The notes under the pieces were generated by a model. That model saw only the letters and a program-made list of their open reading frames with translations. It did no database searches and was not told the DNA's origin. From Eledone cirrhosa (lineage: Eukaryota), in assembly GCA_964016885.1 (NCBI GenBank), contig OZ024746.1:46500001-46564000 (forward strand): a DNA stretch of 64,000 nucleotides. The letters are read 5' to 3'. The translations under genes were made by a program, and so were the position numbers. Positions 1-64,000 of this stretch are shown one piece after another (within the stretch, counting starts at the first letter, position 1; the number at the start of each line of letters is the position of its first letter).

Positions 1-160
1 GCTCTCATTACTGTTACTGCTGCTGATGTTGACGCTGTCACTACCATCTTTACTAGGACAACTGCTACTATCATTGTTAACACTGCTGCTGCTGCTGCTG
101 CTACTACTACTACAGCTACTACTAGTACTAGTGCTATCAAGAAGGAGGAGGAGGAGAAGA
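1..160. repeat. Degenerate trinucleotide low-complexity tract (ACT/GCT/GAG)
   Basis: Runs such as gctgctgctgct, actactactac and gaggaggaggag are directly visible. Confidence 0.85.
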
Positions 161-606
161 AAAAATTTACGAAAGTCAAGGAGAATCTTTTAAGTACCAT
201 GCTAATATATACATATATATATTGGCAACATGACCATCCCCAAATATAACAATATATTTATATATATCTATGTGTAACCAACCAACGCATACTCAAATTT
301 ATATATATTATCATCATCGTCATTTTACGTCCGCTTTTCCTTGCTTGCATAGGTAAGTGATTGAATAATAGGGTGCGATTTGCGGATCTAGTACTTCACA
401 CACATATACACATCATTTAATGTCTGTTTTCTCTGCTAGCAACAGATGGATAATTCATCACAGACTGAATCAGTACTTAAGTAGATCTACTGACCTCTCA
501 GATGGTCCTAGAGCCTGCATTCCTCTTACATATGTCCTCACACACTACCAAGTACTCAGATGTTCTGGGTTCCTGCATCTCATTTACCAAGCGCATTTTA
601 TTATGT

Positions 607-765
607 GGAGGTGCATGGCCTAGTGGTAAGATGGGGGATTTAACCTTGTGATTGACTGACGTCCTGTCCAGGAGAAGTCTTGTAATATTAGTTGTTTCAC
701 ACCATGAAACCAGGATAAATACCAGCCTGAGAAGCCTTCTGGCTTGAGACAGACTTAGACTTTAG
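607..765 (+). mobile_element. Internally deleted tRNA-derived SINE (CORE-type family)
   Basis: A-box-like head ggaggtgcatggcctagtggtaag fused to a 3' body (aaccttgtgattgactgacgtcctgtccagg...gaaaccaggataa). A related inverted fragment lies at ~21388-21517. Confidence 0.55.
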
Positions 766-779
766 ATTTTATTTTGGCA

Positions 780-2148
780 CTGAAAGTAATGAGGTTGTCA
801 TGTATTTGATGAGTCCTCCCAACATTTTGTTTGGCAATTTTTCTACTGCTAGATGTCCACTGTACTTTAATCTATGAAATACTGTATCAGAGTCTGAGCA
901 TGTTATGTTTTCTCCATTATCTTGTCTGTTCCTGTGAGTTTTTAAGTTATATTGTTGTTTACAGTAAATGCAGTAAGATGGACTTAATTAGTATATGGCA
1001 ATTGGTTTCCTTCTACACGTATCATTGGTTCATCTATATCCCAAGTTTGTTGATGGTGTTATATTTTGTTTAGTTAGACTGAATGAGATTGTGTAGTATA
1101 TATAGGGATATATTTTCATTGTATTCTATGTATGCTGAGTGATAATTTGCCAGCCAGTATATTTCTTTTTTGTTTTTCTTTTTCTTAAGGAGTTATTTTA
1201 TTCATGAATGAGTTTAGGGGAATGATTTCTTAAAGGAGATGATGGCATGAGTGATAATTAGAAATGTAACCACTGAAGTTCTCTTTGTTAAAGCTATCAT
1301 ACATTCTTTTTATGAAAATGTTTAATGTAATGGTAGATGAATATAATTGTTTGATTACAAATTTTGATTTGGAAAGAATAATGAATGTCTTTTGGGTGAC
1401 AAGGTTATGTATATATCTCAGAAATTTCAGAACTTATATGAGAAGTATATGTATCTATGTAACTCTCTTTCAATTTGAATTTTTTTTCAAGATTTTAGAA
1501 TGATTATTCGCATTAGTTTCCATAGTGTGAGGCTGTGGCAATGTTTAAGATGCTGGTTAGTGCAAAATTGCTTTCAAACAAAGTGATTTATGTGTATGTT
1601 TGTATTTTCAGTTAGCTCTGAGTTATAAGTTTTTTTTTTCACTCCTTATAGCTTTCGTAATGACTGATGCAAGGAAACTGTTAAGATCTAGGAGGAAGAT
1701 TCACATTCTATGTTTCGTTTCTGTTTTCTGTTTTCTTTGAATGTTTTCTGGTTATGTATTTTGAGAAAAAGTATTTGATAAGAGAGTTTACTTGCTGCTG
1801 AGGTATTGGTTTATTATTTGAAGTTGTCATTATGGCATATGTGATGTGGTGCATCCATTATTTGAGTTATTGTTCCTAGTAGTTACATTAAAGGTATTTC
1901 ACTACTTGTTCTCATTGTTTATCTTGGATGAAAATGCTTGCATTTTCTTCTTTTTGATTTATTTTCTTCGTCATTTCCTTATTTAGTTTCTGGATGTGAA
2001 TTTTGTTTATTGTATTGTGTGTGGTATATGTGAGTTAGATTTACAGTTTCCCTAGATTATATAAGGTTGACTAGTTTATTTGTATAGTTATAATTGTATT
2101 TTCATCTTGGCTATTGGGATATTTATTTTTCTTCTAGAAAAGTTTTGC

Positions 2149-2150
<2 letters not shown>
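780..2150 (-). mobile_element. Highly decayed retroelement coding remnant, possibly Penelope-like
   Basis: T-rich plus strand (A-rich minus). Only fragmentary peptide hints on minus (NYHSCH..IP, CKQQY). Adjacent to the hammerhead relic. No ORF survives. Confidence 0.25.
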
Positions 2151-2186
<36 letters not shown>

Positions 2187-2397
2187 TTAATTATCTTTGT
2201 AAACTGCCGATATTGTATTTTAATTTTAATTTTGTTTTAATTTTCTTTTAATATGATTTTAATTTTTGAATGTAAATTGCCATGCTAAAATATAATAATG
2301 GATGTCACCCCACTGTGCATCGATATATACATATGTTTCTGTATGTCTCTTGTGTTGGAAAGGAGGTCATGTATGTAAACAATCATATTGAAAAATT

Positions 2398-2449
2398 GCT
2401 CCGAAGACTCCAAACCTTGGTTTGGACAAAACAATTGTAAGCTAATAAA
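2398..2449 (+). ncRNA. Degenerate minimal type I hammerhead ribozyme followed by AATAAA (Penelope-like terminal repeat relic)
   Basis: GCT-CCGAAGA-c-TCCAAACC-tt-GGTTTGGA-c-AAAAC-aatt-GTA-AGC-t-AATAAA. Perfect 8-bp stem II, palindromic ACAATTGT stem III, two core substitutions (U4C, G12A). Confidence 0.65.
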
Positions 2450-4077
2450 TGGTTTGAACAGAACTTTGATTCATGTGATTTCTCTCTCTCTATATATACG
2501 TGTGTGTGTGTGTGTGTGTGTGTGTACATATATATACTGTCAAATTCTATTTCTTTTATAGAAATCCATGCAATAATTTTTCTTTTTGACAGTTTAAAAA
2601 CTGTTTGTTTTGTTCAATGTAGTATGAATGGGTGTTGATCATAAGTATTAGGTCAAATAAATTGCATCCCATGTGGTATATAGAGTAGAGAGTGATTGTA
2701 GGTTAAGAGTTATTGTAGTGCATTTTGGGATGCATGAAATGTTTAGTATGTGAAGAAAATGTAATGCCATTGTGATGCCATTTCCTTCCTTGAATATTCA
2801 GGTGACATTTCAATTTTAGTAATGTTGTTTTGTTGCCATGATTCATGATTCATGCCATGTGTTGTTTTGTGGTTTTTGTTGCTTCTGATTTGTTGTGAAG
2901 AAACTGAGAACCAATGTAGGGCTGGCAAACTCCCTGATGCATACTGTTTGTTATTTCAACTGACCAAACATACTACCTCTCCATGCTGGAAAGTTGTTTG
3001 CACACTGCAGTGTCTAGTCTATGTTTTTTGTCTTGTTAGATTCTGCAAGACTTGAACCGGTTTCATTTTGCATAATTCTATCTTGAATACTTGCATTTTT
3101 CTTCTGCTTTGCCATAGTTTTTTTTATTTTCAAATATCATTTCTCACATCTATGTACAGGTTATAAAATTTATATCAATTATTATCATTTGCCCTGCCTT
3201 GTTTTTTTTTTACATTATTGATTTGAGATTTAATTTCATATGATATGTTGAAATGTTTGGTTCCATAAAAGTGTTGTTTACATCATTTGCATTGTTCATG
3301 TTTCTTCGCTTATTCAATTCAATCAACTATGCCTCTTTTCTGTGTATATATCTGGTATTGTTTCAATTTGAAACATCATAATTCATCATGTTCAGAGTTC
3401 AAATCTTGCAGAGGTTGGTTTGGCTTCCCTGCTGTTTATGATATAAGAGCCTGTAATTTACTAGGAAAAATGGTCAACTTTTTTCGACATGTTTGCTGGT
3501 TTCTTCCATTTTGAGATTTTGCATTTCTTTACATTCAAAGTTCAGATTCGGATGGGGTTGATTTTGTATTTCAGCCTTCTGCGTACTTTACAAACTGAAG
3601 CTCCAGTAAAGTCCTAGGGTCGACTTAAGCAGCTGTTCTCTCCCAGTGCATGTGTATCATTGTGTTTATGTTTGGTATCAGTTTTGTATAGTATATTGCT
3701 TATCAAAATCTTATTAGTGCCAAATTAAAAGAGGAATCTTCTTTATTCCTATACAGCTATATTTTGTCATCATGAAAAACACTCTCCATTCTTCTTTTTT
3801 TCCTTTTTCAATCTTTCAAATTGAAACCTAACACCATGAAATATATATGTGACGTCATGGATTTTCTTATTTCAAATGTTGCCAAGAATATAATTATAGC
3901 TAACTATATCTGAGAAGTAGAAATTGTAACTGAAGATGGTTTAAAATAGTGTCAAAATAGCCATGTCATATGTTATAGGTGATAAGATAAGTTCATGGCT
4001 CTAATACCTTTTGATTGAAATTTGATATAAGTAAAATGACTGGAAAAGCAGTATATTAATATGTATGTATATATATA

Positions 4078-4300
4078 TGATCATCATCATCATCATTGTC
4101 ATCTATTTATGGGTCTTTTTCAGCTCAGCATCCCTCCTTATTTGTGAGTTTCAGCGATATGAGATCAGCTCTCACTACTTCCACCCAGGCCTTCCTCTAC
4201 TGTGGTTACTTCCACTGGGATTTCTTAGCACTTCCACTGGGATTTCCCAGCGACCATCATCCATACTCATCCATCACATGTCCATACCACCTATCTTGGC
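4078..4300 (-). mobile_element. RTE-clade LINE 3' relic
   Basis: Minus-strand peptides RWYGHVM and RKAWVEVVRADLISLKLT match the RTE C-terminus seen at 26260-26410. (GAT)n tail at 4078-4096. Confidence 0.65.
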
Positions 4301-4324
4301 CACATAAGTCTAATTCCCTTTATA

Positions 4325-4356
4325 ACACGCTCACGCACACACACAACACGCACGCC

Positions 4357-4423
<67 letters not shown>

Positions 4424-4580
4424 AAATATACAACAAGCTTCTGCAGTTTCCATTTCCAAGGAATTGATCTATCTGATGTTATAGTAAAAGACACTACTTA
4501 CCCAAGATACCAGACAGCAGGAATTAAACAGGAACCATATAGTTGCAAAGTGAACTCTTTAACCCCTTAGCTATGTCTAT
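4325..4580 (-). mobile_element. Old OR1-like SINE remnant including its (CA)n tract
   Basis: (CA)n at ~4359-4421 followed by degenerate SINE body (atagtaaaagacact...cccaag). A related plus-strand piece precedes the (TG)n at 55200-55283. Confidence 0.45.
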
Positions 4581-5040
4581 CCCTATATGAGAAATATTGT
4601 ATGTATATATGTGAGTGTAGGATGGGTGAATTTTTTGCTGATGTTTATCATCATCATAATGAAAACTTGTAACCAACAACTCTATTGTTCACAAACAGCT
4701 ATATAAAAAGGTTTGAAAACAACTAAATGCATTGCATTCCCTCTATAATTAAACAGAAATATTGTAGGACTTAAAAGTACTGGTAAACCTTCACTTCTTG
4801 TACTTATATCATTTGTTTTTCTAATTTCTTGACATTATTTTCTTGGAAAAACAAAAATAAATAGGGAAACGCTCTAATTTTATATTACCAGCTTTCCAAT
4901 CTTGTTCTATCACATTCTTAATGACCCACCACTATTAGTATCACCTACTCTATCATTTTGGGCATCCTTTAAAAGTTTAGTATTGCCAGTTTTAATTCTT
5001 ATCAAATGGCTCACATTGATGGAATTATTTTGTTGTTTCC

Positions 5041-5042
<2 letters not shown>

Positions 5043-5109
<67 letters not shown>
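5043..5109. repeat. (GA)n microsatellite
   Basis: Perfect dinucleotide run. Confidence 0.98.
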
Positions 5110-5112
<3 letters not shown>

Positions 5113-5349
5113 TCTACTTTTACTACTTAAGGTTACTGTTAACTTTTATTCTTCTGTAGCCATCATGACTGCTAATTTACTTTGTTTTCTCTTCATTTCT
5201 GACAAGCCTATTCCTGGCTTCATTTTATTTGTGAAGAATAGAAGTTTAATGTAGTGGAGTAATCTGAAAGCTTTCCTTACAGAAATTAGCTTAGTAATTC
5301 CAGAAGATACATTTTTTTTACTTTGAGAATACTATTCTGCTCATCTTAA

Positions 5350-5960
5350 GTTGCTGATAGTGGCAGCTAAGATGGATGTGTTTTATTGAGTTGGAAGAAG
5401 AGATTGTTGTTTTCATTGTGAAGAAATGTTGCTGAACAATTATTATGGATATAGCAGAGTGAGAAGACCCAGGAAGACTTGAGAAGAAGTTATAAAAGCT
5501 GACCATGTCCAATTACATCTCTCAAAGGTGATGACACAGGACCGAGATCTCTGATGTTATTCAGAAATACAAAAGAAACACCTTCTCATGAGCATAGGTT
5601 GAAGCATATATATATAGTATACATCACTTCATCTCCACCCCACCTCACTCTTCCATACACCACCCATGAGAACAAGCTCTACTCCACCCCCTTCCACTTA
5701 CCTTCCATGTCCTAACACTGCCCCTCACATGTGTCCAAATACCACCCCCACCCACCCATCTCCACAGACCTCTCCCACCAAAGTCCGTAGGCGACACTGT
5801 AAAGTGTTCATGATGGCAACACAACAAAAAATACCCTGCCTCCAACGTAAAATGGTTGAGTAAGTGTTACGATAAAAAGCACTGTAAATATGGTTCTGTA
5901 TGAGCAAGACATAGACACCTGACCAGAAATTCTCCAAACAGGATAACTCGTTAACTAGAA
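5350..5960 (+). mobile_element. Decayed RTE-clade LINE 3' end (ORF C-terminus plus 3' UTR)
   Basis: RRPRKT*EEVIKADHVQLHLSKVMTQDRDL aligns to GRPKKTWDEVIKADLTQLHLSKAMTHNRDL of the 23721-26793 element. A C-rich UTR and ctgtatgagcaag motif follow. Confidence 0.8.
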
Positions 5961-5974
5961 AGCAATAATATAAG

Positions 5975-6735
5975 CAGAACAGTCTACATGAAAAATACTG
6001 AAGGGCATTGATATAAAAAATCATTCAAGTGGCTAAATAATAGCGATTTGAAGAGAGACATGGGGATTTTTGCCACAGCCATGCAAGATCAGACAATTAG
6101 AACAAGATATATCAGAAAGAATATAGATAAAGAAGATTCCTCAGCTGCATGTAGAATATGTGGTGTGGTGAAAGAGAAGAGATGGTGGTGTATGTGGGCT
6201 CTAAATGTAAGATGCTTGCTCAAAATTACTATAAGAATTGGGGACGTGATAAAGTTGCCCTAATCTTACGTTGGCAGATGTGGAAAATGTTTTAATTTAA
6301 CATGTGAAGAAGTGAAGAATTTAACCTATACGGAAGTGGTATTATAACAAACCATACTGTGTTCATGTAAGACTATTATGACACATGGCAATTCGAATAG
6401 ATAAACATATGGAGCGTTGACAACCAGATATTAGTATACTCAATAAAGACAAAAGTGTGTGTTGACTAATCAATGCTGCTTAGCCATTTAGTATCACGGC
6501 TGGAGAAAAGACTGCAAGAAAATAGAAAATTACCAAAATCTAAAATAGAAAATACAAAGAATCTGGAATTGCAGTAAAGCTATTATACCAATTGTATTAG
6601 GAACCATAAGGATAATGGCTAGAAGTTTGAATGGTTGTTTGAAGATATTGAATACTGAGGTGTATTTCCTGACACTACAGAAGGCATGCTTGCTTGGCAC
6701 AACAAGAATCATATGAAAGATGCTAGATCCCTGAA
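5975..6735 (+). mobile_element. R4/Dong-like non-LTR retrotransposon relic (zinc knuckle plus restriction-like endonuclease)
   Basis: Across stops and frameshifts: KWLNNSDLKR..AMQDQTIRTRYIRKNIDK..CRICG..KWYYNKP..QPDISILNK..KIQRIWNC..IIPIVLG..LQKACLLGTTRII. These are typical R4/Dong C-terminal motifs. Confidence 0.85.
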
Positions 6736-7174
6736 GCTACAGGAGACAGCTCGATATCTTGCAATCCAAATGACAGCGGAAGAACAGTGAATGATAAAAG
6801 AAACCACCATGGGGTGCAGATGTTTTAGAATAAATATAAATCATCATCTTCTATGAATACCCTTACAAGAGATAACCCAAATAATAAACAATGGAAATAC
6901 ACCTGGAACTGATAAATGCCAAACTTGTGGCTAAAATATCGGACAAAAGACAGTAAACTACTTGAAAATAAATTTGACGATTTACAAAAAGAGATAGATA
7001 TCATATCTGCTCTATAGATAGACTGAAAAAAAATATGAAGAAAAAAAAATGTAAAGAAAGAAGAGAAAAGAGAAAAGGAAATATGAAAGAAGAAAATACT
7101 AAAATAAACAAGAAAAGGATGAAAATATGAAGACAGTTATTATTATTATTGTTGTTGTTGAAGTTTTGGTTATT

Positions 7175-7372
7175 AATGGTGGCATATAGTTATGGCTTTT
7201 TATGTTCTGAGATCAAATCCCGCTAAGGTTAGCTTTACCTTTCATCCTTAGGTGGTTGGTAAAATAAAGCACCAGTAATGCACTGGAATCGATTTAATCG
7301 ACTTTTCCCTCCCCAAAGAATTGCTGACCTTCTGCTTATAACAGAAATCATCATTATTATTATTATTATTAT
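7175..7372 (+). mobile_element. OK-type SINE, older long variant
   Basis: Same body as the young copies plus an extra ~30-bp segment (aatcgatttaatcgacttttccctcccc). (ATT)n tail. Confidence 0.8.
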
Positions 7373-7375
7373 TAA

Positions 7376-7571
7376 GGGCGGTGGATTGGCAGTGTTCGTA
7401 GAGGGTCTAACGCCATGCTTTGCAGCAAAGAGTTACGGCCCTTTATGGTCTGAGTTCAAATCCCGCCGAGGTTAACTTTGCCTTTCACCCTTACAGGGTG
7501 GATAAAATAAAGTACCAGTAATACACTGGTTAATTGCTGGCCTTGTGCCAAAAGTAGAAACAATTATTATT
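7376..7571 (+). mobile_element. OK-type tRNA-derived SINE, full length
   Basis: Head gggcggtggattggcag, B-box gagttcaaatcc, body tttgcctttca..gataaaataaagtaccagtaat, tail ggccttgtgccaaaagtagaaacaattatt. Confidence 0.92.
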
Positions 7572-9322
7572 CACAAAATCATAATTCACCCTCAGCTGCT
7601 TACGAGATGGCTCAAAAGAAAATCACCATATATTGGTAAACCTAGACAGATATTCCATTTTCTAATGATAAATAAAATCCTGAGATATACATACTTTCTT
7701 CTCAAGATAGGCTGCTGAGGATAACATACCAAAAACAAAAAAGACACATTGTAAAGGAAATATATAATTCTGTTCATAAACAAACAAATTATTGAAGATA
7801 GGAAATCAAAAACTGAATCTATCTCTCTTTTTGATGATTATATATATATATATATATATAATCATCAAAAAACCTTTGACAATTACCATACTTTTGGATA
7901 TTGGATAAAGATTATACATTAACAAAGCAGAACCAATATTAAGACAGAATATTAAACCATACTCTGCAAAAACAGAAAGACAAAAGAAAAATATTCATGC
8001 TGTGAATTGTGAAATTTCTTGCAATAAATGACTGCAGAAATATTTTTATTTTGGACTCAAATCACTCTTGTTGGAGATAGGTCAAGAATATTATTATGAA
8101 TAAGTTCAGAGATTGACCAAACAACGGGATATTTTCTACAATTCCTTTATCTACTTGAAACAGTAGCTGAATATCCTTCAAATCTCACCCAACTGTTTAT
8201 AGAAAGGAAAGATATCTTGTATAATGTAGTTCTAGATCATGAGTGAAACCAAGAACTGAGATGGCTGGAATGTCTTCAATCAAATGTTTGCTTTATCTTG
8301 AATGTTTTTGGCTAAAATACTACTACAGAACACCGAATTACACCATAGTACACTTAAAAATAACCTTTGTTTAAGAGTACTTCAAATCAGCAAAGTTAGT
8401 TCACTTTTAATAACAAAAAAAGTTATTTTAGGAAAACTAGAGTGAAGAGTAAAATAATGTGTTTACCCAGTTTAACACCTGGTCTGAGCAATCTATGCCT
8501 TTACTGATGACCACTGTTGCAAGCAAAAGAGTTGCATGAATAAGTGAATGTGTGGTTTGAAAAGATAGAAAGTAGATATTGTTGGCAAGAGTAGAAGTAT
8601 TTGCTGATGGTAAAATACAAACAAGTCACTGGATTTCAATTATAAGGATGTCTCTGTAAATATATGGCTACTCTTGAGTTGAATTTCTCTTGAATGAAGC
8701 ACTGATTCCCAAGATATCTAAAGAAACCTGTGCCAAAATAGTTTTGCCCTGTTCATTGAGGAATTTAGTTAGGCTCAAGTAGTTATGATATAATAAAAAA
8801 TAGAAACACTTTTAAATTGAGTGTCGAAAATATGCAAAGTTTGCTCTTATGAGAAAAAGAAAATGAATGAGGAATACTGTAAGATTGAAGTTAATTTTAG
8901 AAATAATTAAATCTATAGAACCAACATTGGTTTCTGTCTGCCTATCCCATAGTTCAGCTCGTAAAATAACACAAGCTCCTGCCAGCACTTGTATACCCAA
9001 TGTACAAGTAATTCTAGCTTTAGCACAATACCTGACATTCAGAAGGAAGGCAAATAAACCAGTGAATCCAACTCAGAATATTAAAGGTAGATATTTTGTG
9101 CAGAAAAGGACCCTTCCAACCCATGCAAGCATGGAAAAACATACATAAAAACAATGGTGATGATGATTTTATCAACCCCCTCCTGATATTTGAATTCTGA
9201 GTATAAGGATAAGCATCTAAATACTGTAGAGTACAATTAGAAAAATGATAATAGTGCATATTACTTCCTATGAATTGTAATAATATAAGTACAAATAAAA
9301 TAAATGACATCTATAAATAAAA

Positions 9323-9514
9323 TAATTGTTTCTACTTTTGGCACAAGGCCAGCAATTATCCCAGTTCATTACTGGTACTTTATTTTATCGACCTCATAAG
9401 GATGAAAGGCAAAGTTAACCTCAGCGGGATTTGAACTCAGATCGTAAAGGCCCGTAACTCCATGCTGCAAAGCGTGGTGTCCAACCCTCTACCGATACTG
9501 CCAATCCACCGCCC
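9323..9514 (-). mobile_element. OK-type SINE, full length
   Basis: Reverse complement of the family. Flanked by the direct repeat tataaataaaataat. Confidence 0.92.
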
Positions 9515-9527
9515 TTTATAAATAAAA

Positions 9528-9655
9528 TAATTGTTTCTACTTTAGGCACAAGGCCAGCAATCACCCAGTGCATTACTGGTACTTTATTTTATCGACCCCA
9601 TAAGGATGAAAGGCAAAGTCAACCTCGGCGGGATTTGAACTCAGGGATTTGAACT
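9528..9655 (-). mobile_element. OK-type SINE, 5'-truncated
   Basis: Tail and body to the B-box, with a duplicated gggatttgaact at the 5' junction. Same 15-bp flanking repeat. Confidence 0.9.
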
Positions 9656-9849
9656 TTATAAATAAAATAATGAGACTTGATTTCGCATAATTAAATATGA
9701 TTAATTGATCTAGTACTTGGAAATAGAATTATTGTTTAATTGCATAATAATAGAAGCTGAAATCAAATTACATCTTCTGTGACACAATGAAAATGGGGAT
9801 GGTTTCAATAGAATAAGTGCTCTATTTGTTACCCATTATCACCAGATTA

Positions 9850-10039
9850 GGGCGGTGGATTGTCAGTATTGGTGAAGGGTCGGACGCCATGCTTTCCAGC
9901 ATAGTTACATCCCTTTACGATCTGAGTTCAAATCCCGCCGAGGTTGACTTTGCCTTTCATCCTTACGGGGTCGATAAAATAAAGTACCAGTAATGCACTG
10001 GGTAATTGCTGACCTTGTGCCTAAAGTAGAAACAATTAT
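9850..10039 (+). mobile_element. OK-type SINE, full length with TSD
   Basis: TSD attatcaccagat at 9835-9847 and 10035-10047. Confidence 0.95.
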
Positions 10040-12607
10040 CACCAGATAAGATTCATTTCAAACTTCGACTAAATTTTGACAAAAGGAAAGAATGAGAAAA
10101 CAAATATTTGAATAAGTTGTCTACTTTAATGAAGTCTTTTAAACACAATAAGTTTCTCATATACTCTATATGAATTGCCATGACTGTCATTATTTGTATA
10201 GTAAATAAAATAGTGTGGATGTCTGCAAAGCCTTTAATATGATATAAGGACAGCGATTAGCTATGGCTTTTGGATATAATTTAAATTAAGTTAAGAGATA
10301 TATTCCACTTCCAGTTGATGTTATTTATCCCTGATTACCTTCCCAGAAAACATTTCGGATCATGGACCAAAATAAGTGGATTTGCCATATTTGTGTCAAT
10401 TCTGTAATGATAATAGTATAATGAGAGTAAATTTACATTTTTGGTGCTTGTATCATGGCTTTAAAACTCATGAGAATTTTAAAAGAATTTAAAAAGTGGA
10501 TACACTTTTGAGGGATACCTACATTTATATGTACTAAGCATGTGAGAAGTAAGTTTTATAACCAAAATCAGACTTCAGTGCCTAATAGGATTTTTACCCT
10601 TCTTCAAGTTATCATTTCAGTTTACATTACGCTTAGAAATGTAAGTGCTATGCTATACTGCATTGACATAAATGTAATATTACTGGGCCCTTTTGTGACA
10701 TCGTTCACATGTAGGTATTTTGACTGCATATTTTAAATCTTTAATCGATTTTATTGTAATTCAGCATAATCTAAAATCCAATTCCCCAATATATATGCTA
10801 AAGAAAACATTTATATGTAAATAGCCTGTTTAAAAATATAGTCAATATGTATTTATCAAAATCATTACTTTTTGATATTTGTGAATTAAAAATGATGATC
10901 TATACAAAAAACATCATAAATTATTAAAGTCATGCTATGATAGAAAGACACTTTCAACTAAAATTTAAAATTGAATTTAGTAGAACACGTTAATACAAAT
11001 CATTCGTAATAAGTCAATTGATTTCTTAGCAATGACAAATACGATCGTTTGACTTTTACATTATTCTCAAATGTATTAATAACTATTTTCATCTTGATGA
11101 AAACTATTTTGATACTTATGATTTTCATGTGAAGATTTACATGTGCCATATTCCTCATTTTATATTAATTCCAACCAAATCTTCCTAGAATTGCAACTAA
11201 GTTGTTTTCTGCTTGAGTATTTTAGAATGAGACATCAATTAACTTAACAGCACTGAATTTTTAATTCAAAGAAAGGGAATTGACTTCAGCTAAGTCTAAA
11301 AACCGTTGTAGATTTTACTAATCTGTATATAATACTGGTAATAAATTTTTTATACCATTCTCAGAATAACAAGTAAGGGAATAAATATACCATGGTCAAA
11401 TCCATTTCCTTTTTGTTGCATACTATAAGAAATGATTACTCCAAGAATAGTGGAAAATTTGACGAATAGAAACAAAATTAAACTCTAGAAGTATTTGAGT
11501 TGATAAGAATATAATATAATGTTTACAGAAGGAAAACACAAACACATATGATATAGACAAATATAAACGCATAAAAGAGAGATAAAAAACCAAAAAAAAA
11601 ACAAAAAGGTGGGGGCAATTCACAACCAACTGCAACAATCAGCCACACATCACATCTTAGGGGTTAACTAAATGAAGCAAGTCAATATGATTGCAGCATT
11701 GCCATGGCTGATGGCGAGGCTAAGAGGCTGAAACAACCAAACACGCTCATGGGCATCACCTGAGAGTACTTTGCTCAAACTAACTATTATAGCTTCAAAT
11801 ATCAGGAAAATATGTTTTTGCGAAATATATGTGTTTATTTCTCAAATGGTCATTTTTTTTTGTACAATTTCCTCTTTGGTTTTGTATAATCTATTGCTCA
11901 TGTAGCATTTAAAATGTATACTTGATAGCAAAATAAGTTGTTTAAAAAGAAAATGTCTAGAAAAAAAACAACAAAATTCAATAAATATCTTACAAAATAA
12001 ATCTGGACATCTTTTATTCAAATGTGTTAAAACTCTGACATATTTAAAGTTCTAACAATTAGTCTAGTGTCATCACTGGGCCTTTCCTGGGATTGAGGTT
12101 ATGCATGAGTATTACAATTATGCCAACATTTCTTTTCAGTTTATGCTATTGGATAAATTACACCTTGCCCTTCTGCAACGCTACTTTGACATGTATATTC
12201 TGCAATTTCACCTGTCAAGAGATTCTGAACCTGTATTTCGGAGTTATGATTATTTGTTTGTGAGTCTATTCAATAAAATATTTGTTATTTGTTAATGTTA
12301 GCAGATCACAGTCTCAGTGATATCCTCCTCATTGGACACAATTTGTTTCTAATATTTTAATGAAGTCCATTTTTAACCTTTTATCATTATTTGTAGTTCT
12401 TTTTCCTACCCGCAGTAAAAACTGCTTCAATTTAATATCATGTCAGTGAAGAGTCTTCAAATATCTCTTAGACTTTCCACTGACATGAAATTACATTCAA
12501 GCAAGATTGTAGTTTGTCTGTATATCAAGTATATTGTTTGACAAAATTTCTGTGCAGAAGCAGCTTTTCTCTGAAGTACTTACTGTTCCTCATTATGATT
12601 TTCTGAT

Positions 12608-12794
12608 CGGTGGATTGGCAGTATCGGTAGAAGGTCGGATACCATGTTTTCCAGCATAGTTACGTCCCTTTACGATCTGAGTTCAAATCCCGCCGAGGTT
12701 GACTTTGCCTTTCATCCTTACGGGGTCAATAAAATAAAGTACCAGTAATGCACTGGGTAATTGCTGGCCTTGTGCCTAGAGTAGAAACAATTAT
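12608..12794 (+). mobile_element. OK-type SINE with TSD
   Basis: TSD attatgattttctgat at 12592-12607 and 12790-12805. Confidence 0.95.
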
Positions 12795-12879
12795 GATTTT
12801 CTGATGACAACATGTTTTATTTTATGAGAATATTCTGAGGTAATTTGTCAGTTATGCTTATGTTTGAAGAAACAGTTTC

Positions 12880-13500
12880 TAATGCCACACCATATATTGC
12901 TGTTCACACGGAAGGCCACTCAGTGGAAGCTGCTGGCCAATTTTCCTATCTTGTATTAAATAAAGGTACTTCTGAAAAGGACATAAATAATAGGATTAAA
13001 ACTGCCGACAATACATATGGTAGGCTCATATATTGGGTCTTTGAATATCATAGTCTCACTCACAAAACGAAAATCATTGTTTTTGAATCAATTGTTCTCT
13101 CAATACTGTATTATGCTTGTTAGACGTGGACCCTGTACTGTTGTGATTTAAAACTGTTAAAAAGATTTAAGCAAATGAGATTACATTGCATTCTTCAAAT
13201 TAACTGGAAAGATCACATTACTCACATTACAAACAATGAGACCCTCTTCAAAGATTCTCTCCATAGCATTCAGATACAAAATATATATACTACTGACTAT
13301 GCTGTGTAGGACATTGGAGAAATTATTATTACCTTGTAGTGCACAAATACCTTGTAGTGCACTAAAGCAGCATTTTAAAGATCAACTTAATTCATCTCTG
13401 ATCCAAGCAGAATTCTGTTTAAATATTTAAGAGAAGTCAGCTGCACATGTAAAAACCTGAATCTGAGCTGTCTTCAAAGGTTCAAATGCCTTTGAAAAAT
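12880..13500 (+). mobile_element. RTE/BovB-like LINE relic (RT thumb region)
   Basis: FSYL..EKDINNRIKTADNTYGRL..TKIIVFESIVLSILYYAC*TWTLY..LKRFKQMRLHCILQINWKDHIT resembles the RTE-BovB motif RIAKAS..FGRL..LLYGCETWTLY. Confidence 0.75.
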
Positions 13501-16500
13501 CAAAAACTCCACGATGATCTATGAGCATCTTGTACAATATATGCTATTCTCTATCACATATAATGTTGAAAATAGCTGAATTTCGAAAAAAAAAAAGGGC
13601 TTGGAATCAAGCTCATATTCTCAACAAGGAGCCAAAACCCACTGTATACTTTCCTGCCAACAGGATTCATATCATTTTTCAGCTGTTGCACTCGATAGTG
13701 CATTCTTACCACATACATTGGACAATCAAGGAAATAGAACCTGTTAACTTTCTATGATGCTGTTCAATGCATGATATTGCAGCTCATTTAAACTTTGTAA
13801 ATTGATATCAACATCAGCAGCATTGGTTATTGAATTCTATTAATGTCATCAATAATAGGCATGCATTCAGGTAATTCTAAGCATTCAGGTAATTCGACAT
13901 TTTCTGAACACTATGTATTCTTCTTTTGTTCTGTTATCTGCTATGAAATCCTTAAATTACTACTCAAACTACTGGAATCACATCAGAGGATTACCTGGTG
14001 TATTTAGGGGACATATAATGACAAACAATTCTTTCAGTTAAGGAAATAATGTGACTTCAACTATTTTTTATACACATCACACATATTCCTCCATTATTTA
14101 GCAAATTTTCTTCTTTGAACTGTTGCTTTGTAAGTTATTTCTTTTATCTATAAATTAACACATTTATGGGCATACATCTCTAAAAACATTTGTATCAATT
14201 AATTTCTCTACACATCATTCAAACCACACATAGTTGAATGAAAGAACTTGAAGAAGGATATTACAGAAAACCATAAAGGCCATAAACTGTACTAATATAT
14301 GTCTAATAACACAGGACAGCTAACCAAAATAAACCAAACATTAGATATCAATCATACATACAATGACAATTACATAACTCAGATCAAAGCTGATTTAGGC
14401 ACAATTATATTGAAACTCATTGAAGCATATTAAGAGGAACATAGGTATAGAAACTGAGTAGAAATTGTATTAGGAAAAAATAATTGTTTCTACTTTTGGT
14501 ACAAGGACAGAAATTATCCCCTGAAATTGTTGGCCATGTGCTTAAATCAGAAACCATAATTTGTATCTACTTTCATCTGCTCTTCTACTATGCACTAATT
14601 TAGCTTTAACTCCCCATCAAACAACTGACAGCTAAGTTTGACATTGTAGTTGATTTCTGAGCTAGACATACTAGGAGGTAACCCTGGTGCATGCATTTAA
14701 TATGCTATTGTGTATATTTAATCTCAGAAGATATTTGCTGGCTAATCAAGTGATATTTGAAGTTTGTCCTAAACACTTTCCATCACATAGAATACAAAAA
14801 TCTTGGCTATGTTAAAGACAACCTTATTTATTTATTCATTCATAATTTTCTACTAAACAGTGCTGTGTTGTGTTGTTGGAAACACTATGATACTTTGCTA
14901 ACTGAAATTATTTGCTTTATATCGCAAAAATATATCTATCTGGCTGTAAAGACATTTGTTTCAATAATTCAGAATTAAATATGAAATTTTGAGTAACTTT
15001 TATACCTATACTAGCATGAAGTAAATTTATCTAAAATGGTAGAATAGAAAGAAAAGTTGTCAAAATATCTTCACAATGAAAGATTAATAAAAACGAACCA
15101 ACGAGGAAATCAGAATTATGGCTGGAAATGATATTATAGAATGTGGTTTCTTGTTTAAATTTTATATTAAAGATTTATTTCATTATATCTATAGTATAAG
15201 CAATAGATACATGAAACCTATTCAGAACTTATGATATTTCAGTTAAAGAAGTGTTACTTAAGGGTAAATTGCTCATTTAATTGAATATCAATAACTGGGA
15301 AATAATATAATTTTCCTCCTTTTAATTTTTTCATAGAAACCATTCTCTACTTCATAATTCAAACAACTACTATGTATTGATTATTAAAGTTCTCAATTAA
15401 ATGTATCTGAACAAAGGAAACTTCACATACTAAGCACATGAAATCTAGGCTCATTTGATTATGAAGATGTAACAATTTTCTTTTTTTAAACAATTATGTT
15501 ATTGGATCATCCTATAAGTAATGTCAATATTATAACCAAATTTAAAAGAATGCAATCTGATAATCTGATATATATTTTTTCATTGCTATCAATGAGTCTA
15601 TAAAGACTTTAAATTCCTTTCTCTCTTCCTAATTAAATAATAAATATTGATGCACAAAAATAAAACGTAAATTATCTTGGTCAGTCTCTTGGAAAATCTC
15701 AAAGTAAATAAATTGAGTTTTACTGTCCAATTTGATGGCAATTACAAAAGGGGCGTCTTCAAAAACAGCTGATGGAATATTCCAGAAATTACAGTATCAG
15801 CAATACCTATATTTATTCATAATACATGCAATATCTTAAATAATTTGGTAACACTATTTTTTTTCTATTTTCTATTTCAACTTATTAAGAACATTTTGTT
15901 AAATATATACCATAGAAAGAATCAGTTTGGACAATGCAAAATCCACTATTTCAGCTAACATCATGCATGACACCAGACTTGATAAACATTTCCAGGGACA
16001 TAACCATCAGAAAATGATAGCCTATATAGGAATGGATACAATTAAATGTTTTCATCTTTACAAATGGCATTACTTATGAGATGTGTTAGTATATAAATGC
16101 GATATGTTTTTTTAAAATCTTTTTTTGGTTTTATGTCATGATTTGATGTCATTCCTTGTATTTTATGTGACTAAGTGCCTATTAAAGGAGCAATTTAGTA
16201 AGGCTTCAATGATGATATACTTCACAGTGCAGCTGAATCAAAAATAAACACGTATTATTATTGCTGCAAAGATGGCAACTCCGGTCAGAATATCTGCTCT
16301 CTAGAGATTTGTCATCAGAATCTAATACCATCAATTAATATGTCATCTATTTGAAGACAGTTCCCTTAGTAACAGTTTGTTGAATCACTATTAACAATTT
16401 ATCATCAACTAGCTAATCCTATTAAACTTAGTTGTTAATGTTGTTCATTTCATTATTATTTTAATTGTTGTTAACACTGCTTCAGTTTGTCTAATCAGAT

Positions 16501-16796
16501 TTCATCAGAGACTAATTTATGGGAAATACATTATTCTGAATCTCACAAAAAATTTTAATATTATGATTATTATTGTTGGATAGCACCCTGGTTAGCCTCT
16601 GTTCTACCAAATCTGTAATATGGAAGTAGGCAATCAAATATTGTTCAAGAACCCACAGGTTCTTATCTTCACTGTGCCAAAATGTCATTTTTAAAAACAG
16701 GAAAAAATATCTAACAATTAGATTTAACATTGCTTTTTTTGTCAAATTTAATTGTTAAATATTTTACTAGGACGCTGTTGTCCCCATGGCCCTTGC

Positions 16797-16867
16797 AAGA
16801 AGAAGAAGAAGAAGAAGAAGAAGAAGAAGAAGAAGAAGAAGAAGAAGAAGAAGAAGAAGAAGAAGAA
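16797..16867. repeat. (GAA)n microsatellite
   Basis: Perfect trinucleotide run. Confidence 0.98.
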
Positions 16868-17428
16868 ATTTTACTTTATGTGTTTGAGCCAGTATATGAG
16901 AAATTAGTTAAACAACATTCAATGATTTGCTTTGATTGGCTTTTCAACAGCTGAGTATTTATATTTAATCTCCTGTGGGAAACATTAAACTGATACCTCA
17001 AAATTTAGATTGGTCATCCTAAACCTATTAATTTTACATAGCTTAAAATGCTTTTGTTTGTGTCATCAATTTCTATTGACAATTTGAAATGCTTCATTGT
17101 TCAATAGAAATTTAACTTGCTCAATATAACCATGTAGTGAAATGTCCATTAAACTCTCTAACGTCTTTAAAAATGAATAATTCCAGTTTTAATTTGTTAA
17201 ACTTAGAACAATATATCCAATAAAAGTTTTCACTATCACCAAATGAAATATTGATCAAACTACGAGTTTTGAATCAAACTGACATTCAAAATAACATGTA
17301 CCTGTAGTGCTAGATATGTAGATTGTTACTAAATAAGTGATCAACTAAATCTCTGTCAGGATTTTGCTCAATCATTATTACCAATAACCCTAACCATCCA
17401 CAGCAATACCAGTTCAATTAATGAAAAT

Positions 17429-17602
17429 AATTGTTTCTACTTTAGGCAGAAGGTCAGCAATTTGAAGGAGAGAGGAAAGTCGATTAAATTGACCTCAGTA
17501 CATTACTGGTGCTTTATTTTATCGACATTGTAAGGATGAAAGGCAAAGCTACTCTCAGAAGAATTTTAACTCAGAACGTAAAGGGCCGTGACTCTATGCT
17601 GC
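17429..17602 (-). mobile_element. OK-type SINE, long variant
   Basis: Reverse complement of the family, including the extra ggagagaggaaagtcgattaaattgacc segment. Confidence 0.88.
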
Positions 17603-18750
17603 GAAGCATGGTGTCCGACTCTCTATAGATACTGCCAATCCAACTAATGATAATAATAGACAAAATAACATGAATATTTCTATCATATGCTTCAGGATTC
17701 CATGGGTGACATAGATAGAAATCTCTATACTCCCAACTACACATACAAATATAAAAACACACAAAGTTATACACACTCCAAGAACATGGAATGTCCTTGG
17801 TAATGAAGTAGAGATTAACATGAATCTGTTGAAGAAATAATATAACAATATTTGCTTCTATTGCACGAAATGACCAAATAAAAATGTCAAGACAGACCAT
17901 GGATTAAGTCTACCAAACCAAGCAGCAGACAAGAGCATGATTTGAATTTAGAATGCAGTGAGGTGAAATTATTCTGTAAGAAATAATCAAAATGCAAATT
18001 TAAGTGAAAGAAAAAATCAAGACAAAGAATGTAAGAGAGAAAAAAACAACTGAGTGAAATTCAGAGGCGGAAATAATATGTGATAGTATATGATAAAGGG
18101 TATTGAATTAGGCAATGACCTGGCGAAAAAACTTCAACAGACTGTCAAAATGAAATTTGATATCATGCATTTTGCCCCTTATGACTCAGGGGTGTTTTTT
18201 TTGTGTGTGTTTTCGTCACCTATATTTTTCTCCAATATCTTTCCACTTCATCTCTCATCGGGTTTTCTCTTTTTTCTCTGTATCTGATCATCAAGAACTG
18301 TATTCTTTTCTGCTCTCTCTCCCTTTTTATTTGTCTGTCTTTCTCTGTTATTTTTGAATCACAGGAGTTCAGCCAAAAGTTTAATTTCTCTGTGGCAAGG
18401 TATTGGCATATCTATATCTGTTACTATTTAATCTACAGCCTATCAAGGAACCTTTAGAATATAAGGCACTTTTAATAAACTGTCTGTGTTCATGTGTGTA
18501 TATATATATGCATGCATGCATTCATACATACATGTGGAATGTTTGCAGGGCAAAGATCAGGAAGACCACAAATTACAGTAGCCCCCGATGCATGATGAGA
18601 AAAAATATGGGTATATTAATGAAGTAGGTTTTGACCACAAGCTCTGCATTTTCAGCTTTTGATATCTGTAAACTTGTTCATATATATATATATATATATG
18701 TGTGTCAAGTAAGAATATTTTCGAAACACCAAGCGGGTTTGAAATTAGAA

Positions 18751-18955
18751 ATATAAGCTATCGCCGTATTTTGACTAAAGAAATTAAAGAAATTATTTAG
18801 CCTGATAGTGGTGTTAAGAACCCTCGGAGAAATGAAAAAGATGAGTATTGACATCAATATTCATCTTTTTCCATTTCTCCGAGGGTTCTTAACACCACTA
18901 TCAGGCTAAATAATTTCTTTAATTTCTTTAGTCAAAATACGGCAATAGCCTATAT
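18751..18955. repeat. Near-perfect ~205-bp palindrome
   Basis: ~101-bp arms, ~2-nt loop near 18852, three substitutions and one indel. Embedded between (TA)n runs. Confidence 0.97.
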
Positions 18956-18982
18956 ATATATATATTTATATATATATATATA

Positions 18983-19102
18983 AACAAGCTGTAACTGCTT
19001 GGTGCTGCAGTCAGGAATTTACACATCTCTATACCCACTCTACATCTCCCAAAATATCGAGTACTCACATAATGAGTAGTCTCCTCGGCTCACCACTGCA
19101 GG

Positions 19103-19107
<5 letters not shown>
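18983..19107 (+). repeat. Unclassified ~120-bp dispersed repeat within (TA)n
   Basis: Motifs gcagtcagga and acccactctaca..gagtac recur inverted at 50078-50170 and partially at ~62148-62178. Confidence 0.65.
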
Positions 19108-19137
<30 letters not shown>

Positions 19138-19739
19138 GTTAATCCCTTCTCACTGACTACAATATACTAGTTGTTATAGTTAATGTCAAAGACTTACCCT
19201 GTCATGGGCTATTTTTTTTTCAGGAATTTTGGATATCATTCAATATGTATATACCTCTGTCCATATATAAATGTGTGATTGGGTAGATATATGTGTATAT
19301 GTGTATGTTTGTGTTTTATATACATAAATATTAACTTAGTAACATCACATCTCTCGCATGAAACATACTGATAGGAGAATATACTAACTACAGCCATATT
19401 TTGTACTTGGATTTACATATTTATCTTGTTAAGATATATGTATTTAGCTTTATTAAAGGAAAGCATTTAAAGGAAATAAATATATCATATTTCCTGTTTA
19501 TAGGTAGTTTACTTAACAATAATAACAGCTGAGTAACAAGGAAATAACTATACAATTTAGCCCAAAGGGATCAATGTGTTGCAAAATACAAAACAATTGC
19601 TGAAGTACGAAGTAGCACTAGAATTACTGGTATTGTTATGCACAAATATATATATATTTTCAAGTCTACATTCTCTTATTAGTCTTACAGTGTATATATG
19701 GAAAGCTGGTATAAACTGATGATGACATATATATTCAGC

Positions 19740-19900
19740 TTGACACATATTGAGTCAAGCTGAATCTTCCTGAAAACTATATGAAGAGTGCACATGTCTA
19801 AATAATGCTCAGCCACCTAAGTGCTAATTACATGAGGACGCAGCTCTGTTGTTTGAATACTTGGAATACTCATAGTTGAAGCAGATGGAGGCCCGACAGC
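19740..19900 (+). mobile_element. 3' segment of an old CORE-type SINE
   Basis: gctgaatcttcctgaaaactat..atgctcagcca matches the inverted tail of the 42960-43222 SINE. Confidence 0.5.
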
Positions 19901-19922
19901 TTATATATATATATATATATAT

Positions 19923-20290
19923 ATCATCATCATCATCATCATCGTTTAACGTCCATGTTCCACGCTTGCATGGGTTTGGATGGGGGTTTTCCCACTTGAG
20001 GCAAGAGTGATTGTCTTGCTCGCATAGGACTGTCTGGCGGGTTTTCTACAGCTGGATGCCTTTCCTAACACCAACCACATTTACAGTGTGGGACTGGGAG
20101 GTTTTTACCGTGTTGCCTACACGGCCACATTACAGCGTGGACTGTGTGTTTTTTGTCGTGACACCTACACGATCTCATTTGTTTCGGCCTGGATGTTGTG
20201 GCACCAACATCACTTTGCATTGAAAGGGGCGGTGTGGATGGGGTGGGGGGTGTATTTTGTTAGAGATGCCTACTCACTGTAGTAGGTTTT
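19923..20290 (-). mobile_element. RTE LINE 3' UTR-only copy (family B)
   Basis: Near-identical to 34990-35370. (GAT)n tail. Both ends lie in (TA)n. Confidence 0.92.
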
Positions 20291-20329
<39 letters not shown>

Positions 20330-20673
20330 CATACACACACACACACACACGCGTGAATATATATGTTTATGAGCCACTGTGTGTGTGTGTGCTACTGTGT
20401 GTGTCCCAATGTGTGTGTGTGTGTTTTATTGGAAAATGAGTGAATATATTTTGGAAATTTACATATCATATTTCCCATTTTTGTCACTTTCATGGTGATT
20501 TGGAGAAAAGAAATCATTTCACACACACCTAATGTTTGAAATTATAAGACTCAAATTGTTTGAAACTAGCTCCTTTTACTTGTCAAATTCCCTGCTTACA
20601 CTTGAAATTTGAACCTAAAATTTATTTTAGAACAAGTTTAATTACATATTCATATGCAAATCGTTCTGTTTAA

Positions 20674-20894
20674 CCCTTTAGCATTTACATTATTCTATAT
20701 ATACTATTGTAATTTTGTGGTAAAGGGTTTATCTTAGATAATTATTTCACATAAAATCGAATCTATGAGATTTTGATGTTATTTCTTTTAAGATCAATAC
20801 CTTAACTTCAGTATGAGTGGCCAGTTACGGCTGGTTTGAAAAGAAAGGGATTAGAGAATTCTGGCTGGATATGGCCTGTTTATATGCTAAAGGG
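20674..20894. mobile_element. piggyBac-type MITE (221 bp)
   Basis: TTAA|CCCTTTAGCAT...ATGCTAAAGGG|TTAA. Homologous copies at 47561-47781 and 42018-42256. Confidence 0.85.
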
Positions 20895-21632
20895 TTAAAC
20901 AATTGATCATTTGCCAGAAAATCTGTAAACAGTAATTTTGCTTCTAACAATATTACAATTTTCTATTTGTTGAATATATATGGGAAATGAGGTTATAAAC
21001 CTCTATTCAACTCAATAAGTAATTCATAAATGAATACCTCACGGAAATCAACAGACTCATGTATGAAAAGGTCAACAGGAACAATTGTTAGATAAAAATC
21101 AACATATGGAACACAAATGACATTGAATGCCACAAACAGCAATTTTAGTTATTATTTAAAAGAAATTTGTTTTATGTGACCATTGAGTTGACCTCACAGT
21201 ATGAATAGTAATGGAAAATATTGTTTCAGTTCATATCAATTGAATCTACTAGCATTACCCTTTGAAAGAGAAAAGGTAATGGCCACCAGATCGAATGCCG
21301 TTTTAATTAGTCAATTTTTTTTATTTTACTTTGGCAAAGTATTAAAACAACGTGTATATGTGATATTAAAGCCTAAAGTCTGTTTCAAGCCTGTAGACTC
21401 ATCAGGCCAGCGCTTATCACAGTTTCTGTGGCAATAAGCGACTGAGAATACAAGACATCCCCATGGCCAGGATGTCAGTCCATCACAGAGTTAAACTTTC
21501 TAGCTATTGCTGGTACTCCCCAAGGAGGATAGTTAATGTCCGTTTCATAGCAATTTGAATACATTGGTCTAATTAAATTAAGCATCTACCATCTGTTTGT
21601 ATGTAAATTATTTTGATAAACATAATTCTAGT

Positions 21633-21676
21633 AAGATTAGGGAAATTGACATATTAATGTCAATTTCCCTAATCTT
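21633..21676. repeat. Perfect 20-bp inverted repeat, 4-nt loop
   Basis: aagattagggaaattgacat-atta-atgtcaatttccctaatctt. Confidence 0.95.
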
Positions 21677-21980
21677 TTACAATAACAATCTATGTTAAAA
21701 TCACCTGAATTATTGTAATGACTTCTACACAGTAATGGCGCCAGTATTAAATACAAGTTATTAAAGACTATATTATATACTGCAGCTATTTAATTGGATA
21801 GTTTGTTTATATTAACAGAAAGTGGTACCAATATATACTTTTTGTTTCCAAATGTATAAAGAATACATAGGAATGGCTATGAAATTTCCAATAAAATACA
21901 CGTCTATTATACCATATATGCAAGTGCAAACATATGGAGATAAGATGTTTTAAAGGAAACATTCATATTATTCCTTCTAG

Positions 21981-22160
21981 GAATTGGTAGTATCGGTAGA
22001 GGGTCGGACATGATTACCAGCATAGTTATGTCCCTTTACATTCTGAGTTCAAATCCTGCCAAGGTTAACTTTGCCTTTCATCCTTACGGGGTCGATAAAA
22101 TAAAGTACCAGTAATGTACTGGGTAATTGCTGGCCTTGTGCCAAAAGTAGAAACTATTAT
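21981..22160 (+). mobile_element. OK-type SINE with TSD
   Basis: TSD tattattccttcta at 21966-21979 and 22155-22168. Confidence 0.93.
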
Positions 22161-22607
22161 TCCTTCTATGTACACACATGAATTATTTAGACTGTGTGAT
22201 AGTCAAATGAATTTGGGCCTAATGACTGGCAGATTTTTTTTCTCTTAATCAACAATGGTTTTCATTCAACTAAACATGTCTATATTTTATCAGTTTGACA
22301 GCTGGAAACTTTAATCAATGTAGGTAAGCAGACAGTCCATTGTTGAAAGGCAAAAGCCTTGCAATGAGATATTTTTCCTGAATGCTTAAAGAATATTTTC
22401 TGTAATAGTAACCTGAAAATTAGCTAAGAAAAAAAAAAAAAAAGAGCAAAAGAAAATCAAACAAAAAACAGGGAAATAACGAGAAAGCACACTCATGCAT
22501 AATTATTCCTTGTGTAGTTCTTTACATTTGTATTCAGTCTTTCCATCACCCAAGACAAAAGGCAGACATAATAAATTGTCAAAAGAAGGTGTTTAACATG
22601 ACAAAAT

Positions 22608-22789
22608 AATTGTTTATACTTTTGACACAAGGCCAGCAATTACGCAGTACATTACTGGTACTTCATTTTATTGACCCCCGTAAGGATGAAAGGCAAAGTT
22701 AAGCTCGGCAGGATTTGAACTCAGATCATAAAGGGACGTAACTCTATGCTTCAACGCATGGCATCCGGCTCTCTACCAATACTGCCAAA
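22608..22789 (-). mobile_element. OK-type SINE
   Basis: Reverse complement of the family, from tail to head. Confidence 0.9.
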
Positions 22790-23104
22790 TGATTTTTTTC
22801 TAGATTATGTTTCATTTTATTAGAGTCTATTCACACCAAACTGGTCAACTTTTGTGTTTTCCATTTTTGTCAAATATCCAGTCATTTGGTCACTTATACA
22901 ATTTTCCTTATATACTTCCAAATTTTCGTTTTTGTTTTATAACATTCGCTCTGTATTATTTTCTGTAATAACTATATTCTCATACATGTATAATATAATT
23001 ATTTTCTGTGTTTTTCTTCTTTCTTAACCAAGAATATACATGCACACACACATGCATGCATGCACGTGCACATATATACAAGTATGTATGTAAAAAAGGT
23101 TAAG

Positions 23105-23402
23105 ACCATCTTCATTCATGAATGTCCATGGTAATTGCACCTAGAAAGTTCCTCTCCAAGACATGAGCCTAAGCAAGTTTGTTTGTGAAAAATCAACGGT
23201 CACTCATGCATGTCACCAATAATGTCCAAAGGAAAGTCAAAGGCTGATAGAGCTTGCCATCAGTGACATCACAACTCATTTTTTCAGCTGAGGCAACTGG
23301 AACTACCTCAAATAAAGTGTCTTGCTCAAGGGCACAGCACACTGCCCAGTCTGGAAATTTGAACTCCCAACCAAAAGATTGTAAAGCTTAATACTCTAAC
23401 CA
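23105..23402 (-). mobile_element. Older CORE-type SINE
   Basis: CORE-like segment aaataaagtgtcttgctcaagggcacagcac and tRNA-like head on the minus strand. Confidence 0.65.
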
Positions 23403-23421
23403 ATACACACACAGACACACA

Positions 23422-23499
<78 letters not shown>

Positions 23500-23512
23500 A
23501 TGTATATATATA

Positions 23513-23670
23513 AAGTCGGTGTTAGAAAGGGCATCCAGCCATAGAAAACCTGCCATATACAGTCCTATATGAGCGAGACATGGTCACCCGATCAATATTG
23601 CCTCAAGTGGAACAATTCTTGTCTAACCCATGCTACCATGAAAGATAGATGTTAAACGATGATGATGATT
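23513..23670 (+). mobile_element. Short RTE-type 3' end
   Basis: ggtgttagaaagggcatccagcc...aacccatgct...gttaaacgatgatgatgat, shared with the RTE 3' UTRs. Confidence 0.8.
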
Positions 23671-23720
23671 ATATTACTCTTTTACTCTTTTACCTGTTTC
23701 AGCCATCCGGCTGAGGCCAT

Positions 23721-26488
23721 ATGTCAGTGTACAGGGTAAATGCAAGAATCATTAAACTCAGACTAGTCCTGAATAAAACAATTACCACAATAATATCAGC
23801 TTACGTACCCCAATCGGGGCTGTCAGACGAACTTAAGGATAGGTTTTACAAGTCCCTAATGCACACTACTGCTCTAACAGATGACAATGACTTCCTAATC
23901 ATTGCAGGAGATTTTAACGGACACGTAGGTAAACACTGCGATGGCTTCAATAGAGTACATGGAGGCCATGGGGTTGGCACAAGGAATGAGGAAGGATTCA
24001 GACTTCTAGAATTCTGTGACGCCAATGACATGTCGATATGTAACACAAACTTTAAAAAACCCAACAACCACCTGATCACCTATAGATCAGGGGAGCAATC
24101 TAGTCAGTTAGATTTTATCCTCATCAGAGGACGTGACAGTGAGGAATGTACATCCCAACATAGCTTAGTTGTCAGCGACCTCACGGTCAGAACTAGACGA
24201 ACCCGGAAACAGAGGCCAACCTGGAGAAGAAAGATCTGGAAGCTGAAAGTCCCTTCAACCAGTGACAGATTTAAAGATATATTACTCAACGCCTATGACA
24301 GTAAAGAAGAACAGATAGAGACATTTAATGTAGAAGAGAACTGGGAGTTCCTAAAAAATAATTTACTAGAGGCGACGGATGAGGTCTGTGGCTGGAGTAA
24401 GACCTCAAGCAGGAGGAGAGTGACTTGGTGGTGGAACAATAAGGTAGATGAAGCAGTTAAGGCCAAGAGACAGGCATGGAAAGAATGGAAGAACGGGGGG
24501 AGCAGGGTACATTACATAGAGACCAAGAGGGAAGCTAGGCGACAAGTATACTTAGCTAGAAGGGAAGCAGAGGATAAAAAATTCAAGCATGTTTTGCAAT
24601 GTGAGGACCAGAAACAGGAGGTATTCAAGATTGCGAGGCAGTGTGTCAGAGATAGTTGGGATGTCATTGGAGAGAAGTGTATCCGGAATGATAAAGGTGA
24701 GCTTGCCCTCACAAGTGCTGAGAAGAAAGATGCATGGAAGAGTCATTACTAAATGAGGAGAATGCATGGGAAGAAGAGACCCTACCCCAAGTAGACCCTA
24801 TAGAGGGACCAGCAGTACAAGTCAGCAGCAGCGTAGTAAGTAAGGCAATCAAAGATATGAAGAGGGGAAGGCAACCGGTCCATCGGGTATAGCTGCCGAG
24901 ATGCTGAAGGCATCTGGGTCTGTAGGTCACACTATAACCTCACGTATCGTTAACCAGGTAATACTAGAAGGTGCCATACCAAAAGATTGGTGCAGTAGCA
25001 TCATTGTCAACTGCTACAAAGGTAAAGGCGATGCACTAGATAGAGGAATCTATAGAAGTATAAAGTTGATGGACCAGGTCATGAAAGTAACAGAAAGAGT
25101 TATAGCACAGCTGATTAGGGACCGGGTGAAAATAGACGAGATGCAATTTGGGTTTGTACCAGGAAGAGGCACCACTGATACCCTCTTCCTTGTGAGTGAG
25201 GCAATTACAGGAAAAGTACCTAGCTAAAAGTAAGCCACTCTACTTGGCATTTGTCGACCTTGAGAAAGCCTTTGACAGAGTTCCACGTGCTGTAATCTGG
25301 TGGGCTCTTAGAAAACTAGGAGTAGATGAATGGCTTGTGAAAGCGGTACAAGCCATGTATAGGGGAGCAGTCAGCAAAGTTAGGATTAGCAATGAGTATA
25401 GCGAGGAATTTAGCGTACAGGTTGGGGTCCACCAGGGCTCTGTTCTTAGCCCTCTCCTGTTCATCATAGTCCTGCAGGCAATAACGGAGGAGTTTAAGAC
25501 CGGATGCCCATGGGAACTCCTGTATGCTGATGACCTCGCACTCATAGCTGAATCTATGGTAGAACTAGAGAAGAAATTCCAAACTTGGAAGCAGGGACTA
25601 GAAAGAAAGGGTCTCAAAGTCAACATGACAAAGACTAAGGTCCTTGTAAGTAGACGAGAAAACAGAACCCAGATCCCCTCAGGGAAATGGCCTTGCTCAG
25701 TATGTAGGAAAGGTGTAGGTAGGAACTCCATTCTCTGCCCCAAATGCAAACAATGGGTACACAAGAGATGTAGCGGGATCTCAGGAAGCTTAATTAAGAA
25801 TGTAGGATTCACATGCAGCAGCTGTGCTGAGACAGCAAGCAGCAAACAGCCACAGGAAACAAGTACCACCAATCTCTGGGAGGGCCCTGTAGAAACAGTA
25901 GACAGCTTCTGCTACCTAGGTGATCGAATTAGCAGCGGAGGTGGGTGTTCAGAAAGTACAATAACTAGGGTAAGAACGGGATGGAAGACGTTTAGGGAAC
26001 TACTACCACTGCTAGCTGCAAAAGGCTTCTCCCTCAGAATGAAAGGCAGACTGTATGATGCATGTATCCGAACAGCGATGTTGCATGGTAGTGAGACCTG
26101 GGTGCTGAAGGTGGAAGACTTACGTAGATTAGAGAGAAACGAAGCCTGCATGCTCCGATGTATGTGTAACAGTAATATACGTGAACGACAAAGCATAAAT
26201 GAATTGAGAGAGAGACTGAGCATAAGAGGAATCAAATGCTGTGTGCAGGAGAGGCGGTTGCGCTGGTATGGACATGTGATGCGTATGAAGGATGACAGCT
26301 GCATAAAAAGGTGCAGAGCACTAGAAGTCAATGGAAACCACGGAGTGGGGAGACCCAAGAAGACCTGGGATGAGGTGATAAAAGCCGACCTTACCCAATT
26401 ACACCTCTCAAAGGCGATGACACACAACCGTGACCTCTCGCGTCACGCAGTAATACAGAGTACCCGACCTCCCATGGGTACAAGCTGA
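23721..26488 (+). pseudogene. Disrupted endonuclease/reverse transcriptase ORF of the RTE LINE
   Basis: ORF pieces 23721-24752, 24901-25227 and 25196-26488. Frameshifts near 24750, 24863 and 25195 (gtga duplication). Confidence 0.93.
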
Positions 26489-26793
26489 AGCATATAGACA
26501 ATATGCCCCCACACCCCCCACCGCAAGGTGGTCGTGGAGGTGCCACGGCAAAAAAGCACCCAGCCCACACTGTAAAGTGGACGTGTAGGTGCCACGAAAA
26601 AGCACCCAGCACTCACTGTAAATGAGGTTGGTGTTAGGAAGGGCATCCAGCTGTAGAAATCAAGCCAAATCAGTTCCTGTATGAGCAAGGCATGGTCAGC
26701 CGACCAGACACTGCCCACAACAGGACAACCCGTCTAACCCATGCTAGTGTGGAAGAACGGACGTAAAACGGTGATGATGATGATGATGATGAT
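23721..26793 (+). mobile_element. RTE-clade LINE (family A), 5'-truncated within the endonuclease, frameshifted
   Basis: APE motifs (SAYVPQ, GDFNGHVG, DFIL, SQH). RT motifs (QFGFVPGRGTTD, DLEKAFD, QGSVLSPLLF, YADD at ~25523, YLG), RRLRWYGHV, 3' UTR and (GAT)n tail. Confidence 0.97.
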
Positions 26794-26794
26794 G

Positions 26795-26827
<33 letters not shown>

Positions 26828-29075
26828 TATGTTCAGATTGAGTGTTGGTTTTAAACACCAGCTATGTGTGTTTCTAATGTTGTTGTTAAGAGTTGCTACT
26901 AGTCAATTTGCAAAGGATGCAAAAGCTGTAAAAGAACAAAATTAGGATTGCAAATAATGTAATTTACATCAGATAGAAAAACAAAGGAAGGAAAGTACTT
27001 GATAAAAATGATGAAATCGGAAATTATGATCATTTGCTGTGATAGAGTTAAGAGATTATAGATCTGAAAATAAATGACAAGCACTAAGGAAATATTATCT
27101 CCTGTAATAACTTAGGACATAGTTAAAATGCAGTGAACAGAGAAAAATTCATAACAGGTTTTTTTTTTGTTTCTATCTTTTATTCATTAACATGTATTTC
27201 TGAGTGTTTTGGTTTTAAAAAAGTCTTTAGTTTTTTTTTTCATGTCAGTTTTCTATCAGTTTAAGCAATAAAATAATACACCTCCAAGATAAAACCCAAA
27301 CAAAATGTCTCGGAAATCTAAAATTGCTTAGATATGTCAATAATCTTTGCATTTTATAAGTGTGATCATGAGAATATCAAAATTCTATGTCTGGATGCAA
27401 ATTATTCCAAAAATATTTACAAAACATATTTATAAAATAACTTCAGGGCTGTATTGTTTCTGTAGACAAAATTATGCTTCATTTCTTGATAGAATTAAGG
27501 AGTGATATTGCTAAGTGAAATTTTCACGTTGGTTTAAGCAATGTATGAACTTACAAATAAACTATAATTCAGCAGCAGCAGTAGTAGTGTTATTGTTACT
27601 ACTTATTGGGAAAACAAAATGCCAGGGTTAAAATGATATTATGCAAAATATAAGCTCTACATCAAACAAGAAAACTGTACATAGGAGAATCACCAGTGTT
27701 AAAATGACTATTGTAACTTTACATTATTTGCATCAACCTCGAGTTTACACCTCAAAAATTTGACATGTTAGCCCAATTCAGCTTACAATAGACAATTGTA
27801 AAAACAATGCAATCAGATATGTATTGTTTGCCAACAAAATACTCAAAGAAAATTGAAAAAACAAGATTTTATGATGCCCATTCATTTTTTAAAAGACAGG
27901 TGAAGCAAATAAGATGAGAAGGCAACAAAGGGCAGCCAGCCTCAGTCTCTAGAGCAGAGGTTCTCAAATCCTTTTTTTGCAGATTTTCTATGATTTGCAG
28001 ATTTTCAAAAGAAGAGAAATTACCTAAACATCTTTAGGTGTTTTCACCGTGCAATTGATAAGGTAAGTAATTTACAAGAACACTTCAGAATAGATAATAT
28101 GCTGATATACAAAAATGGGACAGGCTGTTGATATGATTAAGATTTTATTGGTACCAAATGCTGTATTTAAATCACAACCAATACATGCTAATGGACCTTT
28201 TGGAATGAAAGAGTTTTGATATATGGATGAAGTGGATAAGAAAAGTGATGATGATGATATTTTTTTACTATGCCCAAGATGCAAATTTAAAAGGGAGGTA
28301 ATATCCAGTGTTTGTCATCAATATATCGATGCTATATATTATATTTTCTGCAGAATGACTGGAAGGAATCAAGCATTTGTTTGGATTTTAATTCTGAACT
28401 GCAAGTGATTAAATACATGTTTAAAATACTAACACAATCCAATTTTCATATATAAGCCTTCACCCATCATCTCTGATATTTAATGACTAGAAATGAAAGT
28501 AAAACCAAGTGTGTTTCAATAGCTAAGGTAGAATGGTTTCCACATTATTAACGTATATTTATCGGAGGTGTTAAGAAAGGAAATTTGGTAAGAAATCCTT
28601 ATAAATGCATTTAAACTGTAGCGGATATTTCAAATTACTTAAATATTTTTCAGAAAGTGTGATCTAAATGTATCCACAAAATAATATTAGAAATACTGTT
28701 TGTCTTATAAGATTATTTATATAGCTATGAATATTTTACCTCATATTTTTCTTCTTATTCTATGAAATGATATACTTCATCACATACAATGATACATTTA
28801 TCTCACTTGAAGCCTAATGGGATATGTTTTTATCTGTTGAATTAGTGCAAGGTTTAAAATTTGCATATTTTCAGAAAAATAAAATGCCTTTTAGATTCAT
28901 GAAAAGTTTCCACCAATCCTGTCTTTTTTTTTTTACATAAATTTAAGCTTATCATTAAAATGATAAGATGGCAAAAGAATTACCTACAGAGAACATATAT
29001 ATCACTCGATATGCAAATTAAGCTGCTCAGCCGTTAATATGCATAAGTATATACTTTCAGACGTTCCACCATCTG

Positions 29076-29136
29076 GCAGGAAGGTATATGATGCTGACGA
29101 TAGCTAATAAGCTTGAAACTAGTACATCGTTCCTGC
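29076..29136 (+). ncRNA. Type I hammerhead ribozyme, copy 1
   Basis: GCAGGA-aggtat-ATGATG-CTGACGA-t-AGCT-aata-AGCT-t-GAAAC-ta-GTA^CATCGT-TCCTGC. Predicted cut after 29124. Confidence 0.88.
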
Positions 29137-29508
29137 ATCAGTGTTGAACAAAAAGGTGACGTGGTTGTCTAAACACGGTACAGCGTAATTCGGGCTGTTT
29201 TTTTACAAACAAACCGAGTATTATAATAAATGTTCAGTAAACTGATACATGCATATATATATATATGTGTGCATGTATGTATATATATACATACTACTGT
29301 ACGTCTGTATACATATATGTATGTACGTATACATACATATATACTTACATTTAAGTAAGTGCCGTACTCAGAGTGAGAAATGAAATTTCGTTTCATTCTA
29401 TTTATCGTTTTCGGTGCGCCCGGCCGACTGATGCAATATGCAAATTAGGCTGCTCAGCCATTAATATGCATAAGGAAAGTATATACTTTCAGACGTTCAA
29501 CCATCTGG

Positions 29509-29567
29509 CAGGAAGGTATACGATGCTGACGATAGCTAATAAGCTTGAAACTAGTACATCGTTCCTG
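29509..29567 (+). ncRNA. Type I hammerhead ribozyme, copy 2
   Basis: CAGGA-aggtat-ACGATG-CTGACGA-t-AGCT-aata-AGCT-t-GAAAC-ta-GTA^CATCGT-TCCTG. Predicted cut after 29556. Confidence 0.9.
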
Positions 29568-31169
29568 TGTCAGTGTTGAACAAAAAGGTGACGTGGTTGC
29601 CTAAACACTGTACAGCGTAATTCGGGCTGTTTGTTTGTTTACAAACAAACAAACCGAGAATTATAATAAATGTTCGGTAAACCGATACATGCATATATAT
29701 ATATGTGTGCATGTATGTATATATACATACTACTGTACGTCTGTATACATATATGTATGTATGTATACATACATACTTACATTTAAGTAAGTGCCGTACT
29801 AAGAGTGAGAAATGAAATTTTGTTTCATTCTATTCCATTCATATATATATAGTTTATCACCTTTTACAAACAAAAAATAAAATTTTGTCTGTTTTGTAAA
29901 CTCCCTTTATGATATAGTCACACTATAATATTTTGTTTTTAAATCATTTTAGGGTCTTTTCTAAAATCTACATTGGCTAAGCTTAAAACATTACAGAGGA
30001 CTTTTAAGTTGCTGACTTTTGATTATTTTCTGAGGTCATTTTCTATCAGGGGCATGATCATCACACTTTTCATTTTCTTGATCCTCCAAACTCTGTAGAA
30101 TTAAATCACTTAATGAAGCATATGACTAATTAATTATTGAATCAGTGAGACATTTTCTATAGTGTTGATTAGCCAGCTAGAAATAGTAACTAGATCTCTC
30201 TCATTTGAATCACATATCTTTAAAAGGCAGCAGTACAACTTGTATAATGTATTGTGAGTGAAATAAAAGGGTAAGATGATCAAAGCTGAAAAATGTTTAA
30301 TCATAAATTTGATAATTAAGGCTGACATAGGGTTGAATAACTTCAACACATTAATAATCACCTTCATTTATTATGGTTGGCATAGATTCAACTTGTTTGC
30401 AAGTCTTAGTCCTGTAACTGGTTATTGCACTTGTATGAAATAAATTGGATGTTGATTAATAGATTTCATGCATTGCCGCCATTCTTTCAATTTTATTATC
30501 TATTTTTCTGAAAATTCCATATTCAGATTGTTAAAATGTTATTGACGCCTAACTCTATACATCTATAGTTCTTCATCAAATATGAATCTTTTCAGCCATT
30601 ACAAAACTAAATTTTTGAGATGCATCAGCTAACATCTAATGATGCATCTTTCTTAGATTTTACCATTATCTCATTGTAATTGATCAGTACTATAAACCAT
30701 CTTACAGTCTGACACAGTAACCTAATTCTGAACTTCTACAAAGCTTAAAGCTGTTAATTCAGAGAAAGAAAAACAATTTTATGGATTTCATTTTGTACAA
30801 TGACATAAGCAATGTAAGAGCTAAGAAATAACTTCATATTTGCATTGTAGCTAGGCTACAGACTAGGTTTATCAAATGCCTTCACTATTTTGTGGAATTT
30901 GTTCAAACTGGACAACATAGAACTCTTTTGATTAAATACAAGACTAAAGTAAATTGACTTGTGAAAATCATGTCCATTCTTTTTATTGAAAAACAAAGTT
31001 TAAATAAACAAAATAGACATAAGGGAAATTTCAATAAATATTAAAACTTATTTTAGTGTTAGATTTTGATTTAAATATATTTTTTATTGAGATTATTCAA
31101 TTTTTTTTTCAATATTTATTTAATAATTTCCTTAAGAAAATTAATATCAGTTACATGATAAAGTAGATA

Positions 31170-32690
31170 TGGTATGAAACAGATGCCCAGGAGAGTAGTA
31201 AGCACTATGAGAACACTTGATATCAATTCTACAAAATGTTCGAACAATTCCTTAGGTTTCCTAGGTGAGCTAGTTAGCAGTGTAATAGCTAGAAAGAAAT
31301 GAAGCAGAATGCTTGATTGGTGTGCGATTTTAATGTACAGGAATACTAGCTCTTTCAACTGCGCAGAGGGCTCTATAGAAATAGTGGACAGCTTCCGTTA
31401 CCTGGGTGACAAAATCAGCAGTGGGGGAGGGTGCTCTGAAAGTACAGTAGCTAGAGTCAGAACTGGATGGAAAAAGTTCAGAGAGCTTACACCACTATTA
31501 GCCGCTAAAGGGTTCTCCCTAAAAATGAAAGGCAGGTTGTATGATGCCTGCATACGAACAGCAATGTTGCATGGCAGTGAGACCTGGGCATTGTGTGCAG
31601 AGGATATACGCAGACTAGAGAGGAACGAAGCTTGCATGCTCCGCTGGATGTGTAATAGTAATATACGTGAACGGCAAAGCATAAACGAACTAAGGAAAAA
31701 ATTAGAAATAAGAGGGATCAGATGTTGTTTACTCGAGAGAAGGCTACGTTGGTATGGACACGTGATGCGCATGAAAGACGATAGCTGTATAACAAAGTGC
31801 AGGGCAATAAAGATAGACGGTAGCCACGGAATAGGCAGACCCAGAAAAACCTGGGACGAGCTGATAAATTCCGACCTCACACACTTACACCTCTCCAAGA
31901 CAATGTCACTGGACCGAGATCTTTGGCGGTACTCAGTAATAGAGAAGACCCGCCTTACCTAAATACATAGTAAAACCTACTACAGTCAGTAGGCATCTCT
32001 AACAAAATACACCCCCGTCCCACCACCCCTACCCCATCCACACCGCCCCCTTCTATGTAAAGTTATGTTGGTGCCACACCATCCAGGCTGAAACAAATGA
32101 GATCGTGTAGGTGTCACGACAAAAAACACAGTCCACGCTATAATGTGGCCGTGTAGGCAACACGGTAAAAACCTCCCATTCCCACACTGTAAATGTGGTT
32201 GGTGTTAGGAATGGCATCCAGCTGTAGAAAACCCGCCAGACAGTCCACGCTGTAATGTGGTCATGTAGGCAACACGGTAAAAACCTCCCAGACCCACACT
32301 GTAAATGTGGTTGGTGTTAGGAAGGGCATCCAGCTGTAGAAAACCTGCCAGACAGTCCTATGCGAGCAAGATAATCACTCTTGCCTCAAGTGGGAAAACC
32401 CTCGTTCAAACCCATGCAAGCGTGGAACACGGACGTTAAACGTTGATGATGATGATGATGATGAGGAACATTGAAGCACAAGTGAGTAAGAAAACACTTG
32501 TGATGAGTATGGAGGATGAAAGCTGTATAATGAAGTGTAGGTCACCCAAATTACATAGAACTTGTAGAAGAGGTAGATGCAAGAAGTACCGAAATGAAGG
32601 AGTGAAAAAGGATCTCATAATGCTGAGAATCACAAATGAGATGACATATGACCACAATCCTTAGTGGCATACAGTGCTGGAGAACTAGCC
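31170..32690 (+). mobile_element. Old RTE relic split by a younger RTE insertion
   Basis: Left piece ~31170-31340 (FLGELVS, SVIAR, LERNEA, ..NVQ). Right piece 32464-32690 (VMSMEDESCIMKCRS..RGRCKK..VKKDL). Confidence 0.6.
31339..32463 (+). mobile_element. RTE-clade LINE (family B), 5'-truncated
   Basis: Open ORF end DSFRYLGD...RRLRWYGHVMRM...EKTRLT* (to 31962), 3' UTR and (GAT)n tail. Nearly identical to 34990-36000 on minus. Confidence 0.96.
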
Positions 32691-33979
32691 AATGAAACAT
32701 AGGTAAACAAGCCTTGAAATTATGGTAGTGATAGAAGCTGGCAGATATAATACATCTACATTTGGGTCTTAAGCCTAATAGGTATCTAAGACTCTACAAG
32801 CCACAACCAACTCTTTGAAAACCCCCCTCATCTTAGATGTTCCCTCACCCACTTTCCTATTCACTGCACCATACCAGCCATGTAATGAGGGAAATCATTA
32901 AACATGTTTATACCCAATTTCCCCAGCTTTATCTCACTATCTACATCTCTCTTCCATCATGACAACTATGTATGAAGAACTGCACAAAATCTGCTTGTAT
33001 CTGACATATCCTAGCATTATCATTTTCTGCGTCCCTTCTTCCAATGCCACTTTTTATTGTTATCCAGCACTCTCTTGCACCATCACACAGAAGTGCATGA
33101 GTGAGAGAACCCCTGTTCTATAGCTAGCCTACCACCATTAATAATAATGCTATTACTGATAGTATTATCATTATTATTATCAACTCACAACATTTCAATA
33201 TTTTAGAACATCATTATTATTTTTCTTTAGATCACATATTCTTGATACCACTTCTTATATATTATAATATGTTATATACAGATACATGCATTTCACCTAC
33301 CCTACAATTCCAGTATTTATTTGTTTGTGTACTAACTCACTTATTTAGTTCTTTACTCACCTACATTTAAATACCATCTTCCTATGTACACCCAAACATT
33401 CTTACTCTTACTTCTGTTCCCCACCCCCTCATGGACACTAGATTTTCTCTTTTGGTGTTTTCTTCTTTTCTTTGTACTGCCTCCTTCTTTTCTGACCACT
33501 GCCACCCTCCTGCTCCTCCTGTTCCACTAGTGCATCTATCCATCTCTTGAATCTCACCCAACACCCTCATATCGCCACATAAACACAAAAGTGTCTATGA
33601 ACCAGCCAAAACACCACACCACCGCCACCTCCATCAAGTGATATACCCTACTATCATTCTTTCATCTCCTCAACCCCTTTCTTCCTTCAAAATTCTTCCG
33701 CTCACCTATCCCATATACCTAAACATTTTTTCTTGCAAAACCACCAATCAAAATGAAGTAAAACCGACCAACATAAATTAATGAGAACTGATATGTATTT
33801 TTTCAAATATGTAAGGGAATAGTTCTGTCATTACCATAACAGAAGTCCCACAAGTTTTTGATTCCAGAGTCAGGCCAGATAGATACAGATCAAGCCTTGA
33901 GCTGTTAAATCATGAAAAATGAAATAAATGAAATGACGATCTAACACCACATCCTTTTTATTATTATCATTACACTCAA

Positions 33980-34172
33980 GGGCGGTGGATTGGCAGTATC
34001 GGTAGAGGGTCGGACGCCATGCTTTGACGTATTGAATTACGCCCCTTTCCATTCTGAGTTCCAATCCCGCTGAGATTAACTTTGTCTTTCATCCTTACGG
34101 GGTCGATAAAATAAAGTACCAATAATGCACTGGGTACTTACTGGCCTTGTGCCAAAAGTATAAACAATTATT
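33980..34172 (+). mobile_element. OK-type SINE with TSD
   Basis: TSD attattatcattacactc at 33960-33977 and 34167-34184. Confidence 0.95.
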
Positions 34173-34323
34173 ATCATTACACTCTGCTTTGTACAACACC
34201 ATTGAAGCTACGCATTGAGTGCCCACCTTGGTGAACCTACAGTAACTGGACATTACAATCATTAAACTCCATTCATCATCATCATCATCGTCATCACCAC
34301 CGCCACCGCCACCACCACCAATA

Positions 34324-34656
34324 TCATCATCATTTTACGTCTGCTTTTCCCTGCTTTCAAGAGTGGGACGGGAACTGATTCTGGCTTGATTTCTACACCT
34401 GTATGCCCTTCCTAACACCAACCTCATTTACAGTGAGCGCTGCGTGCTTTTTTTGCCGTGGCACCTCCACGACCACTTTGCAGTGGAATGATAGTGACCC
34501 CAGTCCCTATCATCTCGTTTCTACAGCTGAGTAAACTGGAGCAATGTGAAATAAAGTGTTTTGCTCAAGGAAACAACACATCACCCAGTCTGAGAATTGA
34601 ACTCACAACCTTTCGATTGCAAGGCCAATGCTGTAACCACTAAGCCATGTGCCTCC
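34324..34656 (-). mobile_element. tRNA-CORE SINE with RTE-derived tail
   Basis: Inverted homologue of 52635-52973. Confidence 0.92.
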
Positions 34657-34667
34657 ATATATATATA

Positions 34668-37662
34668 TCTGTAACTCTGTGTTGAGCAGAGTTATGGGCC
34701 GGAAGTTGCCTATGTCATCCCCCTTGTTCTCGTCCTTCCTGACTAACGTGATTACGCCCTTGGTCACAGAACTGGGAATTCTCCCGTTCTGCTGCCAGCT
34801 GCAGTAGACCGCTTTCAGGAGACCGGAGACAAAGTCCGGCCTTGCTACGTAAAATTCGTAGGGTAGACCGTCGAGACCTGGAGATTTGCGTTTTCTGCAT
34901 TGGCTCAGCGTGTTCTCTATCTCAACGGCCGAAATCGGCCTTTCACAGAACTTCGCGTCGCTGTCCGAGAGTCGCGGTAGGCCATCGAGGTCATCATCAT
35001 CATCATCGTTTAACGTCCATGTTCCACGCTTGCATGGGTTTGGATGGAAGTTTTCCCACTTGAGGCAAGAGTGGTTGTCTTGCTCGCATAGGACTGTCTG
35101 GTAGGTTTTCTACAGCTGGATGTCCTTCCTAACACCAACCACATTTACAGTGTGGGACTGGGAGGTTTTTACCGTGCTGCCTACACGGCCACATTACAGC
35201 GTGGACTGTGTGTTTTTTTGTCGTGACACCTACACGATCTCATTTGTTTCGGCCTGGATGTTGTGGCACCAACATAACTTTACATTGAAAGGGGCGGTGT
35301 GGATGGGGTGAGGGTGTGGGACGGGGGTGTATTTTGTTAGAGATGCCTACTGACTGTAGTAGGTTTTACTTTGTATTTAGGTAAGGCGTGTCTTCTCTAT
35401 TACTGAGTGCTGCCAAAGATCTCGGTCCAGTGACATTGTCTTGGAGATGTGTAAGTGTATGAGGTCGGAGTTTATAAGGTGGTCCCAGGTTTTTCTGGGT
35501 CTCCCTACTCCGTGGCTACCGTCTATCTTTATTGCCCTGCACTTTTTTATACAGCTGTCGTCTTTCATGCGCATTACGTGACCATACCAACGTAGCCTTC
35601 TCTCAAGTAAACAACATCTGATCCCTCTTATTTCTAATTTTTCCCTTAGTTCGTTTATGCTTTGCCGTTCGCGTATATTACTATTACACATCCAGCGGAG
35701 CATGCAAGCTTCGTTCCTCTCTAGTCTGCGTATATCCTTTGCACACAATGCCCAGGTCTCACTGCCATGCAACATTGCTGTTCGTATGCAGGCATCATAC
35801 AGCCTGCCTTCCATTTTTAGGGAGAACCCTTTAGCGGCTAATAGTGGTATAAGCTCTCTGAACTTTTTCCATCCAGTTCTGACTCTAGCTACTGTACTTT
35901 CAGAGCACCCTTCCCCACTGCTGATTTTGTCACCCAGGTAACGGAAGCTGTCCACTATTTCTATAGAACCCTCTGCGCAATTGAAAGAGCTAGTATTTTG
36001 TGGGCTCTTGCTGCTACTTATTGCACCAGAGCACCGGCCACATGTAAAATCTATGTTCTTAGTTAGCTTACCTATGATCCCACTACATCTTTTATGCACC
36101 CATACTTTGCATTTGGGACATAAAATGGAGTTTCTACGTACGCCTTTCCTACACAGTGAGCATGGCCATTTCCCGGAAGGGACCGGCGCCTTATTTTCTT
36201 TCCTACAAACTAGAACTTTAGTCTTAGCCAGGTTAATTTTAAGGTCTTTTGATTCTAGGCCGTGCTTCCATGTTTGGAATTTCTTCTCTAGCTCGGCCAT
36301 TGATTCAGCTATGAGCGTTAATCATCTGCGTATAGGAGTTCCCATGGGCAGCCGGTCTTGAACTCCACTGTTATAGCCTGAAGGGCAATAATAAATAGTA
36401 GGGGGCTAAGAACAGAGCCCTGATGAACACCAACTTTTACGCTAAACTCTTCACTATATTCGTTGTTAATTCTAACCTTGCTGACTGTTTCTTTATACAT
36501 GGCTTGTATAGCTCTCACAAGCCATTCATCAACACCTAGTTTTCTAAGAGCCCACCAGATAATGGAACGGGGGACTCTGTCGAAGGCTTTCTCCAAGTCG
36601 ACGAAAGCTAAGTATAGGGGTTTACTTTTAGCTAGGTACTTCTCCTGTAGTTGTCGTACAATGAAAAGAGCGTCTGTGGTACTTTTGCCTGACACAAACC
36701 CGAACTGCATTTCATCTAGATCGATTCTCTCTCTGATTAGTTGCGCTATTACTTTTTCCGTGACCTTCATGACCTGGTCGATTAATTTAATGCCTCTATA
36801 GTTACTCCTATCTAGGGCATCTCCTTTACCCTTGTAGCAGTTAATGATGATGCTGCTACGCCAGTCCTTCGGAACAACCCCATTCTGTATGACTTGGTTT
36901 ACTATCCGGGTGACCATGGTGTGTCCCACCGTTCCAGAGGCTTTCAGCATCTCAGCAACTATTTCCGAAGGCCCAGCCGCCTTACCCGTCTTCATATGAA
37001 CCAAAATCCATAGCCCCTCACGGCGTGCCGCCCTGCCCAAACAGTTGAGCAATGTGCCGCTGAAAAGCCGCGCACATTTGCTTCGGCTCACGTATCACGC
37101 GTCCATCTTGGTCCTTCAAAGACCGAATCGTGGACTTGTTGCCACTTTTCCCCTCCGTCACTCAGGCCCAGCTAACAGCTTTGGCTCCCACGTTTCCCAG
37201 AGCACATATTTTGCTTCTGACAATGCAGCCTTCATGCTTTGCATCGAAGAACTGGTCCAAGGCCGTTCTCGTCGCTAGCACGCTGGCTACGTTGCCACTC
37301 CTAAGTGCCTCTTCTACTTTATCTACCAGGTCCTTTTCGGTCTTATTTCTATCTAACACTAATTATTTACTAAAACCTATCGAGTCTAATCTAACTGCCC
37401 TCTTGAGAGAGTACCACCATCTGTTGTTGACAATGGCCCCCGTCTTGTGCTGCTTAACTAAAGTGCTAATCCGTCTACTGTAGGCTTTGCATGTCGGTAA
37501 CAACAAGTTCAGCTTCCAGTAGCTGGGTCCCTGTCTATGGGTTTTGTCAAGGTTGACTAAGCAGGTCACTAATTTGTGATCTGAATAGGCAACCATGAAC
37601 ATTTGTGGACAGCTTAACATATCCCTATCCTTCTTTCTAACTAGAACCCTATCTAGGTACGA

Positions 37663-37664
<2 letters not shown>
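34668..37664 (-). mobile_element. L1/Tx1-like LINE internal fragment (EN end, linker, RT start), interrupted by an RTE
   Basis: 37664-36995: YLDRVLV..YSDHKLV..YWKLN...AMDFGSY. 34990-34668: LDGLPRL...KSPGLDGLPYEFY...NFRPITLLNTELQI. The two parts are colinear. Confidence 0.9.
34991..36997 (-). mobile_element. RTE-clade LINE (family B), 5'-truncated at the RT start, nested in the L1/Tx1 fragment
   Basis: MKTGKAAGPS...DLEKAFD...QGSVLSPLLF...YADD, 1-nt frameshift near 36320, PHD-like finger, RRLRWYGHV, 3' UTR and (GAT)n tail. Confidence 0.96.
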
Positions 37665-37746
<82 letters not shown>

Positions 37747-37798
37747 GAGAGCTATGTGTATGTATGTATATATATATGTGTATGTATATATATGTATA

Positions 37799-37830
<32 letters not shown>
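37665..37830. repeat. Compound (TA)n/(GA)n/(TATG)n microsatellite
   Basis: Directly visible. Confidence 0.95.
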
Positions 37831-38109
37831 AAAACTATGCCCCTCACAGTTGTGTAGCATGTACCATGCTTAAGCTACAAGATTTAGGTAAACTTGCAGT
37901 TCTGAGTCGACACAGACACATCTGCCCTTCTTTACTTTGGTCCAGTAAAACCTCAAACTTCTGGAAACTACTCAGCTTGTACTTTCTTTATTGACTCCAA
38001 AAGAATGAAAGGCAAAGTAAATGTCAGTAGGATTTGAACTCAGAGAGTCAAGAACAAATATCTAACACACTAACAACTCTGCCAAATTCTTTTTCCTTTT
38101 GCTCACCTA

Positions 38110-38390
38110 TTCCTTGAAGGGTCATGGGGGTAGTGTCCTCAAGTACACCTTGCAACAAGTCTTGTCAGAAGCAACTGTCTCCAATTGATCCGGTTGGATC
38201 CCCAAGCAAGACTAGCCAAGGTCATGGATGTTATCCAAACATCTTCCTTGGGGTCTACTCCTTGTTCTTTTACTGGTTGGTTTCATCCATAAAATCTAAT
38301 CACATATCTGTAATATTGGAGCTGTGATCTCTCAATTCAGGGAAGTTGTGGCTCTGCATAGAGTGAATCTCTGATCTCCAAGCTATGCAC
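38110..38390 (-). mobile_element. Rex3/Expander-like RTE LINE C-terminal relic
   Basis: Minus translation KPTSKRTRSRPQGRCLDNIHDLG*SCLGIQPDQLETVASDKT..YLRTLPP*P resembles the Rex3-type ending RPRTRW..LAWERLGI..LLPPRP. Confidence 0.7.
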
Positions 38391-39384
38391 CCTATTGAGT
38401 AACATTACTCCAAAGACCCTTCAGAGGAAATTTTGTGTAATTAACACCTATATATATCTGTGTGTGTGTGTGTGTGTTTGGGCGGGGTACCTCTAATAAA
38501 ATGAAATATTTTAAATATAACACAAAATTCTTAATAAAACTTTCTTACCTCTATTTATCAAAGGAAAATTTATCAATGTTGACATACTCTGTTTTTCTAA
38601 TGAAACTTATCTGCTCACATGAGAATTCATTACGTTTCACTGGAGAAATAATCAACTTACCTGTAATAAAATAAAATGTAATCAACATTAATTTAAAAGA
38701 AGCTACAGCTGTTAAATTTGTTTGTTGTGAAATACACTTCAATAAATATTTTAGTAAGAAAATTACTGTCTGCAAATGAATAGTGTATTAATAATGAATC
38801 CTTGTTTAATCACAATCATTATTTGTTATTTTGTCTTTTAACTACAATGACATTCTTGGTATTAACTACTCAATAAATTTGTACTGATTATGTTGCTAGT
38901 GTTTAAAAAAATGTTAATAAACGACAATTGTGAAGGTGTTAAACTTGGTAACATAACAGCTAAAGGACTTCCGAAGAAAGAAATTGAAACGTATTATCTC
39001 AGTGTAAGCATTAAAGAGATATTGAATTTAGCTTTAATTCTATCATAAATATTAAAATGCTGAAATTAACAGTTTTCTGTAGCATAGGATGGGAATTTTT
39101 AATCTTCATCTGACATCACTTCCTTCCTAAAAAAAATGATGACAATTTGATAGTGATTTAAGAGAGCAGTTAATGAAATGATTGTAAGTGTTCAATTCGT
39201 ACAACTTATGCTAACTCCTTTTTGAATCTTTTAGATGAATGTGTCTGATTTCATTTTGTCCCCAACTTTGTGTCTTATCTCAGAAATCATTTTCTAAATA
39301 ATAACTATGTTAGTATTAAAGCATTTAATACCAAATATAAATAATTATGCATCAAAGAAAAACAATGTTAGCACAATCACTAGT

Positions 39385-39514
39385 CCCTTTATGATGTGAG
39401 TTCAAATCCCACCGAGGTTAACTTTGCCTTTCATCCCTATGGGGTCGATAAAATAAAGTACCAGTAATGCACTGGCATAATTGCTGGTCTTGTGCCAAAA
39501 GTAGAAACAATTAT
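39385..39514 (+). mobile_element. OK-type SINE, 5'-truncated
   Basis: B-box to tail present. Confidence 0.9.
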
Positions 39515-40133
39515 ATTAATGGTTTGACAAGTAAGGGAGATAACCCCGACAAGATTTTTTCTTACATCTCCTCAGCAAAACAGATTTCACTAAAATTATC
39601 AAATTAGTGAAGAAACTATCTGTAAAGAAATGTACAAGAATGTACTCTTGTGGATATAGAGAATTTGAAATATGCAGAAAATAATTGCTTTGTCAAGTGG
39701 ATGGTATGTAAGGGTAATTTATTCTTTGCATACTAACTCAATGTTTTGGTCAATTTTTCTTTCGAACTTCATTTCTATAATTGTTCCGTCATTATCACTA
39801 AATTTCTGCTTTCTATAATAGTGGACTAAATGTGTTTATTGCCTGAAATACATGATTAGCAAACACAATACACTGTCAGTGACATATTGATATGGCATTC
39901 ACTTAACTACTTGTTGAATTGTATTTATAATATCTAAATCAGGGGAAGAAGTTTGTTTTTTTTCGCAATAACAGATCACCTAAACTGCCAATCTACTTCA
40001 GACTAAAGAAGAATAAAGCTGAATAATAATCAACATCTTATATCTTATAATCAATTAATTGTCTAAGATATTTTCAGCATTTCACCTATTAACATTTTAC
40101 CACCACCACCACCGCCGCCACTGCTACTACTAT

Positions 40134-40168
<35 letters not shown>

Positions 40169-42017
40169 TCATTGTTGCCTTGTGCCAAAAGTAGAAACAA
40201 TTATTAGTATCATTGTTGTTGTAAGACAACCTTAGTGTAGATCCTGACAGAGATCGAACCCAGCCTAGAATATCAACCATCTCTAATAGTCATCTCTTGG
40301 CCATCAAGACTATTCATGTCAACATAGCATAAAAAATAAACAGCATTTGATTTAAATTTTCTTTATAAAGAATTAAAAATCAATCCTCAATAGTTTTCCT
40401 ACAGAGTGAAATAAATAATACAATGTAAGTTTGATAAAGTTTTTAATTTTTAACATAGACAATATATTCGAGCTCATGTCTTTTCAGTTATAAAGAAAGA
40501 ATAATTTCTATTATTATATTTACTATTTTGGGAAAGATTTAAAATCGTAAAAATAATTCCATGCCATAGACACTTGTGTGAAATTCTAATGAGGACAAAG
40601 CTTTTATGAGTGAAACAAGAAGTACATATATTGCAATGGAAAGAGAACCTAACACTACAGTAATTTACAATAATCCTATAAATGGGAAAAAAAAAACAGA
40701 TGAAAGAACAATGGAGAACAGCAATAACAAAAATATGTTGCTACCGATACTATTATTAATTTTTTTCTCTTCTGTTCATTATTTCTTTCTGATGGTAAAT
40801 CTATTTCATAATAGATTTACCACTTTATTTTCTTAACATTTACATATTAATTTATATATTTCATTTATGTGTTTGTTTACTCTTATTTCATCTTAATATT
40901 TGGCATATAAGTCCATTCACATCCATTTTCCATTCCTTTGATGAGATAATAGGCTAAAAATATTTCTTTTCTTTTAAAATTACTGCTGAAATATAATTAT
41001 TTTTCTTCCATGTTAATATTGCAGAATTTAAAAGAATTAATTCCATTATTGGGCAAGTTCTATCTACAAATTACACATCACTACAAATCCCCCACCTTGC
41101 CATCTTCATCATCAATAGCACTTACATAGTCAATTATTTTAATTTCTTCCAAACTGTATTAAGCAGAACCATGAAATTTAATGGTATAACTTCAAACATT
41201 TTGAATGAATTATATCCTGAATTCAAATACAAATATTTATAAATACTTGTATGTAATTTCAGCCATGATGGCAAAAGCAGACTAAATATTTAAAGAATTA
41301 TATATAAGAATATATGCTCATACAGACAAGAAATATTTGGTTACAGGAGATACGCATACATTCCTCAAGAGAGAAAACATGATTTATGTACTAAGAACTC
41401 TTCATTCAAAAGCAATGGGGAAAAGAATATTCATAGAGAACTGCTTCAAAATCTACAATTTCTTTACCTAGATTAAATATTTATACCCGTAAACATAGCT
41501 ATACATGTCTATGTTTCTGATTGTTTAAACAATACTCTCAAAAACGTGGACTTTATAGAATGTGACAAATACCATCTAATATGTATTCTAAAAATTTGAT
41601 CTGCAAAAGGGACAATAGACATTAGCAAGATTTTTGTTAAAATAAAATTGTAACTCTATAACTGATTTCTAACTGTAATATTTTGCATTTTTTGTTTAGT
41701 TAAAGGCCAGCTCCTTTACAAATAAATTTCAAATTATTTTTATTACAGAACAAATATACTATCTAAGAATAATACTATGCATTGTGGCTATGAGATCAAT
41801 TACTAATCTACTAACTATATACTTATTAATTCAATTTTTATTATTAACCTTCCTTGCTCTAGTTTGCCTAACTGACCTCCACCCCACATACATACTGAAA
41901 CACACACACAAATATATATATATGTTTGTGTGTGTGTGTATGTATGTACATATAACATTTATTGGAACCTGAAGCTTCATAGATAGTTTTGCTAAGTTTC
42001 TCTTTGTCTAACTTGAA

Positions 42018-42256
42018 TCCTTTAACATTAAAACTAGTTATATCCAGCCAAAATTCTCTCACTTCTTTCTGTTCAAACTGGCCACTTATACTGGTGTTAA
42101 GGTATTGTTCTCAAAATAAATAATTGTTTCTACTTTAGGCACAAGGCCAGCAAAATAAATAATATCAAGATATCATGTGAGATATTGTATAAGGTAAAGC
42201 CTTTGCCATGAAAATGCAATCAATAGTGTATATAGAGTAATGTAAATGCTGAAGGG
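42018..42256. mobile_element. piggyBac-type MITE containing a short OK-SINE tail insertion
   Basis: Homologous to 47561-47781 and ends aaggg|ttaa. A SINE tail at ~42121-42151 is flanked by caaaataaataat (42112-42124, 42151-42163). Confidence 0.75.
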
Positions 42257-42410
42257 TTAAATGGTTATTATATGAAGATCAGCATTAATAAACTTAGAGC
42301 AGTGAATGTCAAAGTTTCAGCTTCCGGTAAATTATATCATTTTAGCTCTAGTATTAAGTTGGCTTTTTCTTCCCTCTAAGAAGTTTATAGAACTGTATAG
42401 AGATCATTAT

Positions 42411-42765
42411 TACGTCCCTTTACTCTGAGTTCAAATCCCGCCGAGGTTGACTTTGCCTTTCATCCTTACGGGGTCGATAAAATAAAGTACCAGTAATGCA
42501 CTGGGTAATTGCTGATCTTGTGCCTAAAGTAGAAACAATTATTAGTTTGAATAATGATCTCTATACAGTTAAAGGGTGGTGAATTGGCAGTATCAGTAGA
42601 GGGTCTGACACCATGCTTTCCAGCATAGTTACGGCCCTTTACGATCTGAGTTCAAATCCCGTCGAAGTTAACTTTGCCTTTCATCCTTACAGGGTCGATA
42701 AAATAAAGTACCAGTAATACACTGGGATAATTGCTGGCCTTGTGCCAAAAGTAGAAACAATTATT
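42411..42765 (+). mobile_element. Two tandem OK-type SINEs (truncated 42411-42543; full 42574-42765)
   Basis: Both are followed by attattagtttgaataat. The copies differ at several positions. Confidence 0.93.
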
Positions 42766-42959
42766 AGTTTGAATAATATAAATTAGTCCACTCTGTGTAA
42801 AGTAGTGCATACACACATACAATCACATGCACATACACACACATACATGCACACACATACAGTCCCATGTATGCACACATATGCAATTACACACCCACCC
42901 ACACACCTACATCTGCATACATACAAACATGTTCACTTCTTTGGTCATAACAATGAGTG

Positions 42960-43222
42960 TTCCTGTGATATGATGAACTGAACAACCTGTTCATGAAATT
43001 AATTGCAATGGCTGAGCATTCTAGATACACACATACACTTTATGTAGTTCTCAGGGAGATTTAGCAGAACACAAAATGTGATATGGCTGGCCCTTCCAAT
43101 TACAGGTACAACTGAGTTTTGTTACCTGAGTGGACTGGAGAAACATGAAATAAAGTATCCTGCTCAAGGACACAACACATGATCTTACAATTTTGAAGCA
43201 AATATCCTAACCAGTAAGCCAT
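42960..43222 (-). mobile_element. Old CORE-type SINE with a third tail type
   Basis: ctgagtggactggag..atgaaataaagtatcctgctcaaggacacaac CORE segment. Tail related to 19740-19900. Confidence 0.65.
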
Positions 43223-43537
43223 GTATATATATACACACACATACTTGCCATGCAATGGAACCTTAACTCCTGATGGAGTGTTAGAGGCAGTGTCATGACA
43301 TTTGAACTTGGTAGAGCCCATCCCGCTCTAGGTCTGAACTCAACTGATTTCTTCCACAGAGATAGAGATGGAGAGAGAAAGAGAGAAGTGACTGTAGAAC
43401 TGTACTGTTAATCAAAAATATGAAAGACAAAGTTGGTCTCAGTGGGATTTGAACTCAAAGTGCAGAGAAACCAGAATGAATATCCTGAAGCATTCCATCC
43501 AATATTTTTATGAGGCTGCAACTCTCTGTTTCACATC

Positions 43538-44075
43538 CATACATATTACATACATGCATATTACAAACATACATGCATATTACATACATAGATGCATATT
43601 ACATACATGCATATTACATACATGCATATTACATACATGCATATTACAAACATACATGCATATTACATACATACATGCATATTACATACATGCATATTAC
43701 ATACATGCATATTACATACATGCATATTACATACATACATATTACATATATACATATTACATACATATTACATACATATTACATACATATTACATACATA
43801 TTACATACATACATATTACATACATATTACAAACATACATATTACATACATACATATTACATACATATTACATACATACATATTACATACATATTACATA
43901 CATATTACATACATACATATTACATACATACATATTACATACATACATATTACATACAAACATATTACATACAAACATTACATACATACATATTACATAC
44001 ATGCATATTACATACATGCATATTACATACATACATGCATACCTACCTACCTACCTACCTACATACATACATACA
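43538..44075. repeat. Minisatellite of CATATTACATA(CATG/CATA) units, 11-19 bp
   Basis: Over 30 tandem variant units, grading into (CCTA)n/(CATA)n. Confidence 0.97.
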
Positions 44076-47000
44076 CATCCATTTAGTGTGTGAGGGCATA
44101 TATACAACTAATAATGTTAATTTTGCCTGAAATTTTATCTAATTATGATCAACTTTAGGAATTCATAACTTACTACTCCATTCTGGTTTGAGAACTGATT
44201 TAACATTTATGTCACAACTCTTTAAATACAATTGTACTTATAATTTTTCTCACAGCTTTCATCTGCCTGGAAACCAAGAAGCTTTGTTAGTTGGGTAAAT
44301 ATGTGTGGTTATATTCCAACTGATTTAGATAGAAACTTAGACTTAGAAGTTCCTGCTTATTGAGACACACAAGACAGCCAAAATGCTCCAATGACTACAT
44401 TCTGCTGCATCTAGCAATATATTATTCCAACGTTTGTTGACAGGTTTCAGCTCACTGAAAATTGCCTGCCACCAATTCATTTTGTGACATCCTCTTCACC
44501 TCCCTCAATGGTAGCACCAAATACAGGACCTGATTAAGCTCCCTGTAAAATTTCTTGCAAGCAACTAAAATGTTCAACTGAAATATTTCACATTTTGCTT
44601 CAACTGCACAAAAGATGTTTTATAAAATTCCAACAACGTTTTTGTTTTGTCTCCTTCTCCATGCTTTTTGAAATCTTAAAGTAAAACTTAATTATGGGCA
44701 GTGTTACATTCATTAAAGTTTCTATTCGAGTGTTAGTCCATGTTTATCTATGGGTGTTTATTAATACAAAAAGGAATTTAAAATTATAAATAAGGAATTG
44801 CAGTGTAATAATTTAGCTTTATTGTGATCTTTGGCAGGTATTATGCTATCTAGAAGTTTTAATGCAAATATGGTAGCAAAATAACCCTTTGAACTTTTTT
44901 AATTGCCATTTTCTTTTTGACACCAATTTTTCTACAATTGGATAAAGATCTGATTGAAGCTAATATTGATACTTTGATGCCTGGAATTATAATTTTTGGT
45001 GAGATATATAATTTTAGATATTGAATAAAGCGAAGCATAAATTCTTCTAATACATAAAGAATGATGAATATTTGAAAATATAATTTTTATCTTCTTTAAG
45101 ATAGCTTCATATTATTGCAATAGTTTATATTGGGAAATTAACTTAGAAAATGTTATCTTTAATAAACAGTGCCATCTAAAGGAACCAAGCACATGCTAAA
45201 AATACTATTTATGCTTTATTTGGAAACATAACTATATGTGTGAAGTTTACAGCTATCAATTAAAATATTTTCTTTCTTGCCAAAACATGGAAACCTGAAA
45301 GACATTATATAACAGTTGTTATTAAATTGTTTTATGTTTTAAATTTTGCATGACAGTAACTGTGCTAGGCAAATAAATCCTTTCAGCTTTTGACTTTGAT
45401 ATTATAGACATTCAAGTTTATGTTTAGTTTATATCTTTACATCGTTGTTATCATCATCATCATTATTGTCATCCATTTCATTTCTATGCTAGTATGACTT
45501 AGTAAGTTTGAACCACCTCTTATTCAGAGTTACTACTCTTCTGTATGGGGTAAAGGAGTTTGTCTCATTCATCTGTTCAACGTTTGGCATGGTGTCTGTG
45601 GTCAGATACGCTTTTTAATACAAACCACATTATAGAGAGTACTGGATGCACTTTATGATGACAACAGCACTATTGAGGTTGTTATGTCCTTGCAGCTACC
45701 ATGATGCTATATTTATCAAATTAATTGCAAATTTAATATATAAGCAAGCTGCCAAACTATATAAAATCTCCATTTTCATTAAGATATAAAGATATTCTTT
45801 TGTTTTCAATAACCAAGCAAATTTATAGCTACTACAGTTGACTAACCATTAAATCATTCTCCAAAATTATCACTGATCTCACTACCAACCAGCTTTGACT
45901 TGACAATATATTAACTTCAGAAATTGTCTAGAATCAATAATTAGAGAACCATGTAAATGCATTCCGGCATTGGTTGGACTGTCACAAATAATACATCAAA
46001 ATAACTGTAATAGATCAATAACAAGTGTCTAAAAAAAGAAAACCATATGGGTTTTGTAAGGTTAGAATAATGATATATAGCCTATGTCTTTAAATAAGGC
46101 TGGATTGATTATAATCATAAGAAAACTGATGCAAGAAATAGACTAAAGTCCATATATACATGGTTTTCTTGAGAATCAGAACAATGTTGCAAGGTGCCAA
46201 CTTCTGGAAGCCATTTTGTTATTCATTGACGTTGTCAAAATTAAAATGTTTGAAATAAGTTTGTATACTGTAATAATATCAATATAAAAATATATTATAT
46301 TGTTATGTAATGTGTAGATGTATATTTCTATATTTCAAAATATCTCAAATTAATCAAATAACCAAACATTGTCTTAAATGCTAACAAAATTCTAGCTTTT
46401 GGAGTCATAAACTTGTTATGTATACTTACCTTCCATTTCTATAGTAGAACCTCTAATGTTTATTTATCTCTTGCCACATTGCTCATCAGACACGTTCTAC
46501 TTATTGTTAGTGCATGAGTAAGATTTAGTCAGACTTATGAGGACATAAAATTTTGAACGACATATCACTTGAACTTTTTGCCAGGTGAAGAAGAGGTCTT
46601 TATATAATTACTTGACCTGATAAATGAAGCAGTTAAATCTCTTAAATCATAACCAACATCTTAAAAAGAAAACATGCATCCAGGATAATGCAGTCATAGG
46701 TAAATTATTCCTTAATCAATGACAGCGTGGTTGTAACTTGAAAACTTTTGATGACAAATCTGCTAAATTAGAATTACTATGACATAAACATGTCACTGAA
46801 ATATCTCTTAATCTAACAAGCGAGAATGTTGTATTATCACAATATATGCTATATATATAACTACTAAATTATCCTCAATAAACAAAGAGATCTATATGTG
46901 TTTAAAATTCTAAACATAATGATTGAATAACCATCAGCTAAATTGGAATGATAGACTACATCAGAAGCTAAGCTCAAACTAATACACCAAATTTATTTGC

Positions 47001-47093
47001 ATGTTCTTATGCTAGAATATTATAGTTACTCATATCAGCTATGACAATAAAATAGAAAGAAATTTAAAGGTCTTAACACCATTCATTTTTATT

Positions 47094-47428
47094 CATTCAT
47101 TTCATTTTACGTCCGCTTTTTCCCTGCTTGCAAGGGTGAGACGGGAACTGATTCTGGCTTGTTTTCTACAGCTGGATGCCCTTCCTAACACCAACCTCAT
47201 TTACAGTGAGTGCTGGGTGTTTTTTTGCCGTGGCACCTCCACGACCACTTTACAGTGGAATAATAGGGACCCCAGTCCCTATCATCTCATTTCTACAGCT
47301 GAGTAAACTGGAGCAATGTGAAATAAAGTGTCTTGCTCAAGGAAACAACGCATCACCCGGTCTGAGATTTGAACTCACAACCTTTCGATTGCAAGGCCAA
47401 TGCTCTAACCACTAAGCCATGGGCCTCC
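47094..47428 (-). mobile_element. tRNA-CORE SINE with RTE-derived tail
   Basis: Inverted homologue of 52635-52973. Confidence 0.93.
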
Positions 47429-47560
47429 ACTCCATTCTGAGAAATAAATCTCTCTCTGAATAAGTCACCATTTTATCTCAGATAACCTATGTATAGCAAC
47501 TAAGGTAACTGAAGTACATTTAATTAAGTTTACTGTTAAAATGCACAACAAAATGTTTAA

Positions 47561-47781
47561 CCCTTTCGCATTTAAACTGGCCATAGCTGGCCAGAATTCT
47601 CTCACCTTTTTCTGTTCAAACTGGCCATAACCAGCTACTTATACTTATATTAAGGTATTGTTCTCAAAATAAATAATATCAAAATCTCATAGATTTGATA
47701 TTATGTAAGATAATTATGTGAAATAAGATCTTTACCATGAAAATATAAGAGTAAATATAGAGTAATGTAAATGCTAAAGGG
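47561..47781. mobile_element. piggyBac-type MITE (221 bp)
   Basis: TTAA|CCCTTTCGCATTTA...TAAATGCTAAAGGG|TTAA. Opposite orientation to 20674-20894. Confidence 0.88.
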
Positions 47782-48189
47782 TTAAAATAAATTTGCGCTA
47801 GAAACCTTTGCAGAAGTAGTTCAATACTAAATCTACTCATCCGCCTTGCTTCTAAAGTGAAGGTATACTCCACAAATAATTCAGTGAGAGCTACAGCACA
47901 GATCACCTCGTTAAGTAATGCAATGCAAACAAAATATGATTGAATTTCTCAAAGATGGGAAATAAAAATAGTGGGAATATTTGAGCATAATGGACTCAAG
48001 ATCTTAACAAAAATCTGCTAGAAAATGTTATTTATTTACAAAACATTCATTATTTGCAAGAGGAAATGTTTTCTTTATTATTTAGTTTTAAAAGCAAGAT
48101 TGTGCTCACTTGTTTCTTTTGTTTTTATTACCAGTATATGTTAATGACCACAGTGAAATTCTTAATAGCTGTTTTTGGTGAACCCAATG

Positions 48190-48385
48190 CAAGCCTTGTC
48201 AGCAGTTCTTTGATCAAAATCAATCCAGCTGTAACTATGCCAACTATCCTTTCCAGATATAGTGTATCTAAGAATATATTATCTAATTAATATATATATT
48301 TCTTAATAATTTTGTAGGGTATGATTTGAAGTAGATCTGACTGTTATTTTTAGTAGGTTGAGCAAAAATGTAGAACCTCTCTTAA
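48190..48385 (+). repeat. Old unclassified dispersed repeat family
   Basis: Motif resembling gatttgagggagatttggctgctatttctagcagg recurs degenerately near 8150 (-), 46615 (-), 54040, 54455, 57895 and 62765. Confidence 0.55.
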
Positions 48386-48964
48386 ATAGAATATATTGAT
48401 GGTAAAGTTTCCATGAATAAATATAAACATTAAAGGTAGAAAATATGCATACTGAATGGATTTTAAGTGAAGTTAACATCATATTTTTAACAAAGAACTA
48501 TAGAAAGAGACATTACTAACTTAGGTTACACTAATATCAAGTATTACCCACTAATCTATACTACCTGGCGATACTTAAAACAAAAAATAACCATTAACTT
48601 TCTGGATCATTAATGTCATGTTGGGGTTTTAACCTAGCTGCTTTCTCTCAATTCACTTTAGTATTTTGGGAAGGTGAAATGGTGGAGAGAAAAGTCAAAC
48701 AAAGAGAAAATGTATTTTTTAATTCAAGGTAAAGAAGTCTGATAAATCACAAGATTCGCATATTCCTTATTTTTTTATTTTGTTTTGTTTTATGCTATTC
48801 TCTTTCACTTTCATTTTATTATATATATGAACTTAGTGAAAGTAGGAGCTAAACTACTGTGTATCTTTACTGAGAAAATATTGTCTGACATATTCTAAAA
48901 ACATTTCTATAACAGTTGTCTTACTTCAATAAATACCACAAGTGAGATCACTACAAATATAAGG

Positions 48965-49013
48965 CATTGTCATGACAATGACATCAACTCAGAGAAGTTG
49001 ATGTCATTGTCAT
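48965..49013. repeat. Nested inverted repeats
   Basis: 18-bp perfect arms at 48972-48989 and 48996-49013, overlapping the 16-bp palindrome cattgtcatgacaatg. Confidence 0.93.
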
Positions 49014-51168
49014 ATTTTAAAAAAATTTTATTTTATTTATAATACTTTCTTTTTTTCATATTTTATGAAGATTGTTATTGCACATTTTAACACACTATGC
49101 ACAGCTTCAGATATTGGAAACAACACAATAGATGGATTTGTAGATGACGTAAAAATATTTCTATGGCACTTACATGATATGCAACACAAATAAGAGTACA
49201 TGTATGAGTAGATGTACGAATAGATATGATAGTACATATAAACTTATATCACCTGGATGTTTAATATTCAACATTACACTAAAATACATTTGTTTCCCAG
49301 GTGATTAGATATTGTTGAATGAAACATTAATGAAAACACAGATATGTAGCAGGTATGTAAGTCTAACAAGCTTGTTTGTATAATAAATTGATGAAGATGT
49401 TTATAGTGGATGGTGACAAGAAAATGAATGATGATCATGGGAAGAATTATTTTAACAATAAAGGATGATAATCATGACAATTGGAGCTGATAAGGACAAT
49501 GAAGACAATGGTGATGGTAACGATGATGCTGATGAAGATGGCAATATTACTGGTACTTAATTTCTGTTACTTATGGGGATGAAAAATAATGTTATGGCCA
49601 GCATTATTTGAATTAAAAACTTCAGAAGCAATAGACCATAATATCAAAATACATTTGGGATTATTTTACCATGCTATATTTCTTGTACTTAAATATCTTA
49701 CTGCATCAATAATTGTAAAAATTAAATAATATACACATCAACATTAGCATTTTCAAAATGTTATACGAATCTTAACAAAAGAAACGTTGTTTCCCATGTG
49801 ATTGGTTATTGTTGAATGGAACATTAATGAAAACGCAGATATTGGCTTACTTTATATAGCATGTATGTAAGACTAACCAAATTAGTTATATTGTAATCAT
49901 TGATTGTAATTCCTCTATGGTATGCAAGAGAGGCATTTCAGACATTTCATAGCTATTCATGGAATATGCAATTGTGGAAAAAAGTTCTTAAGAATATGCA
50001 AAAGCATTATACAAATTTAGATATATGCATCACATAATAAAATGTAATATTTATATAAAGAAAAAGAAGGAGAGAGAGTCTGCAGTGCTGAGATGGGGGA
50101 TACCACTAAACCTGGGGGTACTCAATACGTGGAGATGCAGAGTGGGTATAGAGAGAGGTAAAATCCTGTCCGCTTGGTGCAGTCAGGATTTTACCTCTCG
50201 ATTTGTCTCTCTCTCTTTCTCCCTCTCTCTCTCTCTTTATATATTATATATATATATGCAGTTATTCAGCGTATTCATAATATAACATTGTGTCATATAT
50301 ATATTTATAAATACTTTATACTGCATAAATGTTTGACATACCAGCGTTATATGGTGAATCATACAGTGTTGAATTTGTTCTGGTGTAGTCAGGATTCTAG
50401 TGCATATGTTTATCTTGAGAGTATGCCTGCTATTGTATTAGTGTCTGTATGTTAGTTATCTGTGCAAGGTATGGAGCAATTTAATTGTTGCGCTTATAGT
50501 AGGTTAACATCAGCAGATGAAATGACAGCACTGAACATGTTGAAACTCCACTTGAGAAACCATAGATTAAAAAAGGTCTATTTGATTATATATAGATCTA
50601 CCAAGAGAAGTACTGAAGTACTTGAACTGACATAATTTCTATTAACATGTAAGGCTTTTTGAAAAATTGTTTTTTCTTTTGATAAGTTGAAAAAAATACA
50701 TTAAAAAAAAAAAAAAATCAATAAATAAAAAAATAAAAAATAAATAAATCACCTGTGCTAAATGGTTCCTGGTATGTGTGTTGATTGTATTTTTGTTTTT
50801 GTTTTTGTTCTGTACGGGTTGCAATTTTCTCTAATAATAGATTAATATGTTCTGTGATAACTTAAAGAACAGTGTAATGATAGCTGGAACAGTAAAAATC
50901 TAGCCATAATGGTAAAAATTTGAGGATCCATAATTCAAATATTTTAGACTGAGAACAAATAAGTTTAAGTGAATATCCTGTACCACATAAGTACTCATTA
51001 GCAAAACATTCTTGAAAAATACAAAAAACACTACAAAATGCTACTAGTTTATCACAAATGTATTTTATTTCCTGATAATTATCTTTTAATTCTTAAGAAA
51101 AGAATAAAAGAATCATGAATGAATAATAATAATATTATAATAATATCATAACATTATTAATATTCAGA

Positions 51169-51360
51169 GTGGTGGATTGGCAGTATCGGTAGAGGGTTGG
51201 ACGCCATGCTTTGACGCATTGAGTTATGGCTCTTGCAATTCTGAGTTCAAATCCCACCAAGGTTAACTATGCCTTTCATCCTTACGGGGTTGATAAAATA
51301 AAGTACCAGTAATACACTGGGGTAATAGCTGGCCTTGTGCCAAAAGTAGAAACAATTATT
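51169..51360 (+). mobile_element. OK-type SINE
   Basis: Full head to tail. Flanked by attattaatatt repeats. Confidence 0.92.
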
Positions 51361-51588
51361 AATATTGAGTTTGTTTACAAGTAAACAGCCTCGTAAAACA
51401 CCATCTTTTAGATGACAACGTCTTCCTTTTGTTCCAACAGTAGATGAGAGAAAACAAACAACAATTGACAATTGTTTCGGAGTGTCTTGCTCCTTCACAT
51501 CCAAATCTTTATCACTATCCAGTTTTAGTAATTGTGGATTTGGTTTCAGCTTTCACTGCTATCAGATGACATCAATATTGCAAATGAT

Positions 51589-51772
51589 AACTGTTTCTAC
51601 TTTAGGCACAAGGCCAGCAATTACCCAGTGCATTACTGGTACTTTATTTTATCGACCCCGTAAGGATGAAAGGCAAAGTCAACCTCAGCGGGATTTGAAC
51701 TCAGATCGTAAAGGGACGTAACTATGCTGGAAAGCATGGCATCCGACTCTCTACCGATACTGCCAATCCACC
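51589..51772 (-). mobile_element. OK-type SINE with TSD
   Basis: TSD caaatgataac at 51581-51591 and 51772-51782. Confidence 0.94.
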
Positions 51773-52634
51773 AAATGATAACACTCTTCAACATATCTCT
51801 ACAAGTAAAACCTGCCATTATTACCATTGTCATAAATATTATAATCTTTTCGAACTTGCATTGTCGTTTTAGTTGACTATTTCTTTGAAATACCCATCCT
51901 CAAATTCCTGCTATCAATTTTAGATATTTCTTTCAATTTTCCATTTACCATTACAATGCTCTTTAATTTATTTTGGCATGCATTGAAAAACTCTCAAACT
52001 TAAAAGGAAAATAAATAAATATATAAACGCTCCATCAACACATTCTCTGGCTGCAAAAGACATTCAGTGAAATTATTTTATTTTACTCTATTTCTAGATA
52101 TCAAGCCATAAAAAAAATAATAATTCAAACATATTTAGCTACTAATAGAAAGTAATGCCTGTTGAATTAGTTCTCATGGTGAGAAGTAATTAGGAAAACG
52201 TTTTTTAAGTGAAGTTTCAAAATTGTTTGTGTTATCACTGCACCTGCTGATGTCTGAGTAAAAATCAAACTGCTCTTTTTGTTGTATAGAAAACTAAATA
52301 GACTGAGAATATGTTGTATATATTCATGTCTAAATTACACCTTTTACCACAAAAAATGCCATAAAATGTCACATCCAACATACTATTTGAACCTACATAC
52401 CAAACATACAAGTCAAGTACTGACCACAGAATATTGTATGTAAAATGGAGACAGCATATCTACTGATGTTAGACAAGAATATATATGGTATTTAATTAGA
52501 GAACTTATCATACTTAATTATTTGTCTTAACACTATGATTATAGGAATTAATAAGGGCTTTGATATATTGTGTATGAGTTACATTTTTTTAACTATAAAT
52601 TTTGGAACACATGGAACACATTGGTACACATTTT

Positions 52635-52973
52635 GGAAGCACATGGCTTAGTGGTTAGAGCATTGGTCTTGCAATCGAAAGGTTGTGAGTTCAATTCTCA
52701 GACTGGGTGATGTGTTGTTTCCTTGAGCAAGACACTTTATTTCACATTGCTCCAGTTTACTCAGCTGTAGAAATGAGATGATAGGGACTGGAGTCCCTAT
52801 CATTCCACTGCAAAGTGGTCGTGGAGGTGCCATGGCAAAAAAGCACCCAGCACTCACTGTAAATGAGGTTGGTGTTAGGAAGGGCATCCGGCTGTAGAAA
52901 TCAAGCCAGAATCAGTTCCCGTCCCACCCTTGCAAGCAGGGTAAAGCGGACGTAAAATGAAATGATGATGATG
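52635..52973 (+). mobile_element. tRNA-CORE SINE with RTE-derived 3' tail
   Basis: A-box tggcttagtgg, B-box gagttcaattc, CORE-like ccttgagcaagacactt. The 3' half matches the LINE UTR at 26526-26677. (GAT)n tail. Confidence 0.94.
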
Positions 52974-53459
52974 AAATTTGCATGTAATTTATCTACCAAA
53001 TCTTGTTCTTAGCTTGGAATTCACAGCACTCACTAGTTCAATCACATACACACATGTGCGCACAGAGGCACATATGCACACACGCACACGATTAAGTGTG
53101 TAGGGAAGGTTTGTCATGTTAATATTCAATCTATATGAATATTGTTATTTTAAACAATTATTGTGTCATTAAAAGTGTTTTCTATGTGTGGAAAATGTAG
53201 TTTATGTTTATTAGCCATCAATTAGGAGTGGTGATTTAAACGAATCATTTAATCTGTTTATTTCAGGTATAAATAAACATTACTATTATATCTAACTTTG
53301 CTAGGTTGTCCTGGTAATAATTGTGATTATTCTAATTAAATGTTTTCATTTTATTTAAACAAAACCACAAGCAAAATTGCTAATATTATTTACGAAAAGA
53401 AACATGTAACATATATGGGTCTACCTGTTTGACTTATATACAAGCATGGATTTGTTCCA

Positions 53460-53800
53460 GGTGGATCCCTCATTTGATATGCCACATGTTGTGACACGTT
53501 CTTTGCCTCTAACTTAGTCGCTTCAGCTTCAAACCCTGGTACTGCTACCCACAATGCAGAGGAAAGGAAAATAAACAAATACTGAGGATTGTCTGGCCAC
53601 TTCCTCTTCACACATGTTGCCGTCGACACCTCAGGTGAAAATTGGACCCTGTACTGCTGAGCTCCTCTACAAGATTGGAATGTTGGCGGCCCATTTGAAG
53701 AAGGAGCCCTGTGAGGTGGGGTGGCTGTTACACCATGTGTTGCTGGTCATTGTCCGCAGGAATGCTTTTGCAGTCTTCTCCCCATTCTTTTGTGACACTA
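53460..53800 (+). mobile_element. CRE-like non-LTR retrotransposon relic (restriction-like endonuclease C-terminus)
   Basis: GGSLI*YATCCDT..AEERKINKY*GLSGHFLFTHVAVDTSG/IGP..LLYKIG..EP..WLLHHVLLVIVRRNA matches the CRE pattern LxWDxT..E.RK..KY..F.P.AVET.G..G..QR.S...QRGNA. Confidence 0.8.
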
Positions 53801-54208
53801 GAGCCCTTGTGTTTCCCTTCCTTTTCCATTTTCATAACCACAAAAGACAATTGAATATTCAATATAACTACTTTGTGTAGTGAGTACTGTTTTTGGTTGT
53901 ACCTTGTGATATTTTTCTAACAAATTATCTTTGTTGCTTAACATATAGTTAGCCATGTCTCATCAGACCTATCGTCAAAGATGCTGCACTCGTGGCCATT
54001 ACATATTTTCAGTTATAATCTATCTAAAGTTTGCATTTTTGAGGGAGATTTAGCTGTTATTTCTAGCATATCAAACAATGGTGCAGGGGATTCTCTCTTG
54101 TCCATGATGATGATGGTATTGTTGTGGTTGTTGGTTTTGTTGTTATTTAAGCTTAAGTTAGCCCTGACTAAGCAGACTTAGTCATGGGCATCATAACCAT
54201 TTCAGAAA

Positions 54209-54391
54209 TAATTGTTTCTACTTTAGGCACAAGGCCAGCAATTACCCAGTGCATTACTGGTTCTTTATTTTATTGACCCCGTAAGGATGAAAGGCAAAGT
54301 CAACCTCGGCGGGATTTGAACTCGGATCGTAAAGGGACGTAACTATGCTGGAAAGCATGGCGTCCGACTCTCTACCGATACTGCCAATTCA
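54209..54391 (-). mobile_element. OK-type SINE with TSD
   Basis: TSD cagaaataat at 54203-54212 and 54392-54401. Confidence 0.94.
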
Positions 54392-55159
54392 CAGAAATAA
54401 TGCACCTTAGACTATATTATCCAATTTTCCCTTTCCTTGTAAAAGTTGAAAAAGAATCTGGCTACTATTTACTGCAGGTCGATTGACTGCATAGAAGCTC
54501 CAAAACTGATTCATTTATTCATTCTTTCTCTTACACATATAAAACGAAATTACACTTGTGTGTGTATATGAGAAGAAGAAAATATGCTTGTGTGAGTATT
54601 TGTGACCATGGATGTTTAAAAATCTGCTAACTTTATGTTTATAGCAACTGATTTGCCTGAAATATTGAATATTTCTTGTTTTTGATATATGTATTTGTAT
54701 AAGGTTTTATGTTATTAACGATGTTTGATGCAGTGGTTTCATTTTGGAGGTTGTTGATACTGCGTCTTGTTTTCTAAACTGCTTTCTATTGGTTTTCTCA
54801 TGTATATTGAATATGATATATTGCCAGTTATATTACTTTTCAATAGTCATTTTATTTTTATTTATTGTTTTTCTTTTTCTTTTAGCTTTCATATTAAAGC
54901 CTTAGATGTTTTATTAATTTCTGTTGCATTTGATGTTCGAATTGTGCATTTACACTTGTACTTAGCTTTCATTCATTTATCTCATACGGTTGTTTATTTG
55001 GGGTTATTCAGTTTATATCCCTTGGAATGTTTTTCTTAGATGTAAATGGATACTGCACTATTGAGGCAAATGGTATGAGGTTAATAACCTTTTTACATTA
55101 TCTTTTCAAAAGTTGCTTGATTTGTTTATGAGAGTTTATTTCATGTTTGATTTTCTTTC

Positions 55160-55195
<36 letters not shown>

Positions 55196-55281
55196 GATAG
55201 ACAAGTGTCCTCTATTATAGCCTCAGGCTGATCAATTCAATGGGAGCAAATTTGGAAAAACAAAATCTGTACAAAGCCCAT

Positions 55282-55420
<139 letters not shown>

Positions 55421-55430
55421 ATATATATGT

Positions 55431-55680
55431 GAAGGCGCATGGCTTAGTGGTTAGCCATTGGGCTTGCAATTGTGAGTTCAATTCTTGGACTGGGTGATGT
55501 GTTGTTTCCTTGAGCAAGACACTTTATTTCACATTGCTCCAGTTTACTCAGCTGTAGAAATGAATACTGGCCTGCCTGCCCAGCCAGTGGGATGGCGTTA
55601 TCTTATGGCTAAAACAGCACGACGTGCTGTGACCAGCGGCACCGATTGCCGCCCGACAGACTGGTCGGTCAAGGTGATAT
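55431..55680 (+). mobile_element. tRNA-CORE SINE with an alternative GC-rich tail ending in (TA)n
   Basis: 55431-55563 matches the 52635 head and CORE. The sequence after gctgtagaaatga is unrelated to the RTE tail. Confidence 0.85.
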
Positions 55681-55697
55681 ATATATATATATATATA

Positions 55698-56321
55698 TGA
55701 AAAAATGGGGAGAAGAATACTGCAGGTTGCACATGGATAACATGTAATAAAATAAATCCCTCATCAGTGATTTGACGATCATAGATATTTCATTGCATTA
55801 AAAATCATATACCTCACGTCGGTGCAATAATAACTAAATTAAGTTATTAGGACAATTAAAACGCGTAAAGCGAGTGAGACAAGATAACAACAAAGAGGAG
55901 AGCTAACCGTAGAAGGAAGGGAACAAGCTTCATAGTTATTCTGTTAGCATAAGCTAGGTGAATATATGAGCGCTTAGAAAAAAGACCTTTCGGGAACGAA
56001 TTCAAATGTGAGAAAGAGAGAAAATGTTTTCGTCGCGAACGGGGTGAAGTGAGAAGAGGAGAAACAGTGAGTGAGTGAGTGGAAGTGTGAGGAAGAGTTA
56101 ACTGACATGACAGAGGGGGCGAAAGAAAGTAGGAGAAACAAAGAGAACGAGGGAGCAGTAAGAGAGAGAGAGAGAAAAAACAGAATCGCAGTTTAGGTAA
56201 ATATATGTGAAAAAATGGGGAGAAGAATACTGCAGGTTGCACATGGATAACATGTAATAAAATAAGTCCCTCATCAGTGATTTGCCGACGATCATAGATA
56301 TTTCATTGCATTAAAAATCAT
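55698..56321. mobile_element. Non-coding element bounded by ~112-bp direct repeats (Penelope pLTR-like partial tandem)
   Basis: Near-identical repeats at 55698-55808 and 56208-56321, purine-rich interior, (TA)n flanks, minus-strand CTGATGA in each repeat. Confidence 0.55.
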
Positions 56322-56668
56322 TATAAGGAGTGTATATGAAAACATATATAAATATATACTATATATGTTTATATATATATATAAGGAGTGTATATGAAAA
56401 CATATATAAATATATACTCTATATGTTTACAAACATATGGGTTGCCTTGACATCGATGAAAAAGATTTCTTCATAACGAAAACATTTATTTTTCTATATT
56501 TTCCTCTGTAAATATATCACTGAGTTGCCAGTACATTTGTGAATGTCAGGCAGCACTGTTTCAAGATTTGGTAATCTTTCATCAGTGATGCACACTCAAC
56601 CCATACTGGCATGGAAACAGACTAAATTATTTATAGGAATTTGTGTGAGGAACACTTGCTGGAGATGA

Positions 56669-56814
56669 TCATTTGCACACAGTAAATGAAAAACATCTGC
56701 TGGAAATATTCATTTACATATAGTGCGAGCTTGCCTTAGTTAGTTATGCAAAGCTCGCACTATATGCAAATGAATATTTCCAGCAGATGTTTTTCATTTA
56801 CTGTGTACAAATGA
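56669..56814. repeat. 64-bp inverted repeat with 18-nt loop
   Basis: Arms at 56669-56732 and 56751-56814, two mismatches. Confidence 0.96.
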
Positions 56815-59179
56815 AAAAATGCAAAACAAAAAATGCAAAACAAAAAAAAACATGAATATTGATATTAGGAATGGGATATTGCTATAAAAATCTGCCTGAA
56901 AAAGCTTTTTTCTAACCCATTGTAGCATGAAAGAATAGACATAAAACTAATGATACTAATGATGATATATAGATGAAACCCTTAAGGTAGTAGCTAAATG
57001 CCTTAGAATATATAATTGCATCCTTCTATATACTGAATTCAAATCCTGCTAGAGTCAACTTTGCTTTCTATTTGATAGGTTTGATAAAACAAGTGCAAGT
57101 GCTGTTCTAATTATACCCCCCAGTTTATATATTTTTGTACATCTTTAAAATAAATATTCTATTCTATTTGTTTACACTATATTTTCTTTAGTTATTGCTA
57201 TATCAGTGTTAATTTATAAAACCAATGATAGACAACTAAATATATATAACTTCATATTTGAAACCAAAATCAAACTTAGGCAGTAGAAAGCTTATACTTT
57301 GTATAATAGGAGGAGGAAACTCTGGAATGTTGTTTGAGAAAATGATTAAAATGTTATTTCTCCTATTTTCTCTATGAAAATTATAGTATTTTAATTTTAT
57401 TTTATTTTAATTTAATTTTACTTCAATTTCAATTCAGAACATCTATAATTTATAGTTTGAAGTTAAGATATTTCATAAAACATTTGTACATTGTATCACT
57501 ATTCTGAATTCGCATCATTATCAAATTTGACATTCGTCTCACCAAGGATGTTGCAGCCATGTTACTTCTATACAAACCTTGGCTGAGACCCAAGTCCAAA
57601 GAAATCTTCTCTGGCTGCCATACGATTAAGCAGATAAGAGAGGACAAATCTATTCATGATAAAAGGATAGAGTATCATAGCTTTAGCATCCAAATGGACT
57701 GGTATTATTTTTCCCCTGAGTGATAGACTTAATTACTTTGACCATGAACACAATACTGTAATAAATCTCCATGATATTGTTCATTTAGCTTTCTAGATCT
57801 GGCTATACCCACTTAATGTTTTGGCATTAGATAACATTGTTTGATTCATGCCAACATATATAGACATTAATATGAAGATAATGATGTTTACTTGAGGAAA
57901 AAATTTGGCTGTTTTCTTACCAAGTTGAGTGACTTTCGTTTTAGGCACTCCTTGTAATAAGAGAGTGATTAATAATAGATGCTTACTTAGAGACAGACTG
58001 AATTGCAGAAAGATATTCCTGATTGGATGAGTTGTTCAAAACATTTACTTCCATAGCTCTATAAAATAAATAAATGATTAACTACCACCATACTGCAGTG
58101 GTTTCCAAACTTTTTCTATTCACAGCATAGTTTAGAGCAATAAAAATATTTTGGTATATTCTTAGCATACCATTAAAATATATATTTTCAAAATGTCTCT
58201 ATATATTTTACCCTAGAAATATAAGTAAGTTAAACTACAAAAAATCATTAAGGGATTAGTTGTTTATTCAATACTTGAAGCATAACTATCAATACATTAA
58301 ATTCAAAATTTCAGTTTGTATTTTCCACATATTTTTAATATAATTCTTAATTTTTTCAGTGCACTTAGCTACATCATATGGCACTCTGGTGTGTTACAGA
58401 AGGGCTATATATAAACAAATGCTATATTCTCTTAATAAAAGGATACATTGGATAGCACAGTTCCAAAAAAATGACAAGTTATGGAATACTTTTCACTATA
58501 GGTCTCCTTGATCAACGCTCATAATGAGGTGGTGCACCAAAACAACAAATTAAAATTATTAGGTGACCTAGTTATATATTATAAAAGTAATATCACACAG
58601 CGATGTTACAGGAATGTAAAGTGCAGTTGATAAGCAGAATTGTTATAGAGCTGGATAAAATAATTTGTGATATTTGTTCCCACCCTTTACAATATCCCAC
58701 TTCTGATAAAAATAAATATCCTGTACAGGATTGGAAACTAATGGAATTGTTAGAATGATGAACAAAATGTTTTGCAATATTTGTTCTGGCTTATATTCTG
58801 AAGTGCAAAGTTGTATTGCCCCTTGTTTTTCTCTTGAACAACAATGATAGTAAGGTACAGTTGATAATATAAAAATAATATTTTATCTAGATCTGTACTC
58901 TTGAAATGAATTTTTCATGTACAGATACTGCTTGGTCAAGGCTAACCAAGGCCTTTGAATATATCACATACAAAGTATTATAATATGTGGACTATGAACA
59001 CGATCATCATATGCCTTGATTTATTGACATTATCTGTGCAGTAGTATATTGGCATTTACCAAAAAGCACTTTTACAAGCTATAGAACCACATAACATTTG
59101 TGTTTATTTATGAGGTCTGTAGAGTCAATCTTCTGTATAAGATGTTTTTTTATCATTTTATTAATATATGACAAGTCTA

Positions 59180-59380
59180 AGATGGAAGATTGGCAGAATT
59201 GTAAGAACATTGAACAAAATACTCTCTGGTATTTTACATTTAAAGTTCAAATCCTGCCAAGACCAACTTGGACATACTTACAGGGATGACAAAATAAGTA
59301 CCCTTAAGTACTAGAGTGTGTATAACTATTCTCTATTCACAGGGAACTGGCCTTGTACATATGTTAAAAATAGGTATTCT
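59180..59380 (+). mobile_element. Degenerate OK-related SINE
   Basis: gattggcagaattg..aagttcaaatcctgccaag..aaaataagtac..ggccttgtac. Similar relics near 37985 (-), 43400 (-), 56985 and 58630. Confidence 0.6.
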
Positions 59381-62222
59381 AATTCACTATATCTAATTCC
59401 CTATTGATACAAATTACTTATAACTATCCCTTTTTATAACAAACTGCTTGAATCCACCACTGGTTCTAAGATATAAACCAATGTTTTTCATTATAAATAT
59501 GGTGACAATGTCTATAATTTTCAAATAATTTTGAAAATAATTGAGAATTTAGAGAGATTTAACTTTCTTATTATTAAGCTGGTATCTGGAAAATACTATT
59601 AAAAAAGGTTTTTGCATAATATTATCAAGATAGGTTTTTAGACACATATAACCACTTTAAAAATATATTGTTTTATATCTTATAATCAGGATGGACACAG
59701 GCAGTTTTGTATAATAAAGGTTAAAGAAAAGATGGACATATATATTTAATGTCATATGATTGTAAGAAATAATGAATTTTTAGGGAAGCTTACAACCAAT
59801 TGTATCAACTTTAAAACATTACAATTACTGATTTTATCTTAGAGGTATAACAAATAAGGATGCAATTTGAAACTGGAATATAATAAAATATAACTAGTTA
59901 TTTCATTAGAAATATGGTAAAAAAAGTGTTAATTATCTCCCTGTCTAACATAAATCTTCTCTCCCATCTTAATATCTACTACAAATTTGTCTCCCCTTTT
60001 CTCTTCTTCAGAATATTTATCAAGTATATTCTTTCACACATTCAAAATTCAATAAACATTTAGCACAGATTCCTCAATCAACATCTAACACCAACTGTTA
60101 TAAATTTCTGTCACTCTTTATATATCAAGTGTATAATTTCTCACACTTTCTATTCTTCTTCTCAATCATTCACTCTCTATCCATCAATAAGTCTCTCTCT
60201 TTCTCACTCACTCTCACAGGTTTTTCTTTCACCCAACCACAATTTCATATTCCACCATTCAAGCTATAGGATATATTGAGTTCTATTTTTTCTTTATTTC
60301 ATTTTATGGCTATTTCATTTTAATTCTATCTTTCTAACTCCTCTTTTCTAATTACCCTCTTCACATTCCCTATTTATGTATTTTCCAATATCTCATTGGA
60401 ACATAATCTTCTATAAACTCTACTAATAGAAATAACAACAGCTGTGACAAAATGAAGAATTCCTGTTGAGGATTCCTTTTAAGGTTCCTCATTGATTAGT
60501 GAGACAAACCAATCAGGATGGGAAAATATGGTTGATATTTCTGAGTACAACATTCATTTAAACAGCGTGTGTGTGTGTGTGTGTGTGTGTGTATGTATAT
60601 ATACCAGAGTTTTGTATATATGTGTCAGTGGCAGTAAGTGTTTGTATGTGAGAGGTATTCTATTAATCACTACAAGACAAAATGAATATTGTAAACAAAG
60701 CCTAGAAAACATGGTGTGGGAAGTAGAATGGAAGTATGAGTCAACAAAAGCAATTTAAGTTGATATTATATGTAATAGTTGTAAAGGCAATATTACAAAA
60801 ACGTGCAAAACCTATTTCTTTTCCTTTCATTTTTCCTTTGTTTCACTCATGAAAGTTTTGAGCTATTAGAGGCATAATTCCTTTCCCTTGTCAAGTGAAA
60901 TTCTACCTTTACTTGTCATAGATTAATTGCTATACGTTGCTGTTTTATCTCATCTCCTACTCCATAGGACAGTGCTTTGACTTTTGTCAGATGCTGTGAC
61001 CTCAGGTGGACTAGCAGTACATGATTTACTTACAGGTATTACAATAAAAAATAATTTAAATTTTAGGAGAGCAGACCTCTCTCAAAATAGTAAGTCTATG
61101 CCAACTTTCTGTTCTTATTTCTTTATTGGAATAAGTAAATGTGAGAAATGTTAATCAATGCAGTTACAGGTCATTAGCCTGGGATAGTTGTCATAGTAAT
61201 ATGGTGCTAACCAATGAAATGAACAATTTGGTCTGCATTTCTAAGTGTAGATGCTTCATTTTTATTATAGGAAATATGACCTGCAATTGTAATACTTATT
61301 TTAGAGATCATAAAGAAAAATTTTGTTACAACACTAAATATATTAATCACCCATGAAGATACTCTTATACTATCTTATACAACCATGCCTTTTTTTCTTA
61401 TAGAGAAGACACTGTTGCTATTTTCTAGTCAAGAATTCTCTTTCCTAATATCATATCTTTGCTTCAGCAGTTCTCTTTTAATACAGTTTTATCGGTTAGA
61501 AGTTGTTCCGACTGGTTACTCATATTACACATTGATTCAGGGAAAACGGATGTTAAACGATCATGTTGATGATGATGTGAAAAAGCTATTTCAGGTAATT
61601 TCAGACTTAATCTAGAACTCGGTATGAAATTAGACAATGATAGTTGGTGAACTGTCTGTTTGTCTATAAAGATATTTCCATGTAGCTGAAAACCAGTTTT
61701 GTGTACTTGTATCTTTATACATTGCTATTAAATAAGTAATATAATTACATTTCATCACAAACCATTGATATGCACACATACACACCCATGCACATACACA
61801 CGCACACATATATATATATATGTTTATTCTTTTACCTTATAACAGTCTTAGCTTATGTTTGAGACAATTTTGAGTTTAATGGAAATAAGATTACTTATTT
61901 AGTTAATGCATTATTTAAAAGAAATGTTTAGTTATAATATATTGAATCTCAGTTGTTTTCATTTATATTATATATTTTAATTAACATTTTTACAGAAAGT
62001 CAATTAACTTTTATACATTTATGAAGCGATGAAATTTTCACACATGAAACTATGTACATATAAATATACTGAAGAATTCACATATATTCTCTCTCCCTCA
62101 TATATATATATATATATAGGAACGAGTAGGTCCTACTCATTCCTATTACCCACTCTACTACCCTAAGTATTGAGTACTTTGGTGCGTTATGGTCGACCTG
62201 GTTCCTTACCACATTTCCTTTG

Positions 62223-62256
<34 letters not shown>

Positions 62257-62317
62257 GTATATATCATCATCATCGTTTTTACATCCATTTTTCCATCTAA
62301 AACAACAATGGCGATGA

Positions 62318-62318
<1 letters not shown>

Positions 62319-62400
<82 letters not shown>
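62319..62400. repeat. (TA)n microsatellite
   Basis: Directly visible. Other long (TA)n runs at ~2152, ~23430 and ~37665. Confidence 0.97.
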
Positions 62401-62402
<2 letters not shown>

Positions 62403-63728
62403 CAATATTAAATAAATGGAAACTATATTTATAAAACCATATTTATTTCATTATATATATTTCAGGGATATCATATTAACAATATGCTATGCCTTCCTCA
62501 GACAAAATACAATATAAACAGTTTTATAGATAAATAGATTCGACATACCGTAACATCTACTTGCATTTGGACAATAGCATGTACATCAGGGTGTTTGCTT
62601 AGGATGATTATAGGATATAATGAGTTAGATAATTTCACATGCTGTTTTTATTTTTGCCTAGCCTCAGTTCAGCCCCAGTTAAGCAGAGCTATAACCTAAA
62701 ATATTGCAGCCATAACCACATCAATTTCTTTATTAGTATTTAGTATTTCATTATCAAGTATGAGCTGGGAGTAATTTGGCTGCTATTTCACATAGGGAAC
62801 CACCCTAATTAACTAATTAATTTGATATAGTACAATGCAAAATATTAAATCTGATTCTAGTGGAGCTACAGGATAAATGAAAATATTTCACTCAGGGATA
62901 CAACAAAATGGTTAAAATTTCACTCTCTATATTTCTAATACAAACTCATTCACACATTTTAAAATTTACACTTATGAATATTTGTCTTTTAAATGTTCAC
63001 ACATTTCCTTATGCTGTTTGAAATTAAGACATACCACAAAAGATTGTACAAATAATTTGATCTCTAATTTCTTCCTAGTGCCAAATATTGAATTGCTAAT
63101 TGATAGTTATGTTCAACTTTGTTGATGGACGTAATTAGAGCAAGGTATCAGATTTCAGAACAAATTTTAAATGAAAGTGAAACTGATTGAATCAATGAAC
63201 ACGTTAGCTTATGTTAAAACTACAATAGTTGTATGGTTATGGAACAGAAATATGTCATAGAATCCGAAGACAAATATAAATTAGATTATGTTACATTGTC
63301 AGAAATAAAACCTATTTTCAGTTGAGATTTTACAGATGTGTTAACAAGGACATTCATTTAGACAACCTATGCATGTTCCAACACTTCATGAAAATGCTTG
63401 AAACTACAGAATCAATTATTTCATGCCAATATTCATAAACTACAACAAAACATTCAGATAATATTATATGCACATGAACAAACGCTATCGATTCTTTAGT
63501 GGTGTGTCCATAAATGCATTCATAGACGGGGACACACACACACATGTATGTATGCATATATTATATCATTTTATCTATTAATGTTCAGATACGGAATAAA
63601 AGTGCAATCTAAGGTTTCGAAGCCCAATAGTGACCATATTCGGATTGTAAGAGGGATGAAAATTGTGACCTAATCTTCAGACGCTCAGACGAGCTTGAAG
63701 ATACCATTAAAAGTATTATATCAAAGGG

Positions 63729-63854
<126 letters not shown>

Positions 63855-64000
63855 GAAAATATAAAATATATAAGTATAAATATCCATAAAATAAATGTCG
63901 TACATGTATAGAAAATATTTCTTACAGATGTATACATATATGTATGTGTGTATATTGTTTTCACCATGATGTGCTGTATACCACTTATGTCTCTACTAGT

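Follow-up and report, generated by a model that had tools for sequence, protein, structure and literature searches.

In the 64-kb window of Eledone cirrhosa DNA (64,000 nucleotides) lies an aged insertion, 1.94 units long, of an abundant non-coding retrozyme, likely pasted in by Penelope-type machinery, probably from a circular RNA, and likely carrying its own promoter. We assign this joint explanation, drawn from sequence comparison, a probability of roughly 0.8. The element belongs to a known and already published kind, the animal non-LTR retrozymes, with testable extras. Within its large family, the window locus is an ordinary, older copy. Its first promoter-like block is damaged, and it is unlikely that the locus still produces a 432-nt circle.

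The element in the window

The hammerhead element spans 29002-29842, wider than the 29009-29834 of the initial annotation, which had described two head-to-tail copies of a non-coding unit of about 430 bp. The repeat is indeed non-coding, with a family majority unit of 438 nt, and there are two hammerhead units, but they do not form a clean dimer: copy 1 is truncated at its 5' end and begins at unit position 32 (Table 1). Copy 1 differs from the family majority by 14 mismatches over 393 aligned bases and copy 2 by 9 over 431, with a short TA run directly 3' of copy 2. Two CpG-site changes are common to both copies, and each of them occurs in just 1 of 40 other full units. The T7 run at 29198-29204, inside the predicted monomer, is absent from the family majority. 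Other insertions use an inner fixed 3' end at unit 374-389, about 29775-29790 here, at the 3' edge of the internal hairpin of copy 2; the ‘tail’ beyond it contains a terminal hairpin that also occurs in a second family. Three sequencing runs, behaving as DNA of one sample, run into the element from both flanks and confirm the family variants. No exon was recognised near the locus.

Table 1. Features of the hammerhead element, in window coordinates.
Feature	Positions	Strand	Basis
Copy 1, 5'-truncated unit (unit positions 32-433)	29002..29402	+	alignment to family majority
Promoter-like block of copy 1, damaged	29010..29053	+	motif comparison
Hammerhead 1, including the extension of stem I; core 29094-29124, cut predicted after 29124	29063..29149	+	sequence and fold
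Predicted cut-to-cut monomer, 432 nt	29125..29556	+	fold
AT/ACAT microsatellite-like internal hairpin, copy 1	29245..29345	+	sequence and fold
Copy 2, complete unit up to the outer fixed 3' end	29403..29842	+	alignment to family majority
12-mer TATGCAAATTAG, PSE-like (putative function), same sequence as the motif at -78 in a host U6 gene	29437..29448	+	
TATA-like GTATATA, 42 nt after the 12-mer of copy 2	29479..29485	+	
Hammerhead 2, stem I reaching ~24 bp when folded; core 29526-29556, cut predicted after 29556	29495..29581	+	
Microsatellite-like internal hairpin, copy 2	29685..29785	+	
One-sided ‘tail’ of Penelope type (~60-65 nt), from the inner to the outer fixed end	29776..29842	+	

Predicted structure of the hammerhead ribozymes

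The sequence CTGACGA at 29094-29100 and 29526-29532 marks two type I hammerhead cores. In both, stem II is formed by AGCT-AATA-AGCT and closed by a U·U pair, followed by GAAA, the palindromic ACTAGT and a GUA triplet, while stem I pairs (A)C/TGATG with CATCGT and extends across an AGGTAT bulge through CAGGA:TCCTG. Both cores, with their stems and bulge, lie where the initial annotation had placed them, and so do its two predicted cut sites, 432 nt apart. A type I motif descriptor run over both strands of the window, a check it had proposed, matches only the core sites at 29094 and 29526, giving exactly two predicted hammerheads. The Rfam search that it had also proposed returned no hammerhead match at E<=10 in 26000-33000. 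Rfam miRNA matches in the same interval are microsatellite artefacts below gathering scores.

The U·U at the base of stem II had been regarded as a possible cause of lowered activity. This pair is present in 100 of the 100 matches listed for a pattern that leaves these positions free, and the axolotl ribozyme HHR_Amex2, which has the same mismatch, is reported to cleave, better as a dimer (PMC7229834); it is therefore no defect of the window copy. Closing stem III within one copy is calculated to cost 5.4 kcal/mol, and the two-copy duplex to gain 6.8, in keeping with action as a dimer. Folded as circles with the ribozyme free to fold, the predicted monomers have minimum free energies better than those of shuffled sequences in 4/4 cases (z -6.2 to -8.7, 30 shuffles each), the window monomer scoring z -6.2. 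In Xenopus, however, only one of nine predicted retrozyme dimers is reported to cleave in vitro (10.64898/2026.07.22.740005).

The family in the genome

The repeat consists of short non-coding tandem units of 420-540 nt in many dispersed copies, without LTR or ORF. Genome-wide, 26,189 matches have an intact core (control 0), which makes the family a sizeable part of the genome's repeat content; searched exactly, the 36-nt core is found 3,352 times and its reversed version not once. When copies are chosen by their tail, 17 of 18 retain an intact core. Stem I covaries between subfamilies: its third pair is A-U in 96, G·U in 61 and U·G in 31 of 198 copies, counted as copies and not as independent events, and U·G in 11, G·U in 6 and C-G in 1 of the 18 tail-chosen copies. 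Units in young arrays differ from one another by 0-3 bases, and a long array of about 30 units lies at C1:5.74 Mb. A second family, with units of 461-468 nt and a tail 25-mer that has 7,230 matches, keeps the core, the palindrome and the bulge and differs in stems I and II; a third family is represented by two copies carrying the same 12-mer described below.

Insertion ends and mobilisation

The 3' ends of the insertions are fixed at two sites about 60 nt apart, with 147 of 177 segment ends from 97 loci falling into two zones (77 at unit 421-3 and 70 at 361-400); these loci were selected by intact core, so that 5' ends inside unit 129-164 are hidden. Head-to-head arms are present at 56 of the 97 loci. 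Both ends lie in the zones at 41 two-armed loci, and 38 of these use one of each end, where 50% would be expected (p 5e-9). A TA or TC run is found within 12 nt of 117 of 149 zone ends, a raw frequency without background control. Partial tandems, an inverted 5'-truncated arm, a one-sided tail and ragged 5' ends recur across insertions. A seeming cluster of 5' ends at unit 34 arose only because the atypical copy 2 had served as reference. According to Frangieh et al. 2024 (PMC11167929), a Penelope protein cuts both strands of AT-rich DNA, and its reverse transcriptase (RT) begins at two internal RNA sites, between which the ‘tail’ lies.

The genome contains intact RT+GIY-YIG frames of 844-1,096 aa. 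The element has no ORF, as had been noted for RT, and none of 117 loci joins the unit to a Penelope ORF; copies regularly attached to such an ORF, the ordinary pLTR case raised by the initial annotation, are not what these loci show. Any Penelope protein match accompanies just one of the 117 loci, 680 nt away, and the copies L091 and L092, located near GIY-YIG frames, are separated from them by their own TA flanks. The element tail matches none of the 7 tails of examined Penelope loci beyond shuffles (best p 0.11), and a 27-nt likeness to the inner end of one Penelope family (p 0.11-0.26) is a lead only. A 3' end or pLTR shared with an autonomous partner gave no significant match in 40 stretches (150 scored GIY-YIG matches among more than 10,000 candidates). 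The autonomous Penelope families examined carry other hammerheads and tails. The view of a non-autonomous hammerhead element moved in trans by a Penelope-type RT is supported by the Penelope-type ends, the missing ORF and the intact RT+GIY-YIG ORFs, and the insertion anatomy makes it very probable that Penelope-type machinery mobilises the family.

The promoter-like block

Each unit carries the 12-mer of host U6/U6atac/MRP genes together with a TATA-like box. In the three top U6 loci, the best U6atac and RNase MRP, TATG[CG][AT]AAT[TG]AG lies at -77 to -79 and GTATA at -31; the motif is absent at that place in 3/3 U2 genes, in RNase P and in 19/19 lower-scoring U6/U6atac matches. The background is one exact 12-mer match in 1.39 Mb of masked flanks. 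All three families have the same 12-mer upstream of the hammerhead, with the TATA-like box 40-42 nt later: the distance is 42 nt in 130 of 149 copies and 41 nt in the second family, and the host spacing of 46-48 occurs in 0 of the 149. In copy 1, the 12-mer has one mismatch (TATGCAAATTAA) and the TATA-like box follows just 37 nt later through a 5-nt deletion. Applied to copy 2, the host -31 rule would place +1 at A29510, where the bulged stem I has its 5' edge.

When the regions upstream of snRNA genes were aligned locally to the unit without anchoring, no significance was reached (p 0.05-0.82), whereas the anchored motif test was significant. By eye, no DSE-like CCTCCC box, which is present upstream of host U6 and U2, was seen in the unit, and internal A/B boxes were not convincing; the classical octamer-plus-PSE layout of U2 genes was not found in it. 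The 12-mer forms one arm of a predicted RNA hairpin, and in the young array L171 two changes have altered it, both improving that predicted hairpin. In young subfamilies the next unit is preceded by T6-T8 runs, which equal host Pol III terminators in length and disfavour simple Pol III read-through. The motif match slightly tips the balance towards a working internal promoter of U6 type.

Circular or linear template

Segments longer than one unit make up 59 of 177. For 5' ends in the region hidden by the core selection, the evidence comes from genome-wide 16-mer counts. These fall smoothly, with 32,848 immediately 3' of the cut, 29,614 immediately 5' of it and 26,179 ahead of the predicted start, leaving room for about 5% of stops at the cut site. 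The absence of a coverage drop at the cut and the arms exceeding one unit fit a circular or an uncut multimeric template. Within a locus, units concur at polymorphic sites (0.095 versus 0.357 between loci; 19 loci, permutation p 2e-4). At old loci 24 of 74 copies have their nearest neighbour within the locus, a figure uninformative as to a single-template origin. Hammerhead cleavage is reportedly not needed for Penelope insertion, uncut RNA being the main substrate (PMC11167929), so a circle is not required. The sequence patterns nevertheless make circular RNA the fairly probable template of the family's insertions.

Proposed mechanism and alternative explanations

Transcription would start near the 5' edge of one hammerhead and run into the next unit. 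Two hammerheads would pair through the palindromic stem III, cut and release a monomer carrying the promoter of the next unit, which a host RtcB-type ligase may close; such ligation is established in vitro for axolotl and mussel retrozymes (PMC7229834). The Penelope protein would then nick both strands of a TA-rich target, and reverse transcription from two internal RNA sites about 60 nt apart would copy round the template for a variable length, yielding one or two arms. A broader reading, of a self-promoting retrozyme superfamily with a captured U6-type host promoter, retained in each round because the RNA cuts itself into promoter-carrying circles that Penelope copies from two fixed starts, is tentative. 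If true, tens of thousands of insertions would form a natural record of Penelope twin priming on circular RNA.

Two steps of this scheme have competitors. The 12-mer and TATA-like box could be a relic or an RNA-structure or protein-binding feature, with the repeats read only via read-through from host genes, as proposed for retrozymes in general (PMC7761336). This has a considerable chance, somewhat short of even: the spacing is 4-6 nt shorter than in 5/5 host genes, the 12-mer pairs in the predicted hairpin, T6-T8 runs occur in young subfamilies, and the unit, unlike host U6 and U2, has no visible CCTCCC box. Against it, the exact 12-mer is kept in three families with differing flanks and pairing partners, the order of 12-mer, TATA-like box and hammerhead is constant, the background amounts to a single match in 1.39 Mb, and in newt satellite 2 Pol II is driven by a promoter of snRNA type (as cited in PMC2220036). 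The template, for its part, could be an uncut linear multimer from tandem arrays or host transcripts, inserted by the same Penelope machinery, with a weak or protein-gated hammerhead and circles minor. Insertion proceeds normally with hammerhead mutants, and RNA in vitro is mostly uncut (PMC11167929), arrays as long as that at C1:5.74 Mb exist, a template that is dimeric or derived from an array would suit the ABAB array L172, and the U·U together with a 2-bp stem III predict slow cleavage. We nonetheless consider this rather unlikely, given the stable closed folds predicted for the monomers and the 0-3 base differences within young arrays, as expected from one circle, although recent array growth would give the same. 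The core is moreover conserved across subfamilies and, with compensated stems, in three families, which implies a role for cleavage at some point in the cycle.

The remaining explanations concern the nature of the unit itself. That it is a solo pseudo-LTR, or the 3' end of an autonomous Penelope element after 5' truncation, agrees with the Penelope-type ends and with the resemblance of Xenopus retrozymes to pLTRs (10.64898/2026.07.22.740005). It is very improbable, as what lies upstream is another unit, an inverted arm or flank DNA and never coding sequence (117 loci), L091 and L092 are cut off from the GIY-YIG frames by TA flanks of their own, and the hammerheads and tails of the examined autonomous families are different ones. 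Least probable of all is a satellite spread at the DNA level (Helitron, MITE or unequal crossover), its hammerhead-like motif due to descent or chance: long near-identical arrays would suit it, whereas fixed 3' and ragged 5' ends, head-to-head arms, a one-sided tail, the lack of terminal inverted repeats at the fixed ends and ribozyme covariation speak against it, as does a weak sense-strand A>G excess (45 versus 22 T>C; uncorrected p 0.027, from one test out of five).

Relation to known retrozymes

Literature on hammerheads and retrozymes in octopus and other cephalopods, Penelope links and U6-type promoters yielded no description of the family, which Repbase or Dfam may name; the available text of a giant squid paper gives 235 Rfam hammerhead matches without analysis (PMC6962438). 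Like the metazoan non-LTR retrozymes of coral, mussel and axolotl (Cervera and de la Peña 2020, PMC7229834), the family has non-coding low-GC tandem units, one type I hammerhead per unit, thousands of copies and a self-paired monomer. Its units are longer (420-540 versus about 170-400 nt), its Penelope link comes from insertion anatomy rather than co-occurrence, and its circles are only predicted. For vertebrate retrozymes, Li, Clavereau and Pollet 2026 (10.64898/2026.07.22.740005) reach the same conclusion on the mobiliser, non-autonomous Penelope derivatives; their Xenopus evidence is co-distribution and pLTR similarity, in contrast to the insertion ends used here, where no pLTR match was found in the Penelope tails and GIY-YIG stretches examined, and no mollusc is sampled in the available text. 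EN+ Penelope-like elements (Craig et al. 2021, PMC8557442; PMC11167929) share the partial tandems, inverted 5'-truncated arm, one-sided tail, microsatellite or AT-rich targets, two internal RT start sites and short palindromic stem III. Unlike them, the element has no ORF, its unit repeats on itself, and its tail is about 60-65 rather than 30-40 nt.

The mobiliser of retrozymes has so far been proposed from co-occurrence and pLTR similarity, and the family adds a base-level prediction, two RT start sites; its compact 440-nt RNA is a candidate template for Penelope reverse transcriptase. Retrozymes in general seem to lack a promoter (as described in available parts of PMC7761336), newt and schistosome repeats excepted, whereas the present family has the promoter-like block and predicts transcription starting near A29510. 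In newt satellite 2 and Schistosoma SM-alpha, the promoter likewise lies inside the hammerhead repeat, at the 3' end of the cleaved monomer; it is an snRNA promoter used with Pol II in the newt and a Pol III promoter in Schistosoma (as cited in PMC2220036 and PMC6765202). The motif of the element matches the host U6/U6atac/MRP class and not the U2 class, with a spacing shorter than the host's.

Structure of the hammerhead element

Both hammerheads lie at the positions given in the initial annotation, and a descriptor check of the window retrieves these two and no further ones, with the predicted cuts 432 nt apart, after 29124 and after 29556. The limits first proposed for the element, 29009-29834, are corrected to 29002-29842; the tandem pair does comprise two copies, of which copy 1 begins at unit position 32 and is not full-length. 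Copy 2 terminates at the outer 3' end of the family, inside a short TA run. No coding frame is found inside the element, as claimed, and the ribozyme was not scored by Rfam models. Copies 1 and 2 carry 14 and 9 substitutions relative to the family majority, plus indels, indicating an older insertion. The window also holds broken LINE-type frames that include stretches resembling an endonuclease and a YADD reverse transcriptase (labelled by eye).

The core is intact in 17 of 18 copies selected via the tail (the one-sided ~60-65 nt between the inner and outer fixed 3' ends) and not via the core. At the third pair of stem I, 188/198 copies (copies, not independent events) have A-U, G·U or U·G, depending on the subfamily, the other pairs being nearly fixed; the predicted fold extends stem I to ~24 bp. 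The U·U mismatch at 10.1-11.1, the base of stem II, was correctly noted as a deviation but is family-wide, occurring in 100/100 of the matches listed for a looser pattern and in all 18 tail-selected copies. Axolotl HHR_Amex2 cleaves with the same mismatch: 22% of the monomer is cut within an hour, and the dimer is cut to a greater extent (PMC7229834). Stem III is predicted to cost 5.4 kcal/mol inside one copy and to gain 6.8 as a two-copy duplex, in agreement with dimer cleavage (PMC6765202), and whole monomers are predicted to fold as circles (z -6.2 to -8.7). Counting against activity, only one of nine Xenopus retrozyme dimers cleaves in vitro (10.64898/2026.07.22.740005). Self-cleavage by the element is a prediction.

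Family size and related families

The 3.0-Gb genome contains 3,352 exact matches of the 36-nt core and 26,189 matches to the looser pattern (control 0), whose only fixed positions are in the catalytic core, in stem III and in part of stem I. The majority unit is 438 nt long, with a median divergence of 3.9% in 41 full units. Arrays are formed by younger subfamilies (420-427 and 466-538 nt), and within them units differ by 0-3 bases. One array holds two unit types in ABAB order, differing by 0-4 bases inside a type and 14-16 between types, which fits a dimeric template or later duplication.

In a second family, of 461-468 nt, the stems differ and the core, palindrome, bulge and hairpin of the tail are all retained; it forms ~30-unit arrays, with G-C at the stem II base and a GUU triplet, and its tail 25-mer has 7,230 matches. 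A third, older family has a GUC triplet and a longer stem III.

Locations of the element, related families and side observations (L-numbers, genome stretches examined; G000:C1 and the like, contigs of Eledone cirrhosa)
Feature	Location	Remark
Broken LINE-type frames	window 23715-26488 (+), 31303-31962 (+), 35377-37094 (-)	
Array, ABAB order	L172 (G000:C1:19.315-19.317 Mb)	
Second hammerhead family	L243-L267 (G000:C1:5.738-5.753 Mb), L050:2340-2420, L091:5990-6157	
Third hammerhead family	L298:1844-2100 (minus strand), L285:1501-1640	
Young autonomous Penelope family	L081, L082, L086, L088, L089, L092	938-aa RT+GIY-YIG frame
Another Penelope family	L084, L085, L090, L096	AGTACT palindrome
RNase P RNA gene	L236 (G000:C24)	
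U6 tandem array	G000:C19:31.78-31.84 Mb	~1.8-kb spacing
U2 tandem array	C3:307.35-307.45 Mb	~2.2-kb spacing

Mobilisation and classification

Ends were mapped at 97 loci (29 best DNA hits and 68 exact-core places on contig C1). Segment 3' ends fall within two zones ~60 nt apart in 147/177 cases, with 5' ends scattered round the unit. Head-to-head two-armed loci number 56/97; where both ends lie in zones, 38/41 have one from each, the other 15 having one end unresolved. TA or TC runs adjoin 117/149 zone ends, a count without a background rate. Partial tandem, inverted arm and one-sided tail together are the anatomy of Penelope-like elements (PMC8557442). In vitro, AT-rich DNA is cut on both strands by a Penelope protein, which begins copying at a pair of internal RNA sites on either side of the tail (PMC11167929), a two-start result matched by the paired 3' zones.

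Intact RT+GIY-YIG frames are present in the genome. None of the 117 loci examined has an element copy joined to such a frame, and one has a distant Penelope match, so the reading as an ordinary Penelope pseudo-LTR is unlikely. The proposed mobilisation in trans by a Penelope-type RT is backed by this anatomy, by which the element is, as read from sequence, a non-autonomous Penelope passenger. Comparison with seven Penelope-locus tails identified no partner family. Penelope passengers have been argued for vertebrates on other grounds (10.64898/2026.07.22.740005).

The element shows all the sequence-testable features of animal non-LTR retrozymes (PMC7229834), and would work like them. It is a known kind of system in a new variant form; a literature search, with repeat databases and some supplements outside its reach, found no description of the family.

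In the young autonomous Penelope family the one-sided tail is ~65 nt long, and the hammerhead is a variant with, by eye, apparently U3-A8 replacing C3-G8; another family carries a minimal hammerhead and palindrome 3' of the ORF.

RNA template and promoter-like block

Segments exceed one unit in 59/177 cases and two units in 9/177. Genome-wide 16-mer counts fall smoothly from 32,848 to 29,614 across the cut site and on down to 26,179 across the predicted transcription start, so a linear monomer released by cleavage and a primary transcript of one unit can both be set aside as the main template. At polymorphic sites, same-locus units agree far more than units from different loci, and two rare CpG-site changes are common to both window copies. 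An uncut multimer would also explain these data, uncut RNA being sufficient for Penelope insertion (PMC11167929); a circle accounts for them together with the conserved ribozyme, and we give a circular RNA template a probability of about 0.65. Separately, A>G changes on the sense strand exceed T>C changes family-wide at unit positions 41-280 (45 against 22; uncorrected p 0.027), which hints weakly that the RNA template is edited.

Because the unit opens with an octamer-like word, snRNA-type promoters were tested; a newt hammerhead repeat has an snRNA promoter used by Pol II (as cited in PMC2220036). The host genes for U6 (three top loci), for U6atac and for RNase MRP have TATG[CG][AT]AAT[TG]AG at -77 to -79, together with GTATA at -31; the motif is absent at that position in U2 and RNase P genes and in 19 U6/U6atac matches of lower score. 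An exact copy of the 12-mer lies in the element at 29437-29448 (background, 1 in 1.39 Mb), with GTATATA 42 nt downstream; the second family, and two copies of the third, likewise carry the 12-mer upstream of their hammerheads. The host -31 rule would place +1 at A29510, where the bulged stem I has its 5' edge. This match to the U6/U6atac/MRP class makes the block a candidate promoter. Against a working U6-type promoter, the 12-mer-to-TATA distance is 4-6 nt shorter than in host genes, failing the spacing test; the 12-mer doubles as a hairpin arm and has drifted in one young array, and T6-T8 runs precede the next unit in young subfamilies, an objection that would fall if Pol II used the block, as in newt. 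In the window, the 12-mer of copy 1 has a mismatch and lies 37 nt from its TATA-like box, and a T7 run is present; this locus therefore probably cannot yield the 432-nt monomer by Pol III.

Upstream of the RNase P RNA gene the U6-type motif is absent and a ATCAGTGG box is present, as in U2 genes, a hint that RNase P RNA is transcribed in the Pol II manner. Host U6 and U2 genes also occur in tandem arrays.
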